From: a phage
Strand: one strand, 5' to 3'
Length of the DNA: 64,000 nucleotides
Sequence record: PX880101.1
Position numbers and translations under genes: made by a program. How positions within the stretch are numbered: position 1 is the first letter of the stretch; every line of letters begins with the position of its first letter. Below the pieces are notes generated by a model. It had not been told where the DNA came from. It searched no databases and saw nothing but the letters and a program-made list of their open reading frames with translations. Shown piece by piece: positions 1 to 64,000 of this stretch.

Positions 1-1
1 T

Positions 2-1141
2 GTGTGGCAAGGTAAGAAAATTGAGTCCAGCCACACCATCTCTTTACTGATTTCTGAACTGGATTCCTCTGATAACCTACTTCAAGGTGGTGAAGAAGTT
101 TGGATCAGTATGGGCGATAAGCTGCTTAAACCGGGTCATCAAGACTCTGTCTCTGTTAAAATTGATGACAAGTGGGAAACCGTAACGCCAGGATGGATCG
201 TAAATATCCCTTTGAAGGCAAACGAGCATAACGGTAAGACCTACTACAAAGGCTCACTGGCTAAGATGGTTAAGCTGGGTGCAGGAGAGACTCCAGCAGC
301 GACTCAGCAGCAAAAACCGCAACAAGGTGCACAATCACAAGGCCAGAAGCAGAAACCTCAGCAGAATGCCAATCAGGACGTTTTACGCATCTATGGTGAT
401 GTGACTCAGATTGTTGGCAACGTGGTTACTGTTAATGACCACAAGATTGGCGAAGGTGCTATGGTTGTAACTGATGAGCAGCTTAAAGACCTGGTGGTAG
501 GTGGTCGTGTTGCAGCCATTGTTGACAAAGACACCGGAAACATTATCAGTGGTTTCAAAGCCTATCCTCCTAAGGCAGAGAACGGTACTCAAGGCTCTGG
601 TGGCAAGCGTAAATCCTCTTACGACCCTATCGGTGTGGAAACGGGGCATAGCATCAATGCGTTGCAAATCATCCTGGATCGCGGGTTTAAGGTAGACGAC
701 CCACTAGGAGTGGCTAAAACACTACACGTAGTCACTATTGAGCTTAAGAAAGAGTATGCTCAAGCCACCAACCGAACTGAAGATGAAGTAGGTGCCAGTG
801 TCGGTAATGCGGTGTTGAACGCTTGTCGCCGTATTGACAAGAAAACGAAAGTTGATGATTTTGCAGCGGCAATTACTGCAGAAGCAAAAGATGTCTTGAC
901 TAATCTGGCTGAGCCGTTGTACGATTGGATCAAGAACGGTGCTGGGTCAACTGACCATCAAGAACCTCAGGCTGCCAAACAGGAAGCAGCTCCACAGCAA
1001 AACACTGTAGACGCTCCTCCTGTAAATGATGGGGAAGATGACCCGATGGATCAGAATCCAGCACAGTATGACTTCTGTGATGACATACCTTTCGCTCCGG
1101 TAGGTCTGCAATATGGTAAAAGTAGAATCTACGCATTGTAA
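2..1141 (+). CDS. hypothetical protein, probably 5'-truncated at window edge; Gln/Pro-rich linker in middle
   Basis: Long ORF open to the window start; no recognisable catalytic motif. Confidence 0.5.
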
Positions 1142-1736
1142 GAGGTGCATCAAGTGCGGAGAGGTGAAAAACCTCTCCGAGTTCTACAAACATCCAAAGA
1201 TGGCTGACGGTCATCTTAATAAGTGCAAAGAGTGCTGTAAGAAGGCCAGCAGAGAGGCTGACCAGTTTTCCCACGACTCTTCAGAAAAAGGTGTAATACG
1301 CGTGCTGTACAAGGCTCAAAAGTGCAACAGCAAGCAAAGAGGTCACCCTCCTCCGACTTACACCAAAAAAGAGTTTAAGGAGTGGCTATACCTGAACGGT
1401 TACAAAGAGTTGTATGATCAGTGGGTAGCCAGCGGATACGACAAAAGGAAAAAGCCTTCTTGTGACAGGATAGATGATTTCAAAGGGTACTCTTTTGATA
1501 ATATCCGTTTAACAACCTGGGGAGAAAATAAAGACAAGCAGACGGAGGATATTCTGTTGCATAGAAGCACCAGCGGTAGACGGTGTAAAAATGTAAGGAG
1601 GCTGGACATGAATGGCAACGTTCTTAAAGAATGGGTATCCCACAATTCTTGTAGAAGAGAAACCGGAATATGTGTTGATTACTACATTCATGAAAAAATT
1701 CCAGCTCCCGATGGATACCTCTATGAATACTTTTAG
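1113..1736 (+). CDS. Cys-rich (zinc-ribbon-like) basic protein; start codon uncertain
   Basis: N-terminal CxxC...CxxC pattern (CKRCIKCG...CKECC); overlaps end of upstream ORF. Confidence 0.4.
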
Positions 1737-1751
1737 CACCTAACTGACATA

Positions 1752-1779
1752 GCCCTGCCCGAAAGGGTGGGGCATTTTT
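1752..1779 (+). terminator. putative intrinsic terminator
   Basis: GC hairpin ccctgccc-gaaa-gggtgggg followed by T-run. Confidence 0.5.
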
Positions 1780-1798
1780 GTATAAGGAGATCTGAAAA

Positions 1799-2215
1799 AT
1801 GACATTAGAAGATATCATTGTTAAACCTGAGAACTATGACCAATACAACCTGTCAACTCAATCTGTAGACCTTGGATGCGCCACGGTCAGTGCGTGGATG
1901 GTTAACGGAAAAGAGCTGGATAAATGCTTAGAAGCTCACATGTCTATTAACAAGTTTCTGGATGAAAATACTCACTGGCTTGAGGGTGCAGGTGTATATG
2001 CTTCATGGTTGGAGAGTATGGGATTCGACTACCAATCTGAAGAGGGGTGGTGGAGCTATTTAGCTATCTGCCCAGAGACGCTGCAATGCTTCATGAAATA
2101 TTCTGAAGATTTGGAGTACCGGGCGGTGGTTGATAGTGCTATTGCCCGTTATAGCCGTAAACCTTTTTCCCACGACATTAAAACTGTGGAAGAATTTGTT
2201 GAAGTTTTCTGTTGA
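1799..2215 (+). CDS. hypothetical protein
   Basis: ORF preceded by aaggaga RBS. Confidence 0.5.
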   Translation: MTLEDIIVKPENYDQYNLSTQSVDLGCATVSAWMVNGKELDKCLEAHMSINKFLDENTHWLEGAGVYASWLESMGFDYQSEEGWWSYLAICPETLQCFMKYSEDLEYRAVVDSAIARYSRKPFSHDIKTVEEFVEVFC

Positions 2216-2311
2216 CACAAGTTGAAAGGTGTGCAATTATAACTTCATAGAACGGGAGGACGTGATGAACGAAGAAAACTGGGATGTATAACTAACAGGA
2301 GGCCACTGCCC

Positions 2312-2509
2312 ATGATTTATCGAATCCGTGTAAGAGAAGATGCACCAGGCTGTTACTTTGACTGGCGTGGGTGGTGGTTTCTCCACCCAATGGATGGACT
2401 CACAGATAGAATGCTGGAGGCTGCCCTTTATACAGATACCGACATAGAATATAATCTTTATCTGAAGGACGGTATAGATAACGGCCTGTTTGAAGCAATT
2501 CCTGTGTAA
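2312..2509 (+). CDS. hypothetical small protein
   Basis: ORF with aggagg RBS upstream. Confidence 0.4.
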   Translation: MIYRIRVREDAPGCYFDWRGWWFLHPMDGLTDRMLEAALYTDTDIEYNLYLKDGIDNGLFEAIPV

Positions 2510-2577
2510 GAGACTATGATAGCCATGTTTTATGATCTTCCTGTAGCACCACCACCTGTTGAACCCGGAGAACTAAG

Positions 2578-3003
2578 ATGATCTATGAAATGCCAAAACT
2601 GATTCGCGACGATGCCCAAAACGCCCACACCTTTATCATGGGCAAGCGCATGGATATTATTTGTCATAAAGACTTCTGGGAAGGGAGTTACTTCACAGAG
2701 TATTTTGGTAAACTGGACAATGGTCTGCTGATCCAGTTCTACACCGATGCGGAAAACAACATTCACTGGGAGTTCGAAACTGAAGATATCCATAAACTTT
2801 TCACCTTCCTCGGTATTAAGGTTGAGGCCAAGTTTGAAGAAGGTGAGTGCGACGATTGTGGATTCTATGAGGTAACAGATTTCTACCTTCCAAGTGGTAA
2901 AAATCTCTACTACGAAAGCCACTTCGGCAACTCAAATATGCCACAGTGTTGGGATGAGTTTTTGGAAATTGCAGAAGAGGAGCTGGAATACCGTGATTAT
3001 TGA
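2578..3003 (+). CDS. hypothetical acidic protein
   Basis: ORF; no motif recognised. Confidence 0.5.
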   Translation: MIYEMPKLIRDDAQNAHTFIMGKRMDIICHKDFWEGSYFTEYFGKLDNGLLIQFYTDAENNIHWEFETEDIHKLFTFLGIKVEAKFEEGECDDCGFYEVTDFYLPSGKNLYYESHFGNSNMPQCWDEFLEIAEEELEYRDY

Positions 3004-3451
3004 TACTGTAGAGGGAGATCTAATCTCCCTTTTCAAGAAAGGGGCAGGACACATGATCCACGGTTGCAACTGCTTTCACACAATGGGTGCAGGCATAGCG
3101 AAAGATATTGCCCGTGAGTTCCCTCAAGCATTGGCAGCAGACAAAGAGACTGCTTATGGTAATCTAGACAAGCTGGGTATGTTTTCTTGTTGGGAGCATT
3201 TTGCCAAGAACAAGGTTGTATATGGAATCAACCTATATACTCAGTTCTACCCAGGACCTAATGCTGAATACTTCTCAATCATGAAAGGCTTTGAGCGAGT
3301 CAACGAGGTATTCAAAGGTATGTCATTACCGTTCTACATTCCTAAAATCGGATGCGGTATTGGTGGTCTAAAGTGGGAACACGTGGAAGACGTCATTAAT
3401 CTTGCCACCACCGACATCGATGTGATCGTGGTGGAGTACAAAAAGTGTTGA
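2993..3451 (+). CDS. macro domain (ADP-ribose binding / processing) protein; proposed GTG start overlapping upstream stop
   Basis: N-terminal GDL...HGCNCFHTMGAGIAKDI resembles the macro-domain signature (GDIT...NAAN...GGGV..AI) from memory; GIGGL near C-terminus. Confidence 0.5.
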   Translation: MIIDTVEGDLISLFKKGAGHMIHGCNCFHTMGAGIAKDIAREFPQALAADKETAYGNLDKLGMFSCWEHFAKNKVVYGINLYTQFYPGPNAEYFSIMKGFERVNEVFKGMSLPFYIPKIGCGIGGLKWEHVEDVINLATTDIDVIVVEYKKC

Positions 3452-3702
3452 CGACCATCTTCTGAGGTGATATAGTTTCCACAACAACTAAGAGAGGAGA
3501 GCACTGTGGAGACTAAAATCTTAATTCTTGCTGTGGTAGATACAACCGAAGGAGCTATATTCGAATCTGCAGGAGGGTATTTCTACCTACCATACGGAAA
3601 AAGAACTTCCGAGCCAAGTAAAGATTCAATCCTCAAAGTGTTCCCGTGTGCTTTCTGGCTGGAGATTTTGGTATAAGATTGCAGAGGATTTTGGAGAGAA
3701 TT

Positions 3703-3897
3703 ATGAGAAACAAGAAAGAGCTTTACTCTGGCGAGTGGATTAACGATCAACAGATCGGAGAGGTAACCTGCTTCCGATGTTTTACCAGGTACAATATTAA
3801 AACTGCACCAAAAAGTGTTCCAAAGACTGACGGTTATTACATAAAAGAACCTCATTGCCCAAAATGTAAATGCCGATTGTACTGGAGCAATCTGTAA
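3703..3897 (+). CDS. small zinc-ribbon protein
   Basis: CFRC...CPKC pairs; ATG with ggagag RBS; the ORF-track start further upstream lacks an RBS. Confidence 0.4.
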   Translation: MRNKKELYSGEWINDQQIGEVTCFRCFTRYNIKTAPKSVPKTDGYYIKEPHCPKCKCRLYWSNL

Positions 3898-3901
3898 GAG
3901 G

Positions 3902-3929
3902 TTGACATCTGAAAACTGCAGTGTATAAT
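3902..3929 (+). promoter_or_regulatory. sigma70-like promoter (TTGACA-N16-TATAAT)
   Basis: Consensus -35 and -10 hexamers upstream of ORF 3961. Confidence 0.55.
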
Positions 3930-3960
3930 ATACGCATAAACTAACAGAGAGTGATGTATT

Positions 3961-4152
3961 ATGGTAATTTTTAACCGGGATGGTATCATAGTTAGACAGC
4001 ACCCGTTCCTTGAATACTATCAAATTGAGCAATGGTGCTACGGGGATTGCAGTCACTCCTATGGGCAAAGTTGGGGATATCGCACAGTTTTTGAATCAAC
4101 AGACCTTGACAAAGTAAGACAGAAAGTTTTAGAACTTATTAACAACAAGTGA
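3961..4152 (+). CDS. hypothetical small protein
   Basis: ORF downstream of consensus promoter. Confidence 0.4.
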   Translation: MVIFNRDGIIVRQHPFLEYYQIEQWCYGDCSHSYGQSWGYRTVFESTDLDKVRQKVLELINNK

Positions 4153-4161
4153 GTATGATAT

Positions 4162-4494
4162 ATGGTAACATTAGAAAGACGTAAAGCTATCGCCGCCACA
4201 CTGGCAGACATCTTTTGGGATTGCAACTTAAAAGATACCAGAAATTGTGGCGCATCTGTAGATGTATTATTCCCACGGCCCACCATTGTTGCAATGGGAA
4301 ACCTGTTAAACGTAGTGTACGGAGCATGGGACAAAGAAGGTGGATTCTATATCTGGCAACCTGACTACAGAGCCTGGAAAGAGGTAAGGGGTGCGGTTGA
4401 CTTTGGGCCTGCAAGTGCTAAGATGGATGGCTGGGAAATTTATGTTGGAAACGACATGAAGCTGAAAGGCGAGATTGTTTACTGGTTACCTTAA
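4162..4494 (+). CDS. hypothetical protein
   Basis: ORF. Confidence 0.45.
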   Translation: MVTLERRKAIAATLADIFWDCNLKDTRNCGASVDVLFPRPTIVAMGNLLNVVYGAWDKEGGFYIWQPDYRAWKEVRGAVDFGPASAKMDGWEIYVGNDMKLKGEIVYWLP

Positions 4495-4514
4495 GAAAGT
4501 GCAGGAGATAAAGT

Positions 4515-4760
4515 ATGAACAAAGGGTGGACATTTGTAGACGGAGTTAAAAACATGCCTCTAGGAAAGTATATCGTAGCCATGGCTGATGAGGATGGCAA
4601 TGTAGATTTCGGAGCTTGCGAGGTTGTTCTTGCAGGATCTGGTAACTATGTGAGTAAAACCGGGATAATTAACGGTCAGTTCTACTTTGATCACAACCCT
4701 GTTGTAGCGTATATGGCTATGCCAGAGTTCAAGTTCCCAAAGGAGGGTGCAGATGTTTAA
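4515..4760 (+). CDS. hypothetical protein
   Basis: ORF with ggagat RBS. Confidence 0.45.
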   Translation: MNKGWTFVDGVKNMPLGKYIVAMADEDGNVDFGACEVVLAGSGNYVSKTGIINGQFYFDHNPVVAYMAMPEFKFPKEGADV

Positions 4761-4950
4761 GCTTAAATCTGCATGGAACATCGCTGTGGGGGACGAGATC
4801 CGTATCCCAGGTGGAAAGACCATTATGAAGATATCTCGTATTGAGTACGAAGGTGACCGTGTATTCCACATCTTCGCAGAAGATGGTCGAGAAATTTATA
4901 TACAGGCAGGTTCTCACATTTATATCCGTAAGAAAGGGGACGACAAATGA
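4747..4950 (+). CDS. hypothetical protein
   Basis: ORF overlapping neighbours, consistent with translational coupling. Confidence 0.4.
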   Translation: MQMFKLKSAWNIAVGDEIRIPGGKTIMKISRIEYEGDRVFHIFAEDGREIYIQAGSHIYIRKKGDDK

Positions 4951-5276
4951 CAGAGATCATCATTTCAACTGCAGGGTATGTGTTCCTGACAATCATTGCA
5001 CTGACTATTTTGGTGACAGTGTATGGGTTTGTTATCCTTCCTATCCTTGAGACATTTAGTTTGTGTCGGTGTTGGAGAAAAGCTTACGGTCCACAACCAT
5101 GGAAGGACTGGCCCCACCTGGTGCGCTTAGCGTTCTCTTATGCTTACGATCACTCCAGTAGTGCATGCATAACCGGATACCACGCCCACAACTGGAGCTG
5201 GGAAGGATTGAGGAAATGGAATGTTACAAAGACCATACCTCTACGCATGTACAAACCTAAAAACAAAGACAGCTGA
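4947..5276 (+). CDS. putative membrane protein
   Basis: N-terminal hydrophobic stretch AGYVFLTIIALTILVTVYGFVILPIL. Confidence 0.4.
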   Translation: MTEIIISTAGYVFLTIIALTILVTVYGFVILPILETFSLCRCWRKAYGPQPWKDWPHLVRLAFSYAYDHSSSACITGYHAHNWSWEGLRKWNVTKTIPLRMYKPKNKDS

Positions 5277-5289
5277 TACTTGAAAATTC

Positions 5290-5790
5290 CTGGCATATCA
5301 AGTGTAAGGGGGATTTCTAAAATGGATTTCCTCCTTTTGATATTTCACCGGGCTGGATATTTTAAAATTCTTAGAAAATCAGAAAATGGATCGAAAACTA
5401 AAATGGATTTTTCAGAGTAGGCGCGACAAGCTGAATAACTCATCCTATCGTTTGCACCATATTCCAGGCCACCATTATAGATTTCCCACACATGCTAACC
5501 TCCCTCTACTAGAACTTCCTCCACTTGCCCTTAACCTTCTATGGTAACAATCTAACCACTATCTTGAAGTTGCGGTGCAGCTTTCCAAGTACTCGATCTA
5601 CTTTTCATTTCATGGCTTGGATTTTCTGAAAATTTTTCTCGATAAATTTCTCAGTACTCGATCTGTTTTTCGTTTTCTGAATCGGATTTTCTGGAAATCG
5701 TTCCGGATCTCGACCTGAAATTTTTGGGGACGAAATCGATTTTTCGTTTTCAGAAATGGATTTTTAAAATTTCTATATGGGAATATTTTA
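5290..5790. repeat. AT-rich iteron-like region (repeated aaaatggattt, ggattttctg, agtactcgatct, tttcgttttc units)
   Basis: Several short motifs each occur 2-4 times in direct orientation in an ORF-free stretch. Confidence 0.6.
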
Positions 5791-5879
5791 TGGGATACTG
5801 TTTTATAGGAAATTGTTACGGAGGGTAATTAGCATGCTAATTAAATTTATTAAATGCGAGGAGTTCTCATTTAGAATTT

Positions 5880-6100
5880 TGAATGATAATCATTCTCGTT
5901 TGCAGAATAACGGGCAGGCCCGGTGATTGTCTCCCGGCCCCTGTTGCCCCGGCTTGTTATTATAGTATCACACAGGACAAAGAAAGCAAGGATTTTTTGC
6001 ATAAATTTTTAAATGATAATGATAACCGTTCTCATTTTATGCAGCGCCCATCCCCGGTGGTTGTCTCCCCCGTCACCGGTGCCTGCCGTCCTTTCGATAG
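5880..6100. repeat. two tandem ~75 bp units sharing core GGTG(A/G)TTGTCTCCC
   Basis: Units beginning aatgataat...gcag...ccggtgattgtctccc occur twice in tandem; the ORF-track reading frame here is probably spurious. Confidence 0.6.
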
Positions 6101-6293
6101 GTATATTTTGCCACCTGGCGGGGCCGCTGTCAACACTTTTCAAAAAAAAATTTCTAACCTGATGCGCTGACCGCTGCAACCTGGCGGGGCCAGCCTGGCA
6201 GGGCCTAACTGACCAGGTAGGAGATAATGAAGGCTTGCAAACCTGGTGGGCCTATGCTATAGGATAGGTAACAATTGAAGAGGAGGTACAAAA

Positions 6294-6470
6294 ATGGAAG
6301 GTAATATGATCCCCCTGGAAAATGTAGCTATTAATGACACTGAGGCTATCGCCCTGGTTGAAAAGGCTATGGCGGGAGCGTTGGAACATAAAGAAGAGTA
6401 CGAAAAAATGATGGTTAACCTGGCAGGGGCGGCGGCTGGAGAATTCTACCCAAAAAATAATTTTAACTAA
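6294..6470 (+). CDS. hypothetical small protein (58 aa, below ORF-track cutoff)
   Basis: ATG 8 nt after gaggagg RBS; hand-translated MEGNMIPLENVAIN... to TAA at 6468. Confidence 0.4.
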   Translation: MEGNMIPLENVAINDTEAIALVEKAMAGALEHKEEYEKMMVNLAGAAAGEFYPKNNFN

Positions 6471-6555
6471 TGGTTGACAGCTCGGACAGTTCTTGTTATT
6501 CTTATCCTCGCAAGGTGAACAACACCACACCAATTAACAGAGAGGATAAAAAATC

Positions 6556-6753
6556 ATGAACGCCTACGGAATTAAAGTACGTCGCAACACTCGCCAGGTG
6601 GTCACCAATCAAGTGATTTGCCGGGTGGATGTAACCATCAACAACGGGCAAGGCCTTTATAAATTTCGTCGCGGTCATAGCTATACCCTGCAGCAGCTTA
6701 ACCGTTGCGCCCTGACAAAAGGTCAGATCAACCACTGGTTTAATAAAAAATAA
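6556..6753 (+). CDS. hypothetical small basic protein
   Basis: ORF with agagagg RBS. Confidence 0.5.
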   Translation: MNAYGIKVRRNTRQVVTNQVICRVDVTINNGQGLYKFRRGHSYTLQQLNRCALTKGQINHWFNKK

Positions 6754-6817
6754 ATATTGACACGTAGTCTGACACAAAATATACTTAAATCACAAAAGAC
6801 ACTAAGAGGATAAAATC

Positions 6818-7216
6818 ATGAAAACTACAACCTTTAATTTTGACAATGCCGACTTCTCTTTTTCTGATGTTAAGAATTGCCGCCGTGATCGTGGATTTTA
6901 CAAGGCTTATAATCTGGTTGGCCTAGACGATGATAATAATTTGCACGAAGTAGCGGAGATCCGGTACTATGCCGCCGCCAGCGGTAACACTAACTACTGC
7001 GTTTTTTGGATACACGACAACAAGAATAATAAGTACGGTTATACTGGTGGCAAGGCGAGCGGTCACGGTTATGATAAGGCCAATGCAGCACTTGAGAGCG
7101 CGTTAAATGCTATGGGGATCACTGCCAACGGCTGGATCTATGAAGATGAGTTTTTGTCAGCACTTGCTGCCCACCTGGGGTATAAAAAGCACATTGTGAC
7201 ATGCGCCCACGAATAA
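6818..7216 (+). CDS. hypothetical protein
   Basis: ORF with TTGACA-N17-TATACT promoter and aagagga RBS upstream. Confidence 0.55.
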   Translation: MKTTTFNFDNADFSFSDVKNCRRDRGFYKAYNLVGLDDDNNLHEVAEIRYYAAASGNTNYCVFWIHDNKNNKYGYTGGKASGHGYDKANAALESALNAMGITANGWIYEDEFLSALAAHLGYKKHIVTCAHE

Positions 7217-7226
7217 AAAAAAATTA

Positions 7227-7254
7227 TTGACACGCTGCAAAATTAAAGTAAACT
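7227..7254 (+). promoter_or_regulatory. sigma70-like promoter (TTGACA-N16-TAAACT)
   Basis: Hexamers read directly; followed by leader hairpin and RBS of ORF 7304. Confidence 0.55.
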
Positions 7255-7264
7255 AGACACAAAA

Positions 7265-7283
7265 GGCGGGAATGTTTCCCGCC
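7265..7283 (+). promoter_or_regulatory. 5' leader hairpin GGCGGGAA-tgt-TTCCCGCC (member of a recurring leader-hairpin family)
   Basis: Perfect 8 bp inverted repeat between promoter -10 and RBS. Confidence 0.5.
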
Positions 7284-7303
7284 AACACAAAGGAAAAAAG
7301 ATC

Positions 7304-7699
7304 ATGAATAAGAACGTACGCCGCATCATGAACGAACTGGCAAACGATGAAAAAATTATTGATATGCATTTGGTAAACATTTGCCGCCGTTGTGTAACAT
7401 ATAACAACCGCGCCGCAAAAGCGCGTGAGATGAACGCAAAAGGCACCTTAAAGCCCTTTCAGGTGGTTGTAAAATCTATAACCAGTGCAGCAGACCAGGC
7501 GCATGACCACAACAACGGGAGCACTAATATTGATCCGTCTTACGTAATGAAACGGATCCGGACTTGCAAGAATAAAGAGCAGGTGTATAACGTCATAGAT
7601 TGGTTGGACTCCCTGGGCGATGTGGTTTATAATAGGTTTTCTGCAGCTATCGAGATCCAGCTTGACAGACTGGACGGGAAAGTACTGAAAACTTACTAA
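7304..7699 (+). CDS. hypothetical protein
   Basis: ORF with promoter, leader hairpin and RBS. Confidence 0.55.
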   Translation: MNKNVRRIMNELANDEKIIDMHLVNICRRCVTYNNRAAKAREMNAKGTLKPFQVVVKSITSAADQAHDHNNGSTNIDPSYVMKRIRTCKNKEQVYNVIDWLDSLGDVVYNRFSAAIEIQLDRLDGKVLKTY

Positions 7700-7710
7700 G
7701 TTTATTTTTA

Positions 7711-7734
7711 GATGGCCTTGACGCCAGGGCCATC
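7711..7734 (+). promoter_or_regulatory. 24 bp palindrome GATGGCCTTGACGCCAGGGCCATC overlapping a -35 TTGAC (operator-like), copy 1
   Basis: 10 bp arms (9/10 match) around a 4 bp centre; near-identical 45 bp element repeated at 8330 and 12068. Confidence 0.5.
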
Positions 7735-7778
7735 AATAAAGTAAACTAATCCCAGTTAAGCTAAAAGGAGGCTTGAAG

Positions 7779-7898
7779 ATGAGCACTACACGCCAGCACA
7801 CAAAGGTAACTATTATCGTTTGCATCATTGGTTATATCCTGGCGCAAATGTTGATGGGTAGCGCCAACGGTGTCGCAAAATTTTTCTTAAACTTTTAA
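7779..7898 (+). CDS. small hydrophobic protein (39 aa)
   Basis: Strong aaaaggagg RBS; hand translation MSTTRQHTKVTIIVCIIGYILAQML... Confidence 0.35.
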   Translation: MSTTRQHTKVTIIVCIIGYILAQMLMGSANGVAKFFLNF

Positions 7899-7926
7899 TT
7901 GACAAGCTAACTTAGATCGGTATACT
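7899..7926 (+). promoter_or_regulatory. sigma70-like promoter (TTGACA-N16-TATACT)
   Basis: Consensus hexamers; followed by hairpin gggaa-aac-ttccc and RBS. Confidence 0.6.
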
Positions 7927-7976
7927 AAACACATCAACGGGAAAACTTCCCAGAACACACAAAAGGAGAAAACACC

Positions 7977-8318
7977 ATGACCACTATGACCGCCGCAGAA
8001 AAAGCTATTCAGATCGCTGCCCTGAAAAAACAGATCGCAGACCTTGAGAATAAGATCGATAACTTTGAAATCGACGAGGACAAGTACGACGAAAACTATG
8101 ATGAATGGTTAGACGAGATCTACGGCGAAATTATGATCGGAAACATTTCTTTTCTTCCGTCGCGTATCCTCAAGGAGCTAGATCCTATCGCTTACCGCTG
8201 CGGATTTAGCGACTACATCGACAGCCTGGATATTGAGGACGATGAAGAATACCAGGAATTACAGACAGAGTTGGAAGAAGCAAAAGAAGAGCTTGCGGAG
8301 CTGGAAGAAAACGAGTAA
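7977..8318 (+). CDS. hypothetical acidic coiled-coil protein
   Basis: ORF with aaaaggag RBS; Glu/Asp-rich. Confidence 0.55.
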   Translation: MTTMTAAEKAIQIAALKKQIADLENKIDNFEIDEDKYDENYDEWLDEIYGEIMIGNISFLPSRILKELDPIAYRCGFSDYIDSLDIEDDEEYQELQTELEEAKEELAELEENE

Positions 8319-8329
8319 GATTATTTTTA

Positions 8330-8353
8330 GATGGCCTTGACTCCAGGGCCATC
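8330..8353 (+). promoter_or_regulatory. 24 bp palindrome GATGGCCTTGACTCCAGGGCCATC, copy 2
   Basis: Same element as 7711, including the flanking ttatttttag...aataaagtaaact. Confidence 0.5.
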
Positions 8354-8407
8354 AATAAAGTAAACTTTATACTGTTAACACTGAACTAATGCATAGGAGT
8401 TAAAACC

Positions 8408-8653
8408 ATGGCAGCACTAATCACTAAATATTACGCCCCTACCAACACCAAAAGCGCCCGTATCATGGTAAAAGGCTTCGGACGTAAAAAGGTTTACACC
8501 TGGGATTATGCCTTAGACACGGAAGACAACTACACCAACGCGATGACAGATTTTATTAATGAGCTGAACACGCGGATCTTGACAAATTATAAAATTACCG
8601 ATATTGCCTATATAGGGGAAGGCGGGATCTGTTTTGTCGGTATCGTCAAATAA
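8408..8653 (+). CDS. hypothetical protein
   Basis: ORF with taggag RBS. Confidence 0.5.
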   Translation: MAALITKYYAPTNTKSARIMVKGFGRKKVYTWDYALDTEDNYTNAMTDFINELNTRILTNYKITDIAYIGEGGICFVGIVK

Positions 8654-8666
8654 ACTGTTTTTTCGG

Positions 8667-8688
8667 TGGTCCTGGTAGCAGGGCCATC
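8667..8688 (+). promoter_or_regulatory. divergent palindrome TGGTCCTGgtagCAGGGCCA, related to the GATGGCC element
   Basis: 8 bp inverted repeat, same position relative to the downstream gene. Confidence 0.4.
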
Positions 8689-8729
8689 TATAAAGATAGT
8701 TTATCAATACAATGAAAGGAGAAAGTAAC

Positions 8730-9083
8730 ATGATCAGTGGGGCAAGTTTTATTATTGGCGCTATTGCTACGGCTTTAATTGTAAACAAGATCCAATCTAA
8801 AAACGAAAAAGAGAGCAACGCGCTCACAGAATACCCATTTTGGATATTCAACGACAATGAAGACTACATTATCAAGTACAAGAATGAGAAGGGCGACCAG
8901 GTAACACCGCGACCGATCCCGGCCTACAAGATGCAAGAAACACTATACCGCCTAAAGGCTGGAGGCGCAAAAATCGTAGACTTTTGGGGATATGATTGCA
9001 AGGATCAGGAGGTTATAAAACGGCGTATCCGGGCTATTCAGGCCAATATTGAAGTTAGCAAGGGGGGAATATATGAAGATTAA
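8730..9083 (+). CDS. putative membrane protein
   Basis: ATG after aaaggag RBS; N-terminal hydrophobic segment ISGASFIIGAIATALIV; the earlier ORF-track ATG lies inside the RBS. Confidence 0.5.
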   Translation: MISGASFIIGAIATALIVNKIQSKNEKESNALTEYPFWIFNDNEDYIIKYKNEKGDQVTPRPIPAYKMQETLYRLKAGGAKIVDFWGYDCKDQEVIKRRIRAIQANIEVSKGGIYED

Positions 9084-9270
9084 TTTTGAGAAGATTGTAA
9101 AGCGATCTCATGATTCCGAAGAGCTGCCGGAACGCCGCCAGCGTAACAATAAACTGAATAAGCCAAAAAGATTTGGGAAGATCTGGCGGAATCATTATGA
9201 TCGTAAATTGCCGGGCCTCCTTTTGGAACGTGAACGGCAGGCGGAACGATACCGCCACAAAGGCAACTAA
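9073..9270 (+). CDS. small basic protein
   Basis: Internal ATG with aagggggg RBS; Arg/Lys-rich. Confidence 0.4.
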   Translation: MKINFEKIVKRSHDSEELPERRQRNNKLNKPKRFGKIWRNHYDRKLPGLLLERERQAERYRHKGN

Positions 9271-9277
9271 CAACCAA

Positions 9278-9307
9278 CGCCCCGCCATCGTGCGGGGCTT
9301 TTTATTT
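9278..9307 (+). terminator. intrinsic terminator
   Basis: Hairpin gccccgc-catcg-tgcgggg followed by ctttttatttc. Confidence 0.6.
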
Positions 9308-9510
9308 CTACCCTACGAATAGCGCCCCTGGTTGGCCCTGTAAGCGCCAAAAAGGCCCCACCTATGCAATCGCCCCCTTTAACCTGAAAACATCGCTTAG
9401 GGCCGTTTTATGGCGTTAAAAATATCATTGACAGTGATTTTATTTAAAGCTTGACATCTTAAACAGGTTAGCTATACTAACCACATCAAAGAGAGAAAGG
9501 AGTAAACGCC

Positions 9511-9771
9511 ATGCGTAAATTAAAAAATTTTGATAAAGTTGATGTTGTCCTGAATAATTTTTACTACTGCAACAACAAGGCCATTTGGTGGCGTGATAGT
9601 TCCACCGATAAAGTCAAGGCGCGCTTTCTCCAGGGGCACTGGCAAGGCCGCCCAGTGATTAAAATCATGGGGCAATTGGTAGCGTTTAAAAATTGCCGCC
9701 GTGTTGATGACGTTGAGGAGATTTTAAACATTTTGCGCCACAATAATTTAAAAAATAGTGTTGACAAGTAA
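9511..9771 (+). CDS. hypothetical protein
   Basis: ORF with TTGACA-N16-TATACT promoter and aaaggag RBS. Confidence 0.5.
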   Translation: MRKLKNFDKVDVVLNNFYYCNNKAIWWRDSSTDKVKARFLQGHWQGRPVIKIMGQLVAFKNCRRVDDVEEILNILRHNNLKNSVDK

Positions 9772-9788
9772 ATCTCAATAAGTATAAT
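9761..9788 (+). promoter_or_regulatory. sigma70-like promoter (TTGACA-N16-TATAAT)
   Basis: Consensus hexamers; followed by hairpin ggcgg-gaaaactta-ccgcc (9799-9817). Confidence 0.6.
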
Positions 9789-9845
9789 TAAACACACAGG
9801 CGGGAAAACTTACCGCCACTAACAAAGAAAACAGGAGAAAATATC

Positions 9846-10469
9846 ATGACCACCGTTAACATTACCACAGGTTACAATTTATCTTTCGACGTGCTGACCG
9901 ACGAACAAAAAGAAAAAGCCATTGAAATGGTACGCGAAAGAGAAGAACACAGCGGGGATGACTTTTTTGCAGAAAGTGTAATTGAACACTACAAAGAATA
10001 TATCTTTCCAGAGTACGGCCTTGAAGATACCGAAGTACATTGGTCCGGCTTTTGGTGCCAGGGTGACGGCGCGTCAATCAGTGCTGAAAACGTGGATTTA
10101 GAAAAATTTTTGCGTAAAGTAAAGGCCCTGACCAAGTTCCGATCAATTCGTCACTTGTTCGGCACAATGCACGATGGCGAGTTATCAGCCAGTGTTGAAC
10201 GCGACAAGTACAGCCATTACAGCCATGAAAACACTGTAAGCGGATACATTGATACCACCTGGCTAGATCTGACCGCCAAACAAGAAAACAAAGTGGAAGA
10301 CCTGGAAGAGCTGATCACCGAGACGGTACGGGAGCTATCCCGCAAGGTTTACGTAGACCTGGAGGAGGCCTATCTAGAACAGTTCACTACCGAAAACCTG
10401 ATCGGCCTTATTGAGGCCAATGATTGGCGGTTTGATGTGGATGAATATGGAGAGATGAGTTTTTCATAA
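9846..10469 (+). CDS. hypothetical protein
   Basis: ORF with promoter, leader hairpin and RBS. Confidence 0.55.
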   Translation: MTTVNITTGYNLSFDVLTDEQKEKAIEMVREREEHSGDDFFAESVIEHYKEYIFPEYGLEDTEVHWSGFWCQGDGASISAENVDLEKFLRKVKALTKFRSIRHLFGTMHDGELSASVERDKYSHYSHENTVSGYIDTTWLDLTAKQENKVEDLEELITETVRELSRKVYVDLEEAYLEQFTTENLIGLIEANDWRFDVDEYGEMSFS

Positions 10470-10560
10470 ATAAAGTGTTGCAATAATCTAAAAACCTGCT
10501 ATATTAAAACTCAAGGGGGGGCAAGACGTTTGCCCCACACAAAACAAAGAGGAAAACATT

Positions 10561-10941
10561 ATGAAAAACACTACTAAAGCTATTGACACCGTTATGTTTA
10601 ACCTGGTTACCTTTCGCGAGGATATGAAAGATCTTCCACGTGAAACAGTGTGCGATCACATTGAAAACTATCGCAAACTAATCAAAGAGTTGCCTTTAAA
10701 ACGTGACCAGTATGCGGCTAACGCTATGCTCAACGCCATGATCAAAAAGATGATTCAGTGTGATTTAACCCTGGCCTATGATTATGCAGGTGGTCGTTTT
10801 GCAGTATACAATCAGCCCGTGCCTGGTATGAGCACCACCGAAGAATTGCACGCGTTAAATCTGAAACAAGATGTATGGGATAACATGCCCCGCGTGGTGG
10901 TGTGGGCAGAAAGCGGAAAGATTTACGGCGATAATTTTTAA
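10561..10941 (+). CDS. hypothetical protein
   Basis: ORF with promoter, hairpin gggggcaagacgtttgcccc and aagagga RBS. Confidence 0.55.
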   Translation: MKNTTKAIDTVMFNLVTFREDMKDLPRETVCDHIENYRKLIKELPLKRDQYAANAMLNAMIKKMIQCDLTLAYDYAGGRFAVYNQPVPGMSTTEELHALNLKQDVWDNMPRVVVWAESGKIYGDNF

Positions 10942-10951
10942 TCAGGTAACA

Positions 10952-10978
10952 GGCGGCATATTTGCCGCCTTATTGTTA
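10952..10978 (+). terminator. intrinsic terminator
   Basis: Hairpin ggcggca-tat-ttgccgcc followed by ttattgtt. Confidence 0.5.
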
Positions 10979-11005
10979 AACAGAACTGCAAAAGAGGTAC
11001 ATAGA

Positions 11006-11377
11006 ATGGAATTTATTATTTTGGCTGTAGTAGTTGCCTTGTTCAACGCCTGGATCGCTGGCAAGATAGGTAGATCCGCTTTTCTATGGTTTGTTATATC
11101 TATTTTCCTGGGAGTGGTTGCAACTATTGTATTGGTTATCCTTGCAATTGTTGACAAGGGCGATAATAGAAAGGGTAAAGTGTTTTCCGACCTGTATGAC
11201 GCACAAACGTTTGTCAACGCCTATTATAGTGATCTTCCAGTCTCCCTACGCTGCAGCCTGGCACAACAGGTTTTTGATGAGGCTAAAACCAGAGACCAAG
11301 CCCATGAGATATGTTTAACTGAAGCGGATCGCCTATTTGAGAGGAATAGAAAATATGTGGACCAGCCGTTTAAATAA
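11006..11377 (+). CDS. membrane protein with two predicted TM helices
   Basis: ATG after aaagagg RBS; MEFIILAVVVALFNAWIAG and FLWFVISIFLGVVATIVLVILAIV. Confidence 0.5.
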   Translation: MEFIILAVVVALFNAWIAGKIGRSAFLWFVISIFLGVVATIVLVILAIVDKGDNRKGKVFSDLYDAQTFVNAYYSDLPVSLRCSLAQQVFDEAKTRDQAHEICLTEADRLFERNRKYVDQPFK

Positions 11378-11596
11378 CGCCACGTTAATTAATCCCTTTA
11401 GTGAAGATTTGAAGCCAGCCGCCTGGCGTGACGGATTCAATAACGAACGCTTTATTTTCAGGCCTGATCTTGAGGAATTTTATAACAATGGATCGAACAA
11501 CAGCGGAGATAATTTTTCTTGTGGTGTGCGTGGTGATAGGACTCCTGGGGGCCATTGTAAACCACGTCACTACTAACAGGAGGGAAGGGGGAGACG

Positions 11597-11716
11597 ATGA
11601 CAACCAAGGATAAGCCATGCGCTGATAAGGTGCGCCGTGTTATGGTATGGCTTGAGATTATCGCCCTTGAAATATTGTTAGGCGTAGGGATGTACTTTAT
11701 CGCTGTAAGTAACTAA
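11597..11716 (+). CDS. small membrane protein (39 aa)
   Basis: Strong aggagggaaggggg RBS; hydrophobic C-terminal half; terminator follows. Confidence 0.3.
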   Translation: MTTKDKPCADKVRRVMVWLEIIALEILLGVGMYFIAVSN

Positions 11717-11720
11717 GAGC

Positions 11721-11750
11721 GGCCCCCGATCATGGGGGCCTATCTTTTAA
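11721..11750 (+). terminator. intrinsic terminator
   Basis: Hairpin ggccccc-gatcat-gggggcc followed by tatcttttaaaaaattttt. Confidence 0.6.
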
Positions 11751-11854
11751 AAAATTTTTCTTCCGGGGTGTTGCAATCCGGTCCGGAATGTGGATAATAA
11801 CAATCAACGGGGAGCTAATCCCCACCACCACAAAAACCAGAAAGGAGAAACAAA

Positions 11855-12055
11855 ATGAGCAACAATATCCGCGTTATTAACTTCAAAAAAGAAGAAAAAA
11901 TTGCCGTGCTGATTGACGGTCAAGAAATCTTCAAGGGCGACTATGAAGATCATCAAACGGCGATTAGTATCACTCGCGTGATTGGTTATCATAATTTCTA
12001 CCCCCAAGGCGCTGAGGCAGCAGTTAAACGAATCAAAGAGATTGTAGGCCTGTAA
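11855..12055 (+). CDS. hypothetical small protein
   Basis: ORF with promoter, hairpin cggggagctaatccccacc and aaaggag RBS. Confidence 0.5.
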   Translation: MSNNIRVINFKKEEKIAVLIDGQEIFKGDYEDHQTAISITRVIGYHNFYPQGAEAAVKRIKEIVGL

Positions 12056-12067
12056 AATTTATTTTTA

Positions 12068-12091
12068 GATGGCCTTGACTTCAGGGCCATC
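12068..12091 (+). promoter_or_regulatory. 24 bp palindrome GATGGCCTTGACTTCAGGGCCATC, copy 3
   Basis: Third copy of the 45 bp element. Confidence 0.5.
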
Positions 12092-12148
12092 GATAAAGTA
12101 AATTTAAACCCTGTTAAAATACCACGCAGTTAACAAGGAGTGATAGAC

Positions 12149-12448
12149 ATGTTTATCCAGGCTAATAATCTTTATTTCTTTGATGGTCAGATCGTAGATG
12201 GTGTGGAAGTGGAGATCACCGGGTGCCCTGGCGGTCAGGCTATGACTTTTCGGAATAATGCCTTTGATGATTCTCATATCGTTATGAGAATGGAAGTTAC
12301 GAAGCTGGACGACAAGAAAACACTTATTGACTATTCTGTGAAAGATCATCCAGACTACCGCATGATCCATGGTGATTTGTGCATTGTTGACCGTGACAAG
12401 GTGGGCGGCATTGTGATCGCTATTGTGAACGATGTTTTCTCAAACTAA
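12149..12448 (+). CDS. hypothetical protein
   Basis: ATG 8 nt after aaggag RBS. Confidence 0.5.
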   Translation: MFIQANNLYFFDGQIVDGVEVEITGCPGGQAMTFRNNAFDDSHIVMRMEVTKLDDKKTLIDYSVKDHPDYRMIHGDLCIVDRDKVGGIVIAIVNDVFSN

Positions 12449-12840
12449 TTTCAGCAGGCGATTTTATGAAAGTCAAACTATATTACCTTAATGAGCTTAA
12501 CCCCCTTGCCCAGGTCCGCGCCCTAGCTAATACCTTGATTTGTGAGAAATCTGTATATTGTGTTGAGCTTAACACGTCTCAAAGGTGGTTACTTTGACAT
12601 CCATGCTGCAATCAACGGCCTGAATATGGAATTTATACGCTTACGTAACAGCCGCCGGAATCTGGCAAGAATGGAACAAGATCCGGCCCACCTTCGCAAG
12701 CTGGTTATTGAAAATCATCTGATGTTTAATGCCGAGGGGGATTATTACCATTTTCACCGCAAACGCTGGTACCGTGGCGGCAATACAGGCAAGAATGCAA
12801 AATAAGGCCCCTAGCAGGGCCTGCAGCAATATAATCACAT

Positions 12841-12875
12841 AAAGGCCATGCGGTTGCATGGCCTTTATTATTTTG
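12841..12875 (+). terminator. intrinsic terminator
   Basis: Hairpin aaaggccatgc-ggtt-gcatggccttt followed by attatttt. Confidence 0.6.
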
Positions 12876-13007
12876 GCGTTACAACGGCATACGGGGCGCT
12901 TAAAAAATTTTTAAAGAAGTACTTGCATCATTCCCGACAATATGGATAATAAGAGTTGTCGAGGGGGAGGCCCCCAATCGTTGACCAGATAGATAGGAGT
13001 TAAAATC

Positions 13008-13292
13008 ATGGCTATTGTTACCGCTGGCGATGTAGTAGAAATGGAAGCAAAATACTTAAAAGCGGGTATGCACATCCTACGGAATGATCAAGAGTTATTA
13101 TTAACGATGGTTGACTATAATCACGGCCAGGATTATCCAAGCATCGACTACTTTTTTGAGTATGTTGATGAAGAGTTGAAAGAGGATGAGGCCTATTGCG
13201 GTGAGTTCTGCAACTTCTTTTGTCCTGATGAGGTTGTAAAGGTTATTTATCAACCTGGCGTAGCTTTCCCGCTGCACGCTATCAATAAATAA
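13008..13292 (+). CDS. hypothetical acidic protein
   Basis: ORF with TTGCAT...GATAAT promoter, hairpin gggggaggccccc and taggag RBS. Confidence 0.5.
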   Translation: MAIVTAGDVVEMEAKYLKAGMHILRNDQELLLTMVDYNHGQDYPSIDYFFEYVDEELKEDEAYCGEFCNFFCPDEVVKVIYQPGVAFPLHAINK

Positions 13293-13347
13293 ACCTGGCG
13301 GGGCCGAAAAGGCCCCCAATTATGAAAATAAAGAGAGGCAAATCATC

Positions 13348-13581
13348 ATGATGGAACAAATTAAACGCGCCGAGGCTATTAATGGCAACGTGATCTATTT
13401 TGTCAGCAAAAACGAAAAAGGCGTACCATATGCGGCAGTAATAGTACAACCTGACGGCGATTATTGGTTTACTGTGTACGGCGCTTATTCTTTTGGGCGT
13501 CCAGTGCATGATAAAATTTTGAAAGTAGCGAACCCTACCGGGAAGAATATCACAGCAGAAAAATTTTTTGAAAATAGTTGA
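13348..13581 (+). CDS. hypothetical protein
   Basis: ORF with aaagagagg RBS. Confidence 0.5.
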   Translation: MMEQIKRAEAINGNVIYFVSKNEKGVPYAAVIVQPDGDYWFTVYGAYSFGRPVHDKILKVANPTGKNITAEKFFENS

Positions 13582-13605
13582 CATGACCATATAAGACTGT
13601 AATAT
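13578..13605 (+). promoter_or_regulatory. sigma70-like promoter (TTGACA-N16-TAATAT)
   Basis: Hexamers; followed by hairpin ggggcaacgaacccc and aagagga RBS. Confidence 0.55.
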
Positions 13606-13656
13606 ATAAATCAAAGGGGGCAACGAACCCCACCAACTACAAAGAGGATAAAAATC

Positions 13657-13836
13657 ATGGCTATTATTGCAAAGACTGAGATCGTAGGCTTAGATTCTAT
13701 TCTCCTCGCATATGAGGAAGCTATAGAAATGTATGTGGTTTCCTATGGTGAGTATATCCGTGAATATAAATCTATTGATCTGGCTTTTGAATGTTATATC
13801 CGCCAGGTTAATAAAGCGTACGATGATTATCGTTAA
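13657..13836 (+). CDS. hypothetical small protein (59 aa)
   Basis: ATG after aaagaggataaaaatc; hand translation MAIIAKTEIVGLDSILLAYEEAIEMYVVS... Confidence 0.4.
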   Translation: MAIIAKTEIVGLDSILLAYEEAIEMYVVSYGEYIREYKSIDLAFECYIRQVNKAYDDYR

Positions 13837-13923
13837 AATAGTTTGACAACAGCCATCTTACAAAGCATAATACATAAGGCGGTGGAATGGTCCGCCACCT
13901 GGAACAAAGAAGAGGTAAACACC

Positions 13924-14169
13924 ATGAAAAGCAATAAAGGTTATAACGGTTACAAAAACAAAACTCATTGGAATGTAAGCCTTTGGATTAATAACGATGA
14001 GTCATTGTACCGGTTGGCCCAAGGCTTTATTAACGCCAATGCTAATCGTAATGATGCGGCGCGGGATATGATGCTTTTTCTGGAGCTAACCGGACAAGAT
14101 AAGACCCCGGACGGCTTCAAGTACAGCACTACGGCGATCCGTGCCGCGATGGTTGGAATGAAACACTAA
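13924..14169 (+). CDS. hypothetical protein
   Basis: ATG after aagaagagg RBS, downstream of leader hairpin ggcgg-tggaatggt-ccgcc; the upstream ORF-track start would run through the hairpin. Confidence 0.5.
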   Translation: MKSNKGYNGYKNKTHWNVSLWINNDESLYRLAQGFINANANRNDAARDMMLFLELTGQDKTPDGFKYSTTAIRAAMVGMKH

Positions 14170-14360
14170 AAGCACATAGCTGCCTTACCCTGGGGCTGTG
14201 GTAGCGGCCCCATGAATAAGGTTACTAACAGAAGAGAATAAACACCGTGAAACAGAAATTAATCGATGCAGTGATCTTGGTTATTGCCCTGGGTATTGGC
14301 CTGATTGCAACCATGTCTAATATGATCTTGTCTTCCAACGGTATCTGGTGAGGTTGGCAA

Positions 14361-14576
14361 ATGATCACTAACAAAACAGGCAAAACGGAATTTTTACGCA
14401 ACTTACAGATCGGCAAGCCTGAGATCTGGTACTGCACTAAAACACCGCGTGACGAAATGAAAGACTTCACCGCCACGCTGCAACGGGTAAAGATATCTAT
14501 CACGCAGAAAAAGGCCTTACTAGTGGTGGAAGGGGAGATCCCCCAAACCGTTGTTATAGTTGAGCGTACAGCATAG
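14361..14576 (+). CDS. hypothetical small protein
   Basis: ORF. Confidence 0.4.
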   Translation: MITNKTGKTEFLRNLQIGKPEIWYCTKTPRDEMKDFTATLQRVKISITQKKALLVVEGEIPQTVVIVERTA

Positions 14577-14667
14577 TTTAATTTATACAGATACCTGAAA
14601 ATTAACCAACAAAGCATAAACAGGCGGTTACCGCCGCCTTAAACGTAGCAGAAAGAGGATAGACACA

Positions 14668-14952
14668 ATGAAAAAGATGATCGCAGTGGTTACCCTGGTT
14701 GTTGGACTTAATGCGCCTGTAATGGCTAAAGAGCTGGCAAAAGAGGTTAATCTAACGGATATTCATGCCGTCAATCAAATCGGGGTTACTTATCGCTTAT
14801 GCCTTGCCGCTAAAACTTTTAAGGACGGCACAACAGAGTACTACGGATTCGAGGGTATCCGGTGCGGTGAGCTTGCTCGCGACCTTAAGGAAGATCCAGA
14901 CCTGGAGGAACTGCCCATAACCGTGAACGGGAAAACTTACGTGAACCGTTAA
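14668..14952 (+). CDS. putative secreted or periplasmic small protein
   Basis: Signal-peptide-like MKKMIAVVTLVVGLNAPVMA; aagagga RBS; leader hairpin ggcgg-tta-ccgcc upstream. Confidence 0.5.
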   Translation: MKKMIAVVTLVVGLNAPVMAKELAKEVNLTDIHAVNQIGVTYRLCLAAKTFKDGTTEYYGFEGIRCGELARDLKEDPDLEELPITVNGKTYVNR

Positions 14953-14954
14953 CC

Positions 14955-15089
14955 ATGAGAAAGATAATTATTACCATGGGGATCGTGGCGGCAATGTTGG
15001 CGATCTTTCCCTTTATGGTTAGGTATGTGCTGATTAATGTTGTCCTGGTAGTCAGCGATCTGGTGTTATATATTAACTCATTGTTTTAG
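14955..15089 (+). CDS. small membrane protein (44 aa)
   Basis: ATG overlapping upstream stop; hydrophobic throughout. Confidence 0.3.
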   Translation: MRKIIITMGIVAAMLAIFPFMVRYVLINVVLVVSDLVLYINSLF

Positions 15090-15097
15090 GCGCGATA

Positions 15098-15289
15098 ATG
15101 ACAGCGGAAGAAGTTAAAAAAGTACTGGCGGTACTGCGTTATCATAATCATTGCAAGGTGAAGAATGATCCTGATTATCTTGATTCATCCCTTGAAGAGG
15201 ATACACTACAAGCCATAAGCAACATGCAAGAATTGCTTAAGCGTATGACAGAGAAAAACCGACCGGACTACATAGGGGGTAAAATATGA
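15098..15289 (+). CDS. hypothetical small protein
   Basis: ORF. Confidence 0.4.
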   Translation: MTAEEVKKVLAVLRYHNHCKVKNDPDYLDSSLEEDTLQAISNMQELLKRMTEKNRPDYIGGKI

Positions 15290-15597
15290 TCGCTATTACG
15301 CCAACCGTTTTAGATTGGTATCGGCAACGCATAGCGCCTCCGCTGGCTATCTTCAAAGATGCGGAAGCAAAACAACGCCGGATCTCAATACATGAGATCA
15401 TCAACCTTAACGCTGGAGGCACACCATACCGCCCAGGACCTGGCCGTGAGATGGACAATACATTGGCGATCCTGAAGATACGCCGTAAACGGTCCTCCCT
15501 TACGCTGGATTCATTACACACAATGCAGTCTCCGTTCCAGGTGACTGGGAAACGGATCGCCAGGTCCTGGACAAAGGCCAATGACCGGACCGTATAA
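15286..15597 (+). CDS. hypothetical protein
   Basis: ORF overlapping upstream stop by 4 nt. Confidence 0.4.
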   Translation: MIAITPTVLDWYRQRIAPPLAIFKDAEAKQRRISIHEIINLNAGGTPYRPGPGREMDNTLAILKIRRKRSSLTLDSLHTMQSPFQVTGKRIARSWTKANDRTV

Positions 15598-15651
15598 ATA
15601 AAAAGTGTTTTGGTACTGATTTTGGGGTTGACTTGTTCGGCCCCTTTTGCT

Positions 15652-15707
15652 ATTCTTATTAAACGGGCGGCACTTGGGAACAGGGGGAGACAATCACCAG
15701 GCCTGCC
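15652..15707 (-). repeat. inverted copy of the GGCAGGCC-GGTGATTGTCTCCC element seen at 5913-5958
   Basis: Reverse complement caggcaggcctggtgattgtctccccctgttccc closely matches gggcaggcccggtgattgtctcccggcccctgttgccc. Confidence 0.55.
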
Positions 15708-15816
15708 TGTCATATAAGAACTATAAAAACCGTTGACATCTGCCAGGGGGGTGGGGTAACATTTATCTTGAAGGGGCAAAGGTGCCCACACAACAACCAG
15801 AAGAGAGGAAAACACT

Positions 15817-16089
15817 ATGTCAAGCTGGATTAATCAAGAAGTCGAATCACGTTTTAATGCTATTTGGGATCTCATCGAAAAAGAAGACGGCACATCAAGC
15901 CCCTACCTCAACAATTTGGAATTCCATTTTGTGGAAGCGATGAACGCAGAACATGATCACGAAGGTGGTGCGGACGAGTTCGCTAAAGGGTATGGCTTCA
16001 ATAATGCCAACGAAATGATCGAGGCGGTTGTACTCCAGGCTGAGGAAGATTATCAATTAAAAACGCTTGAATTCTGCCGCCGTAAGTAA
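15817..16089 (+). CDS. hypothetical acidic protein
   Basis: ORF with promoter, hairpin ggggcaaaggtgccc and agagagg RBS. Confidence 0.5.
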   Translation: MSSWINQEVESRFNAIWDLIEKEDGTSSPYLNNLEFHFVEAMNAEHDHEGGADEFAKGYGFNNANEMIEAVVLQAEEDYQLKTLEFCRRK

Positions 16090-16149
16090 TAGGATAATGA
16101 CACGGGCCGGGAGGCCCACTAATCAGAACCACACAAAGAGGTAAACATC

Positions 16150-16413
16150 ATGAAACGTCTTGATCAGCTTAAACTAGTTCAGTACATGGCCTACAAAGTT
16201 CTTGAAGTCCAAAAAGGTAGCAAAAAAGAGGTTTGCGAGAAAGCATATAAGATCTTTACCCGTAAAAAAGATGATTGGATGTTACGCCAGACCAAAAAAG
16301 CCGATATCCTGGGATACCTGGAAGAAGAGATCCGACTTGAAGAACAAGAAGAGATCCGCCGTAGTGAGGCAGATTATCAGGCAGCTTGGGAAAACTGGAT
16401 GAGTAACAAATAA
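16150..16413 (+). CDS. hypothetical protein
   Basis: ORF with hairpin gggccgggaggccc and aaagagg RBS. Confidence 0.5.
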   Translation: MKRLDQLKLVQYMAYKVLEVQKGSKKEVCEKAYKIFTRKKDDWMLRQTKKADILGYLEEEIRLEEQEEIRRSEADYQAAWENWMSNK

Positions 16414-16480
16414 TACAACAAGTTACATGGTCAGGGGCAATAAAGCCCCTTGATCGCATAAAAAATTATGCTATCCTTGG

Positions 16481-16509
16481 TTGACAAGGATCGTCAGTTT
16501 TGCTATATT
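16481..16509 (+). promoter_or_regulatory. sigma70-like promoter (TTGACA-N17-TATATT)
   Basis: Hexamers upstream of ORF 16558. Confidence 0.55.
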
Positions 16510-16557
16510 CTTTTTGAAGGGAAGTTGTAAGAAAATTAACTAAGAGGTAAAAACACC

Positions 16558-16977
16558 ATGAACATTAAATCTAATAATCCGGCATATAGCTTTGATAACG
16601 CTTTTTGTCACGGTCCGGCGGCGAAAGGATTCGAAATCGATGGTAAACTAATTATTGTCAATGTTGACGGGGAAGAGGTTGCAGTATATCCGGTGGCAGA
16701 CGTAAAAAGCCGTTTACAATGCCGCATTGATGTTACCGCCTATCAGCTTGATCCGGTCCGCATAGTTGCCCTGGTCCTGGAAGAAGAAATTAAAGCCATG
16801 CACCATAGCAACAGATTTATTGGTGACGCGCAGGATAATATGAAAGTATGCCGCCATAAAGTTAATGAAGTGCTTAAAGAGTACGGCTATAAAGATCTTA
16901 TGATCAAACGTGAGGAAAAATTCCGCTACCGTAACGACCTGGCAAATCGAATCTATGAAATATACGAATCATTATAA
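16558..16977 (+). CDS. hypothetical protein
   Basis: ORF with aagagg RBS. Confidence 0.55.
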   Translation: MNIKSNNPAYSFDNAFCHGPAAKGFEIDGKLIIVNVDGEEVAVYPVADVKSRLQCRIDVTAYQLDPVRIVALVLEEEIKAMHHSNRFIGDAQDNMKVCRHKVNEVLKEYGYKDLMIKREEKFRYRNDLANRIYEIYESL

Positions 16978-16994
16978 TTTCTTAACTAAACTAT

Positions 16995-17024
16995 CAGGGG
17001 CTTTAAAAGGCCCCTTTCTTTTTG
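16995..17024 (+). terminator. intrinsic terminator ending the plus-strand small-gene array
   Basis: Hairpin aggggc-tttaaaa-gcccct followed by ttctttttg. Confidence 0.6.
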
Positions 17025-17599
17025 TCTGTATTTCTCCTACCACAAACGGCCCAGCCTGGCAAGTGGAATAATTGACTAGCCATCAATCCCACACACTGTA
17101 CAAATATACATGGAAAATAACTATTGCATAATTTTTCATTGTGTGGTAGCAAGTCCATTTTTACCCGTTTTCTCTCTCAAAATTGCACGTAATGCCGCTA
17201 TTGCACAAATTTTAACCTGATGCACATCTCCAATATCTTGTCAACAACTAAAAATCTTTATAAGTCATACACTTACACAGCATCGAAAGCGTGTTCTACG
17301 CGAAAAATCGAGTATAACTATAGCCGCCAGATCTCAGAATTCACGTACGCACGCCATTCTATAGCCTGCAAAGTATTTATTCCAACCACAGAATAACGGA
17401 ATAGTCAATACCTGCATAAAATAATTATTCGTGTAAACTGCATAACATAAATCAGCTCAGGTGTCAACATTTTTCGTAAACAGTCCGAAATTATCACGAT
17501 GAGTTATCATAAACAGAGAAATCTTTAGTCGTCTAATGTTTACTGTACATTACTATACTGACTGGAATCATTAGATGACTAAGAGAAAGATAAGAAATA

Positions 17600-18020
17600 A
17601 TTAATAATGTAATTATTTTACCTGTAACAATAAGGCAACTATGCAAACGAATGGCATGGCGCGACGGAGTCGCGACATAATATAAAAGCAGTAACCATCA
17701 CCCCCGTGATAGTTTGTCTGCAATCTATTAATCAGATCATAGTTGCCTTGTATTCAGTTAATCATGACATAATAAGCAAGGCAACTATAGATCTGCTAAT
17801 AGTTGCCCTGCTTTTATATTATGTCATAGAAACACCCGAAGGGGTGACCAAAGGTCACCTGGCATGGCCAGTGAAAGATTATTAACTTGTTAATTGTTAA
17901 CTTGCTAATTGTTTTCATGCAAACGAATGTCATGGCTTATCCTATCTGTGTAAACAGTTAAGGTGTAAACTATCCAGGCGTAAACAGTCTATGCGGGAAC
18001 AATCTATACGTGAACAGTGA
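17600..18020. repeat. cluster of direct and inverted repeats
   Basis: AGGCAACTAT x4 in both orientations; catgcaaacgaatg(g/t)catggc x2; palindrome ggtgacc-aaa-ggtcacc; five copies of a G(T/C)GTAAACAG-like iteron between 17945 and 18015. Confidence 0.6.
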
Positions 18021-18629
18021 AACATGAAATAATAACAATCGTTATTGTGTCGAAAGTGTATAAGGTGTCATAGTATGTCAGACAAGTTTTTCTCCTCTTT
18101 GTCAAGTGCTGCATGAAAATTTACAAACTGGTATGGTAGCATTTTTGCGGCCCTGTTTACATTCAGTTGTGTATGTATAACCCTTGTTGTGTGGGCGTTT
18201 AGACGTCTGGACGGTTGGAAGTCTACAGGTCAATATCTAATCTATTGGCTGCTAACTATATCCCACACAAATAGTAAGAAATACAATTGTTATGTGAGTA
18301 AACGGTAACTCATGTTATCAATCCCTGTATGGATCGCCAGTGGTGCGCATAATGGGTATTATGTTAAATTGCCCGTAATGATAACTATTCTCACAATGAT
18401 AGGTATTCTCATTCACTCCCACAAGATAGGTTGCAAATGTTGTGCCACTGTGTGAACGGCCTCACCTATTAATTTGCCTCACTGCCTCGATATTTGAGAA
18501 TTGTTATAAGAATGAGAAGTATTCCCATTTCGTCCGCCTGGCAGCACTCCAGTCGCTACCGCTCATGACAGGGCAGAACTGGGTCCATTCAGATATTTCT
18601 GGCTGACTCTTCAGGTCTGTGTGGGAAAA

Positions 18630-18810
18630 GCCAACCTCTCCGGCGGGGCAGGGGTAGGTCAATTAAAAAATTTACGTGGTGTATGAAGAGCCCTTCAGGT
18701 AAGGCATGTATTATGGGATGAAACACCCTTCAGGCAATGATATTTGTGGGTGGGATATTTGCTGGAAAGCCAGATATGACGGGACTCCTGGCGGGGCAGG
18801 GGTAGTACAG
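18630..18810. repeat. direct repeats (ggcggggcaggggtag x2; cccttcagg x2)
   Basis: Two ~17 bp units about 148 bp apart, plus a second repeated unit between them. Confidence 0.55.
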
Positions 18811-19500
18811 ACAGGGGAAATATGGTGGATGTAGTTGGGTGGATTGATCAGGCAGGTAGAGTATGGAATATGTTACAAGTATGTTAAATATGGAGGATGA
18901 ATATCTGTAGGATTTGTGTGTAAAATCAAAGACTTAAGTGGTGTTGTGGTATTTTCTATAAATAATTCAAGTTTAATAGGTAATATTTGTCTCTATCCGC
19001 TTTGTGTGGTAAACAAATTCAGATGGTGTTGGTTTACAAGTGTATACATAATATACAAATTAAAGATACAAGAAACCCCCCTCCCCCTTCGGCTACCATT
19101 CACCTTTTCCTCTGACTGGTACTTAAACACTTATTCAGACTCTTCAGGTTATCACCCATATATCATATGGCAGTGACTGGTGTCCTCCGGCCCCTCTTTC
19201 GTCACCCGTCCGCTTCGCCATGCTAATGCCATAGCCAACGGTTCGGTTGTTCACCCTGTTCACTCAGGTGTATCTCCATACCCCTTCAAACCGAAGAGAA
19301 CAGAAAACCCGAATTACTCGGTAAAAGAAAAGAGAAGAACTTAATTTTATCAGGATAGGCAAGAATGTCAAGGCATGACTGCTCACTAAACAAGCAAACA
19401 GTCATGTGTGGAAGGTAAGTGATTGTGGTGGTAGGAAATTTAGTTGAAAGATGTGTTATAGGTGCGCTTCCAGCACTTTAGCCGGGCAGCTAATTGTGTG

Positions 19501-19716
19501 TCAGTCCAGCGGTTCATCCTCTACTTCACTGAAATCAATGTTCATGGTCTCTTCCCAACCATCGATCTCAGCACAAGAGTGGAGTTCTTTAGGGTTTACT
19601 CCCAAAGCCTCAGCAACAGAGTCTATATTTAACACCTCTGGCAGGTATGATTCATCGAATTCAAGGTAAATCAGGCCACGAGTGTTGTCAGCTCCACCAA
19701 ATATTTCTATCTTCAT
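19501..19716 (-). CDS. small acidic protein (N-terminus MKIEIFG resembles paralog family A)
   Basis: ORF at the distal end of the minus-strand block. Confidence 0.4.
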   Translation of the reverse strand: MKIEIFGGADNTRGLIYLEFDESYLPEVLNIDSVAEALGVNPKELHSCAEIDGWEETMNIDFSEVEDEPLD

Positions 19717-19837
19717 AAAATCTCCTCTGGAAATGAGAGTGTGAACAGGGTTTTATACGTTCTAATGCACAGGAATTATACACGTTTTCCTCTTCAGGCC
19801 ATGCTTTAGCATGAGGAACCTGTGTGGGCTCGGTGCT

Positions 19838-20050
19838 TCATAGTCTACCACCCCTGAACTCTTCGTGCTCAGGCATAATAGAGAACCAGATATCTACGAT
19901 GTCTTCCCACGTTAGGTCATCAGCCTCAGGATCTACCTGGAGCGAAGATGGAGAATCTTCAGAATCGAAGTTTTCCTCTTTCACTGGCTCAGCCAAGGGA
20001 CATATAGTCACTCCTTTGGATGTCTCTTCAGATGCATGTGTGTTTATCAT
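19838..20050 (-). CDS. small acidic protein
   Basis: ORF, Asp/Glu-rich. Confidence 0.4.
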   Translation of the reverse strand: MINTHASEETSKGVTICPLAEPVKEENFDSEDSPSSLQVDPEADDLTWEDIVDIWFSIMPEHEEFRGGRL

Positions 20051-20354
20051 GTTCCACCCGTGAGTATTCCGGCAACAGCCGCTATGGACGTAATGATCAT
20101 CAGGATCACCACTAAAACTTCGGACAATGTTCTCATTGTGTACCTCATATTCTCCAAACTATGTGTGGATACTATCACGAGAGTGGCAATGTGTCAACAG
20201 AAACGCCGCGAGGGTTTGGTTAAAATCCGAGCGTATGGTGATTTGGGTCAAAACGGACGTGCGTTCTCGCTACGCTCGAAATATGGAGTTGTTTGTAGGA
20301 AGCTCTTAAACGCTCTGTAATGAGATTATCTGTCCAAGGTATGCAATCGTGCAC

Positions 20355-20387
20355 CAGATAAAGAAAAGGACGCCACAGAGCGTCCTA
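20355..20387 (-). terminator. putative intrinsic terminator on minus strand
   Basis: Palindrome aggacgccacagagcgtcct with a T-run on the minus strand. Confidence 0.45.
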
Positions 20388-20410
20388 GGTGTCTTAAATT
20401 TGATATTTTG

Positions 20411-20722
20411 CTATACCCATGAGGGCTTATCAAGGTTGGAGTAGCTGAAAGGTGTCAAAAGGTGACTGTCAAAATCCCTCAAACTATCCAAATCTTTTTC
20501 CTCGTCCTGACACCATCTGTGCCTACATTTATTGTTGTAGTGCATGGAATGCATGGCGTTCTGCAACTTAACAGGCACAAGTGATTCAGGAGTAGATAGT
20601 ATTGTTGGGTATGCCAGAACCACCTCAAACAGTGGAAACACATCGAAACTAAAGTCTACCTCTGCAGAGGTTGATGGCATATAGGAGTATTTAGCCGCCT
20701 TTGTAGACATAATCCACCTCAC
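20411..20722 (-). CDS. hypothetical protein
   Basis: ORF. Confidence 0.45.
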   Translation of the reverse strand: MRWIMSTKAAKYSYMPSTSAEVDFSFDVFPLFEVVLAYPTILSTPESLVPVKLQNAMHSMHYNNKCRHRWCQDEEKDLDSLRDFDSHLLTPFSYSNLDKPSWV

Positions 20723-21051
20723 ACAGGTTTGATAATACCTTTACCGAATAACTCTTCGTATCTAATCTTGTCCGGATCCCACTCCTGGATAATTTCGAAG
20801 ACAATATCCAACCCAGGAACAATCACTTCTCCAGTGTCAAGCTTAGCAAGAACAAAACCGGAAGGTTGAATGGTTTCCCAGTTACGGCGATCAGAATAAA
20901 ATACTTCGAAAATATCACCAACCTCAATCCGTTTCTGTTGCTCAAGATGCTCAAGGTTCTCTTTCATACGGATGCAACGGATTTTTCGTACAGGCCATAG
21001 ACCACCTGCATCACGTTCATTCAATTCTTTTACAGTGATCGGCATACCCAT
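20719..21051 (-). CDS. hypothetical protein
   Basis: ORF overlapping neighbour by 4 nt. Confidence 0.5.
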   Translation of the reverse strand: MGMPITVKELNERDAGGLWPVRKIRCIRMKENLEHLEQQKRIEVGDIFEVFYSDRRNWETIQPSGFVLAKLDTGEVIVPGLDIVFEIIQEWDPDKIRYEELFGKGIIKPV

Positions 21052-21106
21052 CTCAAATCTCCTTCATAGATAGTAAAAAGAGGGGCCTAAGCCCCCCTCT
21101 TTGTCA

Positions 21107-21412
21107 TTATTCTACAGAGCGTTTGAACAGAATGTCTGCCTCAGACATGTGCTCAACCTCTTCTTCGATTTTAGCTCGACGTTTTTCAGCCTCATATCGA
21201 ATATCGAACTCGGTAGCCACCAAAGATTTGATGAATTTAGGAGAATACAGATGATCCTGCTTCTCAACAAGAATGATATCCTTGATGGCATCTTTCAGAT
21301 CTTTAATCTGAAGCTGGAGTTCCACCAGTTCTTCGATTGTTTTGCGAAGGCGATCACGTTCTGCAGTGTCAGAAGGAAGAGAGGTGAACAGTTCAACTTT
21401 AGATTTAGCCAT
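21107..21412 (-). CDS. coiled-coil protein
   Basis: Heptad-like charged/hydrophobic pattern. Confidence 0.45.
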   Translation of the reverse strand: MAKSKVELFTSLPSDTAERDRLRKTIEELVELQLQIKDLKDAIKDIILVEKQDHLYSPKFIKSLVATEFDIRYEAEKRRAKIEEEVEHMSEADILFKRSVE

Positions 21413-21440
21413 AGTAAGAGTCTCCTTATGTTGTTTTAAA

Positions 21441-21758
21441 TTAACGTTCTACAAAAATACCGTTCAGTTCAATAACCAGGAATTTCTGGTCTTCACTATC
21501 GTCTCGTGCCAGCACCTCACAGACGTATCGGTCATCCCCATCATCATCGCAGTCAAATACAAGACTGAGGACTTTATCATGATAAACCTTCGCCACTACC
21601 GCCTCATAAGTATTGCCGATTGTGAATCCAAGATAATCTCCGATGCATTTGACAACAACATGGTCGCCAGCATTCAAGTCAATCTTCGTCATTACTGCGC
21701 TCCTTGGGTAATAATACTGTATGTAAAACTTTAACCAGAGATGTGAATAACGCCCCAA
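21441..21758 (-). CDS. hypothetical protein
   Basis: ORF. Confidence 0.45.
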   Translation of the reverse strand: MGRYSHLWLKFYIQYYYPRSAVMTKIDLNAGDHVVVKCIGDYLGFTIGNTYEAVVAKVYHDKVLSLVFDCDDDGDDRYVCEVLARDDSEDQKFLVIELNGIFVER

Positions 21759-21847
21759 AACACACCGATAGCGCTAAAACAGACAAGGCCATCATTAAAG
21801 CTTCAGTAAAATCAGTCACTCCTCACCTCTTGTTAGTCACTATACTG

Positions 21848-22111
21848 TCATTTATCCTTGCCGTCAAGAACTTTTTTAAATCTTTCAGGAATATCACCTG
21901 TTCTTAGATAGTTCATGACCTCACAAGGTTCCCACTTGAATTTCTTACAAAGCAGGGCGGCTGAGATTGTTTCATTGCGAAAAGAAAGGATATTAATATC
22001 CCATTCTGAGAACCCCAACTTCCGAAGGGTAGCTACAGAAATCCTCACCGCAACCCAGCAGCAAAAACATGCAACAAACGCCACTGCTATAACCCACATC
22101 AGGATGTTCAT
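21848..22111 (-). CDS. small membrane protein
   Basis: N-terminal TM segment ILMWVIAVAFVACFCCWVAV. Confidence 0.45.
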   Translation of the reverse strand: MNILMWVIAVAFVACFCCWVAVRISVATLRKLGFSEWDINILSFRNETISAALLCKKFKWEPCEVMNYLRTGDIPERFKKVLDGKDK

Positions 22112-22200
22112 ACAAGCACCTCACTGAAATACAAGACACAGTGTTAAGGTTACTGACCAGCAAATAATTAACAGTACCGTTGCAACCTTGGCAAGATTTA

Positions 22201-22488
22201 TCATAGTGCCTCTAAGATTTCATATCCTTCGGGTCGGAATACAAGCCACTCCGTGGCTCCGTTTGGTCGATACGCTTTATACAGAACAACCTGGTCTCGG
22301 CACATGCACATGGCTACATAGTTTTCATCCACACCTGCAGCCTGCATTGCATCTTCTTCTCCGGCAACTGCTTTGCTTACAACTTCCTTGGTAGGCAGGT
22401 GTGCGATCAGCTCGTCACCATCATTAATTCCAAAATGGCTGAGTTCGCCGTTGGTATCTTTAATCTTAATCTTAACCAGATCTTTCAT
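22201..22488 (-). CDS. hypothetical protein
   Basis: ORF; start overlaps upstream stop. Confidence 0.5.
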   Translation of the reverse strand: MKDLVKIKIKDTNGELSHFGINDGDELIAHLPTKEVVSKAVAGEEDAMQAAGVDENYVAMCMCRDQVVLYKAYRPNGATEWLVFRPEGYEILEAL

Positions 22489-22817
22489 TAGTCTTCCCCC
22501 AGGTTCAAAGGTCCTAAGATTTCATATGCCAGATTAGAAGTTACAAGAGGGTCTTCTGCGTCTTTAGTATTATACCACCCGTGAATAACCAGAGTCCCAC
22601 TTTGTTTCATGTCCAACTGGAACTCTTCTGCCGTTTCCTCATCCAGCTCCAAGATTTCCATAAGGTATTTGATGTTAGGGAGGTATGCAGCTGTTACAGT
22701 CCCCTCTACCAGACCTTCAGGCCAACCTACATCTGGATGACAAGTAGGAACCAGGTTGGTCAGCTTAATGGTGTACGCTTTTTCTGCACGAGCCTTCAGT
22801 AACGGGTCAATCTTCAT
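22488..22817 (-). CDS. hypothetical protein
   Basis: ORF; coupled to neighbours. Confidence 0.5.
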   Translation of the reverse strand: MKIDPLLKARAEKAYTIKLTNLVPTCHPDVGWPEGLVEGTVTAAYLPNIKYLMEILELDEETAEEFQLDMKQSGTLVIHGWYNTKDAEDPLVTSNLAYEILGPLNLGED

Positions 22818-23167
22818 TATTCGTCCTCCTCTTCGGTACCTGCTTCCAGTAATAAGTTAAGAATATCTTCTGCACAAGGCTCATAGAACTCTTGGCCTTC
22901 ATTATCGATGATTTTATAGTCATCTCCACGAATAATCAGGGGATCACTCTCAAAATTATCGAGACCTTTAACAACGACAACACGATCGATTGCCATCATT
23001 GTAAGAACTTTATCGACATCTTCCTCTGCTACACCATACTGCAGCAGAATGTCTTTGGTAGGAGGAACAGCATCCACCACAACACCGTTACCAAAACCTT
23101 CCGGGAGTTTAGCTAAAATATCTTCCGGAACCACATTCACATCAAAACCAGTAATTTCTACTTTCAT
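22817..23167 (-). CDS. small acidic protein (family A-like MKVEITG N-terminus)
   Basis: ORF; acidic C-terminus. Confidence 0.5.
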   Translation of the reverse strand: MKVEITGFDVNVVPEDILAKLPEGFGNGVVVDAVPPTKDILLQYGVAEEDVDKVLTMMAIDRVVVVKGLDNFESDPLIIRGDDYKIIDNEGQEFYEPCAEDILNLLLEAGTEEEDE

Positions 23168-23428
23168 TTACAGCACCTCTTCGTCAACTACTTCATAAAA
23201 ATGGCTTGGGATTGCAATAGCGTTCTCACCTTCACCCAAGAACACTGTCCCACTAACGATTAACATTAGAAGAACGTCTGCGATACCTTCCTCGGGGACG
23301 TTGCCAAAACCTTTGATCAGCTCGTAGGTTGGAATATTTACCTCTAAGATGTCACCATCTTTAGAACGGAAATCAACACCGTCCTGAATCTCTGCCGTTT
23401 CAAGGTTTTTCAATTTAATCTTCATCAA
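23168..23428 (-). CDS. paralog family A small acidic protein
   Basis: N-terminus MMKIKLKNL and C-terminus YEVVDEEVL shared with other family members. Confidence 0.5.
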   Translation of the reverse strand: MMKIKLKNLETAEIQDGVDFRSKDGDILEVNIPTYELIKGFGNVPEEGIADVLLMLIVSGTVFLGEGENAIAIPSHFYEVVDEEVL

Positions 23429-23504
23429 TCGGTCTCCTGTCTTGTTAAGATGAAGGTATTATTTCACACAGGGTTGGCGTTGTCAACACCTGTGTGCAAG
23501 AAAA

Positions 23505-23900
23505 TTACTGAAACAGTGCAGATAAATTACCTTCTGGTGGGAACTTATCTGCCAAAAACGGTGTTAGCACAGTAGCCTTCTGAAGATCTGGGGTCCACTC
23601 GTTGTTCAGAACATCCCAGTAGTACGCAATATTGCTGTGTGGGTGCCGCATTACGAACTTTTTCCCTTCGTAGTCATCTGAAACCTCTACAGAAGAAATA
23701 ACAACAGAATCTTCAAGGGTTTCTTCATAGAAAGATCCACCTTCAAATTTCCAACGAGATGCAAGAGCCCCTGCCTTGAACGCTGCAGATAACGGACTGT
23801 CGGCAAGAACATACATTTCTTGCACTCTGTCGCTGCGATCTTTGCTTCTTACGTTGTATACAGTATCTGAGCTATACTCAACACGGTATAGGCTTACCAT
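23505..23900 (-). CDS. paralog family B protein
   Basis: Shares AFKAGALASRWKFEGG and HPHSNIAYYWDVLNNEWTP with ORF 25712-26110. Confidence 0.5.
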   Translation of the reverse strand: MVSLYRVEYSSDTVYNVRSKDRSDRVQEMYVLADSPLSAAFKAGALASRWKFEGGSFYEETLEDSVVISSVEVSDDYEGKKFVMRHPHSNIAYYWDVLNNEWTPDLQKATVLTPFLADKFPPEGNLSALFQ

Positions 23901-24259
23901 TACCGCACCTCCTCAATAACTTCCACATCTGAACCTACCACAAATGCAAAAGGACAGGTTTCATGAAAGATATCCGGATCGCCGCCAAGCTTGCTAACAA
24001 TTTCTCCACCACTAATAAACACAAGCTCACCGATATTCATCAGATTGCTGAAATAGTACCCATAATGATTAAAGAATGCAGCAGGGTCAGGTAGACTAGT
24101 AGCCTCAAGCACTACATCGGTTGAGGTTACTTTCTTATCATAACCTCTCGCCTTTTGAGATGCAAGATCTGCAGAATCCTCAGGAGACCGGAGATGCACA
24201 GGAATTGTTTCACCAATAAAGCGTACTTTCATATTATCACCCAACAACCATAGCTTCAA
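23900..24259 (-). CDS. hypothetical protein with family A-like C-terminus (VGSDVEVIEEVR)
   Basis: ORF; C-terminal motif shared. Confidence 0.5.
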   Translation of the reverse strand: MKLWLLGDNMKVRFIGETIPVHLRSPEDSADLASQKARGYDKKVTSTDVVLEATSLPDPAAFFNHYGYYFSNLMNIGELVFISGGEIVSKLGGDPDIFHETCPFAFVVGSDVEVIEEVR

Positions 24260-24500
24260 AAGGAGTCATGAACGAATAAACGGCATCATCATCTGCTTCA
24301 GGGAATGCTCCCAAAGACTTCATGTCTGAGCCCTTGACAAATACAAGGTTTTGATCAAAAGCTTCTTGGGGGTCAATCCGATACATATTTCGTAGAATAT
24401 CGCTTACCTCCTCATCAAGAGGTGAGTATGCTGTGCACGTTTTTCCGATCAAGCTTTGAGAATCAGGGTAGCCACCTGAAGTTTTAAAATAAACAATCAT
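24237..24500 (-). CDS. hypothetical protein
   Basis: ORF. Confidence 0.45.
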   Translation of the reverse strand: MIVYFKTSGGYPDSQSLIGKTCTAYSPLDEEVSDILRNMYRIDPQEAFDQNLVFVKGSDMKSLGAFPEADDDAVYSFMTPFEAMVVG

Positions 24501-24591
24501 ATAGTATCACCTCTGGTAAGAGATTGGGATTCCTTTCCCATAAATAATTACAAATCTTCCTTAGCGAGGAAGTATGCTAATCCAAGCAGGA

Positions 24592-24861
24592 TTATTCCTC
24601 TACAATCTCATACACATCAGGAGTTACAATCAACTCTTCTCCATTACCAGGTGCAACAAACACCACCAAACCCTCAGGTGTGTGCTTTTTAGCCATCTCG
24701 ATAACATCTTCTCGCAGAGCTGGCTCCATCAGATCAAAACCTTCACCCAGGGCATCACGAACCACCTTCATATAGTCCACTGGTTGTGCTTCAACAATCA
24801 TGCCTTCAACCAGACCACAATTTTTGTCTGCCAGCTCAGTTTTGAATAATTTAATTTTCAT
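24592..24861 (-). CDS. paralog family A small acidic protein
   Basis: MKIKLFKTEL...PDVYEIVEE. Confidence 0.5.
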   Translation of the reverse strand: MKIKLFKTELADKNCGLVEGMIVEAQPVDYMKVVRDALGEGFDLMEPALREDVIEMAKKHTPEGLVVFVAPGNGEELIVTPDVYEIVEE

Positions 24862-24998
24862 TTAGAGGTCTCCTCAATTATTTGATATTAATAGCCGTAA
24901 CCTAACACATTAACTACAACTGCGATTGCAAACATAATTTCAAAGCATGCAATCTCTACATTTGGGACTAATTTCTTAATCACACCCATTGTAGCACC

Positions 24999-25319
24999 TC
25001 ATTCTCCAAAGTCAATCTTTACTTTGCCTTTCCCCTTACCTTTCTTTCCACCGCATTTAGCCAGCTGACGTGCTGCAACATCTACCATACGGTCAGTTGC
25101 CTCGTAAGCATCACTGCCTTTAGCCTTGGCAATAACTTCTTTTCCAGAATTGTCAAAAATGAACGCCATAACTTCCTGGTGATCATTTTCAACTTTTACA
25201 CTCACACGTGCATAGTTAACAGAGGGATGTAAACGCTCCAGCTTGGACATTTTGCGGGAAATAAAAGATACCATACCTTCTGTGATTTCTACATTGTTGC
25301 CAGTGATTTCAATTTGCAT
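24999..25319 (-). CDS. hpf: ribosome hibernation promoting factor / RaiA-like protein
   Basis: MQIEITGNNVEITEG...KLE...VSVKVE...AKG.DAYEA.D...ARQL closely resembles the E. coli HPF N-terminal signature as recalled from memory; Lys/Gly-rich tail. Confidence 0.65.
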   Translation of the reverse strand: MQIEITGNNVEITEGMVSFISRKMSKLERLHPSVNYARVSVKVENDHQEVMAFIFDNSGKEVIAKAKGSDAYEATDRMVDVAARQLAKCGGKKGKGKGKVKIDFGE

Positions 25320-25403
25320 AACGTGTTCCTTTTAAGGAAGAGGGAATAACTATCTCTCTTTGAAAACAATGATACTAAATCTGAAGCGTTGTGTCAACAG
25401 TTT

Positions 25404-25694
25404 TTACAGCTTGTTGTCGATAGTTTTTAAAATATCCACAGCAAGATCTGCCATTTTTCGAACATACTCTGCAAACTCAACAGGATCCTTGATCAAAGAA
25501 TTCACAGGGTCGTACCCTAGAGCGTTTAAAATGGCTGCAGCATCTACAACCTTCTCATCATTTGCGAAGATCTCTCCGTCAAACTTGTAGGTCCATTTTG
25601 AGTCAACCTTAGCAGAGCAGGGTTTGTCCATGCTTGTTACACCATCGTCTTTAAACTCTCCTGCGTTATCAATATTTAGAATTAAATCCATCAT
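25404..25694 (-). CDS. hypothetical protein
   Basis: ORF. Confidence 0.45.
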   Translation of the reverse strand: MMDLILNIDNAGEFKDDGVTSMDKPCSAKVDSKWTYKFDGEIFANDEKVVDAAAILNALGYDPVNSLIKDPVEFAEYVRKMADLAVDILKTIDNKL

Positions 25695-25711
25695 GGTGAC
25701 ACCTCACTGTT

Positions 25712-26110
25712 TCAGTTTAGCTTTTCTTCAACAACCCCATAACTTGGGGCAGAGTCAAGAGCTTTCTGGTTTAAAAGTGGCGTAGCAGAATCTGCAAACG
25801 GTGTCCAAGTTTTTGTTCTGGCATTCCAGTAATGCTTCACTCTGGAATCTGGATGCACTATAACAAAAACTTTTTCACTTGTCAACACATTAATTTCTTC
25901 TACACCCTTGCTGATAATTTCTCCGTCATAGCCCCCAGTCTGGTATCCTTCGTACCAGGTTCTTGCATAGGCATAGCCAGCCTGCCAGCATGCAGCCTCC
26001 TCCGAGGTGGAGACTACGTAGAAGTCTTTCTCAAATTCCGGAATACGCCCTTGCTTTACGCTCCAAGCTCCGCGAATTTTCATTGTTACTTTGAAAAGCT
26101 TGTTCTTCAT
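25712..26110 (-). CDS. paralog family B protein
   Basis: Shares CWQAGYAYARTWYEGY and HPDSRVKHYWNARTKTWTP with ORF 23505-23900. Confidence 0.5.
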   Translation of the reverse strand: MKNKLFKVTMKIRGAWSVKQGRIPEFEKDFYVVSTSEEAACWQAGYAYARTWYEGYQTGGYDGEIISKGVEEINVLTSEKVFVIVHPDSRVKHYWNARTKTWTPFADSATPLLNQKALDSAPSYGVVEEKLN

Positions 26111-26111
26111 A

Positions 26112-26366
26112 CTACCGCTCTACAATCTCTACGTCTGTTCCTACACCGAAGGCATAGTAATGTTCTTCCCCAAAGTAATACTTGGGGACACCCGCTTTGA
26201 TCAGATCTAACCCGCGAATAAATACCACACCGTGTGATACAGTGGAATGCTTCTGACGCACAGGATCGTTGTCAGGCAACCATTCAAAGTACACCGCAGG
26301 TACAACCTTTCCCTTCAGGAAGGATTGTCCCAAGTAGACGTTAGAATCAAGAATTTTAACCTTCAT
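26112..26366 (-). CDS. paralog family A small acidic protein
   Basis: MKVKILDSNVYLGQ...GTDVEIVER. Confidence 0.55.
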   Translation of the reverse strand: MKVKILDSNVYLGQSFLKGKVVPAVYFEWLPDNDPVRQKHSTVSHGVVFIRGLDLIKAGVPKYYFGEEHYYAFGVGTDVEIVER

Positions 26367-26583
26367 TCTCGTCCTCCACTATCTCTACATCCTCACCAAG
26401 GGCAAAGTTGTAGGTCCACTGGCTGTCAAAGCAGTCCTGAGATGCACCAGCGGCAATAAGATCTGCACCTTTTATTTTTAAAAGGTCAGGATAATCTTCG
26501 TTAGGGATAGCGGTAAACACTTTCCCCACTAAGGGCTCCTGACCAATATAGAAGCTTGAATCTAAAACTTTAACTTTCATCAA
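26356..26583 (-). CDS. paralog family A small acidic protein
   Basis: MMKVKVLDSSFYIGQ...GEDVEIVEDENEG; tandem with 26112-26366. Confidence 0.55.
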   Translation of the reverse strand: MMKVKVLDSSFYIGQEPLVGKVFTAIPNEDYPDLLKIKGADLIAAGASQDCFDSQWTYNFALGEDVEIVEDENEG

Positions 26584-26867
26584 CGGTCTCCCTCAGGCGG
26601 TTGTGGGACGTAAACACTGTTACGAATATCGTCAGCAGTGTAGTAATAAGTGGTTCCAACCCTATCTCGGGCTGCAATGTACTCTGCTATACCAACAAGT
26701 GCCATTGATTTGGTGGCGTATCTTCCCCACTCGTTAGCTCCCCAGTAGAATTTAGACCAGTAGGGAATAAGACCGAACAAATATACCTTTTGACGAACTT
26801 CCCAGTAAGTGCCTTTTCCGACAAGTTTAAACTCTACTTCACTACTGTTAATCTTTTTCATTATCAA
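26580..26867 (-). CDS. hypothetical protein
   Basis: ORF; 4 nt overlap with neighbours. Confidence 0.45.
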   Translation of the reverse strand: MIMKKINSSEVEFKLVGKGTYWEVRQKVYLFGLIPYWSKFYWGANEWGRYATKSMALVGIAEYIAARDRVGTTYYYTADDIRNSVYVPQPPEGDR

Positions 26868-27160
26868 TCTCCCTCTACCGTGGTCGGATTGTCAGTAAGA
26901 AATTGAGCATTGGCTGGAGGCACGCCTGACATTTTCCACACAACCATAAGTTTATAACCAGGCACTCTATTAAGTGCAGATCGAGTAGAGTTTGTGCACG
27001 TATACTTTCGCTTTCCAAACCCGTTCTCCATCATAATCCAGTACCCAGTATCTTTGTCACCAGGTATCGGTAGACCACCTTCATCAACCCACTGAATTGA
27101 CCACGGCACGATGGCTACAGCTTTATATTTAAACTTTTTAAACCACTCAAAAAGTTTCAT
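26864..27160 (-). CDS. hypothetical protein
   Basis: ORF. Confidence 0.45.
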   Translation of the reverse strand: MKLFEWFKKFKYKAVAIVPWSIQWVDEGGLPIPGDKDTGYWIMMENGFGKRKYTCTNSTRSALNRVPGYKLMVVWKMSGVPPANAQFLTDNPTTVEGD

Positions 27161-27255
27161 AATTCAGCCCCGCATAGACATAATCACTATAAACAGGCAA
27201 ACAATGAATCCGAATGCCACGCCACCCATAAACGTTAATATTGATGCAATCATAG

Positions 27256-27519
27256 TCAATCAGCCTCGCCTGGCAACTCTTCTACCTTAACATGCCGAAA
27301 AGTGTTACCGTAATGGTTGATCCATGACATCAGCTCACTTTCTTGCTCTTCCTCTGGGATGAACTCTCGAATACTGACAAGTTTTAAGAAAACCCAATCA
27401 CAATCTGCACCCATTCTACCAGACAGACAATAGTGCTTCATAAAAACCCTCCCGCCCGGTTTAGAATATTGCTTCTTCCATTGCGCCTGAGAGCAACAAA
27501 GAGGCAATCTGGCTAACAT
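27256..27519 (-). CDS. hypothetical protein
   Basis: ORF. Confidence 0.4.
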   Translation of the reverse strand: MLARLPLCCSQAQWKKQYSKPGGRVFMKHYCLSGRMGADCDWVFLKLVSIREFIPEEEQESELMSWINHYGNTFRHVKVEELPGEAD

Positions 27520-27651
27520 TCATCTCAGACTCTACTTCCTCCCCTTTGAAAGGTTCGCGGCAGAATAGGACTGTTTCAGGACTTTTACTTCGAACAATAT
27601 AATACAAATCATTCAATGTGTTGTAGTAATAAGTGTTAAAACGTAAGTTTT

Positions 27652-27939
27652 TCATTTTCTAGTCCCCTTCTTAGATTTTTGTGCAGAAACGCTTTCTGCA
27701 ATACGAGACAGGCGTTCTTCTGAAGCTTTACCTATCCCAGGTTTCTTGAGCGGGTTATCTTTATGACCGCAATCCAATTGGATATTGGATACCTCCCCAA
27801 TCTTGTAAGTCAATTCTAGCAAAAGGTTGTCGTCCTTGTCAAATGTTTTTACGATAAATTTTTTATCGTTCTCCTGAACTTCATATCTGGTACCTGCAGT
27901 ATACAGCATGGTGCCATCAGCATAGGATATCCAGATCAT
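27652..27939 (-). CDS. hypothetical protein
   Basis: ORF. Confidence 0.45.
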   Translation of the reverse strand: MIWISYADGTMLYTAGTRYEVQENDKKFIVKTFDKDDNLLLELTYKIGEVSNIQLDCGHKDNPLKKPGIGKASEERLSRIAESVSAQKSKKGTRK

Positions 27940-28283
27940 TGAGCCTCCTTTTGCTGCAACAGCATTAACTCTTTGTTAGAGATCTTTACTGCTGTTTTTA
28001 TTGTTCCATCTTCACGAAACCACGACCAGAACTCTACAGTGTCACCACTATCAAGTAAAGCATACCCATGGTAAAAATCTTTGTCCTTAGACAGTTTCTC
28101 ATCGATATCTGCATCGACACATTCGTGATCCATAGCATTTTGCCTGAACGCATCGGTTATGCCAATGCACGCCTTGCTCTCAAGACTGGTATATCCGATA
28201 TCTTTTAATTCAGTTTCCCAAGTCCAGTACCCTATAAAAGCTAAAACAGCTACCCACAGTAATAACGTTTTAATCTTTGGCAT
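27936..28283 (-). CDS. membrane-anchored or secreted protein
   Basis: N-terminal signal/anchor IKTLLLWVAVLAFIGYW. Confidence 0.45.
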   Translation of the reverse strand: MPKIKTLLLWVAVLAFIGYWTWETELKDIGYTSLESKACIGITDAFRQNAMDHECVDADIDEKLSKDKDFYHGYALLDSGDTVEFWSWFREDGTIKTAVKISNKELMLLQQKEAQ

Positions 28284-28345
28284 TCTCTCTACCTCTTTCT
28301 TAGTTTATTTCACTATGGCACATCCTTTGTGCCATATCTCAACTA

Positions 28346-28816
28346 CTACTTAAATAGTAGTTCAAAATAGTGCAAAATTAACAGAAGTTGAACTACACCT
28401 AGTGCAACGGCGAGTATGTTAATCTTAGAATCGAAAAACTTCTTAACTTTTACTCTAAAAGGTTCCTTAATGTCCTTTACGATCCTATCTATAGATGACC
28501 TCATATCCCTGATTACCATCCTGAACATTAAAGACGGATGCTCCCCCATCTCTGTAACGGAATCGAAAACATACTCTCTTCGGTCATAAGGGCCGCCAGC
28601 TCTGCGTATTAACCTCTCCACAGAGACCTCGAACGTCACACCTGTAACGTAATCATCTATAACAAGTCGTGACGGGTCTTTACCTTTACTATCAAGAGGT
28701 ATCAAAGTTATCTTTCCAGATTTTGTTAAAATTTCCCCTTTTTCAAGCAAGGTGTACCAATGCTCTCTGCCAAGACTGTTGAGGCACGTTTTTACATATT
28801 TAACAAACATCGTCAC
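28346..28816 (-). CDS. hypothetical protein with C-terminal TM segment
   Basis: ORF; hydrophobic C-terminus NILAVALGVVQLLLILHYF. Confidence 0.45.
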   Translation of the reverse strand: MTMFVKYVKTCLNSLGREHWYTLLEKGEILTKSGKITLIPLDSKGKDPSRLVIDDYVTGVTFEVSVERLIRRAGGPYDRREYVFDSVTEMGEHPSLMFRMVIRDMRSSIDRIVKDIKEPFRVKVKKFFDSKINILAVALGVVQLLLILHYFELLFK

Positions 28817-29016
28817 CCCTCATCGCACGTCTGATATAACCACTCTATAAAATCTTGATACCATTCGCCCTCTGAGCGCTCCGTAGGCCAATAATCTTCA
28901 CCCTCTCGTGCATTAAAATCTGAGTATTCAACTTTCCACTCCTTTACCAGCTCGTGGAGAAGGTTTTCAGCCTGCTCTAAAGATTTATTTTTTACCATTG
29001 CTGTCTCCTTTTTCAA
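28813..29016 (-). CDS. hypothetical small protein
   Basis: ORF. Confidence 0.4.
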   Translation of the reverse strand: MKKETAMVKNKSLEQAENLLHELVKEWKVEYSDFNAREGEDYWPTERSEGEWYQDFIEWLYQTCDEG

Positions 29017-29217
29017 GATAGTTATACATCAGAACTGCACCACCTAAGATGGCTACCAGTAACAATATCCCAGATAGCATCTCAATAAACATGGCTTGAA
29101 ACACTGGAAGGTCTCCCTAAATTAACGCACCATTTTAAATACATGCTCTTTTCCCATAAAGGTGCCTGGCTAAGATCTGCGTAGAACGCAATCTCTTTAA
29201 GAACAGTATAGATAGTT

Positions 29218-29445
29218 TTAGGTGCGGTCTCCATCCCTACTCTCCTTCCTGATATTCTTGTAGTAATCAACTAGGCACATTATTACGATGAAGATAACAA
29301 CAGGCCAAAAAGGTGCAGCAGTGATGATGGTGATAAAATCATCAAACTTCACCCTTCGTCTGGACACGATGCATACACCTGTCAAGAATACCGCTGTTAT
29401 AACGGACATTACCAGGTAACCTATTAGCACAACATTTATACTCAT
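29218..29445 (-). CDS. small membrane protein (two TM segments)
   Basis: VVLIGYLVMSVITAVFLTGVCIV and ITAAPFWPVVIFIVIMCLV. Confidence 0.4.
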   Translation of the reverse strand: MSINVVLIGYLVMSVITAVFLTGVCIVSRRRVKFDDFITIITAAPFWPVVIFIVIMCLVDYYKNIRKESRDGDRT

Positions 29446-29475
29446 TGGTCCTCCCTTTGTAGGTTAAATTGTATA

Positions 29476-30009
29476 CTACAAATGGTCGCTGAGGGTGTCA
29501 AGAAAATTATCCCGTTCTTTCTCAGAGTTTTCATGTGTGTAGCTGAAAAACATATCGAGAATAACCTTATTGATATATTCCAGCTCCTCTGTGTTCAGAT
29601 GCTTAGCAGGATCTACAATGACATCCCAAATATCATACAGACCACACTCATGATACCCATAACGCCACTCAATTGTCAAGCTGAGCGGCAAATCTTTACC
29701 TTCACAAACAACCTTCCATCTACATATGTTGGTATCTGGTCGTACCTGTGCACGGTACACCTGCACAAAATCCAATTTGAATTTGAGGTACTCGTCATAC
29801 AATTTAAGCACAAAGCTCTCGATTTGTGGAGACACTTTTGCAGCAAACTGTGCGTATTTGTACTTGCACTGGATGATCTTTCTGCGTTTTGCAGTTAAAT
29901 TTTTTGCCGCCAGTTGTTCTTCAGTGTATCTCCACCTACGATCAACAAACGCAACAGGGTCTTTGTCCCCATATAGGTCTTCCCAGTTAATCAGAAGCAT
30001 ACCTGTCAC
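29476..30009 (-). CDS. hypothetical protein
   Basis: ORF. Confidence 0.5.
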   Translation of the reverse strand: MTGMLLINWEDLYGDKDPVAFVDRRWRYTEEQLAAKNLTAKRRKIIQCKYKYAQFAAKVSPQIESFVLKLYDEYLKFKLDFVQVYRAQVRPDTNICRWKVVCEGKDLPLSLTIEWRYGYHECGLYDIWDVIVDPAKHLNTEELEYINKVILDMFFSYTHENSEKERDNFLDTLSDHL

Positions 30010-30239
30010 TCCTCCACAACTTCAAGGCCTTTACCGCCTCGCTCTGGCAGATTACTTAAAGATAGGTAATACATATAATCAGGAGAGATCCTGCCAGACT
30101 CTGCACCTGCAGCTAGTAAATCCTTCCCTTTAACCAGGACAACATTCTCGTTTGCAGATAGCCGTTTTGCTTCCACAATTTTACCAACACAGTCAACCAA
30201 GGAAGGGTACCCTAAATCTGTAAGAAATTTAACTTTCAT
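30006..30239 (-). CDS. paralog family A small acidic protein
   Basis: MKVKFLTDLGY...GLEVVEE. Confidence 0.5.
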   Translation of the reverse strand: MKVKFLTDLGYPSLVDCVGKIVEAKRLSANENVVLVKGKDLLAAGAESGRISPDYMYYLSLSNLPERGGKGLEVVEE

Positions 30240-30276
30240 GCTACCTCCTACCTACCGTCCCTGGTAAGATAAATTA

Positions 30277-30675
30277 TTACTGAACAGAGCGCGGTGCTGG
30301 GAAGGATAACTCTTCTAAAGAGAAGATTTCATTTCCTACCACCCAAGTTGCTGGGTCATCTGGATCAACAGGTTGGATAATCATTACCTCATCCGCCTCG
30401 CACACACGTTTCCCACCCATAGTAGCGTCAGCCACTAACATACGCGGCTCTTCAGAAATGCACAGGTAGCCACCTCGGCCCACTGTTCCTTCCACGGGAT
30501 CCTGCCCTTTGACCACAATGAATACCTTCTCTCCTGTGGCGATATTACTTTTCACACTAACAGTTTGACCAACTTTAGATGTACCGATCTTGGTGGCTTC
30601 AAACATTAAATCCCGAATTACTGTTGCATAGTTGCCGGACACTTTCTTACCTTCTTTAGTAATCTCAATCTTCAT
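30277..30675 (-). CDS. hypothetical protein
   Basis: ORF. Confidence 0.45.
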   Translation of the reverse strand: MKIEITKEGKKVSGNYATVIRDLMFEATKIGTSKVGQTVSVKSNIATGEKVFIVVKGQDPVEGTVGRGGYLCISEEPRMLVADATMGGKRVCEADEVMIIQPVDPDDPATWVVGNEIFSLEELSFPAPRSVQ

Positions 30676-30947
30676 AATCTAGGCTCCTTAAATGAATCTA
30701 TGTAATCAATTAAATCCCAAGCATCGCGATGGGCTGTCAGAGGGTATACTTCTCCGAGAGGGATCATAGCAATAAGTCTATCAAAAACCCAGTCTGGACG
30801 CAACATTTTATGGTGATATTCCCACTCACCTTCCACAGATTTTTTCTCAGTGATCAGGATCTCTGTGTAGTGTTTCGCCTGTCTTGAGTAGATTGAAAAT
30901 GACTTGTACATAAATGACCCCCTCTTGTTGAAAACAACAATACACAA
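30672..30947 (-). CDS. hypothetical protein
   Basis: ORF. Confidence 0.45.
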   Translation of the reverse strand: MCIVVFNKRGSFMYKSFSIYSRQAKHYTEILITEKKSVEGEWEYHHKMLRPDWVFDRLIAMIPLGEVYPLTAHRDAWDLIDYIDSFKEPRL

Positions 30948-31262
30948 CTACCAGGTTACTGTCAAGTAGGCAACCGTATTATTTTTCTCTGGGGAGATGC
31001 CAACAACATCTACCTGCAGACCTCCTGCCCTTAAATCTCCAACAATGTGCGGGAAGTAATCTGAGAGATGCGAGGGTAGATTTATCGAAAATCCGCACCC
31101 CAGAAAGCCTGCTAACGCTTTATTTTGTATCTCCCCTACAATCGCATCATAAATGGAGTTAAGCTCGTCAGGGAGCGTTACAGGACGTTTTAGCGCTAAC
31201 TGGTGTAATTTGTCCTTAGCACTCATTTTCATTTCAGGTCTACCTCTGGTGGTGCCAACCAC
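30948..31262 (-). CDS. hypothetical protein
   Basis: ORF. Confidence 0.45.
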   Translation of the reverse strand: MVGTTRGRPEMKMSAKDKLHQLALKRPVTLPDELNSIYDAIVGEIQNKALAGFLGCGFSINLPSHLSDYFPHIVGDLRAGGLQVDVVGISPEKNNTVAYLTVTW

Positions 31263-31762
31263 ATAAATGGCGGCAAGCCTAAACGGTTTTTCTTATCCCA
31301 CACAAAATATGCATATGCTTGCCCGTCAGTTCTGCCATTTGATTGAAAAGATGGACGCTTAGATATTGTGATCACAGTGGTAGGTGCATTATCAAGCCAC
31401 CATTCAAATCTGGCTTTGCTTTCCAGAAAATTAAGACGCAAAAGCATAATAACTACGTCAGCATCTTTCAACGCCTTGTCTACAAACTCACGAGCCAAAC
31501 TGTATGGTGGGTTGGTGATAATACAGTCAACATGGTTGTATTCTGTATTCAGATAGTCAACACCTTCTTGGATTTCTCCCCATGCAGATCCTAACGGCAT
31601 ACGGGAGTAGAACACACCTGAGGCACTATTCCTGCAAGGCTCTAAGTAGGTCCAGTCTTCTGGGAACGGAATAAGGTCATACAGCCCTTCTGCACACCAC
31701 TCCGGTGTCACATACTCATCGTAGGCGTTACGTTGTTCATCAGGTTTTCGAGCACAAGTCAT
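31229..31762 (-). CDS. putative small DNA N6-adenine methyltransferase
   Basis: NPPY tetrapeptide (IITNPPYSLAREF), the catalytic motif IV of amino-methyltransferases. Confidence 0.5.
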   Translation of the reverse strand: MTCARKPDEQRNAYDEYVTPEWCAEGLYDLIPFPEDWTYLEPCRNSASGVFYSRMPLGSAWGEIQEGVDYLNTEYNHVDCIITNPPYSLAREFVDKALKDADVVIMLLRLNFLESKARFEWWLDNAPTTVITISKRPSFQSNGRTDGQAYAYFVWDKKNRLGLPPFMWLAPPEVDLK

Positions 31763-31775
31763 GCAAATCTCCAGA

Positions 31776-31802
31776 TCATAAAAGCCCTCCGAAGAGGGCT
31801 TT
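31776..31802 (-). terminator. putative intrinsic terminator or attenuator on minus strand
   Basis: Hairpin agccctc-cgaa-gagggct with flanking T/A runs. Confidence 0.45.
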
Positions 31803-31813
31803 AGAATTAATGT

Positions 31814-32863
31814 TTAAGCTTCTTCGACAATCCCTGCACCCAGGATTTTTTCATTGAGCTCTTTTGCTGTTTTAATAATATTGTCCACCAGACGCTTGCG
31901 AGTCTTATCTTTTACCTTAACCTCTTCACCGCCGTTCAGGGTTGTCTTCAATTGGGACAGAATGTCTTGAAGTTCAACGACAGAGAATCGCTGCAGATCT
32001 TCTGAGGTAATCTCGCCTAAGGCAATCTTAACGGTCTCACCACTTTCCATCTGCAGGTTCAGGAACACAGTGTGAACATCACCTTTCGAACCACCCGCTT
32101 TTGCAGATTCAACAGCATGAACTAGCTCATCTAAAGAGGTGCACTGGTGAATCTCCGGAAGACCTGCTTCACCTAGCACACCTTCTTCATCACCTTTTGC
32201 CAAAAGCTTTTTAGGTTTTTGTCCGTTCTGGATGCGTTGTATGTTGCCTTCATCCAGAATGATAGCTCCAGTTCGAGCTGCCAGCTCCTCTCCGTCCAAC
32301 CACACTTCGCCACCAGCTGTGATGGATGCGATCTCATCTTCTGTCAGCACCCAACCGTAGTATTTTTCGATCAGGCGTTCGAAACGTTTTTTCCAGTAGC
32401 TGACCTGAGTATTCATGTTCACACCATTGCCATAAGTGCCGCCTTGATAGTAGTGGAACATAAACTCTGTGTCCGGAGCCACAGTGCGTTCTTTGCAACC
32501 CAGCCATAGGATTGTTCCAGCAGAGCAGCACATCCCTTCAGCATGTGCAACAACGCTTGCCTGAGACTCGCGGAATGCCTGTAGATAAGCCATTGCAATG
32601 TGCACGCAACCCCCAGGGCTATTGATGATCACACGAATGCTTTCTTCCGGCTGAGCCATACGGATCGTCTGCAGACGAGACATATGATCCTGCAGGTCCT
32701 CCAAATCGTCGATATAAAGAACGTGGTCAACAACAGGTGTTGGGTAGCTGTATGTTTCCATAATACCACCCGGCATACCAAACATTTTATTACTCATAGG
32801 TTCGAAACCGTTCTGTTTTTCTTTCATGCCGTGTACCATGGTGCTGCGAGGTGTTAAATTCAT
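31814..32863 (-). CDS. ClpP-family (S14) serine protease homolog with ~150 aa C-terminal extension
   Basis: INSPGG motif and GMCCSAG active-site-serine context typical of ClpP and prohead proteases; C-terminal region charged, predicted helical. Confidence 0.6.
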   Translation of the reverse strand: MNLTPRSTMVHGMKEKQNGFEPMSNKMFGMPGGIMETYSYPTPVVDHVLYIDDLEDLQDHMSRLQTIRMAQPEESIRVIINSPGGCVHIAMAYLQAFRESQASVVAHAEGMCCSAGTILWLGCKERTVAPDTEFMFHYYQGGTYGNGVNMNTQVSYWKKRFERLIEKYYGWVLTEDEIASITAGGEVWLDGEELAARTGAIILDEGNIQRIQNGQKPKKLLAKGDEEGVLGEAGLPEIHQCTSLDELVHAVESAKAGGSKGDVHTVFLNLQMESGETVKIALGEITSEDLQRFSVVELQDILSQLKTTLNGGEEVKVKDKTRKRLVDNIIKTAKELNEKILGAGIVEEA

Positions 32864-32923
32864 GAGAAATCCTTAATATTGGAAGTTGAAAGCTATTTAT
32901 TTAAACCTGATTCACATTTACCT

Positions 32924-33235
32924 TTATTTAGCAATCACTATGGAATACTTACGATTGTCAGAAGCATCACAACTCAATGATTGCCAGTCTACCACATACC
33001 ACGTATCATTGTCAACAATTACTTTATCGCCTGTTCTGTAGCAGATGCTGCTTTCAATAATTCGAGACTCGATAAAGAATCTGTGTCGGCGCTCACGTAG
33101 CAACGCTAAGTTGATTATGTTACCACCGCTGTCCTTGATCCACACATTCTTGGATCCTTTATTTGCCAAAATTGTCTCGCCGTTATAGACAAACAGGCAG
33201 TATATTTTATTCAGTTTCTCTTGTATTGTAGCCAT
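32924..33235 (-). CDS. hypothetical protein
   Basis: ORF. Confidence 0.45.
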   Translation of the reverse strand: MATIQEKLNKIYCLFVYNGETILANKGSKNVWIKDSGGNIINLALLRERRHRFFIESRIIESSICYRTGDKVIVDNDTWYVVDWQSLSCDASDNRKYSIVIAK

Positions 33236-33336
33236 ACTGTCCTTCTCTCTGTTTTGTCCGATAATAATATCTAAAGTTTACCTATTTGTCAACAACTGTT
33301 TTAGATATTTAAGGGTGGAATAACCACCCTTCTGTA

Positions 33337-34125
33337 TTACTCGGAAACAGGGGTCCAAATATGATTTGCACGATCCTCAATAAGATTGAGTGCGATCTGA
33401 CGACCCAACCCAGAACGAACGACATCGTCTGGACTATCAAAGCTGATCATTCCAACCTCAGGATCTGGATGACGAGTAAAGAAATCCGTCACCCATGCAA
33501 GGCCAGATTTACCAGGGATGTCACGTTGGCTATTATCACCCATAATTACAAGGGTGGCTTGATCAGAGATCCTTGTGATAATTGACAACATTTCTTCAGG
33601 GTTAGTTTGCTGTGCCTCGTCAATCAGGACAAAGCATCGCTCATCGAAACTACGACCACGAATGCTTTCAACTTCACAAATCTCGATACGGCTGTTCTGA
33701 CCGTCTCCCAGCATTGCGGCAAAAGCACCTTTGCCAACACGACGACAAATCGTGTCCATCATGCTTCGAAGATAGGGCCACAGTTTCTGCATTGCATTTC
33801 CAGGTTTAAATCCTGAAGTCTTTCCTGTCTGAACGTAAGGACGTGCAACAATAATCTTATCAATCTCGTTCTTACGCAGAAGATCACCTGCATATGCAGA
33901 TGCCATGAATGTCTTACCGGATCCAAACACACCGTTTACAATAATAATCTTACGTGACCCTAGATAATCAAGATACTTTTGCTGCTTCTTATTCATTGGT
34001 CGGAGAGCTGGAGCGGTGTGCTCTCTTTCGTCAGCAAATTTCTCAGCAGCCTTACGCAGGCGATCAGATTTGCGAGCCTCTCTAGCTTCATCACGCATGC
34101 GCTTTGTTTCTTTAGCTCGACCCAT
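33337..34125 (-). CDS. phoH: PhoH-like ATPase
   Basis: Walker A GVFGSGKTF, Walker B VLIDEAQ, overall PhoH-like arrangement. Confidence 0.8.
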   Translation of the reverse strand: MGRAKETKRMRDEAREARKSDRLRKAAEKFADEREHTAPALRPMNKKQQKYLDYLGSRKIIIVNGVFGSGKTFMASAYAGDLLRKNEIDKIIVARPYVQTGKTSGFKPGNAMQKLWPYLRSMMDTICRRVGKGAFAAMLGDGQNSRIEICEVESIRGRSFDERCFVLIDEAQQTNPEEMLSIITRISDQATLVIMGDNSQRDIPGKSGLAWVTDFFTRHPDPEVGMISFDSPDDVVRSGLGRQIALNLIEDRANHIWTPVSE

Positions 34126-34163
34126 GTTGGGACTCCTTTCAGATTGAGATGTGCCAAGTACTT

Positions 34164-34514
34164 TTACTGCAACAGTTTTTCAATAGCCGCTTCCATGCTG
34201 CTTGCAACAGCCTGAACTCGGATATTCATCTCTTCTTGGTGGATCAGCTCCTTAAGCTCTTTAATGGTAAATTCTTTAGAGAAACCTTCCACCATAATCT
34301 TGTGCAAGGCTTCTTGCGTGTCTACTTGCAAGAACTTTTCCAGTTTGTTGGCAGAGGCTTCTAAATCAGCCCGAATACGAGGGTCATCTGTGCGATTCAG
34401 CATTAGGCGTAAGCCATCAAGATTAGTAGAAATAGCATCTGCATGTTGAGTAACTAACCGTGGCAAAATGAGATCTACAAACTTATTAGCCAAATCGATA
34501 CGTTCTTGTGTCAC
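34164..34514 (-). CDS. hypothetical protein
   Basis: ORF. Confidence 0.45.
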   Translation of the reverse strand: MTQERIDLANKFVDLILPRLVTQHADAISTNLDGLRLMLNRTDDPRIRADLEASANKLEKFLQVDTQEALHKIMVEGFSKEFTIKELKELIHQEEMNIRVQAVASSMEAAIEKLLQ

Positions 34515-34686
34515 TGTTGCACCCCCTCTTCATCTTCATGATGTTTCTTTTCACGCTTGTGTTTTTTCTTAAGCTCAAGCGCAATCTCTTTCTTGTACGC
34601 CTTCTTCAAGGCTTTTTTAGCCATTTGGCACCTCCTCTGCTTTCATTACGGCAATTATAACCAACTCAACAAAGCTTTGTCAACAA

Positions 34687-35160
34687 CTAGTCTACCTGAA
34701 CCCAACCGCCTGATACTTTTTTAAACATTCTTTGGTTATCACTGCCTCGGAACGGTTTCTTGGTTGGTAAATCTTTTACATACTTACCGTCAATGATGAT
34801 ATCAGCCAGTTTAAGAACATCACTAGAGATATGGTCAAATGTGAACCCAGTATATACAAGAATAGTTTTCTTGTCACCAAATTTTTCCTTAATTTTCTCC
34901 ATCAGGCTAATAATATCTGGCTCATTATAGTATGCTAAGGGTTCTCCACCCAGTAGAGAGATACCGCACACAGACGGGTTATCTAAATCTGACAAGATTT
35001 TTTGCAAGTCTTCTTCAGTGAACTTCCTCCCCTTATCTTTTGACCAAAATGCCTGATTAAAGCAACCAGGGCAAGCGTGTGGGCACCCAGATACCCACAA
35101 GGCAGTTCTAATACCTGGTCCTTCGGTGTAAGATATTTCTGTGTATCCAGCAATGTTCAT
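34687..35160 (-). CDS. nrdG: anaerobic ribonucleotide reductase activating protein (radical SAM)
   Basis: Cys cluster GCPHACPGC near N-terminus, size ~157 aa, adjacent to nrdD. Confidence 0.8.
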   Translation of the reverse strand: MNIAGYTEISYTEGPGIRTALWVSGCPHACPGCFNQAFWSKDKGRKFTEEDLQKILSDLDNPSVCGISLLGGEPLAYYNEPDIISLMEKIKEKFGDKKTILVYTGFTFDHISSDVLKLADIIIDGKYVKDLPTKKPFRGSDNQRMFKKVSGGWVQVD

Positions 35161-35273
35161 AGATACTCCGCATCACATTTAGGGCAATGCCAAATAAAAT
35201 CGTCTAGTGCCTTGCACCAACGAAGATTACAACTACAGCCGCACTTGCAAATTTTATAAATACCTGATGACAT
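35157..35273 (-). CDS. small Cys-rich zinc-ribbon protein (38 codons) between nrdD and nrdG
   Basis: Hand translation MSSGIYKICKCGCSCNLRWCKALDDFIWHCPKCDAEYL; stop overlaps nrdG start (ATGA). Confidence 0.35.
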   Translation of the reverse strand: MSSGIYKICKCGCSCNLRWCKALDDFIWHCPKCDAEYL

Positions 35274-35336
35274 ACTGCACCTCCTAGCTCACTGTGTGTC
35301 AATAATATGCCACATCCTTGTGGCTTTTGTCAAGAA

Positions 35337-37460
35337 TCAGCAACCACAACTTCCGTAGTGCTTAACTCGCTCGATAACTTCCGCTTGCTTACCTTTATTG
35401 TAAGGACGGGAGTTAGGACTGGAAAGGTATCCAGACACACGTCGAATTACACTGATCGTTCCCTCTTCATGGTTTCCACACTCTGGGCATACAAAGCCTT
35501 TAGCTGTTGCACTGAACTCACCAGAGAAACCACACTTGAGACATTTATCCACAGGTTGGTTAATACCAAAATACATAATGTGTTTATACCCGAAGTCAAC
35601 AAGAGCCTCTAAAGCATCCAGGTTGTTTTTCAGGTTAGGTGTTTCTACGTATCCGATGTTGCCACCAGAGGAGATCATAGCAAAACCTTCCTCATACTCC
35701 CACTTATCAAAAGGAGAGCTATTTATCCATACTGGCTGATGGAAACTGTTGGTGAGATATTCATGCTCGTGCTTCAACACTTCCGGATATTCACGATCCA
35801 GACAGGTTGCAGCTTTATAGCATAGACTCTCAGAAGGAGTGCCGTACAAGCTAAATGCTAGTCTACTTTCCTTCTTGTATCGCTCACAAGCATCTCTCAT
35901 GTGCTGAAGGATTCCAAGAGCTAAAGCCTTGTCACCCTCTCTGCCCAAAATCTGACAGGTTTCATACACACCGATATACCCAATACTGATGGAAGCGTAC
36001 CCGTCATAGAAGAGTTTATCAATACTCTCTTCAGGATCCAGGCGAGCAAGAGCGCCTTCACACCACATGATGGGGTTCTGCCCTGCCTTTGTTCCTTTTA
36101 GACGATTAACCCTTACAAGGTGAGCCTCGTATGCAAGATCCAAGTATTCGTCAAGAACTGCAAAGAAATCAACACCTTCCGTCTTGGCTTTTGCCGCAAT
36201 CATTGGCAGGTTAAGGCTAACAACGCCTAAGTTAAATCTGCCAAGGTATTTCTCCTCGCCTGTTTCCAAGTCATTGTATTTGCTAAGAAAACTCCTGCAA
36301 CCCATGCTAGTTACTTTGCCATCTGTCGAGCCTGTCACTTTTCTATTTAGTGGTACAGATACGAAGTCAGGATAGATACGTTCTGCACAGCATTCCAGAG
36401 CTAATCGTTTCAAATCATAGTTAGGATCCCCAGGGTTCATGTTGACACCCTCTTCCAGGAAGAACAGCACTTTAGGGAACACAGGTGTGATACGTTCTTC
36501 ACCAAGACCCATTTTGTGGACTTTCAGGTAGTTTTTGGTAATCATTCTACCAAAGACCGAGGTATCCAGTCCTAAACTCAATGTGATGAATGGAGTTTGC
36601 CCGTTGACAGAAGTTAACGTGTTGATTTGATAGAGCAAAGTCTGCATGCTGTCAAATACGTCTTTATCTGTCATTTGCATTGCAACAGTTTCAGCATCCG
36701 GCAACCAATGTTCCTGGCAAAATTTAAGGTTCTTCTCATAGGTTGCTTCAGCATACTGTGCCAGATAATGATCAATATGGCTCATAGTCTGACCACCATA
36801 TTGAGCACTAGCTACCGCACTAGAGATTTGGCTAAGGATTGTTGTTGCAACCCCTATTGACTTCGGCTTACTGACATAGGCGTTACCAATGTTGAATCCG
36901 TTTTCCAACATATCTGGATAATTTACCAAACAACAGTTTGTTAACGGACTGATCAAGTAGTCAAGATCATGCACATGGATGAATCCTTTATTGTGCTCTT
37001 CGGAGACACGGTCTGGCAGGATCTGTGTTGATGCAAGGTGTTTGCTAAGAATACCTGCAAGCAGGTCGCGATGAGTGTGTACATGATTAGTAGGCTTATT
37101 TGCGTTTTCTTTTGTAAATTCATCACAAGTTCGATCCAAGAAGCCACTAATATCTGCAAGCAGTTTTCCACCTGCCTCTCTGTTATTATCTCTTGTCTGT
37201 CTATACTGGATGTATTCTCTGGCTGCACATTTTAAACCCATATCCATAAGAGCATCTTCAACAAGGATATGGATATTTTTTACAGAGATCGTGCACTGGT
37301 CGGTTGGTAGATTGTTAGCAACAACTTCATTAACCGCGCAGGCGATCCGGTAAGCTTCTTCTTCAGTATGTCCAGACTCAAGTAAGGCGGACTCTGCCGC
37401 CTTGATCACCTTAATTCCGTTATAGAACTCTTCTCTACCGTCCCGTTTTACAACTTTCAC
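35337..37460 (-). CDS. nrdD: anaerobic ribonucleoside-triphosphate reductase (class III)
   Basis: C-terminal glycyl-radical motif RRVSGYL, zinc ribbon CLKCG...CPECG, N-terminal ATP-cone, 707 aa. Confidence 0.9.
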   Translation of the reverse strand: MKVVKRDGREEFYNGIKVIKAAESALLESGHTEEEAYRIACAVNEVVANNLPTDQCTISVKNIHILVEDALMDMGLKCAAREYIQYRQTRDNNREAGGKLLADISGFLDRTCDEFTKENANKPTNHVHTHRDLLAGILSKHLASTQILPDRVSEEHNKGFIHVHDLDYLISPLTNCCLVNYPDMLENGFNIGNAYVSKPKSIGVATTILSQISSAVASAQYGGQTMSHIDHYLAQYAEATYEKNLKFCQEHWLPDAETVAMQMTDKDVFDSMQTLLYQINTLTSVNGQTPFITLSLGLDTSVFGRMITKNYLKVHKMGLGEERITPVFPKVLFFLEEGVNMNPGDPNYDLKRLALECCAERIYPDFVSVPLNRKVTGSTDGKVTSMGCRSFLSKYNDLETGEEKYLGRFNLGVVSLNLPMIAAKAKTEGVDFFAVLDEYLDLAYEAHLVRVNRLKGTKAGQNPIMWCEGALARLDPEESIDKLFYDGYASISIGYIGVYETCQILGREGDKALALGILQHMRDACERYKKESRLAFSLYGTPSESLCYKAATCLDREYPEVLKHEHEYLTNSFHQPVWINSSPFDKWEYEEGFAMISSGGNIGYVETPNLKNNLDALEALVDFGYKHIMYFGINQPVDKCLKCGFSGEFSATAKGFVCPECGNHEEGTISVIRRVSGYLSSPNSRPYNKGKQAEVIERVKHYGSCGC

Positions 37461-37735
37461 TTTTTCTCTCCAAAACCATTCTTAACAAAAGAGATGAAAT
37501 CGTCGGCACCGCCTATATGGACACTGTCAAGATCGCTTTCTAAGAAGATCTGCGGCAACGTTCTGGGGACAATTGGACTGCACTTCTCAATAAGCTCTTC
37601 TTTTGTGTAGCCCTCGCCAAGTGTCTTATATACAAAAGGCAGACCTTTGCTGATTGCAAATTCTTTTGCTCTGACACAATGTGGGCAGTTATCCTTACCG
37701 TAAATGATGATGAAAAAAGATTTTTCGCAGCTCAT
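37457..37735 (-). CDS. glutaredoxin / NrdH-like redoxin
   Basis: CPHC active site in thioredoxin-fold context (IIIYGKDNCPHCVRAK); overlaps nrdD start by 4 nt. Confidence 0.7.
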   Translation of the reverse strand: MSCEKSFFIIIYGKDNCPHCVRAKEFAISKGLPFVYKTLGEGYTKEELIEKCSPIVPRTLPQIFLESDLDSVHIGGADDFISFVKNGFGEKK

Positions 37736-37738
37736 ATA

Positions 37739-38827
37739 TTAAAACTCCCAAATTTCTTCTTCAGCGTCGTTAACAGTTGTGTTGACGCGGTAGTCAGTGT
37801 TCGACATTTCTTGGTTCGCCGTCTGTTGTAATGAAGGTTTCATCCACACCTGCATGAACGGTAGCGGGTCCTTTGTTGGCGGCACAAAGTCTTTGTCGAT
37901 GTCGTAGTAATCATAAATCGGTGAGCAGTTATAGTCAACCCACTCTTTAAGCAACGGTGAGTTAAGACCTATAATCGCTCTTCCTTCGCTGAAAATATAG
38001 TCACTCCAACCGTACTCTTTGGTTCGTACTTCATCAAAAATCTCTTTTAACTCCCCCTTTATCTCAAGGAAGCTTTTCTCCCATGCGGGATCATTAAGCA
38101 AGATATCAATGATGGCAAAATCACCTTTCGAATGTAGCATTTCGTCAAGCATGATTTTTTGAACAAGCTGCGCCACCTGAACAAAGATACCCTGTTCAGC
38201 TACTGCGAAAGTGCATGCAAAACTTGCAATAAACTCAATACTTTCCAGAGCTAAAAGCGCAAAAAGCGCTCTAAGAATGCATTTCCGCACAATATCTTCT
38301 TCAACACTAGAAGGATCCAAGCGGTATTTTGCACCAATAACCTCAAGCTCTTGCATGTATTTGACAATAACGCCGGATCTGCTCAGAACGTTTTGGTTTT
38401 CCTGAATCTCTTCTATAATCTCACGGGCATTGGGGAGGCATTGTCTAACAATCTCTGAGTAAGTTAGTGCGTGAAGAACTTCAATCTCTGACTGTTTCAT
38501 CAATAGAGTGAAAAGCTCACTATTAGTGATGAATGGTGAAAAGAGGCAGATGATCGATCTTGCCGCAACGCTATCAGCCTCCCATTGCCACATCAAGGTC
38601 TGCACCATCACGTCATAAGTTGACTTTGAGCATGTTACAAAATCTGAAATAGATTGCGACAAATCCACTTCATCCTCTGCCCAATCTTGCTCTTTTTGTT
38701 TTTTGTATAGTTCAAACAGTTGTGGATATTTTTTGTTGATAGAGTCGTACATACCCATTTGCTGTCCCAGAAACAGCGGATAGTCACCAGTTTTATGAGC
38801 GGTGTTCTCAGCATTAAATACAGCCAT
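37739..38827 (-). CDS. nrdB: ribonucleotide reductase class Ia small subunit
   Basis: Ferritin-like R2 pattern with conserved E/H residues; start set at ATG after agaggtag RBS rather than the upstream M that would overlap nrdA. Confidence 0.85.
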   Translation of the reverse strand: MAVFNAENTAHKTGDYPLFLGQQMGMYDSINKKYPQLFELYKKQKEQDWAEDEVDLSQSISDFVTCSKSTYDVMVQTLMWQWEADSVAARSIICLFSPFITNSELFTLLMKQSEIEVLHALTYSEIVRQCLPNAREIIEEIQENQNVLSRSGVIVKYMQELEVIGAKYRLDPSSVEEDIVRKCILRALFALLALESIEFIASFACTFAVAEQGIFVQVAQLVQKIMLDEMLHSKGDFAIIDILLNDPAWEKSFLEIKGELKEIFDEVRTKEYGWSDYIFSEGRAIIGLNSPLLKEWVDYNCSPIYDYYDIDKDFVPPTKDPLPFMQVWMKPSLQQTANQEMSNTDYRVNTTVNDAEEEIWEF

Positions 38828-38844
38828 TATTCTACCTCTAAAAT

Positions 38845-38858
38845 GGGGCCGAAGCCCC
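38845..38858 (-). promoter_or_regulatory. intergenic hairpin between nrdA stop and nrdB start
   Basis: ggggccgaagcccc perfect stem-loop. Confidence 0.4.
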
Positions 38859-38865
38859 TTTAAAA

Positions 38866-41181
38866 TTATAGTGCACAGCTTTCGCAATACGGATCTTCAA
38901 CTGAACTATCTGCAATCAAAGGATAGTTCTTTCTGGTTTCATCTTCAGCCTGTTTCTTGGCATGAAGTTCCTCTGCCAAGGAGTCACCAGCACCAACCCT
39001 AGAGTTTAAATAATACCATGTCTTCATCCCGAATTTAGTGGCACGGATAAGGTACCCTAACTGCTCCTTCATTGAAATTTTACCATCTTTCAACTTGGTG
39101 TAGTCTATGTATAAATCCGCGCTGATTGCCTGACCTGTGAATTTTTGAATCACGGCATACATATCGATCATGTCGTTAGTATCAACGTCCCAAGCCGAGG
39201 TGTAATACTCTTTCAACTCATCATAGTCAGGAACGATAAACAGCACCTGCCCTTGTGGCGACTTTTTAAAGATAATGTGCTCACGGACAGGATAAACCCC
39301 GTTAGTGGTGTTTGTTGCCAGCGAAGAGCTTTCATTAGGCATATATGCTTCAAGAACGCTATTACGTAGCCCACCATTCTCAATGATTTCTTTACGTAAC
39401 CCTTCCCAATCCTGTTTAAGAGAAGGATCTTTCACCACGCTATCGACCTCTTTGTTATAGGTGTCGATTGGTAACCAACCTTCTGGATATTTTGTTTTAT
39501 GCATCCACTCGCAGACACCACGCTCTTTTGCCAACCGTAAACTTGCCTTATGCAAGCTGTAGCTGTGAAGTTCTGCAAGATCGTGAACGAGCTGTTTACT
39601 TTCAGGAGACCCGTAAGTAACCTTGTGGCTGGCAATAAAATGTGCAACATTGGTAAGGCCAACCCCGATGGATCTGCGTTTTTTAACTGTGCTTTCCATA
39701 TTTTCATACGGATATGTCATGATTTCCATAACATTGTCAATCATAAGCACCGTATAGTATGCAACATCCTCATACTCCTCTGGAGTAACCCTCCCAGCTA
39801 CAAGAGATGACAGGAAGCACAATGCAACCTCTCCATCATCAGCATCGTACTTGAAGATATTACGCATATCTGAATAGCCTTTTGTCGGGAGGGCTATTTC
39901 TGCACACAGGTTGCTTGAATAGATCACATCTTTAAAAGGTGTATGTCTATTCATCTCATCTGTCCAGTATACGTACAGCCTTCCCACCTCAGTGCGCTGC
40001 GTGATCAGTTCAACAGCAAGATCTCTAGCTCGGATCCATGTTTTAGGAATACTGTCATCTTTAGCAATACGATCAACCTCTGCATCAAACTCCTCCATAG
40101 ACATGGTGAAGATACCCTCATGCAGTTGAGGCGCGTGCTTATAAGAAACAAGCATCCAATCTAAATTCTTAGCCACACGGTTGATAAACGACCTATTAAT
40201 ACCGATGGAGTAGTCCATGGTGTTGATTCTTTTTGAAGCAACAGTCATAGGGTTTCTCAAACGGATTAGCTCATCAATCTGCGGGTCCAGTGCAAGGAAT
40301 GATACTGTTGCAGAACCACCACGTGATTGTTGTCTGTTCTCCTTAACCCCAGCATCAATACCTCGATAATATGGAATCTTACCCATATGTTTAATAGTGT
40401 TACCACGAACACCATCGCCTGCAGATCTTGAGGATAAGTAGTAGCCGATACCTGCTTGGTTAACCGTCATTGTGTACGCAACTTCACGTGCCACACCAAT
40501 AGATTTTGCTGTATCGTCAGCTTTTATTACACAACAAGATGCATACCCTGTCTTACCTGTGCGCAGCCCGTTTAAGTACGGTGTTGGGGCATTGATCTTT
40601 AAGTCGGACAGATAAGTGTATAATTTTACAACATCGTTGATACGACGTTCTTTCGGCATATTCTTCATGACAGCCATTGCTATCCCCATAAACATCATCT
40701 GGGGAGATTCAAACAAGGTGTCTTTAAGAGTATCCTTGATCCCGTATTTGTCGCGAAACTGTTTAAGGACTGCATAGCCATAACCGAGATCTTTACTGTG
40801 GTCAATAACAGCGTCTAAAGTGTTTAGCTCGGTAAAGCTATAACCCATATCCTCCCAATAACCTTTCTCAACCATGTCATTGTAAAATGATGGTAAGGAA
40901 GGGATCTTTGTAAACCCTCCAAAAGCCTCTTTATAGATCTGACCAATAAGAACACGACCAGCCATACGGGAATGTGCTTCGTCTTTACGGCTAACACAAG
41001 AGTCTATAATAGCTTGGTTAACTTCTTTGGTTGTACATCCATCATACAACCGCTTGTAGGCATCCAGTGCAATATGTGACCAATTGCCGTTACCATCGTC
41101 ACCGAAAATAGCTGCCTTATTTAAACGTTCTGGATCGAATGCCACTTCACATCCGTTGCTTTTAATTACCTTGGTGATCAA
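38866..41181 (-). CDS. nrdA: ribonucleotide reductase class Ia large subunit
   Basis: N-terminal ATP-cone, active-site NLCAEIALPT motif, 771 aa. Confidence 0.9.
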   Translation of the reverse strand: MITKVIKSNGCEVAFDPERLNKAAIFGDDGNGNWSHIALDAYKRLYDGCTTKEVNQAIIDSCVSRKDEAHSRMAGRVLIGQIYKEAFGGFTKIPSLPSFYNDMVEKGYWEDMGYSFTELNTLDAVIDHSKDLGYGYAVLKQFRDKYGIKDTLKDTLFESPQMMFMGIAMAVMKNMPKERRINDVVKLYTYLSDLKINAPTPYLNGLRTGKTGYASCCVIKADDTAKSIGVAREVAYTMTVNQAGIGYYLSSRSAGDGVRGNTIKHMGKIPYYRGIDAGVKENRQQSRGGSATVSFLALDPQIDELIRLRNPMTVASKRINTMDYSIGINRSFINRVAKNLDWMLVSYKHAPQLHEGIFTMSMEEFDAEVDRIAKDDSIPKTWIRARDLAVELITQRTEVGRLYVYWTDEMNRHTPFKDVIYSSNLCAEIALPTKGYSDMRNIFKYDADDGEVALCFLSSLVAGRVTPEEYEDVAYYTVLMIDNVMEIMTYPYENMESTVKKRRSIGVGLTNVAHFIASHKVTYGSPESKQLVHDLAELHSYSLHKASLRLAKERGVCEWMHKTKYPEGWLPIDTYNKEVDSVVKDPSLKQDWEGLRKEIIENGGLRNSVLEAYMPNESSSLATNTTNGVYPVREHIIFKKSPQGQVLFIVPDYDELKEYYTSAWDVDTNDMIDMYAVIQKFTGQAISADLYIDYTKLKDGKISMKEQLGYLIRATKFGMKTWYYLNSRVGAGDSLAEELHAKKQAEDETRKNYPLIADSSVEDPYCESCAL

Positions 41182-41486
41182 TTTGCTTCCTCCACTTCAC
41201 TAACGTATTTATCAAGGCAGGTATCAGTATCTTGCTGGATAAAAGTATCCTCTTCTACAGAGATATTTATAATTTTACCTGTATACTCGTCATAATAGAC
41301 ATCATCATACATTTTAATATCGTTTGTCAGGCCATTGAACCAAAGCCAACCAACATACTCTGCCCGACTTGCAAAACCAAGATCCTTCCACTTGGAGTTA
41401 TGACTCATCTTCACCACCTTAGCTTTCAATACCGAATAATTTTTCCAGGCGATGCAGATCTTCAAAATTGAAAGGTTCATCAACAA
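41178..41486 (-). CDS. hypothetical protein
   Basis: ORF; 4 nt overlap with nrdA. Confidence 0.4.
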   Translation of the reverse strand: MLMNLSILKICIAWKNYSVLKAKVVKMSHNSKWKDLGFASRAEYVGWLWFNGLTNDIKMYDDVYYDEYTGKIINISVEEDTFIQQDTDTCLDKYVSEVEEAN

Positions 41487-41919
41487 TATGAATATCTTCA
41501 GCCTTTTCAGATTGTTTTGTATACTTTCTTACATTAACACGATCCTCTACAGGGATATCATACGGGAGATCTTGAACAAGCATTGCCTCACCAGGTGCTT
41601 TATCTACATCTAAAATATCTACACCGTTATACATTTGTGGGTATCTAAAGTCTGCACGCATGACACCAGCAAATACATCTGCCTTTCGATAATGTGTTGG
41701 CTTATTTTTGCATCGAACGTTTTTTCCACGAAGAACATCAATACTTTTTAAATCAAACCCTACGGCAAAGAGTGCAGCTCGGAGACCGTTTCGTGTGCGA
41801 ACGTTAAACCCGGGGACGGTAGATAGAAAATCTAAAGTAACTGAAATAAATGTCTTTTTAGGAATCATAACATTACTCATATCTGTCTCCATTTCTGGCT
41901 CACCAACAAAGTGAGCCAT
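41419..41919 (-). CDS. hypothetical protein
   Basis: ORF. Confidence 0.45.
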   Translation of the reverse strand: MAHFVGEPEMETDMSNVMIPKKTFISVTLDFLSTVPGFNVRTRNGLRAALFAVGFDLKSIDVLRGKNVRCKNKPTHYRKADVFAGVMRADFRYPQMYNGVDILDVDKAPGEAMLVQDLPYDIPVEDRVNVRKYTKQSEKAEDIHIVDEPFNFEDLHRLEKLFGIES

Positions 41920-41978
41920 TATTATAGATTATCTAATACTATTAGTCAACACAAAAGTTACCTATCGCTGTGATAGGA

Positions 41979-42962
41979 TTAACCTTTCACGAAGTGGTTA
42001 TTAAGCAGTTGTCTGTGCTGAACCCACCCACAAAAGTTGGCAGACCAGAATTTACCATCACGGTCTTGATGGGTTACACCTTCCTGCCAAGTACTGATGT
42101 CTTGTGTGATTTCACATGAAGACAGGTAGTAGTTTAAACGTTCCATTGCGTTATCGTGATCCATAGGTGTTGCCTGGTGCTCGTAAGGGCTTGCATGAAT
42201 ACGATCCCCACCAATCAATTTTTTAGCCACACTATCTGCCTTTTCAAACGTGCTGTCAATATTTCGATAAGATACTTGTGCACAGCAACTAGCACTGATA
42301 GACAGAGCTTCTTTAGTATCGAGAATGCAGAGCTTTCCTTCTGTGTCACGTACAGCGTAGTTAAACTCTCCGTCCAAATAAACGTGCTCTACATATGGGG
42401 TGTGCCATTGACCCGGTTTAAGGATTTCAGGAGTGCTATTCTCAAGAGCCTCCCACATACAATTAGCTAACATCTGAATCGTAGGATCCGCATCGTGCCA
42501 GCAACGGAGGTGGAAAAAATTATTCCACTCGGTGCTTGTTACAACTGTTTTCATGCGCTGGAACGGCTCCACTAAGCGGTTACATACTTGCTTATGGTAA
42601 CCAGCAAGGGCGAACTTCTCTGCATGCCAAGCGGCGTTTTTTGCAGCTTCTTTCCAAAACTCTTCAGGAGTTAGCTCCATGTCAGTGTACTCTACACGGA
42701 TCTTTTGATCGTGTTCCCCACCATCTTCCATTCCTCGCTTATTTACACCGAAGCGAACTGGCATTGCCGGATTCTCCACAATCTGTTGCAGCATCTTGCC
42801 GACAGGTACTGCACGGGAAGACATGGCGTTTCGGCTGAACACTCGGTGCGTCATAAGCTCTGAGTGAATAATTCGAGGGTACTCTAGTTCAAAAGTGGTG
42901 ATACGCTTACCTTTCTCGGAAATGCTGTCAGCAATAATCTTTGCAGTGCACAGTTTTAGCAT
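41979..42962 (-). CDS. putative flavin-dependent thymidylate synthase (ThyX-like, divergent)
   Basis: THRVFSRNAMSS fits the ThyX RHR-x7-S signature with T in place of the first R; longer than typical ThyX. Confidence 0.4.
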   Translation of the reverse strand: MLKLCTAKIIADSISEKGKRITTFELEYPRIIHSELMTHRVFSRNAMSSRAVPVGKMLQQIVENPAMPVRFGVNKRGMEDGGEHDQKIRVEYTDMELTPEEFWKEAAKNAAWHAEKFALAGYHKQVCNRLVEPFQRMKTVVTSTEWNNFFHLRCWHDADPTIQMLANCMWEALENSTPEILKPGQWHTPYVEHVYLDGEFNYAVRDTEGKLCILDTKEALSISASCCAQVSYRNIDSTFEKADSVAKKLIGGDRIHASPYEHQATPMDHDNAMERLNYYLSSCEITQDISTWQEGVTHQDRDGKFWSANFCGWVQHRQLLNNHFVKG

Positions 42963-43162
42963 TATTTAGCTCTCCTTGTTTTAATTTTGGAAATTTCGTC
43001 TGGGTTTATGTTGGCCTTAAATGCAAGGTATCTGTTGAACATGTCAGAGCACATATCTTGGGTGATCCTAGAGGCATACACTAGCTTACCTCCTAGATCA
43101 TACACCTCTAGCCAGTCACCGTATCTGACTACAGGATCGCCACCTTTAGAACATCTGCCCAT
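42962..43162 (-). CDS. hypothetical small protein
   Basis: ORF. Confidence 0.4.
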   Translation of the reverse strand: MGRCSKGGDPVVRYGDWLEVYDLGGKLVYASRITQDMCSDMFNRYLAFKANINPDEISKIKTRRAK

Positions 43163-43163
43163 T

Positions 43164-43757
43164 TCAAATACCTTCTAAAAATTTTCCTATTTTATACCAG
43201 CTATTAGCGGTATAGTCAACACTGACCTTTAACTCCTCGAATTGCTCATAAGGCGTATCTTTTAGGATTTTAATAACTTCAGGTCGTGAAGCGAATTGGT
43301 TCAGGTATTCATGCCTGTCGTCAATTATAACATCTACAGCCACATTCCCTTTGAAATGTGTGGCGTAGAAGCCGTGGCCCTGGGTGTGATCGTCCAGATC
43401 CATAAAATCACTGGTCCAACGCTTTAAGAACCTTGATTTAGATGCAAGGTGACCTTTCTTGCATACCGAGATAAATGCAAGCTTGTGACCACGAGCCACC
43501 AAATCTTTCATAACCTCAATAGCCCCCTCTTCAGGCTTAAGGAAGTCGTAGAGGAACGGATCACTCCAGAAATCAAAAGGTCCTATGATGTTTTCTTTGG
43601 GACGATCAGGCCAATACTTTGACAGATCGTAATACATTAGCCCATTAGAAGGTTTAGCCACTGTCTTACTGGCTGGACCATACAAACGCTCCAACCACTC
43701 CCACCATGCTGTTCCTGAATCTACCAGTGTCAGATCTACATCAATTCCGATTAACAT
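43164..43757 (-). CDS. HAD-superfamily 5'(3')-deoxyribonucleotidase-like protein
   Basis: N-terminal DxDxT motif (IGIDVDLTLVD). Confidence 0.55.
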   Translation of the reverse strand: MLIGIDVDLTLVDSGTAWWEWLERLYGPASKTVAKPSNGLMYYDLSKYWPDRPKENIIGPFDFWSDPFLYDFLKPEEGAIEVMKDLVARGHKLAFISVCKKGHLASKSRFLKRWTSDFMDLDDHTQGHGFYATHFKGNVAVDVIIDDRHEYLNQFASRPEVIKILKDTPYEQFEELKVSVDYTANSWYKIGKFLEGI

Positions 43758-44368
43758 TCTTCTTGGGCCTCTTTAGCATCAATATACTTGCACACAATCT
43801 CCGATGCACACTCCCAAGGTGCACCTTCAGGGTTTACAACATCAAACTCAACCCCTTTTATTCCGTTCTTTTCCAGACTTAGATAGGTTCTGGAATCATT
43901 TCCCCAGTCATATCCTACACGGTGAATACGGAACAACAACAGATCTCCACCTGTGCTGTATGCGTACTCGCTAAGGCATGCCAGCTCCTCTTTGAATCCC
44001 CCATCGGAGTAAACAATAACCCCTTTACCTTCAGGGAAATCTTTCTTCAAAGATGCGACTGCGGCTTTACCGAAAGCATCTTCACCAAAGATAGGTTTAA
44101 TCAGATTTTCACTACAATGGATCATCCATTCTCGCGGAGAAACATGCTTGCCGTCTATCATTAAGAAAGGGCAAGGCTCTTCTTTGTAGTGGCGGTCATA
44201 AAGTGCATTCCAGAGTTGAGGAGTTACACCAGCTGCCTTAATTGCCACGCTGAAGAGCATCTCCTTAACCTCACGGTGGTGTGAGTTAGGAATAGCTTCC
44301 AACAAGAGATCTGCAATGTGATCCTTACCACTGCTGGGTGGGGCGTTAAGAACAATAATATCCATCAA
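43751..44368 (-). CDS. P-loop nucleotide (dNMP) kinase-like protein
   Basis: Walker A NAPPSSGKD at N-terminus; located within the nucleotide metabolism cluster. Confidence 0.5.
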   Translation of the reverse strand: MMDIIVLNAPPSSGKDHIADLLLEAIPNSHHREVKEMLFSVAIKAAGVTPQLWNALYDRHYKEEPCPFLMIDGKHVSPREWMIHCSENLIKPIFGEDAFGKAAVASLKKDFPEGKGVIVYSDGGFKEELACLSEYAYSTGGDLLLFRIHRVGYDWGNDSRTYLSLEKNGIKGVEFDVVNPEGAPWECASEIVCKYIDAKEAQEEC

Positions 44369-44568
44369 AAACCTCCGTGGTATTCTTCAACTGCATCAAT
44401 AATACTTTTACACTTATCTACCAGCTCGTTAGCCACTACAGCATCGTCTTCCCAAACAGCTTCCTCAATCTGATCAAGCAATGATCGCATCTTACCCATC
44501 ATTTCTGGGATAAAGTTTTCTGAAAAGCTGTCTGGAATTGTTAACTTTAGTGTCATTGCGGTCTCCAA
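44365..44568 (-). CDS. hypothetical small protein
   Basis: ORF. Confidence 0.4.
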   Translation of the reverse strand: METAMTLKLTIPDSFSENFIPEMMGKMRSLLDQIEEAVWEDDAVVANELVDKCKSIIDAVEEYHGGF

Positions 44569-44583
44569 TCATACTATGCGTTA

Positions 44584-45042
44584 TTAGAAGTTTGTTTTTA
44601 CACGTCCCTTTTCATCAACTTCGTTGTTAGCTAAAAGCGTTACAAAGTCTGTGAAACGGACATGAAGAACTCTTTTCTTGTCAAGGTATCCTAAAGCCAC
44701 CCCTGAGAAATTTAGCATCAAAGGGGCTAAAGAAGCTCTAGCACTGAAATGCTGTTGTTCTACCCTTCCAACACCCTTAGTATAGGATGGGTTGAGATTG
44801 TAAGTTCTGAATCCAAGTTTTGTTGGAGCTTTAGAATTAAAAACAACTTTGTAGCGTTTCTTACTCAACTTATGCTCCAGGATAAGCATTCCCTTATCGC
44901 CCTTGATAAGTTGAAAATCTGTAAAGTGCTCTTTTAAGACGAAAGGTAGTGCCAGTCCCATCGCCTGCCCCCTTTGTACCGCTGTCTCACCAAAAGCTTT
45001 TGCATCAGTAAGTTCTTTGGTCAAGTCTATGCTTTTGATCAT
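44584..45042 (-). CDS. hypothetical protein
   Basis: ORF. Confidence 0.45.
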   Translation of the reverse strand: MIKSIDLTKELTDAKAFGETAVQRGQAMGLALPFVLKEHFTDFQLIKGDKGMLILEHKLSKKRYKVVFNSKAPTKLGFRTYNLNPSYTKGVGRVEQQHFSARASLAPLMLNFSGVALGYLDKKRVLHVRFTDFVTLLANNEVDEKGRVKTNF

Positions 45043-45853
45043 ACCTAGTCTCCAAAATGTATTGTAGTTCTTTCTTACCTATACTCTTCATTCCGGCAGT
45101 CTTACCTGCTTCTTCTTGAAAGGAAGAATAGCATTCAGCAAACACTCTGTCAACACCGTCAACTAAAGATTTTATGAAATATGTTGATTCTTCAGATTTT
45201 GGGTCATCCTCCCCCAATACTTTTCCAGCATTATACCCAACACGTCTTACACAGAAGTCGTAGTCATCTGGAGTGCTAAAAGAAAATAACCTATTCTCCC
45301 CAATCTCTACAGGATCCCTATTGCACTCCTTTTTCTCCCAAATTTGGAAAACACATGGCACGTCATAAGGTTTGCCATTAAGTAAAAACGAATTCTTAGG
45401 GCACCTTTCGCTGTAGACAAGGTGCATCGACATGTCCAGTTTGTTTGCAAAAAATATTTTTTCAAATGTCCGTGGCAAGATGAAGGCTATAGCCCCTCCA
45501 AGCTCTAGCAATGATGCACAATGGTTGAAGAATTTGCAAGCTAAAGATGAATTCTTGCCAAATGGTGGGTTACCTATGAAGACATCTGCCTTGGGATGAA
45601 CCTCCAAGAAGTTTGCCTGAATGCACGGTGTTGGTCCTTCAAATTCAGGATCTGGTACTAAATCGTACGACAGTATCTCTGAAAATAGTTTTGAAAAAGA
45701 ACCCCTTCCAGCAGAAGGCTCAACGTATGCACAATTCCCATACTTATCTTTTACTTTACCAACAAGATATTCTGCATACTCAGGGTTTGTGTAATATTTG
45801 TCGTTGGACTCTTTCTTGCTCAAAGTGCCTCCAAAAGGAAAAGGGAGGCGCAA
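45005..45853 (-). CDS. DNA N6-adenine methyltransferase
   Basis: SAM-binding-like EPSAGRGSF and catalytic NPPF (FIGNPPFGKN). Confidence 0.6.
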   Translation of the reverse strand: MRLPFPFGGTLSKKESNDKYYTNPEYAEYLVGKVKDKYGNCAYVEPSAGRGSFSKLFSEILSYDLVPDPEFEGPTPCIQANFLEVHPKADVFIGNPPFGKNSSLACKFFNHCASLLELGGAIAFILPRTFEKIFFANKLDMSMHLVYSERCPKNSFLLNGKPYDVPCVFQIWEKKECNRDPVEIGENRLFSFSTPDDYDFCVRRVGYNAGKVLGEDDPKSEESTYFIKSLVDGVDRVFAECYSSFQEEAGKTAGMKSIGKKELQYILETRYDQKHRLDQRTY

Positions 45854-45868
45854 GCCTCCCTATAATTG

Positions 45869-46852
45869 TTAGATTATCTGAATCAGGGTGTTTTTCATTT
45901 CTTCTCTGGTACGGATGTTGTTACGGTCACGAACAACAGATCCACAACCTTCGCAGCGGTATGTTTTAAATGCACTCAGCTGAGTATATGCCAAAGCTTC
46001 TTCCTCGTGAAGGTGTTCTCCACCACAGCGTGGGCAACGAACCTTTGGCTCCTCGTCCTGGTAGTACAATGACATGTTTGGGTGCTGCTTAGCAAACGGG
46101 CGAGCCAGCAAATACAGTCCTTCCAGAGACAGGATATCACCAACATTATACTCCCGCATCTGTTTAAATGCCTCAAGATCGCCATGGACACACTTGATCC
46201 ACATTTCAAATGTGTGATCAATCAGTTTCTGTCTGGCCAGTTGGAAGTATTTGCATGCATACTCCAAAGTGTTTGCATTCAAACGGAATGCCTTCTTGAT
46301 CATTTTAAGGGTGTCAACCTCTTTGTAGGGGCTTGTTGGAGGCAACCCGTGAAATGCAAATCGTTGGTTGGCCCACCCGCAGTCAAAACCTGAATTGTGG
46401 GCTACTGCGACATCGCATTTATCCAGATAATACCACAAATCCTGAATCAATTCGAGATCATTGTGAATATCCTCATCCCACATTTTGTAATCGGGAAGAG
46501 CGCAGTCAACCACACTAGGGCTGTCTAACCACTTACCTGCGAAAGTTAGCATATAAGGCATAACTTCAATACCACAGGTTTGAATGTTGGTCTTATAGTG
46601 CCCAAAGAACCAGCCGTTTGTTGGGGATGTCTCTGTATCATACACCCAAACTTTAGCGCCTTTGTGCTCTTCAAGGAAGCGCTCCGTTGCTTCTCCTACA
46701 ATCTCTGACATATTCTCTTGTGCACGTTTAAGCTGTAGTCGGATCCAGCTCTCACGTGACTCACGGCCTAAAAATTCACGAGCAATTTGTCTATTAGTGT
46801 ATCCCTGTTGCTTTAGTGTTAAAATTTGCTCAAGAGTTAACTTTGTCATCAT
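45869..46852 (-). CDS. DnaQ-like (DEDD) 3'-5' exonuclease with N-terminal HTH and C-terminal zinc ribbon
   Basis: Exo I VWVYDTETS, Exo II HNSGFDCGW, N-terminal LTLEQILTLKQQGYTNRQIAREF, C-terminal CPRCGG...CEGCG. Confidence 0.5.
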   Translation of the reverse strand: MMTKLTLEQILTLKQQGYTNRQIAREFLGRESRESWIRLQLKRAQENMSEIVGEATERFLEEHKGAKVWVYDTETSPTNGWFFGHYKTNIQTCGIEVMPYMLTFAGKWLDSPSVVDCALPDYKMWDEDIHNDLELIQDLWYYLDKCDVAVAHNSGFDCGWANQRFAFHGLPPTSPYKEVDTLKMIKKAFRLNANTLEYACKYFQLARQKLIDHTFEMWIKCVHGDLEAFKQMREYNVGDILSLEGLYLLARPFAKQHPNMSLYYQDEEPKVRCPRCGGEHLHEEEALAYTQLSAFKTYRCEGCGSVVRDRNNIRTREEMKNTLIQII

Positions 46853-46864
46853 CGTTAAGATTCC

Positions 46865-47086
46865 TTAGTAAAACTGAAGAATGTCTTTTAAAGCGAAGTC
46901 ACGATATTCGCCCTTGTCTACATCGAAGGCACGCATCAACCACTGCTCTTCTTTATGATACTCTGTAGAGCCAAACCATAAATTAGGCTCAGTAACGCAG
47001 CGATCTGCAACAACACCTTTCCAGTTACGGTATTTCATCCTGATCAGGACTGAGTCGCAAGGATTGAATACCTTTTTCATCCCCAT
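46865..47086 (-). CDS. hypothetical small protein
   Basis: ORF. Confidence 0.4.
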   Translation of the reverse strand: MGMKKVFNPCDSVLIRMKYRNWKGVVADRCVTEPNLWFGSTEYHKEEQWLMRAFDVDKGEYRDFALKDILQFY

Positions 47087-47630
47087 AGAAATCTCTCTCC
47101 TCAGTTTTCTTTATAAACTCCTGCATGTAGAACTCAATAGCCTCATGCTTGGTGCACTCCGGATTAATGACAAGATTGAGATCTGATTCTGCTCGTGCAA
47201 TGATCGTAGCTTTAGAGCATCTCCTCAAGAACTTTGTCATATCATCTCTGTAGTTTTTGTGGAGCGGGAAGTCGCTGTAGTCTTTCTCCAAATAGTCAGC
47301 CATCCGGCGCAACGCCTCTGATAAACTGCAATCTGTATACTCGTTACAGTATTTCATCCAGTATTTAAGCACATACCCCTCAAAGGTATTAGTGCATTGA
47401 GACAAAACACCCCTGCAACGACCAGTCAGATGATCATGATCTAAACAAGGCTTACGAAGTGGCTCGCACAAGATTGGATCAAGACCATCCTGCTCCTCTG
47501 ACAATTCTTTTCGAAAGTTGGCTATGTCCTTAGAATCTTTTAACCACCCGTTATGAACGGGAGCTTTGACAGCTTTCTTTCTTATTTTACGCTTTGCGAT
47601 AATCCCTCCAGATGCGCCCTGCCTATCCAA
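47025..47630 (-). CDS. endonuclease VII-like (T4 gp49 family) junction-resolving nuclease
   Basis: CLDHDHLTGRCRGVLSQCTNTFEG resembles the endo VII HNH-type core (C..C...DHDH..G..RG.LC..CN..EG) as recalled. Confidence 0.6.
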   Translation of the reverse strand: MDRQGASGGIIAKRKIRKKAVKAPVHNGWLKDSKDIANFRKELSEEQDGLDPILCEPLRKPCLDHDHLTGRCRGVLSQCTNTFEGYVLKYWMKYCNEYTDCSLSEALRRMADYLEKDYSDFPLHKNYRDDMTKFLRRCSKATIIARAESDLNLVINPECTKHEAIEFYMQEFIKKTEERDFYGDEKGIQSLRLSPDQDEIP

Positions 47631-48211
47631 TAAGCATCTGCAAGATCGGCCTTACCTTGTACCAAATTGATCCCATCTAGGAACCCAGGTTCAGATACTT
47701 CGCAGGCCTTAACCATCAACTTTTTATCCATCGTAACAGGTTTCTTCACAGTATGCTCTTTACCTGTCCTTTTGTCAAGCTTTTTCTTCTCCTCAAAAGC
47801 AAGTTCCTCAGGAAGATGACTACGAGCAAACTTTTTGGCAGTTGTTGGTGTCACTGTGTGAACCTTAAACAGGCCGTCATTTTCACAATCAGCTAAAGCA
47901 TCCCAAAGCATAACTTCGAGACCGTAAAACAACCCAGCCAGTTCACGTGTGGCATCCCCGCGTGATCCAAAGGAAAGCCCTTCCATAACCACGGTGTCAA
48001 CGTGGTGCGTGTGGATATAATATCTGACCTGTTTGCAGATCCAGTCAATACGCTCAGCAGCTGTTGCAAAAGAAACCGTCCCTGGTTTCTTCTCTTTTGC
48101 AGATGAGCTTTGAGTTCGTAACACAACCTTGTGAACAGGCTTTCCATCGTCCCATACAACGCAAGCTGTGTGTGTCAACGACTGGTCTATGGATAATAGA
48201 CGCTCTCTCAT
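47582..48211 (-). CDS. putative RuvC-like Holliday junction resolvase
   Basis: N-terminal LLSIDQSLTHTACVVW resembles the RuvC start ILGIDPG..TG.GV; candidate acidic residues VVMEGLSFG and ADLADAYW. Confidence 0.4.
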   Translation of the reverse strand: MRERLLSIDQSLTHTACVVWDDGKPVHKVVLRTQSSSAKEKKPGTVSFATAAERIDWICKQVRYYIHTHHVDTVVMEGLSFGSRGDATRELAGLFYGLEVMLWDALADCENDGLFKVHTVTPTTAKKFARSHLPEELAFEEKKKLDKRTGKEHTVKKPVTMDKKLMVKACEVSEPGFLDGINLVQGKADLADAYWIGRAHLEGLSQSVK

Positions 48212-48543
48212 GCTTCCTCATCCTCCTCTCCTTCATCAGGAGCATAAGCCTTATCTTTGAACAGGACGAGAGAGCAAAGCTTAACATCTGTTTCCACACT
48301 GGTGAACATGCATAACCGCTCGCCCTCAATCAGCTCACAATCCTCTTTTAAAACAGCAGACCATACACGGTCATCTGCGTAATCATCCGTGTACAGGATG
48401 TATGAAATGGTGTCATCTTCGTACAACCGCCACATACCTGTGGCAACAATAAATGTATTTTTTGTTTTAATGGTCCCTGTTGTATGATCATCCTCAAAAA
48501 CAGCTTCCATAATTGCATTATCTACAGAATTTTTAGTCATCAA
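48208..48543 (-). CDS. hypothetical protein
   Basis: ORF. Confidence 0.45.
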   Translation of the reverse strand: MMTKNSVDNAIMEAVFEDDHTTGTIKTKNTFIVATGMWRLYEDDTISYILYTDDYADDRVWSAVLKEDCELIEGERLCMFTSVETDVKLCSLVLFKDKAYAPDEGEEDEEA

Positions 48544-49679
48544 ATTGCTCCAACATTTCTAAGAACGTTAACAAGTTTTGTTTGATCATTGAATGTTCGC
48601 TTCATATACAAACAGTCAAAAATTATACTCATCCATTGACCTACGGAAATTCTACGATCAACACCATTGAAGTCAGTATACTTAACAACACCTTTCGGGA
48701 ACCACTTCTTGTACTGATCAATAATAGCCACCCACATCTCCTTTGGAGTGCTGCACTGAGACAGTAGGTAGAATGCTGAGGCATCCCCGAACTTACCCTT
48801 ACCGATAAGTCCTTGATACGGCTTGATATTGTCAGCAGAGTCACCACACAGCATTTGGTATCCGAAGAACAGCATTCCGTAACCACCAACCTCTCCATTA
48901 GGCTTCATGAAGATGTTCCCCATACCGTTATCGATCAGCATAGGGGTTTCCCTTACAAAATCTCCCTTATCGTTTCGCATGGGATCGAACACAAGCCCCG
49001 GTAGTGTTCTTTGGTCCTTATCAATAGAGATAATAAACTTGTTGAACTTACCTGTTTTTTGGTAGTGGTTCCAACCTTCAAATTGCTGAATAGCTAACCA
49101 GTCGTCAGCCTCGATACCGTTGATCACTTGAGCATTATACTGCTTTTGGAGATACTGTCTTGCATCTCCAAGCAGCAGTGGTCGAAGAGTATTGTTACGG
49201 TTGGCCTTGTATCTTTCCGGCATTGGAAGATCTAGTCTGAAGTTACCTGTGCCTCCCAACACCCCGACACATCGCTCTTCCGGAATACCCAGATAGTTAA
49301 GAACTGCATTAGCTTTACACTTAATTGTGTGTAAGCAGTTCTCTACAGGATCAGGGGTTTGGATATCCAAGACATCGAAATCTTCTCGTGTCCACGGAAT
49401 AAACTCCTTGCCAGCCTTTTTACATGCAGCTTCACGGTTGGTATTCTCAGCTTTTAACCAACCACCAACGGTGTTCTTCTGCCGCCCCCAGAACTCTGTT
49501 CGTGTTTTAAACATCTTCTTACGTCCGGAGGCTTTGTGTGTTACCTCAATTGTCCTTTTTTCACAACTTGCTGCAGCTTGATATGCAACCTGATCGAAGT
49601 CATAATAAACTATAGCGTCAGGTTCAAGAAGATCAGCCAGACAATCTATGGACTCAATAAGTGGATATTCTCTACTCAA
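48540..49679 (-). CDS. 5'-3' exonuclease / flap endonuclease (FEN / RNase H family)
   Basis: GIEADDWLAIQ and SIDKDQRTL motifs characteristic of the 5' nuclease family. Confidence 0.6.
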   Translation of the reverse strand: MSREYPLIESIDCLADLLEPDAIVYYDFDQVAYQAAASCEKRTIEVTHKASGRKKMFKTRTEFWGRQKNTVGGWLKAENTNREAACKKAGKEFIPWTREDFDVLDIQTPDPVENCLHTIKCKANAVLNYLGIPEERCVGVLGGTGNFRLDLPMPERYKANRNNTLRPLLLGDARQYLQKQYNAQVINGIEADDWLAIQQFEGWNHYQKTGKFNKFIISIDKDQRTLPGLVFDPMRNDKGDFVRETPMLIDNGMGNIFMKPNGEVGGYGMLFFGYQMLCGDSADNIKPYQGLIGKGKFGDASAFYLLSQCSTPKEMWVAIIDQYKKWFPKGVVKYTDFNGVDRRISVGQWMSIIFDCLYMKRTFNDQTKLVNVLRNVGAI

Positions 49680-49980
49680 AGACCCTCCTGTTAGTTATTC
49701 TGCAAGATGGTTGGATGCTGTAATGGAATGCATCATCACTCTCTGCAATAAGTGACTCAACATCCCAATACTTTTCAAAAAGGAACGGATTAGACCCCCA
49801 GTGGTGGGTTATTTTCATCAAGGAGTCTGGTATCATATAACCACAGATCTTAATTACATCGCCAGGTTGAATTGTGTTTTCATGAAGGTTGCTTGCCTTC
49901 TTCAGAATCATACCTTTATGATTCTCGTTTGCATACAACTGGACAATATCTTTATCTTCAACAATAAAAATTTTAAGCAT
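49672..49980 (-). CDS. hypothetical protein
   Basis: ORF. Confidence 0.4.
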   Translation of the reverse strand: MLKIFIVEDKDIVQLYANENHKGMILKKASNLHENTIQPGDVIKICGYMIPDSLMKITHHWGSNPFLFEKYWDVESLIAESDDAFHYSIQPSCRITNRRVFE

Positions 49981-50039
49981 ATCTAGTTCTCCTAGTTTAT
50001 AGATATCTGACCGATAATATCAGATTAATAACACTTTTG

Positions 50040-50333
50040 TCAAGACTTTTTAGTCTTTCTTGGAGAGCTTTTTGTTGATCTTTTCCTTTTGTGGTAGATT
50101 CCAAGTGCAGCGTTTTCTTGGGCGCACGTTTTAACAGTTCTCAGACAAGAACTTTCAGCTTTAGGCAGGTTTAACTCCCACCAACCAAGCCAGTAAAGTT
50201 CTGATTCAGACAACTGCTCAGATTCAGCCTTCCGATACAGGGCTTGCATACCTCTGATGATATCGTCCAGAGGTGTATCGAATACAAAAGCTGTCTTATC
50301 AAATTTCTCTTTTGCAGGTTTCTTAGCCATCAA
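50040..50333 (-). CDS. small basic protein
   Basis: Lys/Arg-rich termini. Confidence 0.4.
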   Translation of the reverse strand: MMAKKPAKEKFDKTAFVFDTPLDDIIRGMQALYRKAESEQLSESELYWLGWWELNLPKAESSCLRTVKTCAQENAALGIYHKRKRSTKSSPRKTKKS

Positions 50334-50787
50334 GGTAACCCTCTATCCACGAAAAGTCAGTCTTCCATTCTGGAACTTTACTAAGCTCACGCCACTCTGC
50401 AAAGCAGTCTCGGTAATACGCCTCTGCCATACCTTTGGTGATCTTATTCACCTTAGCCAACTGATTAACTGCTTGAGCATACTTTCCACGGATATTTGCT
50501 AACCCAGGATGCACAGATGTGTGACAATCTGGGCACAACGCTATCAGTCCGACAAGCCGGATCACTCCCTCTTCGAAAGTGTAAAGTTCATGACACTCCA
50601 CTGGATGTTTGCTGCCTTTACCTCCGCACACCTCACAAGTGTAGTTGGCTTCTCTGTAGCACTTCTTACGGATCTTATCCCACTCACTCTTCTTCACAGC
50701 GTTTCGTAGGTTATTATACCAAGCTGTTTCTGGGATCAGTTGCACAATAAGCCTGCGTTCAGACTTCATTAAACGTCCGTCTTCCAC
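50323..50787 (-). CDS. Cys/His-rich putative zinc-binding protein (HNH-like assignment not supported)
   Basis: CEVCGG...ECHEL...CPDCH cluster. Confidence 0.4.
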   Translation of the reverse strand: MEDGRLMKSERRLIVQLIPETAWYNNLRNAVKKSEWDKIRKKCYREANYTCEVCGGKGSKHPVECHELYTFEEGVIRLVGLIALCPDCHTSVHPGLANIRGKYAQAVNQLAKVNKITKGMAEAYYRDCFAEWRELSKVPEWKTDFSWIEGYLDG

Positions 50788-50796
50788 GTATTCTCC

Positions 50797-51003
50797 TCAT
50801 TCAAAGAAATGGGTGCGAGGACAAGATCCAGCCTCGCCTTGTTTCACAAGCTCGTAGAGCTCACCTTGACTTGTCTCATAAAGGCAAATACGTTTACCAT
50901 TGTCCCGATATACATCGACAAGATACGCTGTTTCACCTGCAAACACGACACCACAGGCCAGACATGCTGCCATGAACAAAATTGCCAACAGAAAATCTTT
51001 CAT
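50797..51003 (-). CDS. small secreted or lipoprotein-like protein adjacent to endolysin
   Basis: N-terminal signal-like LLAILFMAACLACGVVFAG. Confidence 0.4.
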   Translation of the reverse strand: MKDFLLAILFMAACLACGVVFAGETAYLVDVYRDNGKRICLYETSQGELYELVKQGEAGSCPRTHFFE

Positions 51004-51066
51004 GGTTAAACCCTCCTAAACATTTTATGAGGCAACAATACCACGTCCGTGTGGTTATGTCAATGA

Positions 51067-51537
51067 TCAATCAAGGACAACACCGCCTGCCTTTTTAAAC
51101 ACCTCGATCAACTTCTCAATCTTCTGTTCATGCTGACCATATCCAGCACCAGGTAACGAAGCCCAGCGGGAACGGCATTTATGGATAGCCTCGTGGATAC
51201 GCCCTTCGTCAATGTCGGCGAGAGCCTTGCACTCACGGATCAGTTGCAACGCAATCTTGTCCTGACTGGCAGGGCCAAAATCTGGCAATCCTAACTGTTC
51301 CATGTAGTGTTTAGCAAACTTCTCCAAAACCTGGTAACGCCCAGCAGCGGAGGAGGTAAGTTTAGCATTTAGCTTAACGTACACACCTGGATGCTTGCTG
51401 TAATCGCTAAACAGCTTGCCACCAACTATGACATCATAGCCCCGATCCTTGGTGGGTTGTCTACCATTATCTGTGCCTTCTGAATATGCGATCATATCCA
51501 AGAAAGCTTTTCGTTGAACATTTTTATCAAGTTTCAT
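51067..51537 (-). CDS. endolysin, lambda R-like lytic transglycosylase
   Basis: MIAYSEGTDNGRQPTKDRGYDVIVGG...ASLPGAGYGQHEQ matches phage lambda R sequence recalled from memory. Confidence 0.8.
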   Translation of the reverse strand: MKLDKNVQRKAFLDMIAYSEGTDNGRQPTKDRGYDVIVGGKLFSDYSKHPGVYVKLNAKLTSSAAGRYQVLEKFAKHYMEQLGLPDFGPASQDKIALQLIRECKALADIDEGRIHEAIHKCRSRWASLPGAGYGQHEQKIEKLIEVFKKAGGVVLD

Positions 51538-51661
51538 TTTTCATACTCTCCAGTTTACTCATAACTAACCAGATCAACAACACTACACAGTGTGGTTATG
51601 TAGGTGCCAATTGAAAAACCATCATTCGATTGGCTACCGTTACCTACTAAACCTTCCTACA

Positions 51662-52945
51662 TCATTCCAGAACCTCCCAAGTGTCTGGGTCAACATTTCG
51701 GACGCATATACCGACAGGGAATTGGTAGTTGTTGTCTTCTGTCCTTGATTGATATTTGAAGGTGACAAACTTGCCGATCATTTCCTGCATCCTGTCATAG
51801 CTACGCTCCTCGTGCGTGCCTTTCATCTTCATTTTAACAATAACACCTTCCTTGTCAACACAGATAAGAACACCTTCATCATTCTTATCTTTCTCAACGT
51901 CAATAACTTTCACCTCTGCGTCGTTGAACTTTTTCCATTTCAATGCTTCAGATGTTCGCTGACCGTACTCGTATTTACCGCAGAAATTACGCATGATAGT
52001 ACCTTCATATCCTTCGGACATGAATATACCAACAGATTCTTCGCAATGATCAACTGTGTACGCAAGCTCTGCGTCAACAACCTTGATATGGTCAAGCATC
52101 AGAGTGGTAACGGTATCCTCTGCATCCATAAGATCCTTGCAGCGTCCAGACTCTGTTTCTGGATCCCACCACACCTTGTCGCTAGGAATATCAAAAATGT
52201 GATACTCCAGATCGTAGCTACAGTACCCACCGTAACGCAAATCATCACGAACAGGCTCAACATCGACAGGAATATCTACCTTGTTGAAGTTTTTGTATGT
52301 TGATAAGCCTGCCTTAATTGCTGCATGACGGCGTTTTTTATCTGCCTCATAGTCTTTATCGATCTCGGCCTGAATCTCTTCCTGTGTGCGCCACCGTTTA
52401 GCAAGAGACACTATTTTCTGCAAAGGAAGACCATGAATGTATAGTTCCCCATCAAGTTGTTTAATCCCAGTGGTAGAATGGAAAGAACGAAGTTGCTCTA
52501 AAAGCTTTCCTTGAATAGGGTAGGACTTATTACCACGGGAAATAAATTTAGGCTCACCATTTTGGAAAACAACAAGCAGACGAAGGCCATCTAACTTACG
52601 CAAGATCCAGCAAGGTAATTTAAGTGCCTTGCCACGCTTCAGGTAGTCATGCACCAGCATGGGTAAAAGATCAACACCCTGCTCGCAATCTTCCATGTTT
52701 TCAACATACCCCAGACGGACTTGTTTTTCCCACTTGCTGATAGCCTCAAGCTCGGCCTGTTGCTCAGCTGTAGTCTCGTTGGCACGACCTACGTTCTTAG
52801 GTGTGCATACCGTCTCTTTGTACTGCAGTTTACCATCAAGCTTGCCAAACTCTACGATAACCTTATCACCATCCGTGAATACTTTCCACTGTTGGTAGCT
52901 GCCATCTTTATTCAGTGCGTACAGTGTTGTTTTGATCTGATGCAT
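51662..52945 (-). CDS. ATP-dependent DNA ligase
   Basis: Nucleotidyltransferase motifs: I LRKLDG, III LDGELYIHG, IV EGYEGTIMRN, V LKWKKF. Confidence 0.6.
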   Translation of the reverse strand: MHQIKTTLYALNKDGSYQQWKVFTDGDKVIVEFGKLDGKLQYKETVCTPKNVGRANETTAEQQAELEAISKWEKQVRLGYVENMEDCEQGVDLLPMLVHDYLKRGKALKLPCWILRKLDGLRLLVVFQNGEPKFISRGNKSYPIQGKLLEQLRSFHSTTGIKQLDGELYIHGLPLQKIVSLAKRWRTQEEIQAEIDKDYEADKKRRHAAIKAGLSTYKNFNKVDIPVDVEPVRDDLRYGGYCSYDLEYHIFDIPSDKVWWDPETESGRCKDLMDAEDTVTTLMLDHIKVVDAELAYTVDHCEESVGIFMSEGYEGTIMRNFCGKYEYGQRTSEALKWKKFNDAEVKVIDVEKDKNDEGVLICVDKEGVIVKMKMKGTHEERSYDRMQEMIGKFVTFKYQSRTEDNNYQFPVGICVRNVDPDTWEVLE

Positions 52946-53214
52946 TACTCGGTCTCTTCCTTAAAAATTTTAAACATCTCTTCTTTACTCATTACCAACC
53001 AGTCTCCCATAAAGTCAACTAGCCAATCTCCCTGGTACAAGACAAGGTTACCAAAAGGCTCGACAAGCTCACACATGCGACGAAGATCTCTGGTCCGAAC
53101 AGGTGACGATGTAAACACACCTGTATCAATCCACCGTTGCAGATCAGATACTGATGAAGAGCTTCCGTCAAACTGATGTGCTTCTACAGGTTTAGCAAGA
53201 TTAAATAACGGCAT
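52945..53214 (-). CDS. hypothetical small protein
   Basis: ORF. Confidence 0.4.
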   Translation of the reverse strand: MPLFNLAKPVEAHQFDGSSSSVSDLQRWIDTGVFTSSPVRTRDLRRMCELVEPFGNLVLYQGDWLVDFMGDWLVMSKEEMFKIFKEETE

Positions 53215-53509
53215 TGCAGTCCTCCTTCTGTAGTAGGTCTTTTATAGGATAAACAAGTAAGTGTGGGTCGTAATAACGTATAGTCCTATTCTGCCACACT
53301 ATGAACTTTATTACAACCAAATTTACAATATCTTTATCACCATGTAGCCCAACACACACATTTGTCCATATTTTGTGGTTGAAGACCTTGCTATCGATGT
53401 AGATTTTAGTGTCAAACTTATCTTCCATTCTACCAATAAGTTTGATCAGCTCCTTCATCTGGTCGCCAAACACAGCATCTTTTTCAAGATCTCTGGAATG
53501 CTTGTACAT
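53201..53509 (-). CDS. hypothetical protein
   Basis: ORF. Confidence 0.4.
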   Translation of the reverse strand: MYKHSRDLEKDAVFGDQMKELIKLIGRMEDKFDTKIYIDSKVFNHKIWTNVCVGLHGDKDIVNLVVIKFIVWQNRTIRYYDPHLLVYPIKDLLQKEDCNAVI

Positions 53510-53571
53510 AACTGACTACCTCACTGCATACTTTCCATAATAAGTAAAGCCGGGTAATCCCGGCTATGTTG

Positions 53572-54285
53572 TTAAATATACTCTGTTACATCCTTGAAGC
53601 TCGAAGGCTTCATAATCTTACCTTTACTGTCAAGGAATATAATAACTTTATTGCCGTTGTAGAACTCCTCTTTAGCAACGAAACCTTCGTAGCGACCACC
53701 AAAACGACGCTCAAGATCTTTAATCTCCAACTCGATGAGTTGTTCAGCAGGCATATCTGCACTGGCACCGTGTGAATGCCGTAGATGGTTGATCCGTGCA
53801 AACTTACTGTCATTAGATTTTAGAACCTTCCGCATCATCCCACACACATCCCCGCTAAGCTGGAACAGCAAAGCTGTTGATAACTCCGCTAGTCGGTAAG
53901 ATGACGCTCTTTGCTTGGATGTGTTTTTCGCAGCGATCAGTGTATCATAGAACTCACCGATCTTGAACTTAAGACCTCGCGGATTATCAAACAGGTTTGA
54001 CCACTTTTCGTGGTTATCATTAACAAGATAAGCTGCATAACTTGTGACAACGTGAAGATCGCAGGCCTCTTTTAGCAGGTGATCTCCACCATCACCTTTC
54101 TCCAGCTCTTCCAAAACCTCATTGAACTCTTCCTCAATGAAGCTAAGCTGTAATTCGAATGGTGTGTATGATTTTTTCACTTTAGCTGCCACACGGTTCC
54201 AGTTTTCCACCCAGTTGGCAGACCAAAGGTAGTTTTCAGGCTGGGACAGTTTTTCCAGGTTGTCGATCAGTTTAGTATTCAGCAT
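53572..54285 (-). CDS. hypothetical protein, possibly MazG-like NTP pyrophosphohydrolase
   Basis: EEEFNEVLEELEKGD...LLKEACDL resembles the MazG EExxE...D pattern; weak. Confidence 0.3.
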   Translation of the reverse strand: MLNTKLIDNLEKLSQPENYLWSANWVENWNRVAAKVKKSYTPFELQLSFIEEEFNEVLEELEKGDGGDHLLKEACDLHVVTSYAAYLVNDNHEKWSNLFDNPRGLKFKIGEFYDTLIAAKNTSKQRASSYRLAELSTALLFQLSGDVCGMMRKVLKSNDSKFARINHLRHSHGASADMPAEQLIELEIKDLERRFGGRYEGFVAKEEFYNGNKVIIFLDSKGKIMKPSSFKDVTEYI

Positions 54286-54298
54286 TAAAGGTCTCCTT

Positions 54299-55060
54299 TT
54301 AAAGTTCCATAAAGTTTTCTACAGTTTCAATAAATGCTTTATCAGAGAAAGCGTCAACAGCACCGTTAAACCATACAGGGATCCCGCGATCCTCATATTG
54401 ATAAAGGTCGCTACGTGAAATGCCACTTCCATCTGCACTCTGCGAATCATACTTGTTTACAATCAGCAGTTTTGTGCCTTTACAAGTAGCAGGAAACAAT
54501 TCCCAGTTAAAATTAATAACTGTGTTAGAACAACCTACCAGGATCACCATATCATTGCTTGTGAGAGATGTCAACAGGTCATACATGTCTGTATACTTAG
54601 GAGCAACCTCACCGAAGAACACTACATTGGGCTTAACCCAGGTATACTTGCCTGTATCTACCTCCGTGTATCCGATATTTTTAATTACATCATTACCTTC
54701 AGCATCTTCGTAGGTGATTTCAGGCAAATACCCGTGGACATGTAAAATATCTTCATGTTTTACACCAGCACGCTCCAGCAAATCATCTACATTGGTAGTA
54801 AGGTTGATCACACGACCAGACCAGCGGGAATACCACTCAGCGATCCGAAGATGTGCAAGGTTAGGATCAACACTGCCCAGAGCTACACGACGTGCATTGT
54901 AAAAGTCATGCACCTTATAGTAGTTCTTGGCAAAGGTGTGGATGTTGCACACCTCATCGATGCTGAAATTCTCCCACATTGCAGTGCTACCAGATCGGAA
55001 AGTGGGAATACCAGATTCAGCGCTCAAACCAGCACCGGAGATAATAATCAGTCGTCGCAT
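54299..55060 (-). CDS. Sir2-family (sirtuin-like) NAD-dependent enzyme
   Basis: GAGLSAESGIPTFRS and NVVFFGE match sirtuin signatures; no CxxC zinc ribbon seen. Confidence 0.7.
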   Translation of the reverse strand: MRRLIIISGAGLSAESGIPTFRSGSTAMWENFSIDEVCNIHTFAKNYYKVHDFYNARRVALGSVDPNLAHLRIAEWYSRWSGRVINLTTNVDDLLERAGVKHEDILHVHGYLPEITYEDAEGNDVIKNIGYTEVDTGKYTWVKPNVVFFGEVAPKYTDMYDLLTSLTSNDMVILVGCSNTVINFNWELFPATCKGTKLLIVNKYDSQSADGSGISRSDLYQYEDRGIPVWFNGAVDAFSDKAFIETVENFMEL

Positions 55061-55068
55061 AAGTGTCC

Positions 55069-55449
55069 TCAGTAGATGTTTTGTTTAATCTCTATTCCAA
55101 ACTTCTTGAATGAGTCAGCAGCAAGCATAAATTTACGAGCTGCCGATGGATTAGAAGTATGCACGAAAATAATCACGTTGTCAATAAGTGGTGGCTTTCC
55201 GAATACAAGTTTCTCCTCTAGCGCAGAGAAGCAGTCGTACCCTTCAAGCACTTCACCTAGATCATTGTCAAAATGCCACTCAGAAACGCGCCTGTAGAGC
55301 TTTCTATTATCGTTAATAAAATCCATGAACTCAGAAGAGTTCTTCAGCCAAAGAGCATCTTGGATTCCGTAATTTGACGGATCTCTCAAGTCATCTAGCC
55401 ACACAATCAACTTCTTCATTGCATATAGTCCTCGTTGTGAAAATAGCAA
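55069..55449 (-). CDS. hypothetical protein
   Basis: ORF. Confidence 0.4.
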   Translation of the reverse strand: MLFSQRGLYAMKKLIVWLDDLRDPSNYGIQDALWLKNSSEFMDFINDNRKLYRRVSEWHFDNDLGEVLEGYDCFSALEEKLVFGKPPLIDNVIIFVHTSNPSAARKFMLAADSFKKFGIEIKQNIY

Positions 55450-56333
55450 TCAAGTATCTCACGGCGTTCCTGCTCCAGGAGGCAGTTCCACACATCTTCT
55501 GTGTAATTGCTACGAATGAAGTTTACCATGCCATAAAACTCTTCGTCAATACGTTTAAAGATATCATCATCCCAAATCTTCCAAGCTTTACCCCTCATTA
55601 CGGCCTTCCGTGCCAAATAGTATGGAGACTTGATCTTCAGCTGCAGGTCATAAGGGTAGTAAGGCTTACGGATCATATACCCTTCGCCCCTTGTTTCTGC
55701 AGCTAATTCTTTTGCATAGCTGAACGGGATTTCACGCACAGTGTGAGGACGTTTTGCACCAAGGTATTTGGCAATCCCATCTAAAGCTGCTTCTGGTAGC
55801 ATTATTCCAGAATCATTATATCTGCAACCTATCAAATATGCGCCATGGTCTTCTTGAACAATATGCGGATCTGAAGGGTGACAAATTTCAAACATGAATG
55901 TCATGTTTTCATTGCCCATAACCTTCTTGATAAGATCTAAATTACCACATTGCTCTTGGATGGTTTCCTTTGCAAGGTTACAATATGGAGAATCAAGAGA
56001 CCCGGTTGTTGAGAACAATAGGTCACCTTTATGAGATGATACCACACCAAGGAATCCGTTCTTTTTCTCTACCGCAGTCACAAGCTTATTGTCAGGCAGG
56101 TTGGTGGAGTTTTCTCCCAAGTTAAACACTTTTGTGAAGGGCCATGCCACAACATTTCCTTCATTACCTACAACAATGCCTCGGCACTCCAGTAAACGAG
56201 GGGACAAATGCCATAAATTGTTGTAAAATACTTTTCTAGCATATTTATAGATCTTTAACCCGAGATCTGGGTAATACCTACTGGTTACAAGACCTTTGTC
56301 AACTAGGTCGTCTGCATTAAAATACTTCATCAT
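55416..56333 (-). CDS. putative RNA ligase (Rnl2-like nucleotidyltransferase)
   Basis: Candidate motifs I EKKNG, III FMFEI, IV EGYMIRKP, V LKIKS; no DNA-ligase OB fold evident. Confidence 0.45.
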   Translation of the reverse strand: MMKYFNADDLVDKGLVTSRYYPDLGLKIYKYARKVFYNNLWHLSPRLLECRGIVVGNEGNVVAWPFTKVFNLGENSTNLPDNKLVTAVEKKNGFLGVVSSHKGDLLFSTTGSLDSPYCNLAKETIQEQCGNLDLIKKVMGNENMTFMFEICHPSDPHIVQEDHGAYLIGCRYNDSGIMLPEAALDGIAKYLGAKRPHTVREIPFSYAKELAAETRGEGYMIRKPYYPYDLQLKIKSPYYLARKAVMRGKAWKIWDDDIFKRIDEEFYGMVNFIRSNYTEDVWNCLLEQERREILDCYFHNEDYMQ

Positions 56334-56395
56334 ACGTTCCTCATTTGTCGTTTTGTCAGTCTATCCTGTCACACAAATAACCTAGTGTCAACACT

Positions 56396-56424
56396 TGAAA
56401 TTAACAAAACAGTTAGATATACTA
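56396..56424 (+). promoter_or_regulatory. sigma70-like promoter (TTGAAA-N17-TATACT)
   Basis: Hexamers upstream of the kinase gene. Confidence 0.45.
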
Positions 56425-56451
56425 TCGTTGAAATTAAAACGGAGGGTCACT

Positions 56452-56862
56452 ATGTCTAAAATGCTATATATCGTGCGTGGTCTACCAAGGTCTGGCAAAT
56501 CAACACTGGCAAATGCGCTATCTTTAGAGGGTCTGTATCCACATTTTGAGAACGACATGTTCTGGTATGACGATGACGGCAATTACAACTGGGATGCAAG
56601 TAAAGTAACACTCGCAGCGAAATGGTGCAAAGATAACGTAGAAGATATGATGCGTATGGGATACGACCGTATCGTGGTAAGTAATACGTTTACAAAAGAA
56701 AAACATGTGCAGGAATATGTTGACATGGCAATCAGTCATGGGTATAGTTATACCGTGATCGTGGTTGAAAACCGCCACGGTAATAAAAGCATTCATGATG
56801 TTCCAGACAAGGTTGTGGATCGTATGGAACGCCAGCTTAAAAACTGCATTAAACTTAAATGA
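56452..56862 (+). CDS. P-loop polynucleotide-kinase-like protein
   Basis: Walker A GLPRSGKST at N-terminus; start set at ATG after ggaggg RBS. Confidence 0.5.
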   Translation: MSKMLYIVRGLPRSGKSTLANALSLEGLYPHFENDMFWYDDDGNYNWDASKVTLAAKWCKDNVEDMMRMGYDRIVVSNTFTKEKHVQEYVDMAISHGYSYTVIVVENRHGNKSIHDVPDKVVDRMERQLKNCIKLK

Positions 56863-56869
56863 GGAATGT

Positions 56870-57424
56870 ATGAAATACTTTGTAACAAGCGACACACACT
56901 TTCTCCACCAGCGGGTCATGGAGTTTGATTCATGTCAAAAACACAGATCTCAGTATGATCACAATCTTGACAGTATGAATGCGGGAATCATCGCCGAATG
57001 GAACTCTGTTGTGTCACCTGCAGACACTGTGTTCCACTTGGGAGATATTGCGTGCACTAATGATAAGAATATCAACAACTTACTTCCAGATATTCTAAAT
57101 ATGTTGAACGGACATATTATTCTTGTTCGTGGCAACCATGACACAAGGACGACTGTCAGAATTATGAAAGAGTTCGGTCATGAGGTTGTAGATTATTACG
57201 AGCTTCGCCACAACAAGAATTTGATCTGTATGAGCCATTACCAATTTGCAAAGTGGAACAGAAAGCCTCACGGATCAGTCCAACTGTTCGGTCATGCTCA
57301 CGGAACCACACAACAGTTGTTTGGCAGGCAGCTTGATGTCGGTTGGGATGTGTGGGGGAGACTCTTACCATTAGAAGAGGCATACCGTATTGCAATGAGT
57401 TTTGCTATTGACAGCGGGGAGTAA
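56870..57424 (+). CDS. calcineurin-like metallophosphoesterase
   Basis: SDTHF, GDIA and GNHD motifs; start set at MKYFVTSDTHF rather than the upstream in-frame M inside the kinase gene. Confidence 0.6.
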   Translation: MKYFVTSDTHFLHQRVMEFDSCQKHRSQYDHNLDSMNAGIIAEWNSVVSPADTVFHLGDIACTNDKNINNLLPDILNMLNGHIILVRGNHDTRTTVRIMKEFGHEVVDYYELRHNKNLICMSHYQFAKWNRKPHGSVQLFGHAHGTTQQLFGRQLDVGWDVWGRLLPLEEAYRIAMSFAIDSGE

Positions 57425-57471
57425 TCCCTGCTATTTTAAAGAAAATTGCCACACAAGGAGAATCAGGAGAT

Positions 57472-57822
57472 ATGAAAGATGGGGATAAGCTGCTATATCT
57501 TAAAGTCCCCCTTGAAATACTGTCTATGTCAAAAGTTTTGAATGACACAACTGGAGAGGTTGTTGTTCTTGACTTGTATGACAAGATCGTATACTGCTAC
57601 CTGCACAACTGGTATAAGCTTGGAGGAAATTCACGCTTCACACCCAGCACAAGGAAAATTGCAGCAGATGTTGGGATAAAGAAAACAAAAGCAGCAGCGT
57701 GCGTTAAAACTTTAGAGTGTGCAGGGGTGGTTGAAATATCCACACAAGGGAGAGGTAAAAGATGCACATTTTCCAAAGTTTTGCCACCAGAAGAAGTTAT
57801 TCGGATGTCAACAACTGGTTAG
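57472..57822 (+). CDS. hypothetical protein, possible HTH DNA-binding
   Basis: C-terminal STRKIAADVGIKKTKAAACVKTLECAGVV resembles a helix-turn-helix; lies just upstream of the palindromic iteron array. Confidence 0.4.
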   Translation: MKDGDKLLYLKVPLEILSMSKVLNDTTGEVVVLDLYDKIVYCYLHNWYKLGGNSRFTPSTRKIAADVGIKKTKAAACVKTLECAGVVEISTQGRGKRCTFSKVLPPEEVIRMSTTG

Positions 57823-57896
57823 ACCAGTAAAAACTTAAATATCTGTACTATAAGGATTCGTATGTTTTATGTTCGCTCTAGAATAGAGGTCAGTAA

Positions 57897-57979
57897 CTGT
57901 CCGTGATACGGACACTACTGTCCGTCACGCGGACACATCTGCCCGTAATACGGACACTAACTGTCCGTGATACGGACAC
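57897..57979. repeat. four tandem ~19 bp units each containing inverted repeat GTCCGT-N-ACGGAC, ~21 bp period
   Basis: ctgtccgtgatacggacac at 57897, 57918 (variant), 57938 (variant), 57961. Confidence 0.7.
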
Positions 57980-58120
57980 ATAAAGAATATAACTAAAATA
58001 ACTAAATAATAAAAAAATAAAAGATCTAGTACTTATGGTACTAAAGTACATATACTTAACTTATGTAGAATATACCAGATCCTAAGTACCATGTTTTAAA
58101 TTTATTACTTACTATAGGTA

Positions 58121-58370
58121 GTGTCGGCCCTTCATTGGCACTCGCCTACGAGGGGCGAGATGCCGGGCCTCCATAGTGCACACATGCAGGTCTGTTAACA
58201 TGTGTGGGAGCGAAGCGATAGAGCAGGCCAAAGGCCGAGCACTAATGTGGACCACCGACGAAAGCTTGCCAGCGCCGTAAGGAGTCGGTTGAGAGCCTCC
58301 CGCGCGAGTTTGGATAAAGTTTATGTGTGGAAACGGACAATGAGGCCCCTAAATCGCTCCACAGCCATAT
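58121..58370 (+). other. GC-rich ORF-free island, candidate structured non-coding RNA
   Basis: Sharp GC-rich island without a long ORF between an AT-rich stretch and gene 58467; several local inverted repeats. Confidence 0.3.
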
Positions 58371-58466
58371 AAACTATACCAAGTAAGGCAATCGCACCAG
58401 TTCGATAGAAAAGCTCGTTACAAAGCGATACAGTGAGTTTTTCTATAACTTGAAGAGGAGGCAGCT

Positions 58467-59045
58467 ATGAGTCCACGCAAAGATGACCGTGAAAAGATTG
58501 CAAAACGTTATCAGAATGAAGAACAGATGGAGAAAACTTTCAAGTGGAAGCCAGGTTTCCAGCGTAATCATTCTAACGCTCGTGATCGTAAGCATCCGGA
58601 TAAGTGGCTAACACCGCCAAATGATGGCATACAGGTTGGTAATGAGAAGGAGCTGTCACCAGGAAAAGATGGCAACTACATTCGCACTAAGGAAGCAGGT
58701 CCAAAGGATGACAGCTATCTTGTAGATAAGGTTCTTGATGGTATTGATGTAGATGTTGACACTTCACGAAACCTTTTTCTTGGTTGGTATCGTACAGGGT
58801 TTTTCGACATCAAGGCTATTCGTCGTGTTTGTGATATTAAAAAGTCTGCCTATGATGATGACTCTCTACATCGCACTCTGAGACAATACTCAGAGAGATA
58901 CGGTCATCCAGTTATCACTCTTGACGATATTAACGAAGTGATGTATCATGCAGAGGTTGTTGCAGGTAGATTCGGTGATGCATATCTCGGTATTCTTTCT
59001 GCAAAAGATGAGGTAATGTTAAATAAAATTTACTATGAACGCTGA
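58467..59045 (+). CDS. hypothetical protein
   Basis: ORF with gaggagg RBS. Confidence 0.5.
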   Translation: MSPRKDDREKIAKRYQNEEQMEKTFKWKPGFQRNHSNARDRKHPDKWLTPPNDGIQVGNEKELSPGKDGNYIRTKEAGPKDDSYLVDKVLDGIDVDVDTSRNLFLGWYRTGFFDIKAIRRVCDIKKSAYDDDSLHRTLRQYSERYGHPVITLDDINEVMYHAEVVAGRFGDAYLGILSAKDEVMLNKIYYER

Positions 59046-59244
59046 GGGGCGCTTAATGAACAACCCGGTAGCAAAGAACTGTAATAAGTTCAACAAGTCT
59101 GCAATTCACACTGACAGGAAAAAGAGCTGGTCTCCTGACATTGACGAGGAGCTTGAGAGTTACTTTGAAGACCTGGTCACCAATGCAGATGAGGTTGCGA
59201 TTAAAGAATACGCAGACAGGAAGGATAAGGCCGGAATCTGTTGA
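59035..59244 (+). CDS. hypothetical small protein
   Basis: ORF; start uncertain. Confidence 0.35.
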   Translation: MNAEGRLMNNPVAKNCNKFNKSAIHTDRKKSWSPDIDEELESYFEDLVTNADEVAIKEYADRKDKAGIC

Positions 59245-59320
59245 CAAAAATAGTGTTACCTGATAAGATCTGCAATATGATGTGATGCAATTTTAACTTA
59301 CGAGGTCTACAGGTAATGCT

Positions 59321-59563
59321 ATGTTTAAGGTTAAGCTCGTTTTTCGTTCCATGAATGAGGATTATTTAGAAGATGAAGGTGAATTTCGTGCACTGGATGA
59401 TGCAATAGATTTTGCCAACGACTTAGCTTGTATGAATACAGGTTATGGGCTATGTTGTTGGGATGGTGGTGTTCAGATCGGTGATAGCAAGATCTTCTAC
59501 TTCTACCCTGAGCCTGATAACAAACAAATTAAGTATGTTTTATTTATTTGTGCTTTACAATGA
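59321..59563 (+). CDS. hypothetical protein
   Basis: ORF with TTGACA...-10 promoter-like sequence upstream. Confidence 0.45.
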   Translation: MFKVKLVFRSMNEDYLEDEGEFRALDDAIDFANDLACMNTGYGLCCWDGGVQIGDSKIFYFYPEPDNKQIKYVLFICALQ

Positions 59564-59852
59564 GGTTGTTTTCGTGTATCATGATGAATATCCAATTTAA
59601 AGATGAATTTGATGGCTTTATCTCTGGATGCTTTGAAACAGGGTTCAGAGAAGACTGAGTTCCCCTTAGAGGGCTTGATAGTGCACCACACTTAAAATGG
59701 TAGGGGCAGCCAGCACATGACGATGTGACCCCAGCCAACCTGTAACAAGGTCGAGCCGAAGCGCGGGTAATAGGCCTCTGGTAACCCACTTGTTGGGTCT
59801 TGCTGGTCCAGGACGCTGGACAAGTCGCAGGGAATACCACCCTGCGGCGAAC

Positions 59853-59881
59853 TTGACAATCAGTATTTGCTATGATAAAAT
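59853..59881 (+). promoter_or_regulatory. sigma70-like promoter (TTGACA-N17-TAAAAT)
   Basis: Hexamers upstream of ORF 59910. Confidence 0.5.
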
Positions 59882-59909
59882 CCACCTATCACGTGATAAT
59901 GGAGGAAAC

Positions 59910-60248
59910 ATGGCGGATACAACTAAAAAGCGTCGCCGTAGAGGCAGACCTCTGAAAGAGGAGTCCAACGCCATTCAGCTAGAGAAGAACATCCTTGATA
60001 TGAAGGAATCTTTTATAGCGATGGTTCCAGAAGCTCACAAAGTTTTAAGAGAGCTGATGTTGGACCCGAAAACCAAACAAAATATTCGTCAAAGCATTGC
60101 AGAGTATGTTCTTGATAAGGCAGACCGAATGCAGGAAGAATATGATGAGATGTTTGGTGAAGAGGAAGAGGTGGTAGTGGAAGAGGCTGAAAAACCAGCA
60201 CCTTTTATGCCATTTACTACAGAAATACAGCCTGTTAGCAATAGCTAA
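59910..60248 (+). CDS. small DNA-binding-like protein (RRRRGRP N-terminus, acidic C-terminus); possibly terminase small subunit
   Basis: ATG after ggagga RBS; KKRRRRGRPLKEE; the ORF-track start further upstream lacks an RBS. Confidence 0.4.
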   Translation: MADTTKKRRRRGRPLKEESNAIQLEKNILDMKESFIAMVPEAHKVLRELMLDPKTKQNIRQSIAEYVLDKADRMQEEYDEMFGEEEEVVVEEAEKPAPFMPFTTEIQPVSNS

Positions 60249-60257
60249 AATATTTTC

Positions 60258-60286
60258 TTGACAAACTTTGCTTAACAGTGTAATAT
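60258..60286 (+). promoter_or_regulatory. sigma70-like promoter (TTGACA-N17-TAATAT) for the tRNA cluster
   Basis: Consensus hexamers ~60 bp upstream of the first tRNA. Confidence 0.55.
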
Positions 60287-60344
60287 TGTAAACATGGTCT
60301 CCCACCTTTTCTGGCGGCTAAGGTGTAAAAGAAAGCCACCCAGT

Positions 60345-60419
60345 GCCCTGTTAGCTTAGTGGATAAAGCAGCGGCCTTCTAAGCCGTTGACACTGGTTCG
60401 AGTCCAGTACGGGGTGCCA
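60345..60419 (+). tRNA. tRNA-Arg (anticodon TCT)
   Basis: Hand-folded cloverleaf: acceptor GCCCTGT/ACGGGGT with G-U pairs, loop CTTCTAA, T-loop TTCGAGT, encoded CCA. Confidence 0.75.
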
Positions 60420-60423
60420 AATT

Positions 60424-60510
60424 GGGGAGTTATCCCGTAGAGGTAGCGGTGTAGACTGTAAATCTATTGTCATTGCGACTCGGGTGGTTCGACTCCACCA
60501 CTCCCCACCA
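60424..60510 (+). tRNA. tRNA-Tyr (anticodon GTA)
   Basis: Acceptor GGGGAGT/ACTCCCC, loop CTGTAAA, long variable arm, T-loop TTCGACT, CCA. Confidence 0.8.
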
Positions 60511-60624
60511 AATTTATATTTTTAGATGCATAAATAATACAGATAATGGCATTGATATTTATCGTCGTTTATACTAGTCACTAACTGCTCGAAAATCAGT
60601 GTCATTATCAGTATAATTTATAAA

Positions 60625-60715
60625 GGAGGGTAGGGAGCAATGGTGCTCAAGCGGTCTTGAAAACCGTCCCGTTGGGTATGACTCGATGATGGTTCGATTC
60701 CATTACTCTCCGCCA
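60625..60715 (+). tRNA. tRNA-Ser (anticodon TGA)
   Basis: Acceptor GGAGGGT/ACTCTCC, loop CTTGAAA, long variable arm, T-loop TTCGATT, CCA. Confidence 0.7.
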
Positions 60716-60813
60716 CATTGTTGACCTTGTAATTAAGCGAAAGCCGGAAGCAGAACCGGATTATCAAATGTTACAGTCGTCATCGCCGACTAGCAACATG
60801 GTCAACATACTGA

Positions 60814-60912
60814 GCTAGGTAAGCCCTTTGGCAAGGGCGAGGATTTTTAATCCTGAAAATAGACGAGGTAGTAGTTGAATACATAGGTGGTTCGATTCCA
60901 TCACCTAGCACC
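60814..60912 (+). tRNA. aberrant tRNA-like element (possible Lys-TTT loop) with ~29 nt insertion before the T-arm
   Basis: Perfect acceptor GCTAGGT/ACCTAGC, D-arm GCCC-TTTGGCAA-GGGC, T-loop GGTTCGATTCC, but oversized variable region and imperfect anticodon stem; no encoded CCA. Confidence 0.35.
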
Positions 60913-60917
60913 TTTTT

Positions 60918-60993
60918 GCTGATGTAGCACAATCGGTAGTGCAATTGATTTGTAATCAATAGGTTGTAGGTTCAAGTCCTGCCATCAGCACCA
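60918..60993 (+). tRNA. tRNA-Thr (anticodon TGT)
   Basis: Acceptor GCTGATG/CATCAGC, D-arm GCAC/GTGC, loop TTTGTAA, T-loop TTCAAGT, CCA. Confidence 0.8.
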
Positions 60994-60994
60994 A

Positions 60995-61069
60995 GGCCCT
61001 GTAGCTGGAAGGTTCAAGCAAGCGACTCATAATCGCCAGACGGTGGTTCAATTCCACCCAGGGCCACCA
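60995..61069 (+). tRNA. tRNA-Met (anticodon CAT; could be Ile-lysidine type)
   Basis: Acceptor GGCCCTG/CAGGGCC, loop CTCATAA, T-loop TTCAATT, CCA; no initiator-type features. Confidence 0.7.
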
Positions 61070-61080
61070 AATAATAAATA

Positions 61081-61157
61081 CTCCGCGTAGCTCAGCTTGG
61101 TAGAGCGCCTGATTTGGGATCAGGAGGTCGAGTGTTCGAATCACTCCGTGGAGACCA
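61081..61157 (+). tRNA. tRNA-Pro (anticodon TGG)
   Basis: Acceptor CTCCGCG/CGTGGAG (C1:G72), D-arm GCTC/GAGC, loop TTTGGGA, T-loop TTCGAAT, CCA. Confidence 0.75.
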
Positions 61158-61205
61158 CTTTCAGTTATACTTTAAACATATATATAAACAAAAGGAACCT
61201 TTAAA

Positions 61206-61475
61206 ATGTATACACTTAAAATTGTAGAGCGTGTAAATCCAACCCATACCGTAGATTTTCGTGACGATTTCAATCCTCTGGCTGTAAATCTTCGAGAGTC
61301 ATATCATGAACTCAGCTGCGATGCAGTGGTGGTCTTTTTTGAAGACAACTCTGAAGGGGCGGTAGCTTGTGTTGTTGATAGTGAGCAGAAGTTTTATATT
61401 TACAGAGATGTAGATGCATACTTGATGAATGAAAACGCAGTTACTGTTAGAATCATCCACCGAGTGCCTCGATAA
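61206..61475 (+). CDS. hypothetical protein
   Basis: ORF with aaggaa RBS just after the tRNA cluster. Confidence 0.45.
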   Translation: MYTLKIVERVNPTHTVDFRDDFNPLAVNLRESYHELSCDAVVVFFEDNSEGAVACVVDSEQKFYIYRDVDAYLMNENAVTVRIIHRVPR

Positions 61476-61580
61476 GTATTAGTCTCCTTTTAGTTAGTTT
61501 CGATCTATTTAGGTTACTCAATTTTAACCCGCCCCGTTAGCTGTATAGCTGCGGGGTTTTTTCGTTTCTGGAGCCTTAAA

Positions 61581-61979
61581 ATGATTTCAGGTTTAACATG
61601 GCTGAGTAGGTATAGAGGGATCATAAAAGGTTTAGTTTTTGCAGCGGCTATAGGTACAGCTTATCTTGGGGCCGTGTATTGGTTTAACTCTAAGCTTAAT
61701 GAAGCCTACCAAGAAGGTGTGTTAGCAACAGAGTTGAAGTGGGAACGGATCCTTGATCAGCAACAAAAGCAGGCCGACAAAATTAAAATGGGCCACGCAG
61801 AGGAGGTTAAAAACCTTGAAAAATCCCTTTCTGATCTACAGGATAAATTAAATATAGCTGAGAGGGCAGGTAGAGAAAAGCAGATTATCTACCTCCAATC
61901 ACCTGAAGGTAAGAAGTCAACACTTCCTGATCAGCTTATAGATATTTATAATGAGAGTATCAATCAGGAGGATCGATGA
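61581..61979 (+). CDS. putative i-spanin (Rz-like)
   Basis: N-terminal TM segment GLVFAAAIGTAYLGAVYWF followed by charged coiled-coil; next gene is a Pro-rich lipoprotein. Confidence 0.5.
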   Translation: MISGLTWLSRYRGIIKGLVFAAAIGTAYLGAVYWFNSKLNEAYQEGVLATELKWERILDQQQKQADKIKMGHAEEVKNLEKSLSDLQDKLNIAERAGREKQIIYLQSPEGKKSTLPDQLIDIYNESINQEDR

Positions 61980-62263
61980 GAGTTGCCACACTGTTTATTG
62001 CGTGCTTGTTATTATGTGGGTGTGCAACCAGCGTTGAGAGAGAATACAAGATTGACCCTCCGGATGTAGGAAGGTTGATTGTTAAACCCCCAGAAGGTGC
62101 CATGAAACCACCTGCTAAAGCTATGCCTTTGAAGAAAGGTGCGCCAGATGCAGTGAATTCTGGCATTATGAGGGATAATAATCTGTCTTGTAGCAATGAT
62201 AGAGCTAAATTGATCATTTTGCAAGACTATATTAGAACACTGTTTCCAAAGGAGAGAGGTTAA
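61976..62263 (+). CDS. putative o-spanin (Rz1-like outer-membrane lipoprotein)
   Basis: Signal peptide with lipobox-like LLCGC, proline-rich mature part; start overlaps upstream stop. Confidence 0.5.
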   Translation: MRVATLFIACLLLCGCATSVEREYKIDPPDVGRLIVKPPEGAMKPPAKAMPLKKGAPDAVNSGIMRDNNLSCSNDRAKLIILQDYIRTLFPKERG

Positions 62264-63810
62264 TGTCTAAGATTTACGGACCGTGTTCTGAAAAGCAGAA
62301 GATGATCCTCGAAAACGATGCAGATATCTTGGTAATCGGCGGTGCCGCAGGGTCTGGCAAGTCGTTCCTCTTGCAGTTGATGCCACTTAAAATTATTGAT
62401 GACCCCCACAGCTCTGTGGTTATGTTCCGAAGAACAACCCCACAGTTGGAAGGTGAGGGTGGACTATGGCCTAAAGCAGTAGCTATTTATAGTGATCTGC
62501 CTGAAAACATTAAGCCAAAGTTCAGAGAGAAGGATCATAAGTTCATTTTTCCACGGTTTGATCCGAACACTGGTAAGTGGGATAGAAGCAAAAAGGGAGC
62601 TGTTGTAAAATACTGCCATATGGAGTATGTGCAAGATAAGCTTAACCATCAGGGGCTTGAGTACACCATGGTTTGCTTCGATGAGGGCACGCAGTTCGAA
62701 TGGGAGCAGATAGACTACCTGATGTCTCGTCTGCGATCTCAGTCAAAGTATCCATCAAGAATGGTTATCAGCTGTAACCCCGATTCAGAACACATGCTTG
62801 CCAAACTGGTTAGATGGTGGTTGGACGATGAAGGGTATCCAGATCCGGAGAAATGCGGTAAGAAAAGATATTTTATCCGACGCGACGGGGAATTTATCTG
62901 GGGAGATTCTAAAGAAGAGTTGATAGAGAAATACACCACGGTTAACGGACTTGGTGTAGAGATCAAGCCAAGACCGTTGTCATTCTCGTTCATAGGCGCA
63001 ACAATATTCGATAATCCTGTCTGTTTGAGAGACAACCCAGAATACCTTGCTTTCCTCGAAGGTCTACCAGAGCTGGAAAAAGCTCAGCTTCTCCATGGTA
63101 ACTGGTTTGCAAAGCCTGAGGGTGCAAACTATTTTCAAAGATCTTTCCTTCGTGATGCCGATAGAGTACCTCTTGGGTCAGTATCTTGCAGGGCATGGGA
63201 TAAGGCAGGAACCGAGAGAACTTCCGGTAATAAATTTCCTGACTTTACTGCCAGTATTAAGGTAAGTAAAGATAGCGACGGCTTTTATTACCTGTCCGGT
63301 GATTATTGTCCTGAGAACGTGGATGACGGGAGGTATTCCACAGGTCTGGAAGGCAAGTTCTGTAAAAAGGCTGGTGAACGAGATGTGATCATCAGGAAAC
63401 AGGCGCAGTTCGATGGTGATGATTGCATAATCGTCTTCTCTGTAGACCCAGGGCAGGCAGGTAAGAGTGAGTTCTTAACCTCCTCCAGATCCTTGCTTGC
63501 CGAAGGGTTCAGGGTTGAAGAAGACCCAATGCCTTCCAACAAGTCTAAACTGACAAGGTTCTCACCTTTTGCCAATCTTGCCCAACAAGGAATGGTGAGG
63601 ATTGTAAAATCCAGTTTCCATCCTGATACTCTGGAAGCATTTCTGACTGAACTTGAAAAATTCAACGGGGAAAGATCAACATTTAACAGAAAAGACGACT
63701 GGGCCGACTGCGTAGCTTCTGCGATTAATTTCCTGGAGAAAGAGGAGGTAGCACTTCCTTGTGTGATTCCATCAATCTCATCACCTTCTATGTTCAAGCG
63801 TTTTATCTAA
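62263..63810 (+). CDS. terminase large subunit
   Basis: Walker A ILVIGGAAGSGKS, Walker B MVCFDEGTQ, C-terminal nuclease-like acidic residues, 515 aa. Confidence 0.8.
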   Translation: MSKIYGPCSEKQKMILENDADILVIGGAAGSGKSFLLQLMPLKIIDDPHSSVVMFRRTTPQLEGEGGLWPKAVAIYSDLPENIKPKFREKDHKFIFPRFDPNTGKWDRSKKGAVVKYCHMEYVQDKLNHQGLEYTMVCFDEGTQFEWEQIDYLMSRLRSQSKYPSRMVISCNPDSEHMLAKLVRWWLDDEGYPDPEKCGKKRYFIRRDGEFIWGDSKEELIEKYTTVNGLGVEIKPRPLSFSFIGATIFDNPVCLRDNPEYLAFLEGLPELEKAQLLHGNWFAKPEGANYFQRSFLRDADRVPLGSVSCRAWDKAGTERTSGNKFPDFTASIKVSKDSDGFYYLSGDYCPENVDDGRYSTGLEGKFCKKAGERDVIIRKQAQFDGDDCIIVFSVDPGQAGKSEFLTSSRSLLAEGFRVEEDPMPSNKSKLTRFSPFANLAQQGMVRIVKSSFHPDTLEAFLTELEKFNGERSTFNRKDDWADCVASAINFLEKEEVALPCVIPSISSPSMFKRFI

Positions 63811-63910
63811 GTGTTGCCAATCTTAATTAGATGTGGTACAATAAAGTAATTGGAGATACTAGCCCTCTGACGAGGGCTATTTTGTTATACTGTTTTGAGG
63901 GGTAAAGCTT

Positions 63911-64000
63911 GTGTCCAAAAAGAACCGCAGGAAACACAACGCCACAGCCAAAACTGTGAATAAATCTGGGAACGCAGGCGCACCAACTCATAATGTTCGT
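63911..64000 (+). CDS. start of downstream gene, 3'-truncated (possibly portal)
   Basis: GTG after gagggg RBS; open to window end. Confidence 0.3.
   Translation, partial: MSKKNRRKHNATAKTVNKSGNAGAPTHNVR

Follow-up and report, generated by a model that had tools for sequence, protein, structure and literature searches.

The tRNA cluster and its long fourth gene

The phage DNA analysed here (one strand of sequence record PX880101.1, 64,000 nucleotides, hereafter the window) belongs to an rV5-like Vequintavirus, an E. coli myophage, and carries a cluster of seven tRNA genes. The fourth of these, at 60814-60912 on the plus strand, forms a 7/5 cloverleaf (acceptor/T helix) and exceeds the cluster's class-I tRNAs in length by 24-25 nt; we refer to it as the element. 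The features of the locus are as follows.

55416..57424, mixed strands: RNA repair module (Pfam), context lying outside the RNA
55416-56333, minus strand: Rnl1-family RNA ligase (PF09511 RNA_lig_T4_1, 55.4 bits, cutoff 28.3)
56395-56862, plus strand: P-loop kinase (AAA_33, 34.6 bits)
56765-57424, plus strand: metallophosphoesterase (Metallophos_2, 28.4 bits)
60345..61157, plus strand: tRNA cluster Arg(UCU), Tyr(GUA), Ser(UGA), element, Thr(UGU), Met/Ile(CAU), Pro(UGG) (ARAGORN)
60814..60820, plus strand: acceptor stem 5' strand GCUAGGU, positions 1-7, pairing with 60903-60909
60821..60822, plus strand: A8 and A9, with A8 in place of the near-universal U8
60823..60838, plus strand: D arm, stem GCCC/GGGC, loop UUUGGCAA; three of the four core pairs covary
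60840..60854, plus strand: anticodon arm, stem AGGA (60840-43) / UCCU (60851-54), loop UUUUUAA (60844-50), from the cmscan alignment and the MFE fold
60856..60885, plus strand: variable region (the insertion), with near-invariant flanks and a centre that is helical in every relative
60856-61, plus strand: 5' flank of the variable region, AAAAUA
60862-76, plus strand: extra arm, GACGA (60862-66), loop GGUAG (60867-71), UAGUU (60872-76)
60873, plus strand: private substitution, A here and C in all sampled relatives, breaking the G60865:C pair of the extra arm
60877-85, plus strand: 3' flank of the variable region, GAAUACAUA
60886..60902, plus strand: T arm, stem GGUGG/CCAUC, loop UUCGAUU, in which C60893 is C56
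60903..60912, plus strand: acceptor 3' strand ACCUAGC (60903-09), A73 (60910) and CC (60911-12), read from the sequence

Promoter-like sites were found at 60258-60286, which matches the annotated P(tRNA) of rV5, and at 60589-60617; no such site is placed directly ahead of the element. The three genes of the repair module, 3.4-5.4 kb upstream of the element, are annotated in phage AlexBoehm as RNA ligase, polynucleotide kinase and phosphoesterase, and a PDB sequence search with the RNA ligase returned no match.

Whether tRNA predictors would return different boundaries had been set beforehand as a check, and both ARAGORN and Rfam returned a cloverleaf at the boundaries claimed by the first-pass annotation. 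ARAGORN reports a tRNA at exactly 60814-60912 on the plus strand with an uninterpretable anticodon 'atcc', while the Rfam tRNA model (RF00005) matches 60814-60910 over model positions 1-71 and places 26 inserted bases in the variable region; its 35.5 bits exceed the gathering score of 29, with E = 0.00095 when the whole window is searched. All four helices (acceptor, D, anticodon and T) recur in the minimum free energy fold (z = -3.0 relative to shuffles). With a covariance model built for the family, the window copy reaches 105.5 bits and the members of the family 90-117 bits, whereas the ordinary tRNAs that it hit stay at or below 30.1 bits. The acceptor stem GCTAGGT/ACCTAGC, the D arm GCCC-TTTGGCAA-GGGC and the T arm GGTGG-TTCGATT-CCATC read in the first pass are all present. 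A score above gathering, a 7-bp acceptor stem, a 4-bp D stem, a 5-bp anticodon stem (counting a G.G), a 5-bp T stem and the G19:C56 elbow pair (G19 being G60831) are shared with canonical tRNAs. The anticodon stem had been called imperfect, which hardly applies: four Watson-Crick pairs plus the G.G at 27:43 close a normal 7-nt loop, G60839 and G60855 bordering the arm as G26 and this G.G. The window copy does not encode the last A of CCA, and relatives from other genera encode U73 followed by CCA.

Covariation of the fold and the long variable arm

The fold was evaluated in an alignment (A2) of 28 distinct homologous sequences with 22 stem pairs, in which 99.7% of stem cells are paired. Compensatory changes on both sides were found at 11 of the 22 pairs, relative to two or fewer in any slid register, and none of 500 shuffles reached the observed value; RNAalifold recovers the cloverleaf independently. 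Both-sided changes occur at five of the seven acceptor pairs (100% of cells paired) and at one pair of the T stem (99.3% paired), the outer anticodon-stem pair alternates between A-U (21 sequences) and G-C (5), and the D stem occurs as GCCC/GGGC, GACC/GGUC, GCGG/CCGC and GGUA/UUCC. The tertiary elbow pair 19:56 covaries as well, being G:C in 18 of the 28 sequences, U:A in 10 and unpaired in none. The element is confirmed as a real, conserved, non-standard phage tRNA gene whose cloverleaf takes the normal L-shape.

Two parts of the scaffold depart from the standard. All 28 distinct homologues have A8 and U14, with A or G at position 9, so that the U8/A14 combination required for the reverse-Hoogsteen pair of canonical tRNAs is absent; judged from the sequences, a swapped 8:14 pair could be kept through A8 and U14. 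An alternative D arm with a 6-bp stem (GCCCUU/AAGGGC) and a 4-nt loop (UGGC) is also possible, and its extra pairs U14-A21 and U15-A20 are uninformative for covariation because they never vary. The second departure is the variable region, in which the insertion of about 29 nt noted between the anticodon stem and the T arm measures approximately 30 nt (60856-60885). From genus to genus its flanks GAAAA and AUAC hardly change, whereas the centre of the region differs in length and sequence and forms a helix of 3-9 bp in every relative. A compensatory change distinguishes the helix of rV5 (ACGA/UCGU) from that of Av-05 (ACGG/CCGU), and by eye a possible irregular extension of it (A.G, U-A, A.A, A-U) that would pair the flanks recurs in most members, without covariation. 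We know of no counterpart among decoding tRNAs to the A8 and to the 15 unpaired, conserved bases that flank the arm. The proposal of a tRNA with an unusual insertion is therefore borne out in the form of a class-II-like long variable arm whose covariation-backed conservation extends over two phage subfamilies.

The first-pass annotation had seen no obvious extra-arm helix, which is correct for the window copy and incorrect for its close relatives, all of which have C at the site of 60873 and form a 5-bp arm (GACGA/UCGUU). The helix looks missing here because of the private C-to-A change at 60873, the sole difference over the element from rV5, nomine, AlexBoehm and others, which weakens the arm; the variable region is predicted to be less stable with it, at -0.8 compared with -3.7 kcal/mol. 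Over 60800-60920 the best of 141 matching phage records reaches 99.2% identity, and no record is identical. This mismatch brings in the possibility that the element, at least in the window phage, is a decaying relic without present function. In keeping with decay, two independent deletions, in V18 and in O157 typing phage 4, removed the element along with tRNA-Tyr and tRNA-Ser, so that it is dispensable; its 3' end is variable in the Av-05 class; and the rV5-type phages have shed most of the approximately 20-tRNA set retained by Seunavirus and Mydovirus. Yet the element was kept by rV5-type phages while about 17 canonical tRNAs went, the covariation of four helices and one tertiary pair in two subfamilies indicates long-term purifying selection, and one mismatch in a peripheral 5-bp helix is unlikely to abolish a fold that still scores as a full family member. 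We consider a relic improbable. At the level of the family, the suggestion of a pseudogene is contradicted by the near-complete stem pairing, the 11 double-sided pairs and the tertiary covariation, and what survives of it for this copy is the one private, mildly destabilising substitution.

Public annotation of the element is inconsistent. It is absent from the rV5 reference annotation, is labelled elsewhere as tRNA-Lys, tRNA-OTHER, tRNA-TERM or tRNA-???(atcc), and is overlaid in KE22, Mydo, FENT2, NDO71, Eryne and K54lambda1.1.1 by CDS calls of hypothetical or unknown function that are probably spurious. Our literature searches found no description of it. The gene is thus mislabelled or missed in most public genomes, and the family covariance model recovers it cleanly.

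Anticodon loops and identity elements

The loop of the window copy (U32 U33 U34 U35 U36 A37 A38) has seven nucleotides, U33, a purine at 37 and the anticodon UUU at 60846-48, and reads UUUUUAA compared with CUUUUAA in E. coli tRNA-Lys. The identity set listed for bacterial LysRS consists of A73 with U34, U35 and U36 (PMC9976931 Table 1), and the window copy carries this set in full, with A60910 as the discriminator. The tRNAscan-SE-based BASEL annotation calls the element tRNA-Lys for codon AAA. No other tRNA-Lys is present in rV5-type phages, lysine codons amount to 75 per 1000 in the long ORFs of the window, and four of its six ordinary neighbours in the cluster also have U34 and read A-ending codons. 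In place of the class I body with a 4-5 nt variable loop usual for tRNA-Lys, the element has the 30-nt region with its extra arm. To our knowledge no tRNA-Lys with a long arm has been described, and the element would be the first case of a lysine anticodon on a long-armed tRNA.

Two other parses of the same bases, an ochre suppressor tRNA or a tRNA interrupted by an intron, we regard as very remote. The first draws on the tRNA-TERM label in some GenBank records and on the 'tRNA-Stop(tta)' of SophiaRose and JLBYU08, the second on the excess of 24-25 nt over class-I tRNAs. UUU is central in a loop supported by covariation, whereas UUA at 34-36 needs a U.C mismatch to close the loop, and TAA ends 18 of the 31 long ORFs of the window, where a suppressor would be harmful. 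Both 'tRNA-Stop(tta)' and the four-base anticodon 'atcc' of ARAGORN are alternative parses in conflict with the covarying anticodon stem and were rejected. A nonsense-suppressor anticodon is absent from the window copy, and the UCA of certain orthologues would be one. The intron suggested in the first pass fails on the position and the character of the extra bases, which lie between the anticodon and T stems, outside the anticodon loop, number about 30 and in every relative retain their conserved flanks and covarying helix. A group I tRNA intron lies within the anticodon loop, spans roughly at least 200 nt and has a catalytic core, so the insertion cannot be one; it matches no Rfam intron family. 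The tRNA splicing endonuclease is absent from bacteria.

Homologues were found across the Vequintavirinae and the phi92-like Stephanstirmvirinae. A loose D-loop-to-T-loop pattern run over viral contigs returned mostly unrelated sequences and added four contigs to the family, namely the divergent L094 and the phi92-like PD06-type copies L066, L078 (a one-base arm variant) and L092; a few doubtful tRNA-like candidates also came up in this search. A search of 185,579 species genomes of bacteria and archaea gave no hit for the element, which marks it as phage-specific; an integration site or a host origin was rejected on that result. Across the family the scaffold is near-invariant while the anticodon loop changes in class and size between related phages: UUU in the window phage with A73, UAU in Avunavirus, UCA in Henunavirus and the phi92-like phages, and NCC within an 8-nt loop in Seunavirus and Mydovirus. 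A tRNA scaffold can thus stay fixed while anticodon class and loop size shift. U33 is absent from most classes, with A33 in the UCA class and A33, C33 or 8-nt loops in other genera.

The discriminator follows the anticodon class, A73 accompanying UUU and U73 accompanying NCC. Five of the six identity elements of bacterial tRNA-Gly are listed as U73, G1-C72, C2-G71, C35 and C36 (PMC9976931), and all five of these occur in the NCC-class copies, where C35 and C36 are conserved and only position 34 wobbles among the glycine anticodons UCC, GCC and ACC. Classes 3 (the 8-nt loop) and 4 have a conserved, encoded U73-CCA. The sister class of Av-05 type (UAU) has U73 or C73 and no CCA and fits no listed identity set.

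A long arm joined to these anticodons could also belong to a mis-charging or recoding tRNA, charged by LeuRS (through A73) or SerRS (through the arm) regardless of the anticodon, that would place the wrong amino acid at lysine codons in this phage and at UGA or GGN codons in its relatives, much as allo-tRNAs or tRNA-Sec-like opal suppressors do. The class-II-like arm, the possible 6-bp D stem with its 4-nt loop, the UCA of the Henunavirus and phi92-like copies and the match of the Hena1 copy to the Rfam tRNA-Sec model at 39 bits would fit such a role, and A73 is the key determinant for LeuRS, to which the anticodon is irrelevant (PMC9976931). Yet C2-G71, a listed anti-determinant for SerRS (PMC9976931), is present in 28 of 28 sequences and G73 is absent, which makes serylation through the long arm unlikely; LeuRS needs D-loop and tertiary features around U8:A14 that are altered in the element; and the acceptor/T helix is 7/5 compared with 8/5, 8/4 or 9/3 in tRNA-Sec and allo-tRNAs. 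Proteome-wide replacement of lysine by leucine or serine would, moreover, harm the phage's own proteins. The score of 39 bits, the best in the family, lies below the gathering score of 47 and below the 41.6 bits obtained by the ordinary tRNA-Ser of the window, and assignment to tRNA-Sec (RF01852) was rejected on these sub-threshold scores, the 7/5 branch and the combination of UUU with A73. We judge mis-charging to be highly improbable.

The main rival to a decoding tRNA is a non-decoding mimic, an L-shaped decoy, sponge or regulator acting outside translation, whose loop would imitate whichever host tRNA falls under attack from a tRNA-targeting defence in a given host range (Lys here, Gly-like or opal-like elsewhere); what it titrates or inhibits could be a nuclease, a modification enzyme or a synthetase. 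The nearly invariant scaffold on which loop class and size change (UUU, UAU, UCA, 8-nt NNCC) would be expected of such an RNA, as would the absence of U33 from most classes and the 8-nt loop of class 3. Among the 8-nt-loop relatives, the only unpaired core positions that vary besides R9 are 33 and 34, with three alleles each; in one subgroup of six distinct sequences these two positions account for two of the four variable columns, a hotspot within otherwise identical sequences of 108-109 nt. Positions 33 and 34 flank the site at which PrrC and RloC cut. In Seunavirus, Mydovirus and contig L014, for which the full tRNA set is listed, the element stands beside a canonical tRNA-Gly(UCC) and/or tRNA-Lys(UUU), and in Seunavirus and Mydovirus the tRNA directly upstream likewise has loops of 6, 7 and 8 nt. 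Given these coexisting canonical tRNAs and the loop differences, the family-wide function cannot be to decode a single, particular codon. The elaborate arm flanks and A8 could bar the RNA from normal tRNA pathways or bind a partner, and stable RNAs with no assigned function are known from phage tRNA clusters, those annotated in T5 among them.

Against mimicry stand the textbook decoding loop of the window copy (U33, UUU, A37, A38) and its matching A73, the conserved C35 and C36 with a wobbling position 34, which is the pattern of an anticodon in use or of a synthetase contact, and the encoded U73-CCA of classes 3 and 4, which suggests that the acceptor end is functional; nor is the element linked consistently to any partner protein. 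We regard a mimic as a serious but minority possibility. A related and similarly tentative proposal is that a fixed tRNA-mimic scaffold (A8/U14, the long arm with its purine-rich flanks, and the elbow) bears a swappable, fast-evolving loop and serves either as nuclease bait or inhibitor or as a retargetable, nuclease-proof adaptor. If this were true, the loop would be retargeted between host ranges as Lys-, Gly-, opal- or Ile-like, and the scaffold would represent a new class of RNA-based anti-defence element and not a codon-supplementing tRNA.

Proposed role and likeness to known systems

The reading that we favor, to which we would give roughly even chances from the sequence data, is that the element is a working, non-canonical tRNA-Lys, selectively maintained and tied to conflict over tRNA cleavage. 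It would be transcribed together with the six ordinary tRNAs around it, released by RNase P and 3' trimming, completed at its 3' end by the CCA-adding enzyme of the host, charged by LysRS, and used to decode AAA and AAG. Its purpose may be to provide a phage-owned supply of tRNA-Lys whose body and anticodon stem are unlike those of host tRNA-Lys, which PrrC, PARIS AriB and similar defence nucleases of E. coli attack, and it would act alongside the ligase, kinase and phosphoesterase repair genes of the phage. T4 repairs PrrC-cut tRNA-Lys with the same kind of enzymes (PMC10264068), and phage tRNA-Lys variants rescue infection from PARIS (PMC11464382) and PrrC (PMC11555353); the supplement of the latter study leaves unnamed the phages whose tRNA-Lys genes were tested. 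A U-A/A-U swap in the anticodon stem confers resistance to PARIS (PMC11464382). In this stem the element has an E. coli-like A31-U39, whereas T5 tRNA-Lys has U31-A39. PARIS resistance cannot be inferred from T5, because the element shares G29-C41 with T5 while its A31-U39 is E. coli-like. The variable loop positions 33 and 34 of the 8-nt-loop relatives also belong to this setting of conflict. Weighing against a working tRNA-Lys are A8 and the unpaired arm flanks, the altered loops and coexisting canonical tRNAs of other genera, the two deletions, the Av-05 class that fits no identity set, and the private mismatch of the window copy. A literature search found no transcriptome data on these phages.

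These coliphages are a large and common group with candidates for therapy, and the element may matter for the way in which phages withstand tRNA-cutting enzymes of bacteria. The nearby repair module, together with phage tRNA-Lys as a proven means of counter-defence, offers a testable handle on tRNA-targeting immunity.

Among known systems, stable RNAs of unknown function occur in the tRNA cluster of T4 as species 1 and 2. The T5 RNAs RNA2H and RNAIV (AY543070) are, like the element, small structured RNAs inside the tRNA operon of a lytic phage and are presumably co-processed with it. Unlike the element, these T5 and T4 RNAs are without a full cloverleaf, an anticodon arm and a synthetase identity set, and the family model found no match in the T5 stretch beyond its ordinary tRNAs. 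The tRNA-Sec and allo-tRNAs (PMC5389517, PMC7609411) resemble the element in their long arm, and the element could also form a 6-bp D stem with a 4-nt loop; the UCA of the Henunavirus and phi92-like orthologues recalls tRNA-Sec, and varied anticodons on a conserved unusual scaffold recall allo-tRNAs. Their branch is 8/5, 8/4 or 9/3, whereas it is 7/5 in all members of the family, and tRNA-Sec has G73 where the family has U73 or A73 together with the C2-G71 that opposes SerRS.

The class II tRNAs for leucine, serine and tyrosine share with the element the 7/5 branch, a helical arm free of sequence constraint, G18, G19 and the T-loop elbow, and recombination has taken place between the element and the class II tRNA-Tyr of the phage through their similar T arm and arm base. 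Its anticodon is that of lysine (Gly-like or opal in relatives), none of them specifying a class II amino acid, and its arm is flanked by 6 and 9 bases that are unpaired and near-invariant, compared with 1-2 in class II tRNAs. The tRNA-Ser identity elements G73 and G2-C71 are absent, and A8 replaces U8. T5 tRNA-Lys is a canonical 78-nt class-I tRNA, whereas the element, known from its sequence, has the 30-nt variable region, A8/U14, U32 and A31-U39. Like T5 tRNA-Lys, which acts against PARIS AriB, and SP15 tRNA-Lys, which acts against PrrC170, the element combines UUU with A73; like the former it lies in the tRNA cluster of a lytic coliphage, and it shares with it G29-C41 in place of the U29-A41 of E. 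coli, a pair that adjoins the site where AriB cuts, between positions 40 and 41.

The element and its place in the tRNA cluster

Over window positions 60300-61200, rV5-like E. coli myophages (genus Vequintavirus), including rV5, Gotham, nomine and the BASEL phages, are 99.2-99.6% identical to the window, in which ARAGORN finds seven tRNA genes.

Features of the tRNA cluster
60258-60286: promoter-like site before tRNA-Arg, the P(tRNA) annotated in rV5
60345-61157, + strand: tRNA-Arg(UCU), Tyr(GUA), Ser(UGA), the element, Thr(UGU), Met(CAU), Pro(UGG)
60589-60617: promoter-like site, TCGAAA-17-TATAAT, just before tRNA-Ser within a 114-nt spacer
60814-60912, + strand: the element, a long-armed tRNA-like gene

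No promoter-like site was found in the window directly 5' of the element, so we infer its co-transcription with the cluster. The two long spacers within the cluster lie at 60511-60624 (114 nt) and 60716-60813 (98 nt), the second of which has small hairpins (CCGG-AAGCAGAA-CCGG and GTCG-TCATCGC-CGAC) and lacks a T-loop motif. tRNA-Ser(UGA) (60625-60715), found by ARAGORN, is not listed under the Rfam tRNA model; its sole reported Rfam match is a below-threshold tRNA-Sec at 41.6 bits, lower-scoring same-clan overlaps not being displayed. The tRNAscan-based annotation of the BASEL phages omits it, and LR694610 gives it only a bare 'tRNA' note lacking a product name; such poor labelling makes it a second under-annotated tRNA in this cluster. 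For the CAU-anticodon tRNA (60995-61069), rV5 and many other records give tRNA-Met, and BASEL phages give tRNA-Ile (ATA, implying lysidine modification).

ARAGORN reports the element as 'tRNA-??? (atcc)' at 60814-60912. With the Rfam tRNA model the hit spans 60814-60910 and scores 35.5 bits, above the gathering score of 29; 71 of 71 model positions align, and 26 bases are inserted in the variable region. All four cloverleaf helices (acceptor, D, anticodon, T) are present in the MFE fold (-31.3 kcal/mol, z = -3.0); the anticodon arm has four Watson-Crick pairs (AGGA/UCCU) and a normal 7-nt loop, UUUUUAA, and thirty bases (60856-60885) intervene between G60855 and the T stem. These analyses agree, at the coordinates it gave, with the first-pass annotation, which had described a tRNA-like element with a ~29-nt insertion between the anticodon stem and the T arm. 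Its further remark that no extra-arm helix was obvious holds for the window copy and fails for the relatives, all of which have one. From genus to genus the flanks of this region hardly change (5' GAAAA, and AUAC ahead of the T stem), and the center, variable in length and sequence, is helical in every relative: ACGA/UCGU in rV5, ACGG/CCGU in Av-05, UCCCCC/GGGGGA in EspYZU14, CCUCC/GGAGG in PVP-SE1, GCUCUC/GAGAGU in LNA4, GUUAGAC/GUCUAAC in PD06, and GCC/GGC or GUC/GAC capped by the conserved loop GAACUAACAGUAC. Thus, the 'insertion' is a class-II-like long variable arm. A single base, A60873, sets the window copy apart from every close relative sampled, all of which have C there. The substitution removes the pair with G60865, makes the variable region less stable by prediction (-0.8 kcal/mol instead of -3.7) and explains why no helix was seen; over 60800-60920, none of 141 matching phage records is identical to the window.

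Conservation, distribution and annotation

BLAST searches with the element and divergent copies as queries recovered homologues throughout Vequintavirinae (Vequintavirus, Avunavirus, Seunavirus, Mydovirus, Henunavirus) and in phi92-like Stephanstirmvirinae, almost all of these genomes leaving the element unannotated. Pattern scans added 12 viral and 18 metagenome contigs and found the element in none of 185,579 bacterial and archaeal species genomes. Each genome has one copy within the sequence examined. From 30 distinct homologue sequences 28 were aligned, and across the 22 proposed pairs 99.7% of cells were standard pairs (shuffled mean 85.4%). Two-sided changes occurred in 11 of the 22 pairs, compared with two or fewer in any slid register; the observed covariation score was reached by 0 of 500 shuffles, and unguided RNAalifold recovered the same cloverleaf. 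Position 19 of the D loop covaries with position 56 of the T loop (G:C in 18, U:A in 10, unpaired in none), and therefore the RNA forms the tRNA elbow and L-shape. These alignment data indicate that the structure is under selection. A family covariance model scored true members at 90-117 bits (window copy 105.5) and ordinary tRNAs, including the window's class II Ser and Tyr, at no more than 30.1 bits. We conclude firmly that the element is a real, conserved, non-canonical long-armed tRNA. With this structural conclusion, the intron and pseudogene readings of the element are rejected.

Weaker family-model matches in unrelated viral contigs may be distant tRNA-like relatives: L067 29-137 (43 bits) shares the ACUAACAG arm motif and a UUCCA loop; L086 6797-6897 and L089 4617-4717 (-), both at 30 bits, have A8A9 and the TTTGGTAA D arm with an unrecognizable middle.

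Annotation pipelines already detect the gene, under inconsistent names: it is tRNA-OTHER in nomine and related records, tRNA-???(atcc) in slur16, tRNA-Stop(tta) in SophiaRose and tRNA-Lys (codon AAA) in the tRNAscan-SE annotation of BASEL phages, and is unannotated in the rV5 reference record. A literature search found no paper describing it, alone or as a family. In several GenBank records it is overlain by short CDSs called 'hypothetical protein' or 'unknown function' (phage loci L005 779-898, L026 386-587, L027 470-565, L031 289-483, L033 410-511 and L030 193-540), which, because of the RNA covariation, are probably spurious. At this locus, eighteen 'Campylobacter phage' records (MG065635-MG065682) match rV5-like E. 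coli phages at 98-99% identity; they are probably mislabelled or contaminant genomes.

The element is dispensable: recombination between it and tRNA-Tyr has produced two independent deletions, one in phage V18 and one in O157 typing phage 4, whose junctions lie in one case at the base of the arm and in the other case in the T arm. Both deletions removed tRNA-Ser and left a chimera of tRNA-Tyr 5' and element 3' portions with a mismatched acceptor stem (L010, V18, 650-750; L011, typing phage 4, 640-735).

Anticodon classes and possible decoding

The scaffold stays fixed and the anticodon changes, giving four classes defined by loop and discriminator.

Classes of element homologues
Class 1, Vequintavirus including the window: loop UUUUUAA; A73, then CC
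Class 2, Avunavirus: loop UUUAUAA; U73 or C73, CCA absent
Class 3, Seunavirus, Mydovirus and contig L094: 8-nt loop CC-NN-CCAG; U73-CCA
Class 4, Henunavirus, phi92-like phages and several metagenome contigs: (C/U/A)AUCAA(A/G), UCA with A33; U73, then mostly CCA

In bacteria, Lys identity is listed as A73 with U34, U35 and U36, and Gly identity as U73, G1-C72, C2-G71, G3-C70, C35 and C36 (PMC9976931). Class 1 carries the full Lys set and class 3, in which UCC, GCC or ACC precedes A37, the Gly set minus 3:70; classes 2 and 4 matched no set in that table. Among the unpaired core columns of class 3, variation is confined to R9 and to loop positions 33 and 34, each of the latter two having three alleles; six otherwise near-identical sequences differ at four columns in total, positions 33 and 34 included.

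rV5-type phages have six other tRNAs and no tRNA-Lys besides the element. The most economical reading is that in this phage it would be a chargeable tRNA-Lys(UUU) variant. A serious alternative, that the family is a non-decoding decoy or bait RNA, is favored by loops that change class and size, by the restriction of U33 to classes 1 and 2, and by redundancy with canonical tRNAs: where whole tRNA sets were listed, tRNA-Gly(UCC) and/or tRNA-Lys(UUU or CUU) co-occur with the element in Seunavirus, Mydovirus and contig L014. Mis-charging by SerRS is disfavored by an invariant C2-G71 and the absence of G73, and ochre suppression by unfavorable loop geometry and by TAA terminating 18 of the window's 31 long ORFs.

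Other unusual genes lie near homologues. In Seunavirus/Mydovirus relatives the tRNA directly 5' of the element belongs to a second aberrant family (L005 619-694, L008 618-694, L021 324-399, L038 5383-5457 (-), L050 3313-3387) with U1:A72, G73-CCA and no U33; its loop, depending on the phage, has 6 nt (ACGAUA), 7 nt (ACGAUUC or AAGAUUC) or 8 nt (ACAGAUCC), and ARAGORN labels it Ile(gat), ???(agat) or ???(ga). L045, a 152-kb metagenome contig with a UCA-class copy, has at its edge (7862-7934) an ARAGORN 'tRNA-Pyl (cta)', an amber-suppressor-type anticodon. In Raoultella phage Ro1 (L024 4-396) an HNH endonuclease gene separates tRNA-Thr from the element, a position occupied by a tRNA in the other Mydovirus phages examined.

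Comparison with lysine tRNAs, RNA repair and class II tRNAs

As a tRNA-Lys variant, the element would supply lysine decoding independent of host tRNA-Lys, in a phage also carrying RNA repair enzymes, whose genes lie 3.4-5.4 kb upstream.

RNA repair genes and neighbor
54299-55060: Sir2-domain protein, adjoining the repair genes
55416-56333: Rnl1-family RNA ligase, T4 type (PF09511, 55.4 bits)
56395-56862: P-loop AAA_33 kinase
56765-57424: calcineurin-like phosphoesterase

In T4, PrrC-cut tRNA-Lys is healed and sealed by a 3'-phosphoesterase, a kinase and an Rnl1-type ligase (PMC10264068); the window has genes predicted to encode the same three kinds of activity. E. coli tRNA-Lys has U28-A42 and U29-A41, whereas the element has A28-U42 and G29-C41, the latter in common with T5 tRNA-Lys. 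Because the element retains the host-like A31-U39, nuclease resistance cannot be deduced. In the T5 tRNA region (L108 9-180, 1039-1101) the annotated stable RNAs RNA2H and RNAIV adjoin tRNA-Lys, another case of unexplained small RNAs within a phage tRNA cluster. In the element a Lys anticodon and a class-II-like arm occur together with an A8/U14 swap and a labile anticodon cassette, and the conserved bases left unpaired at the foot of its arm (6 + 9) are unusual compared with class II tRNAs.
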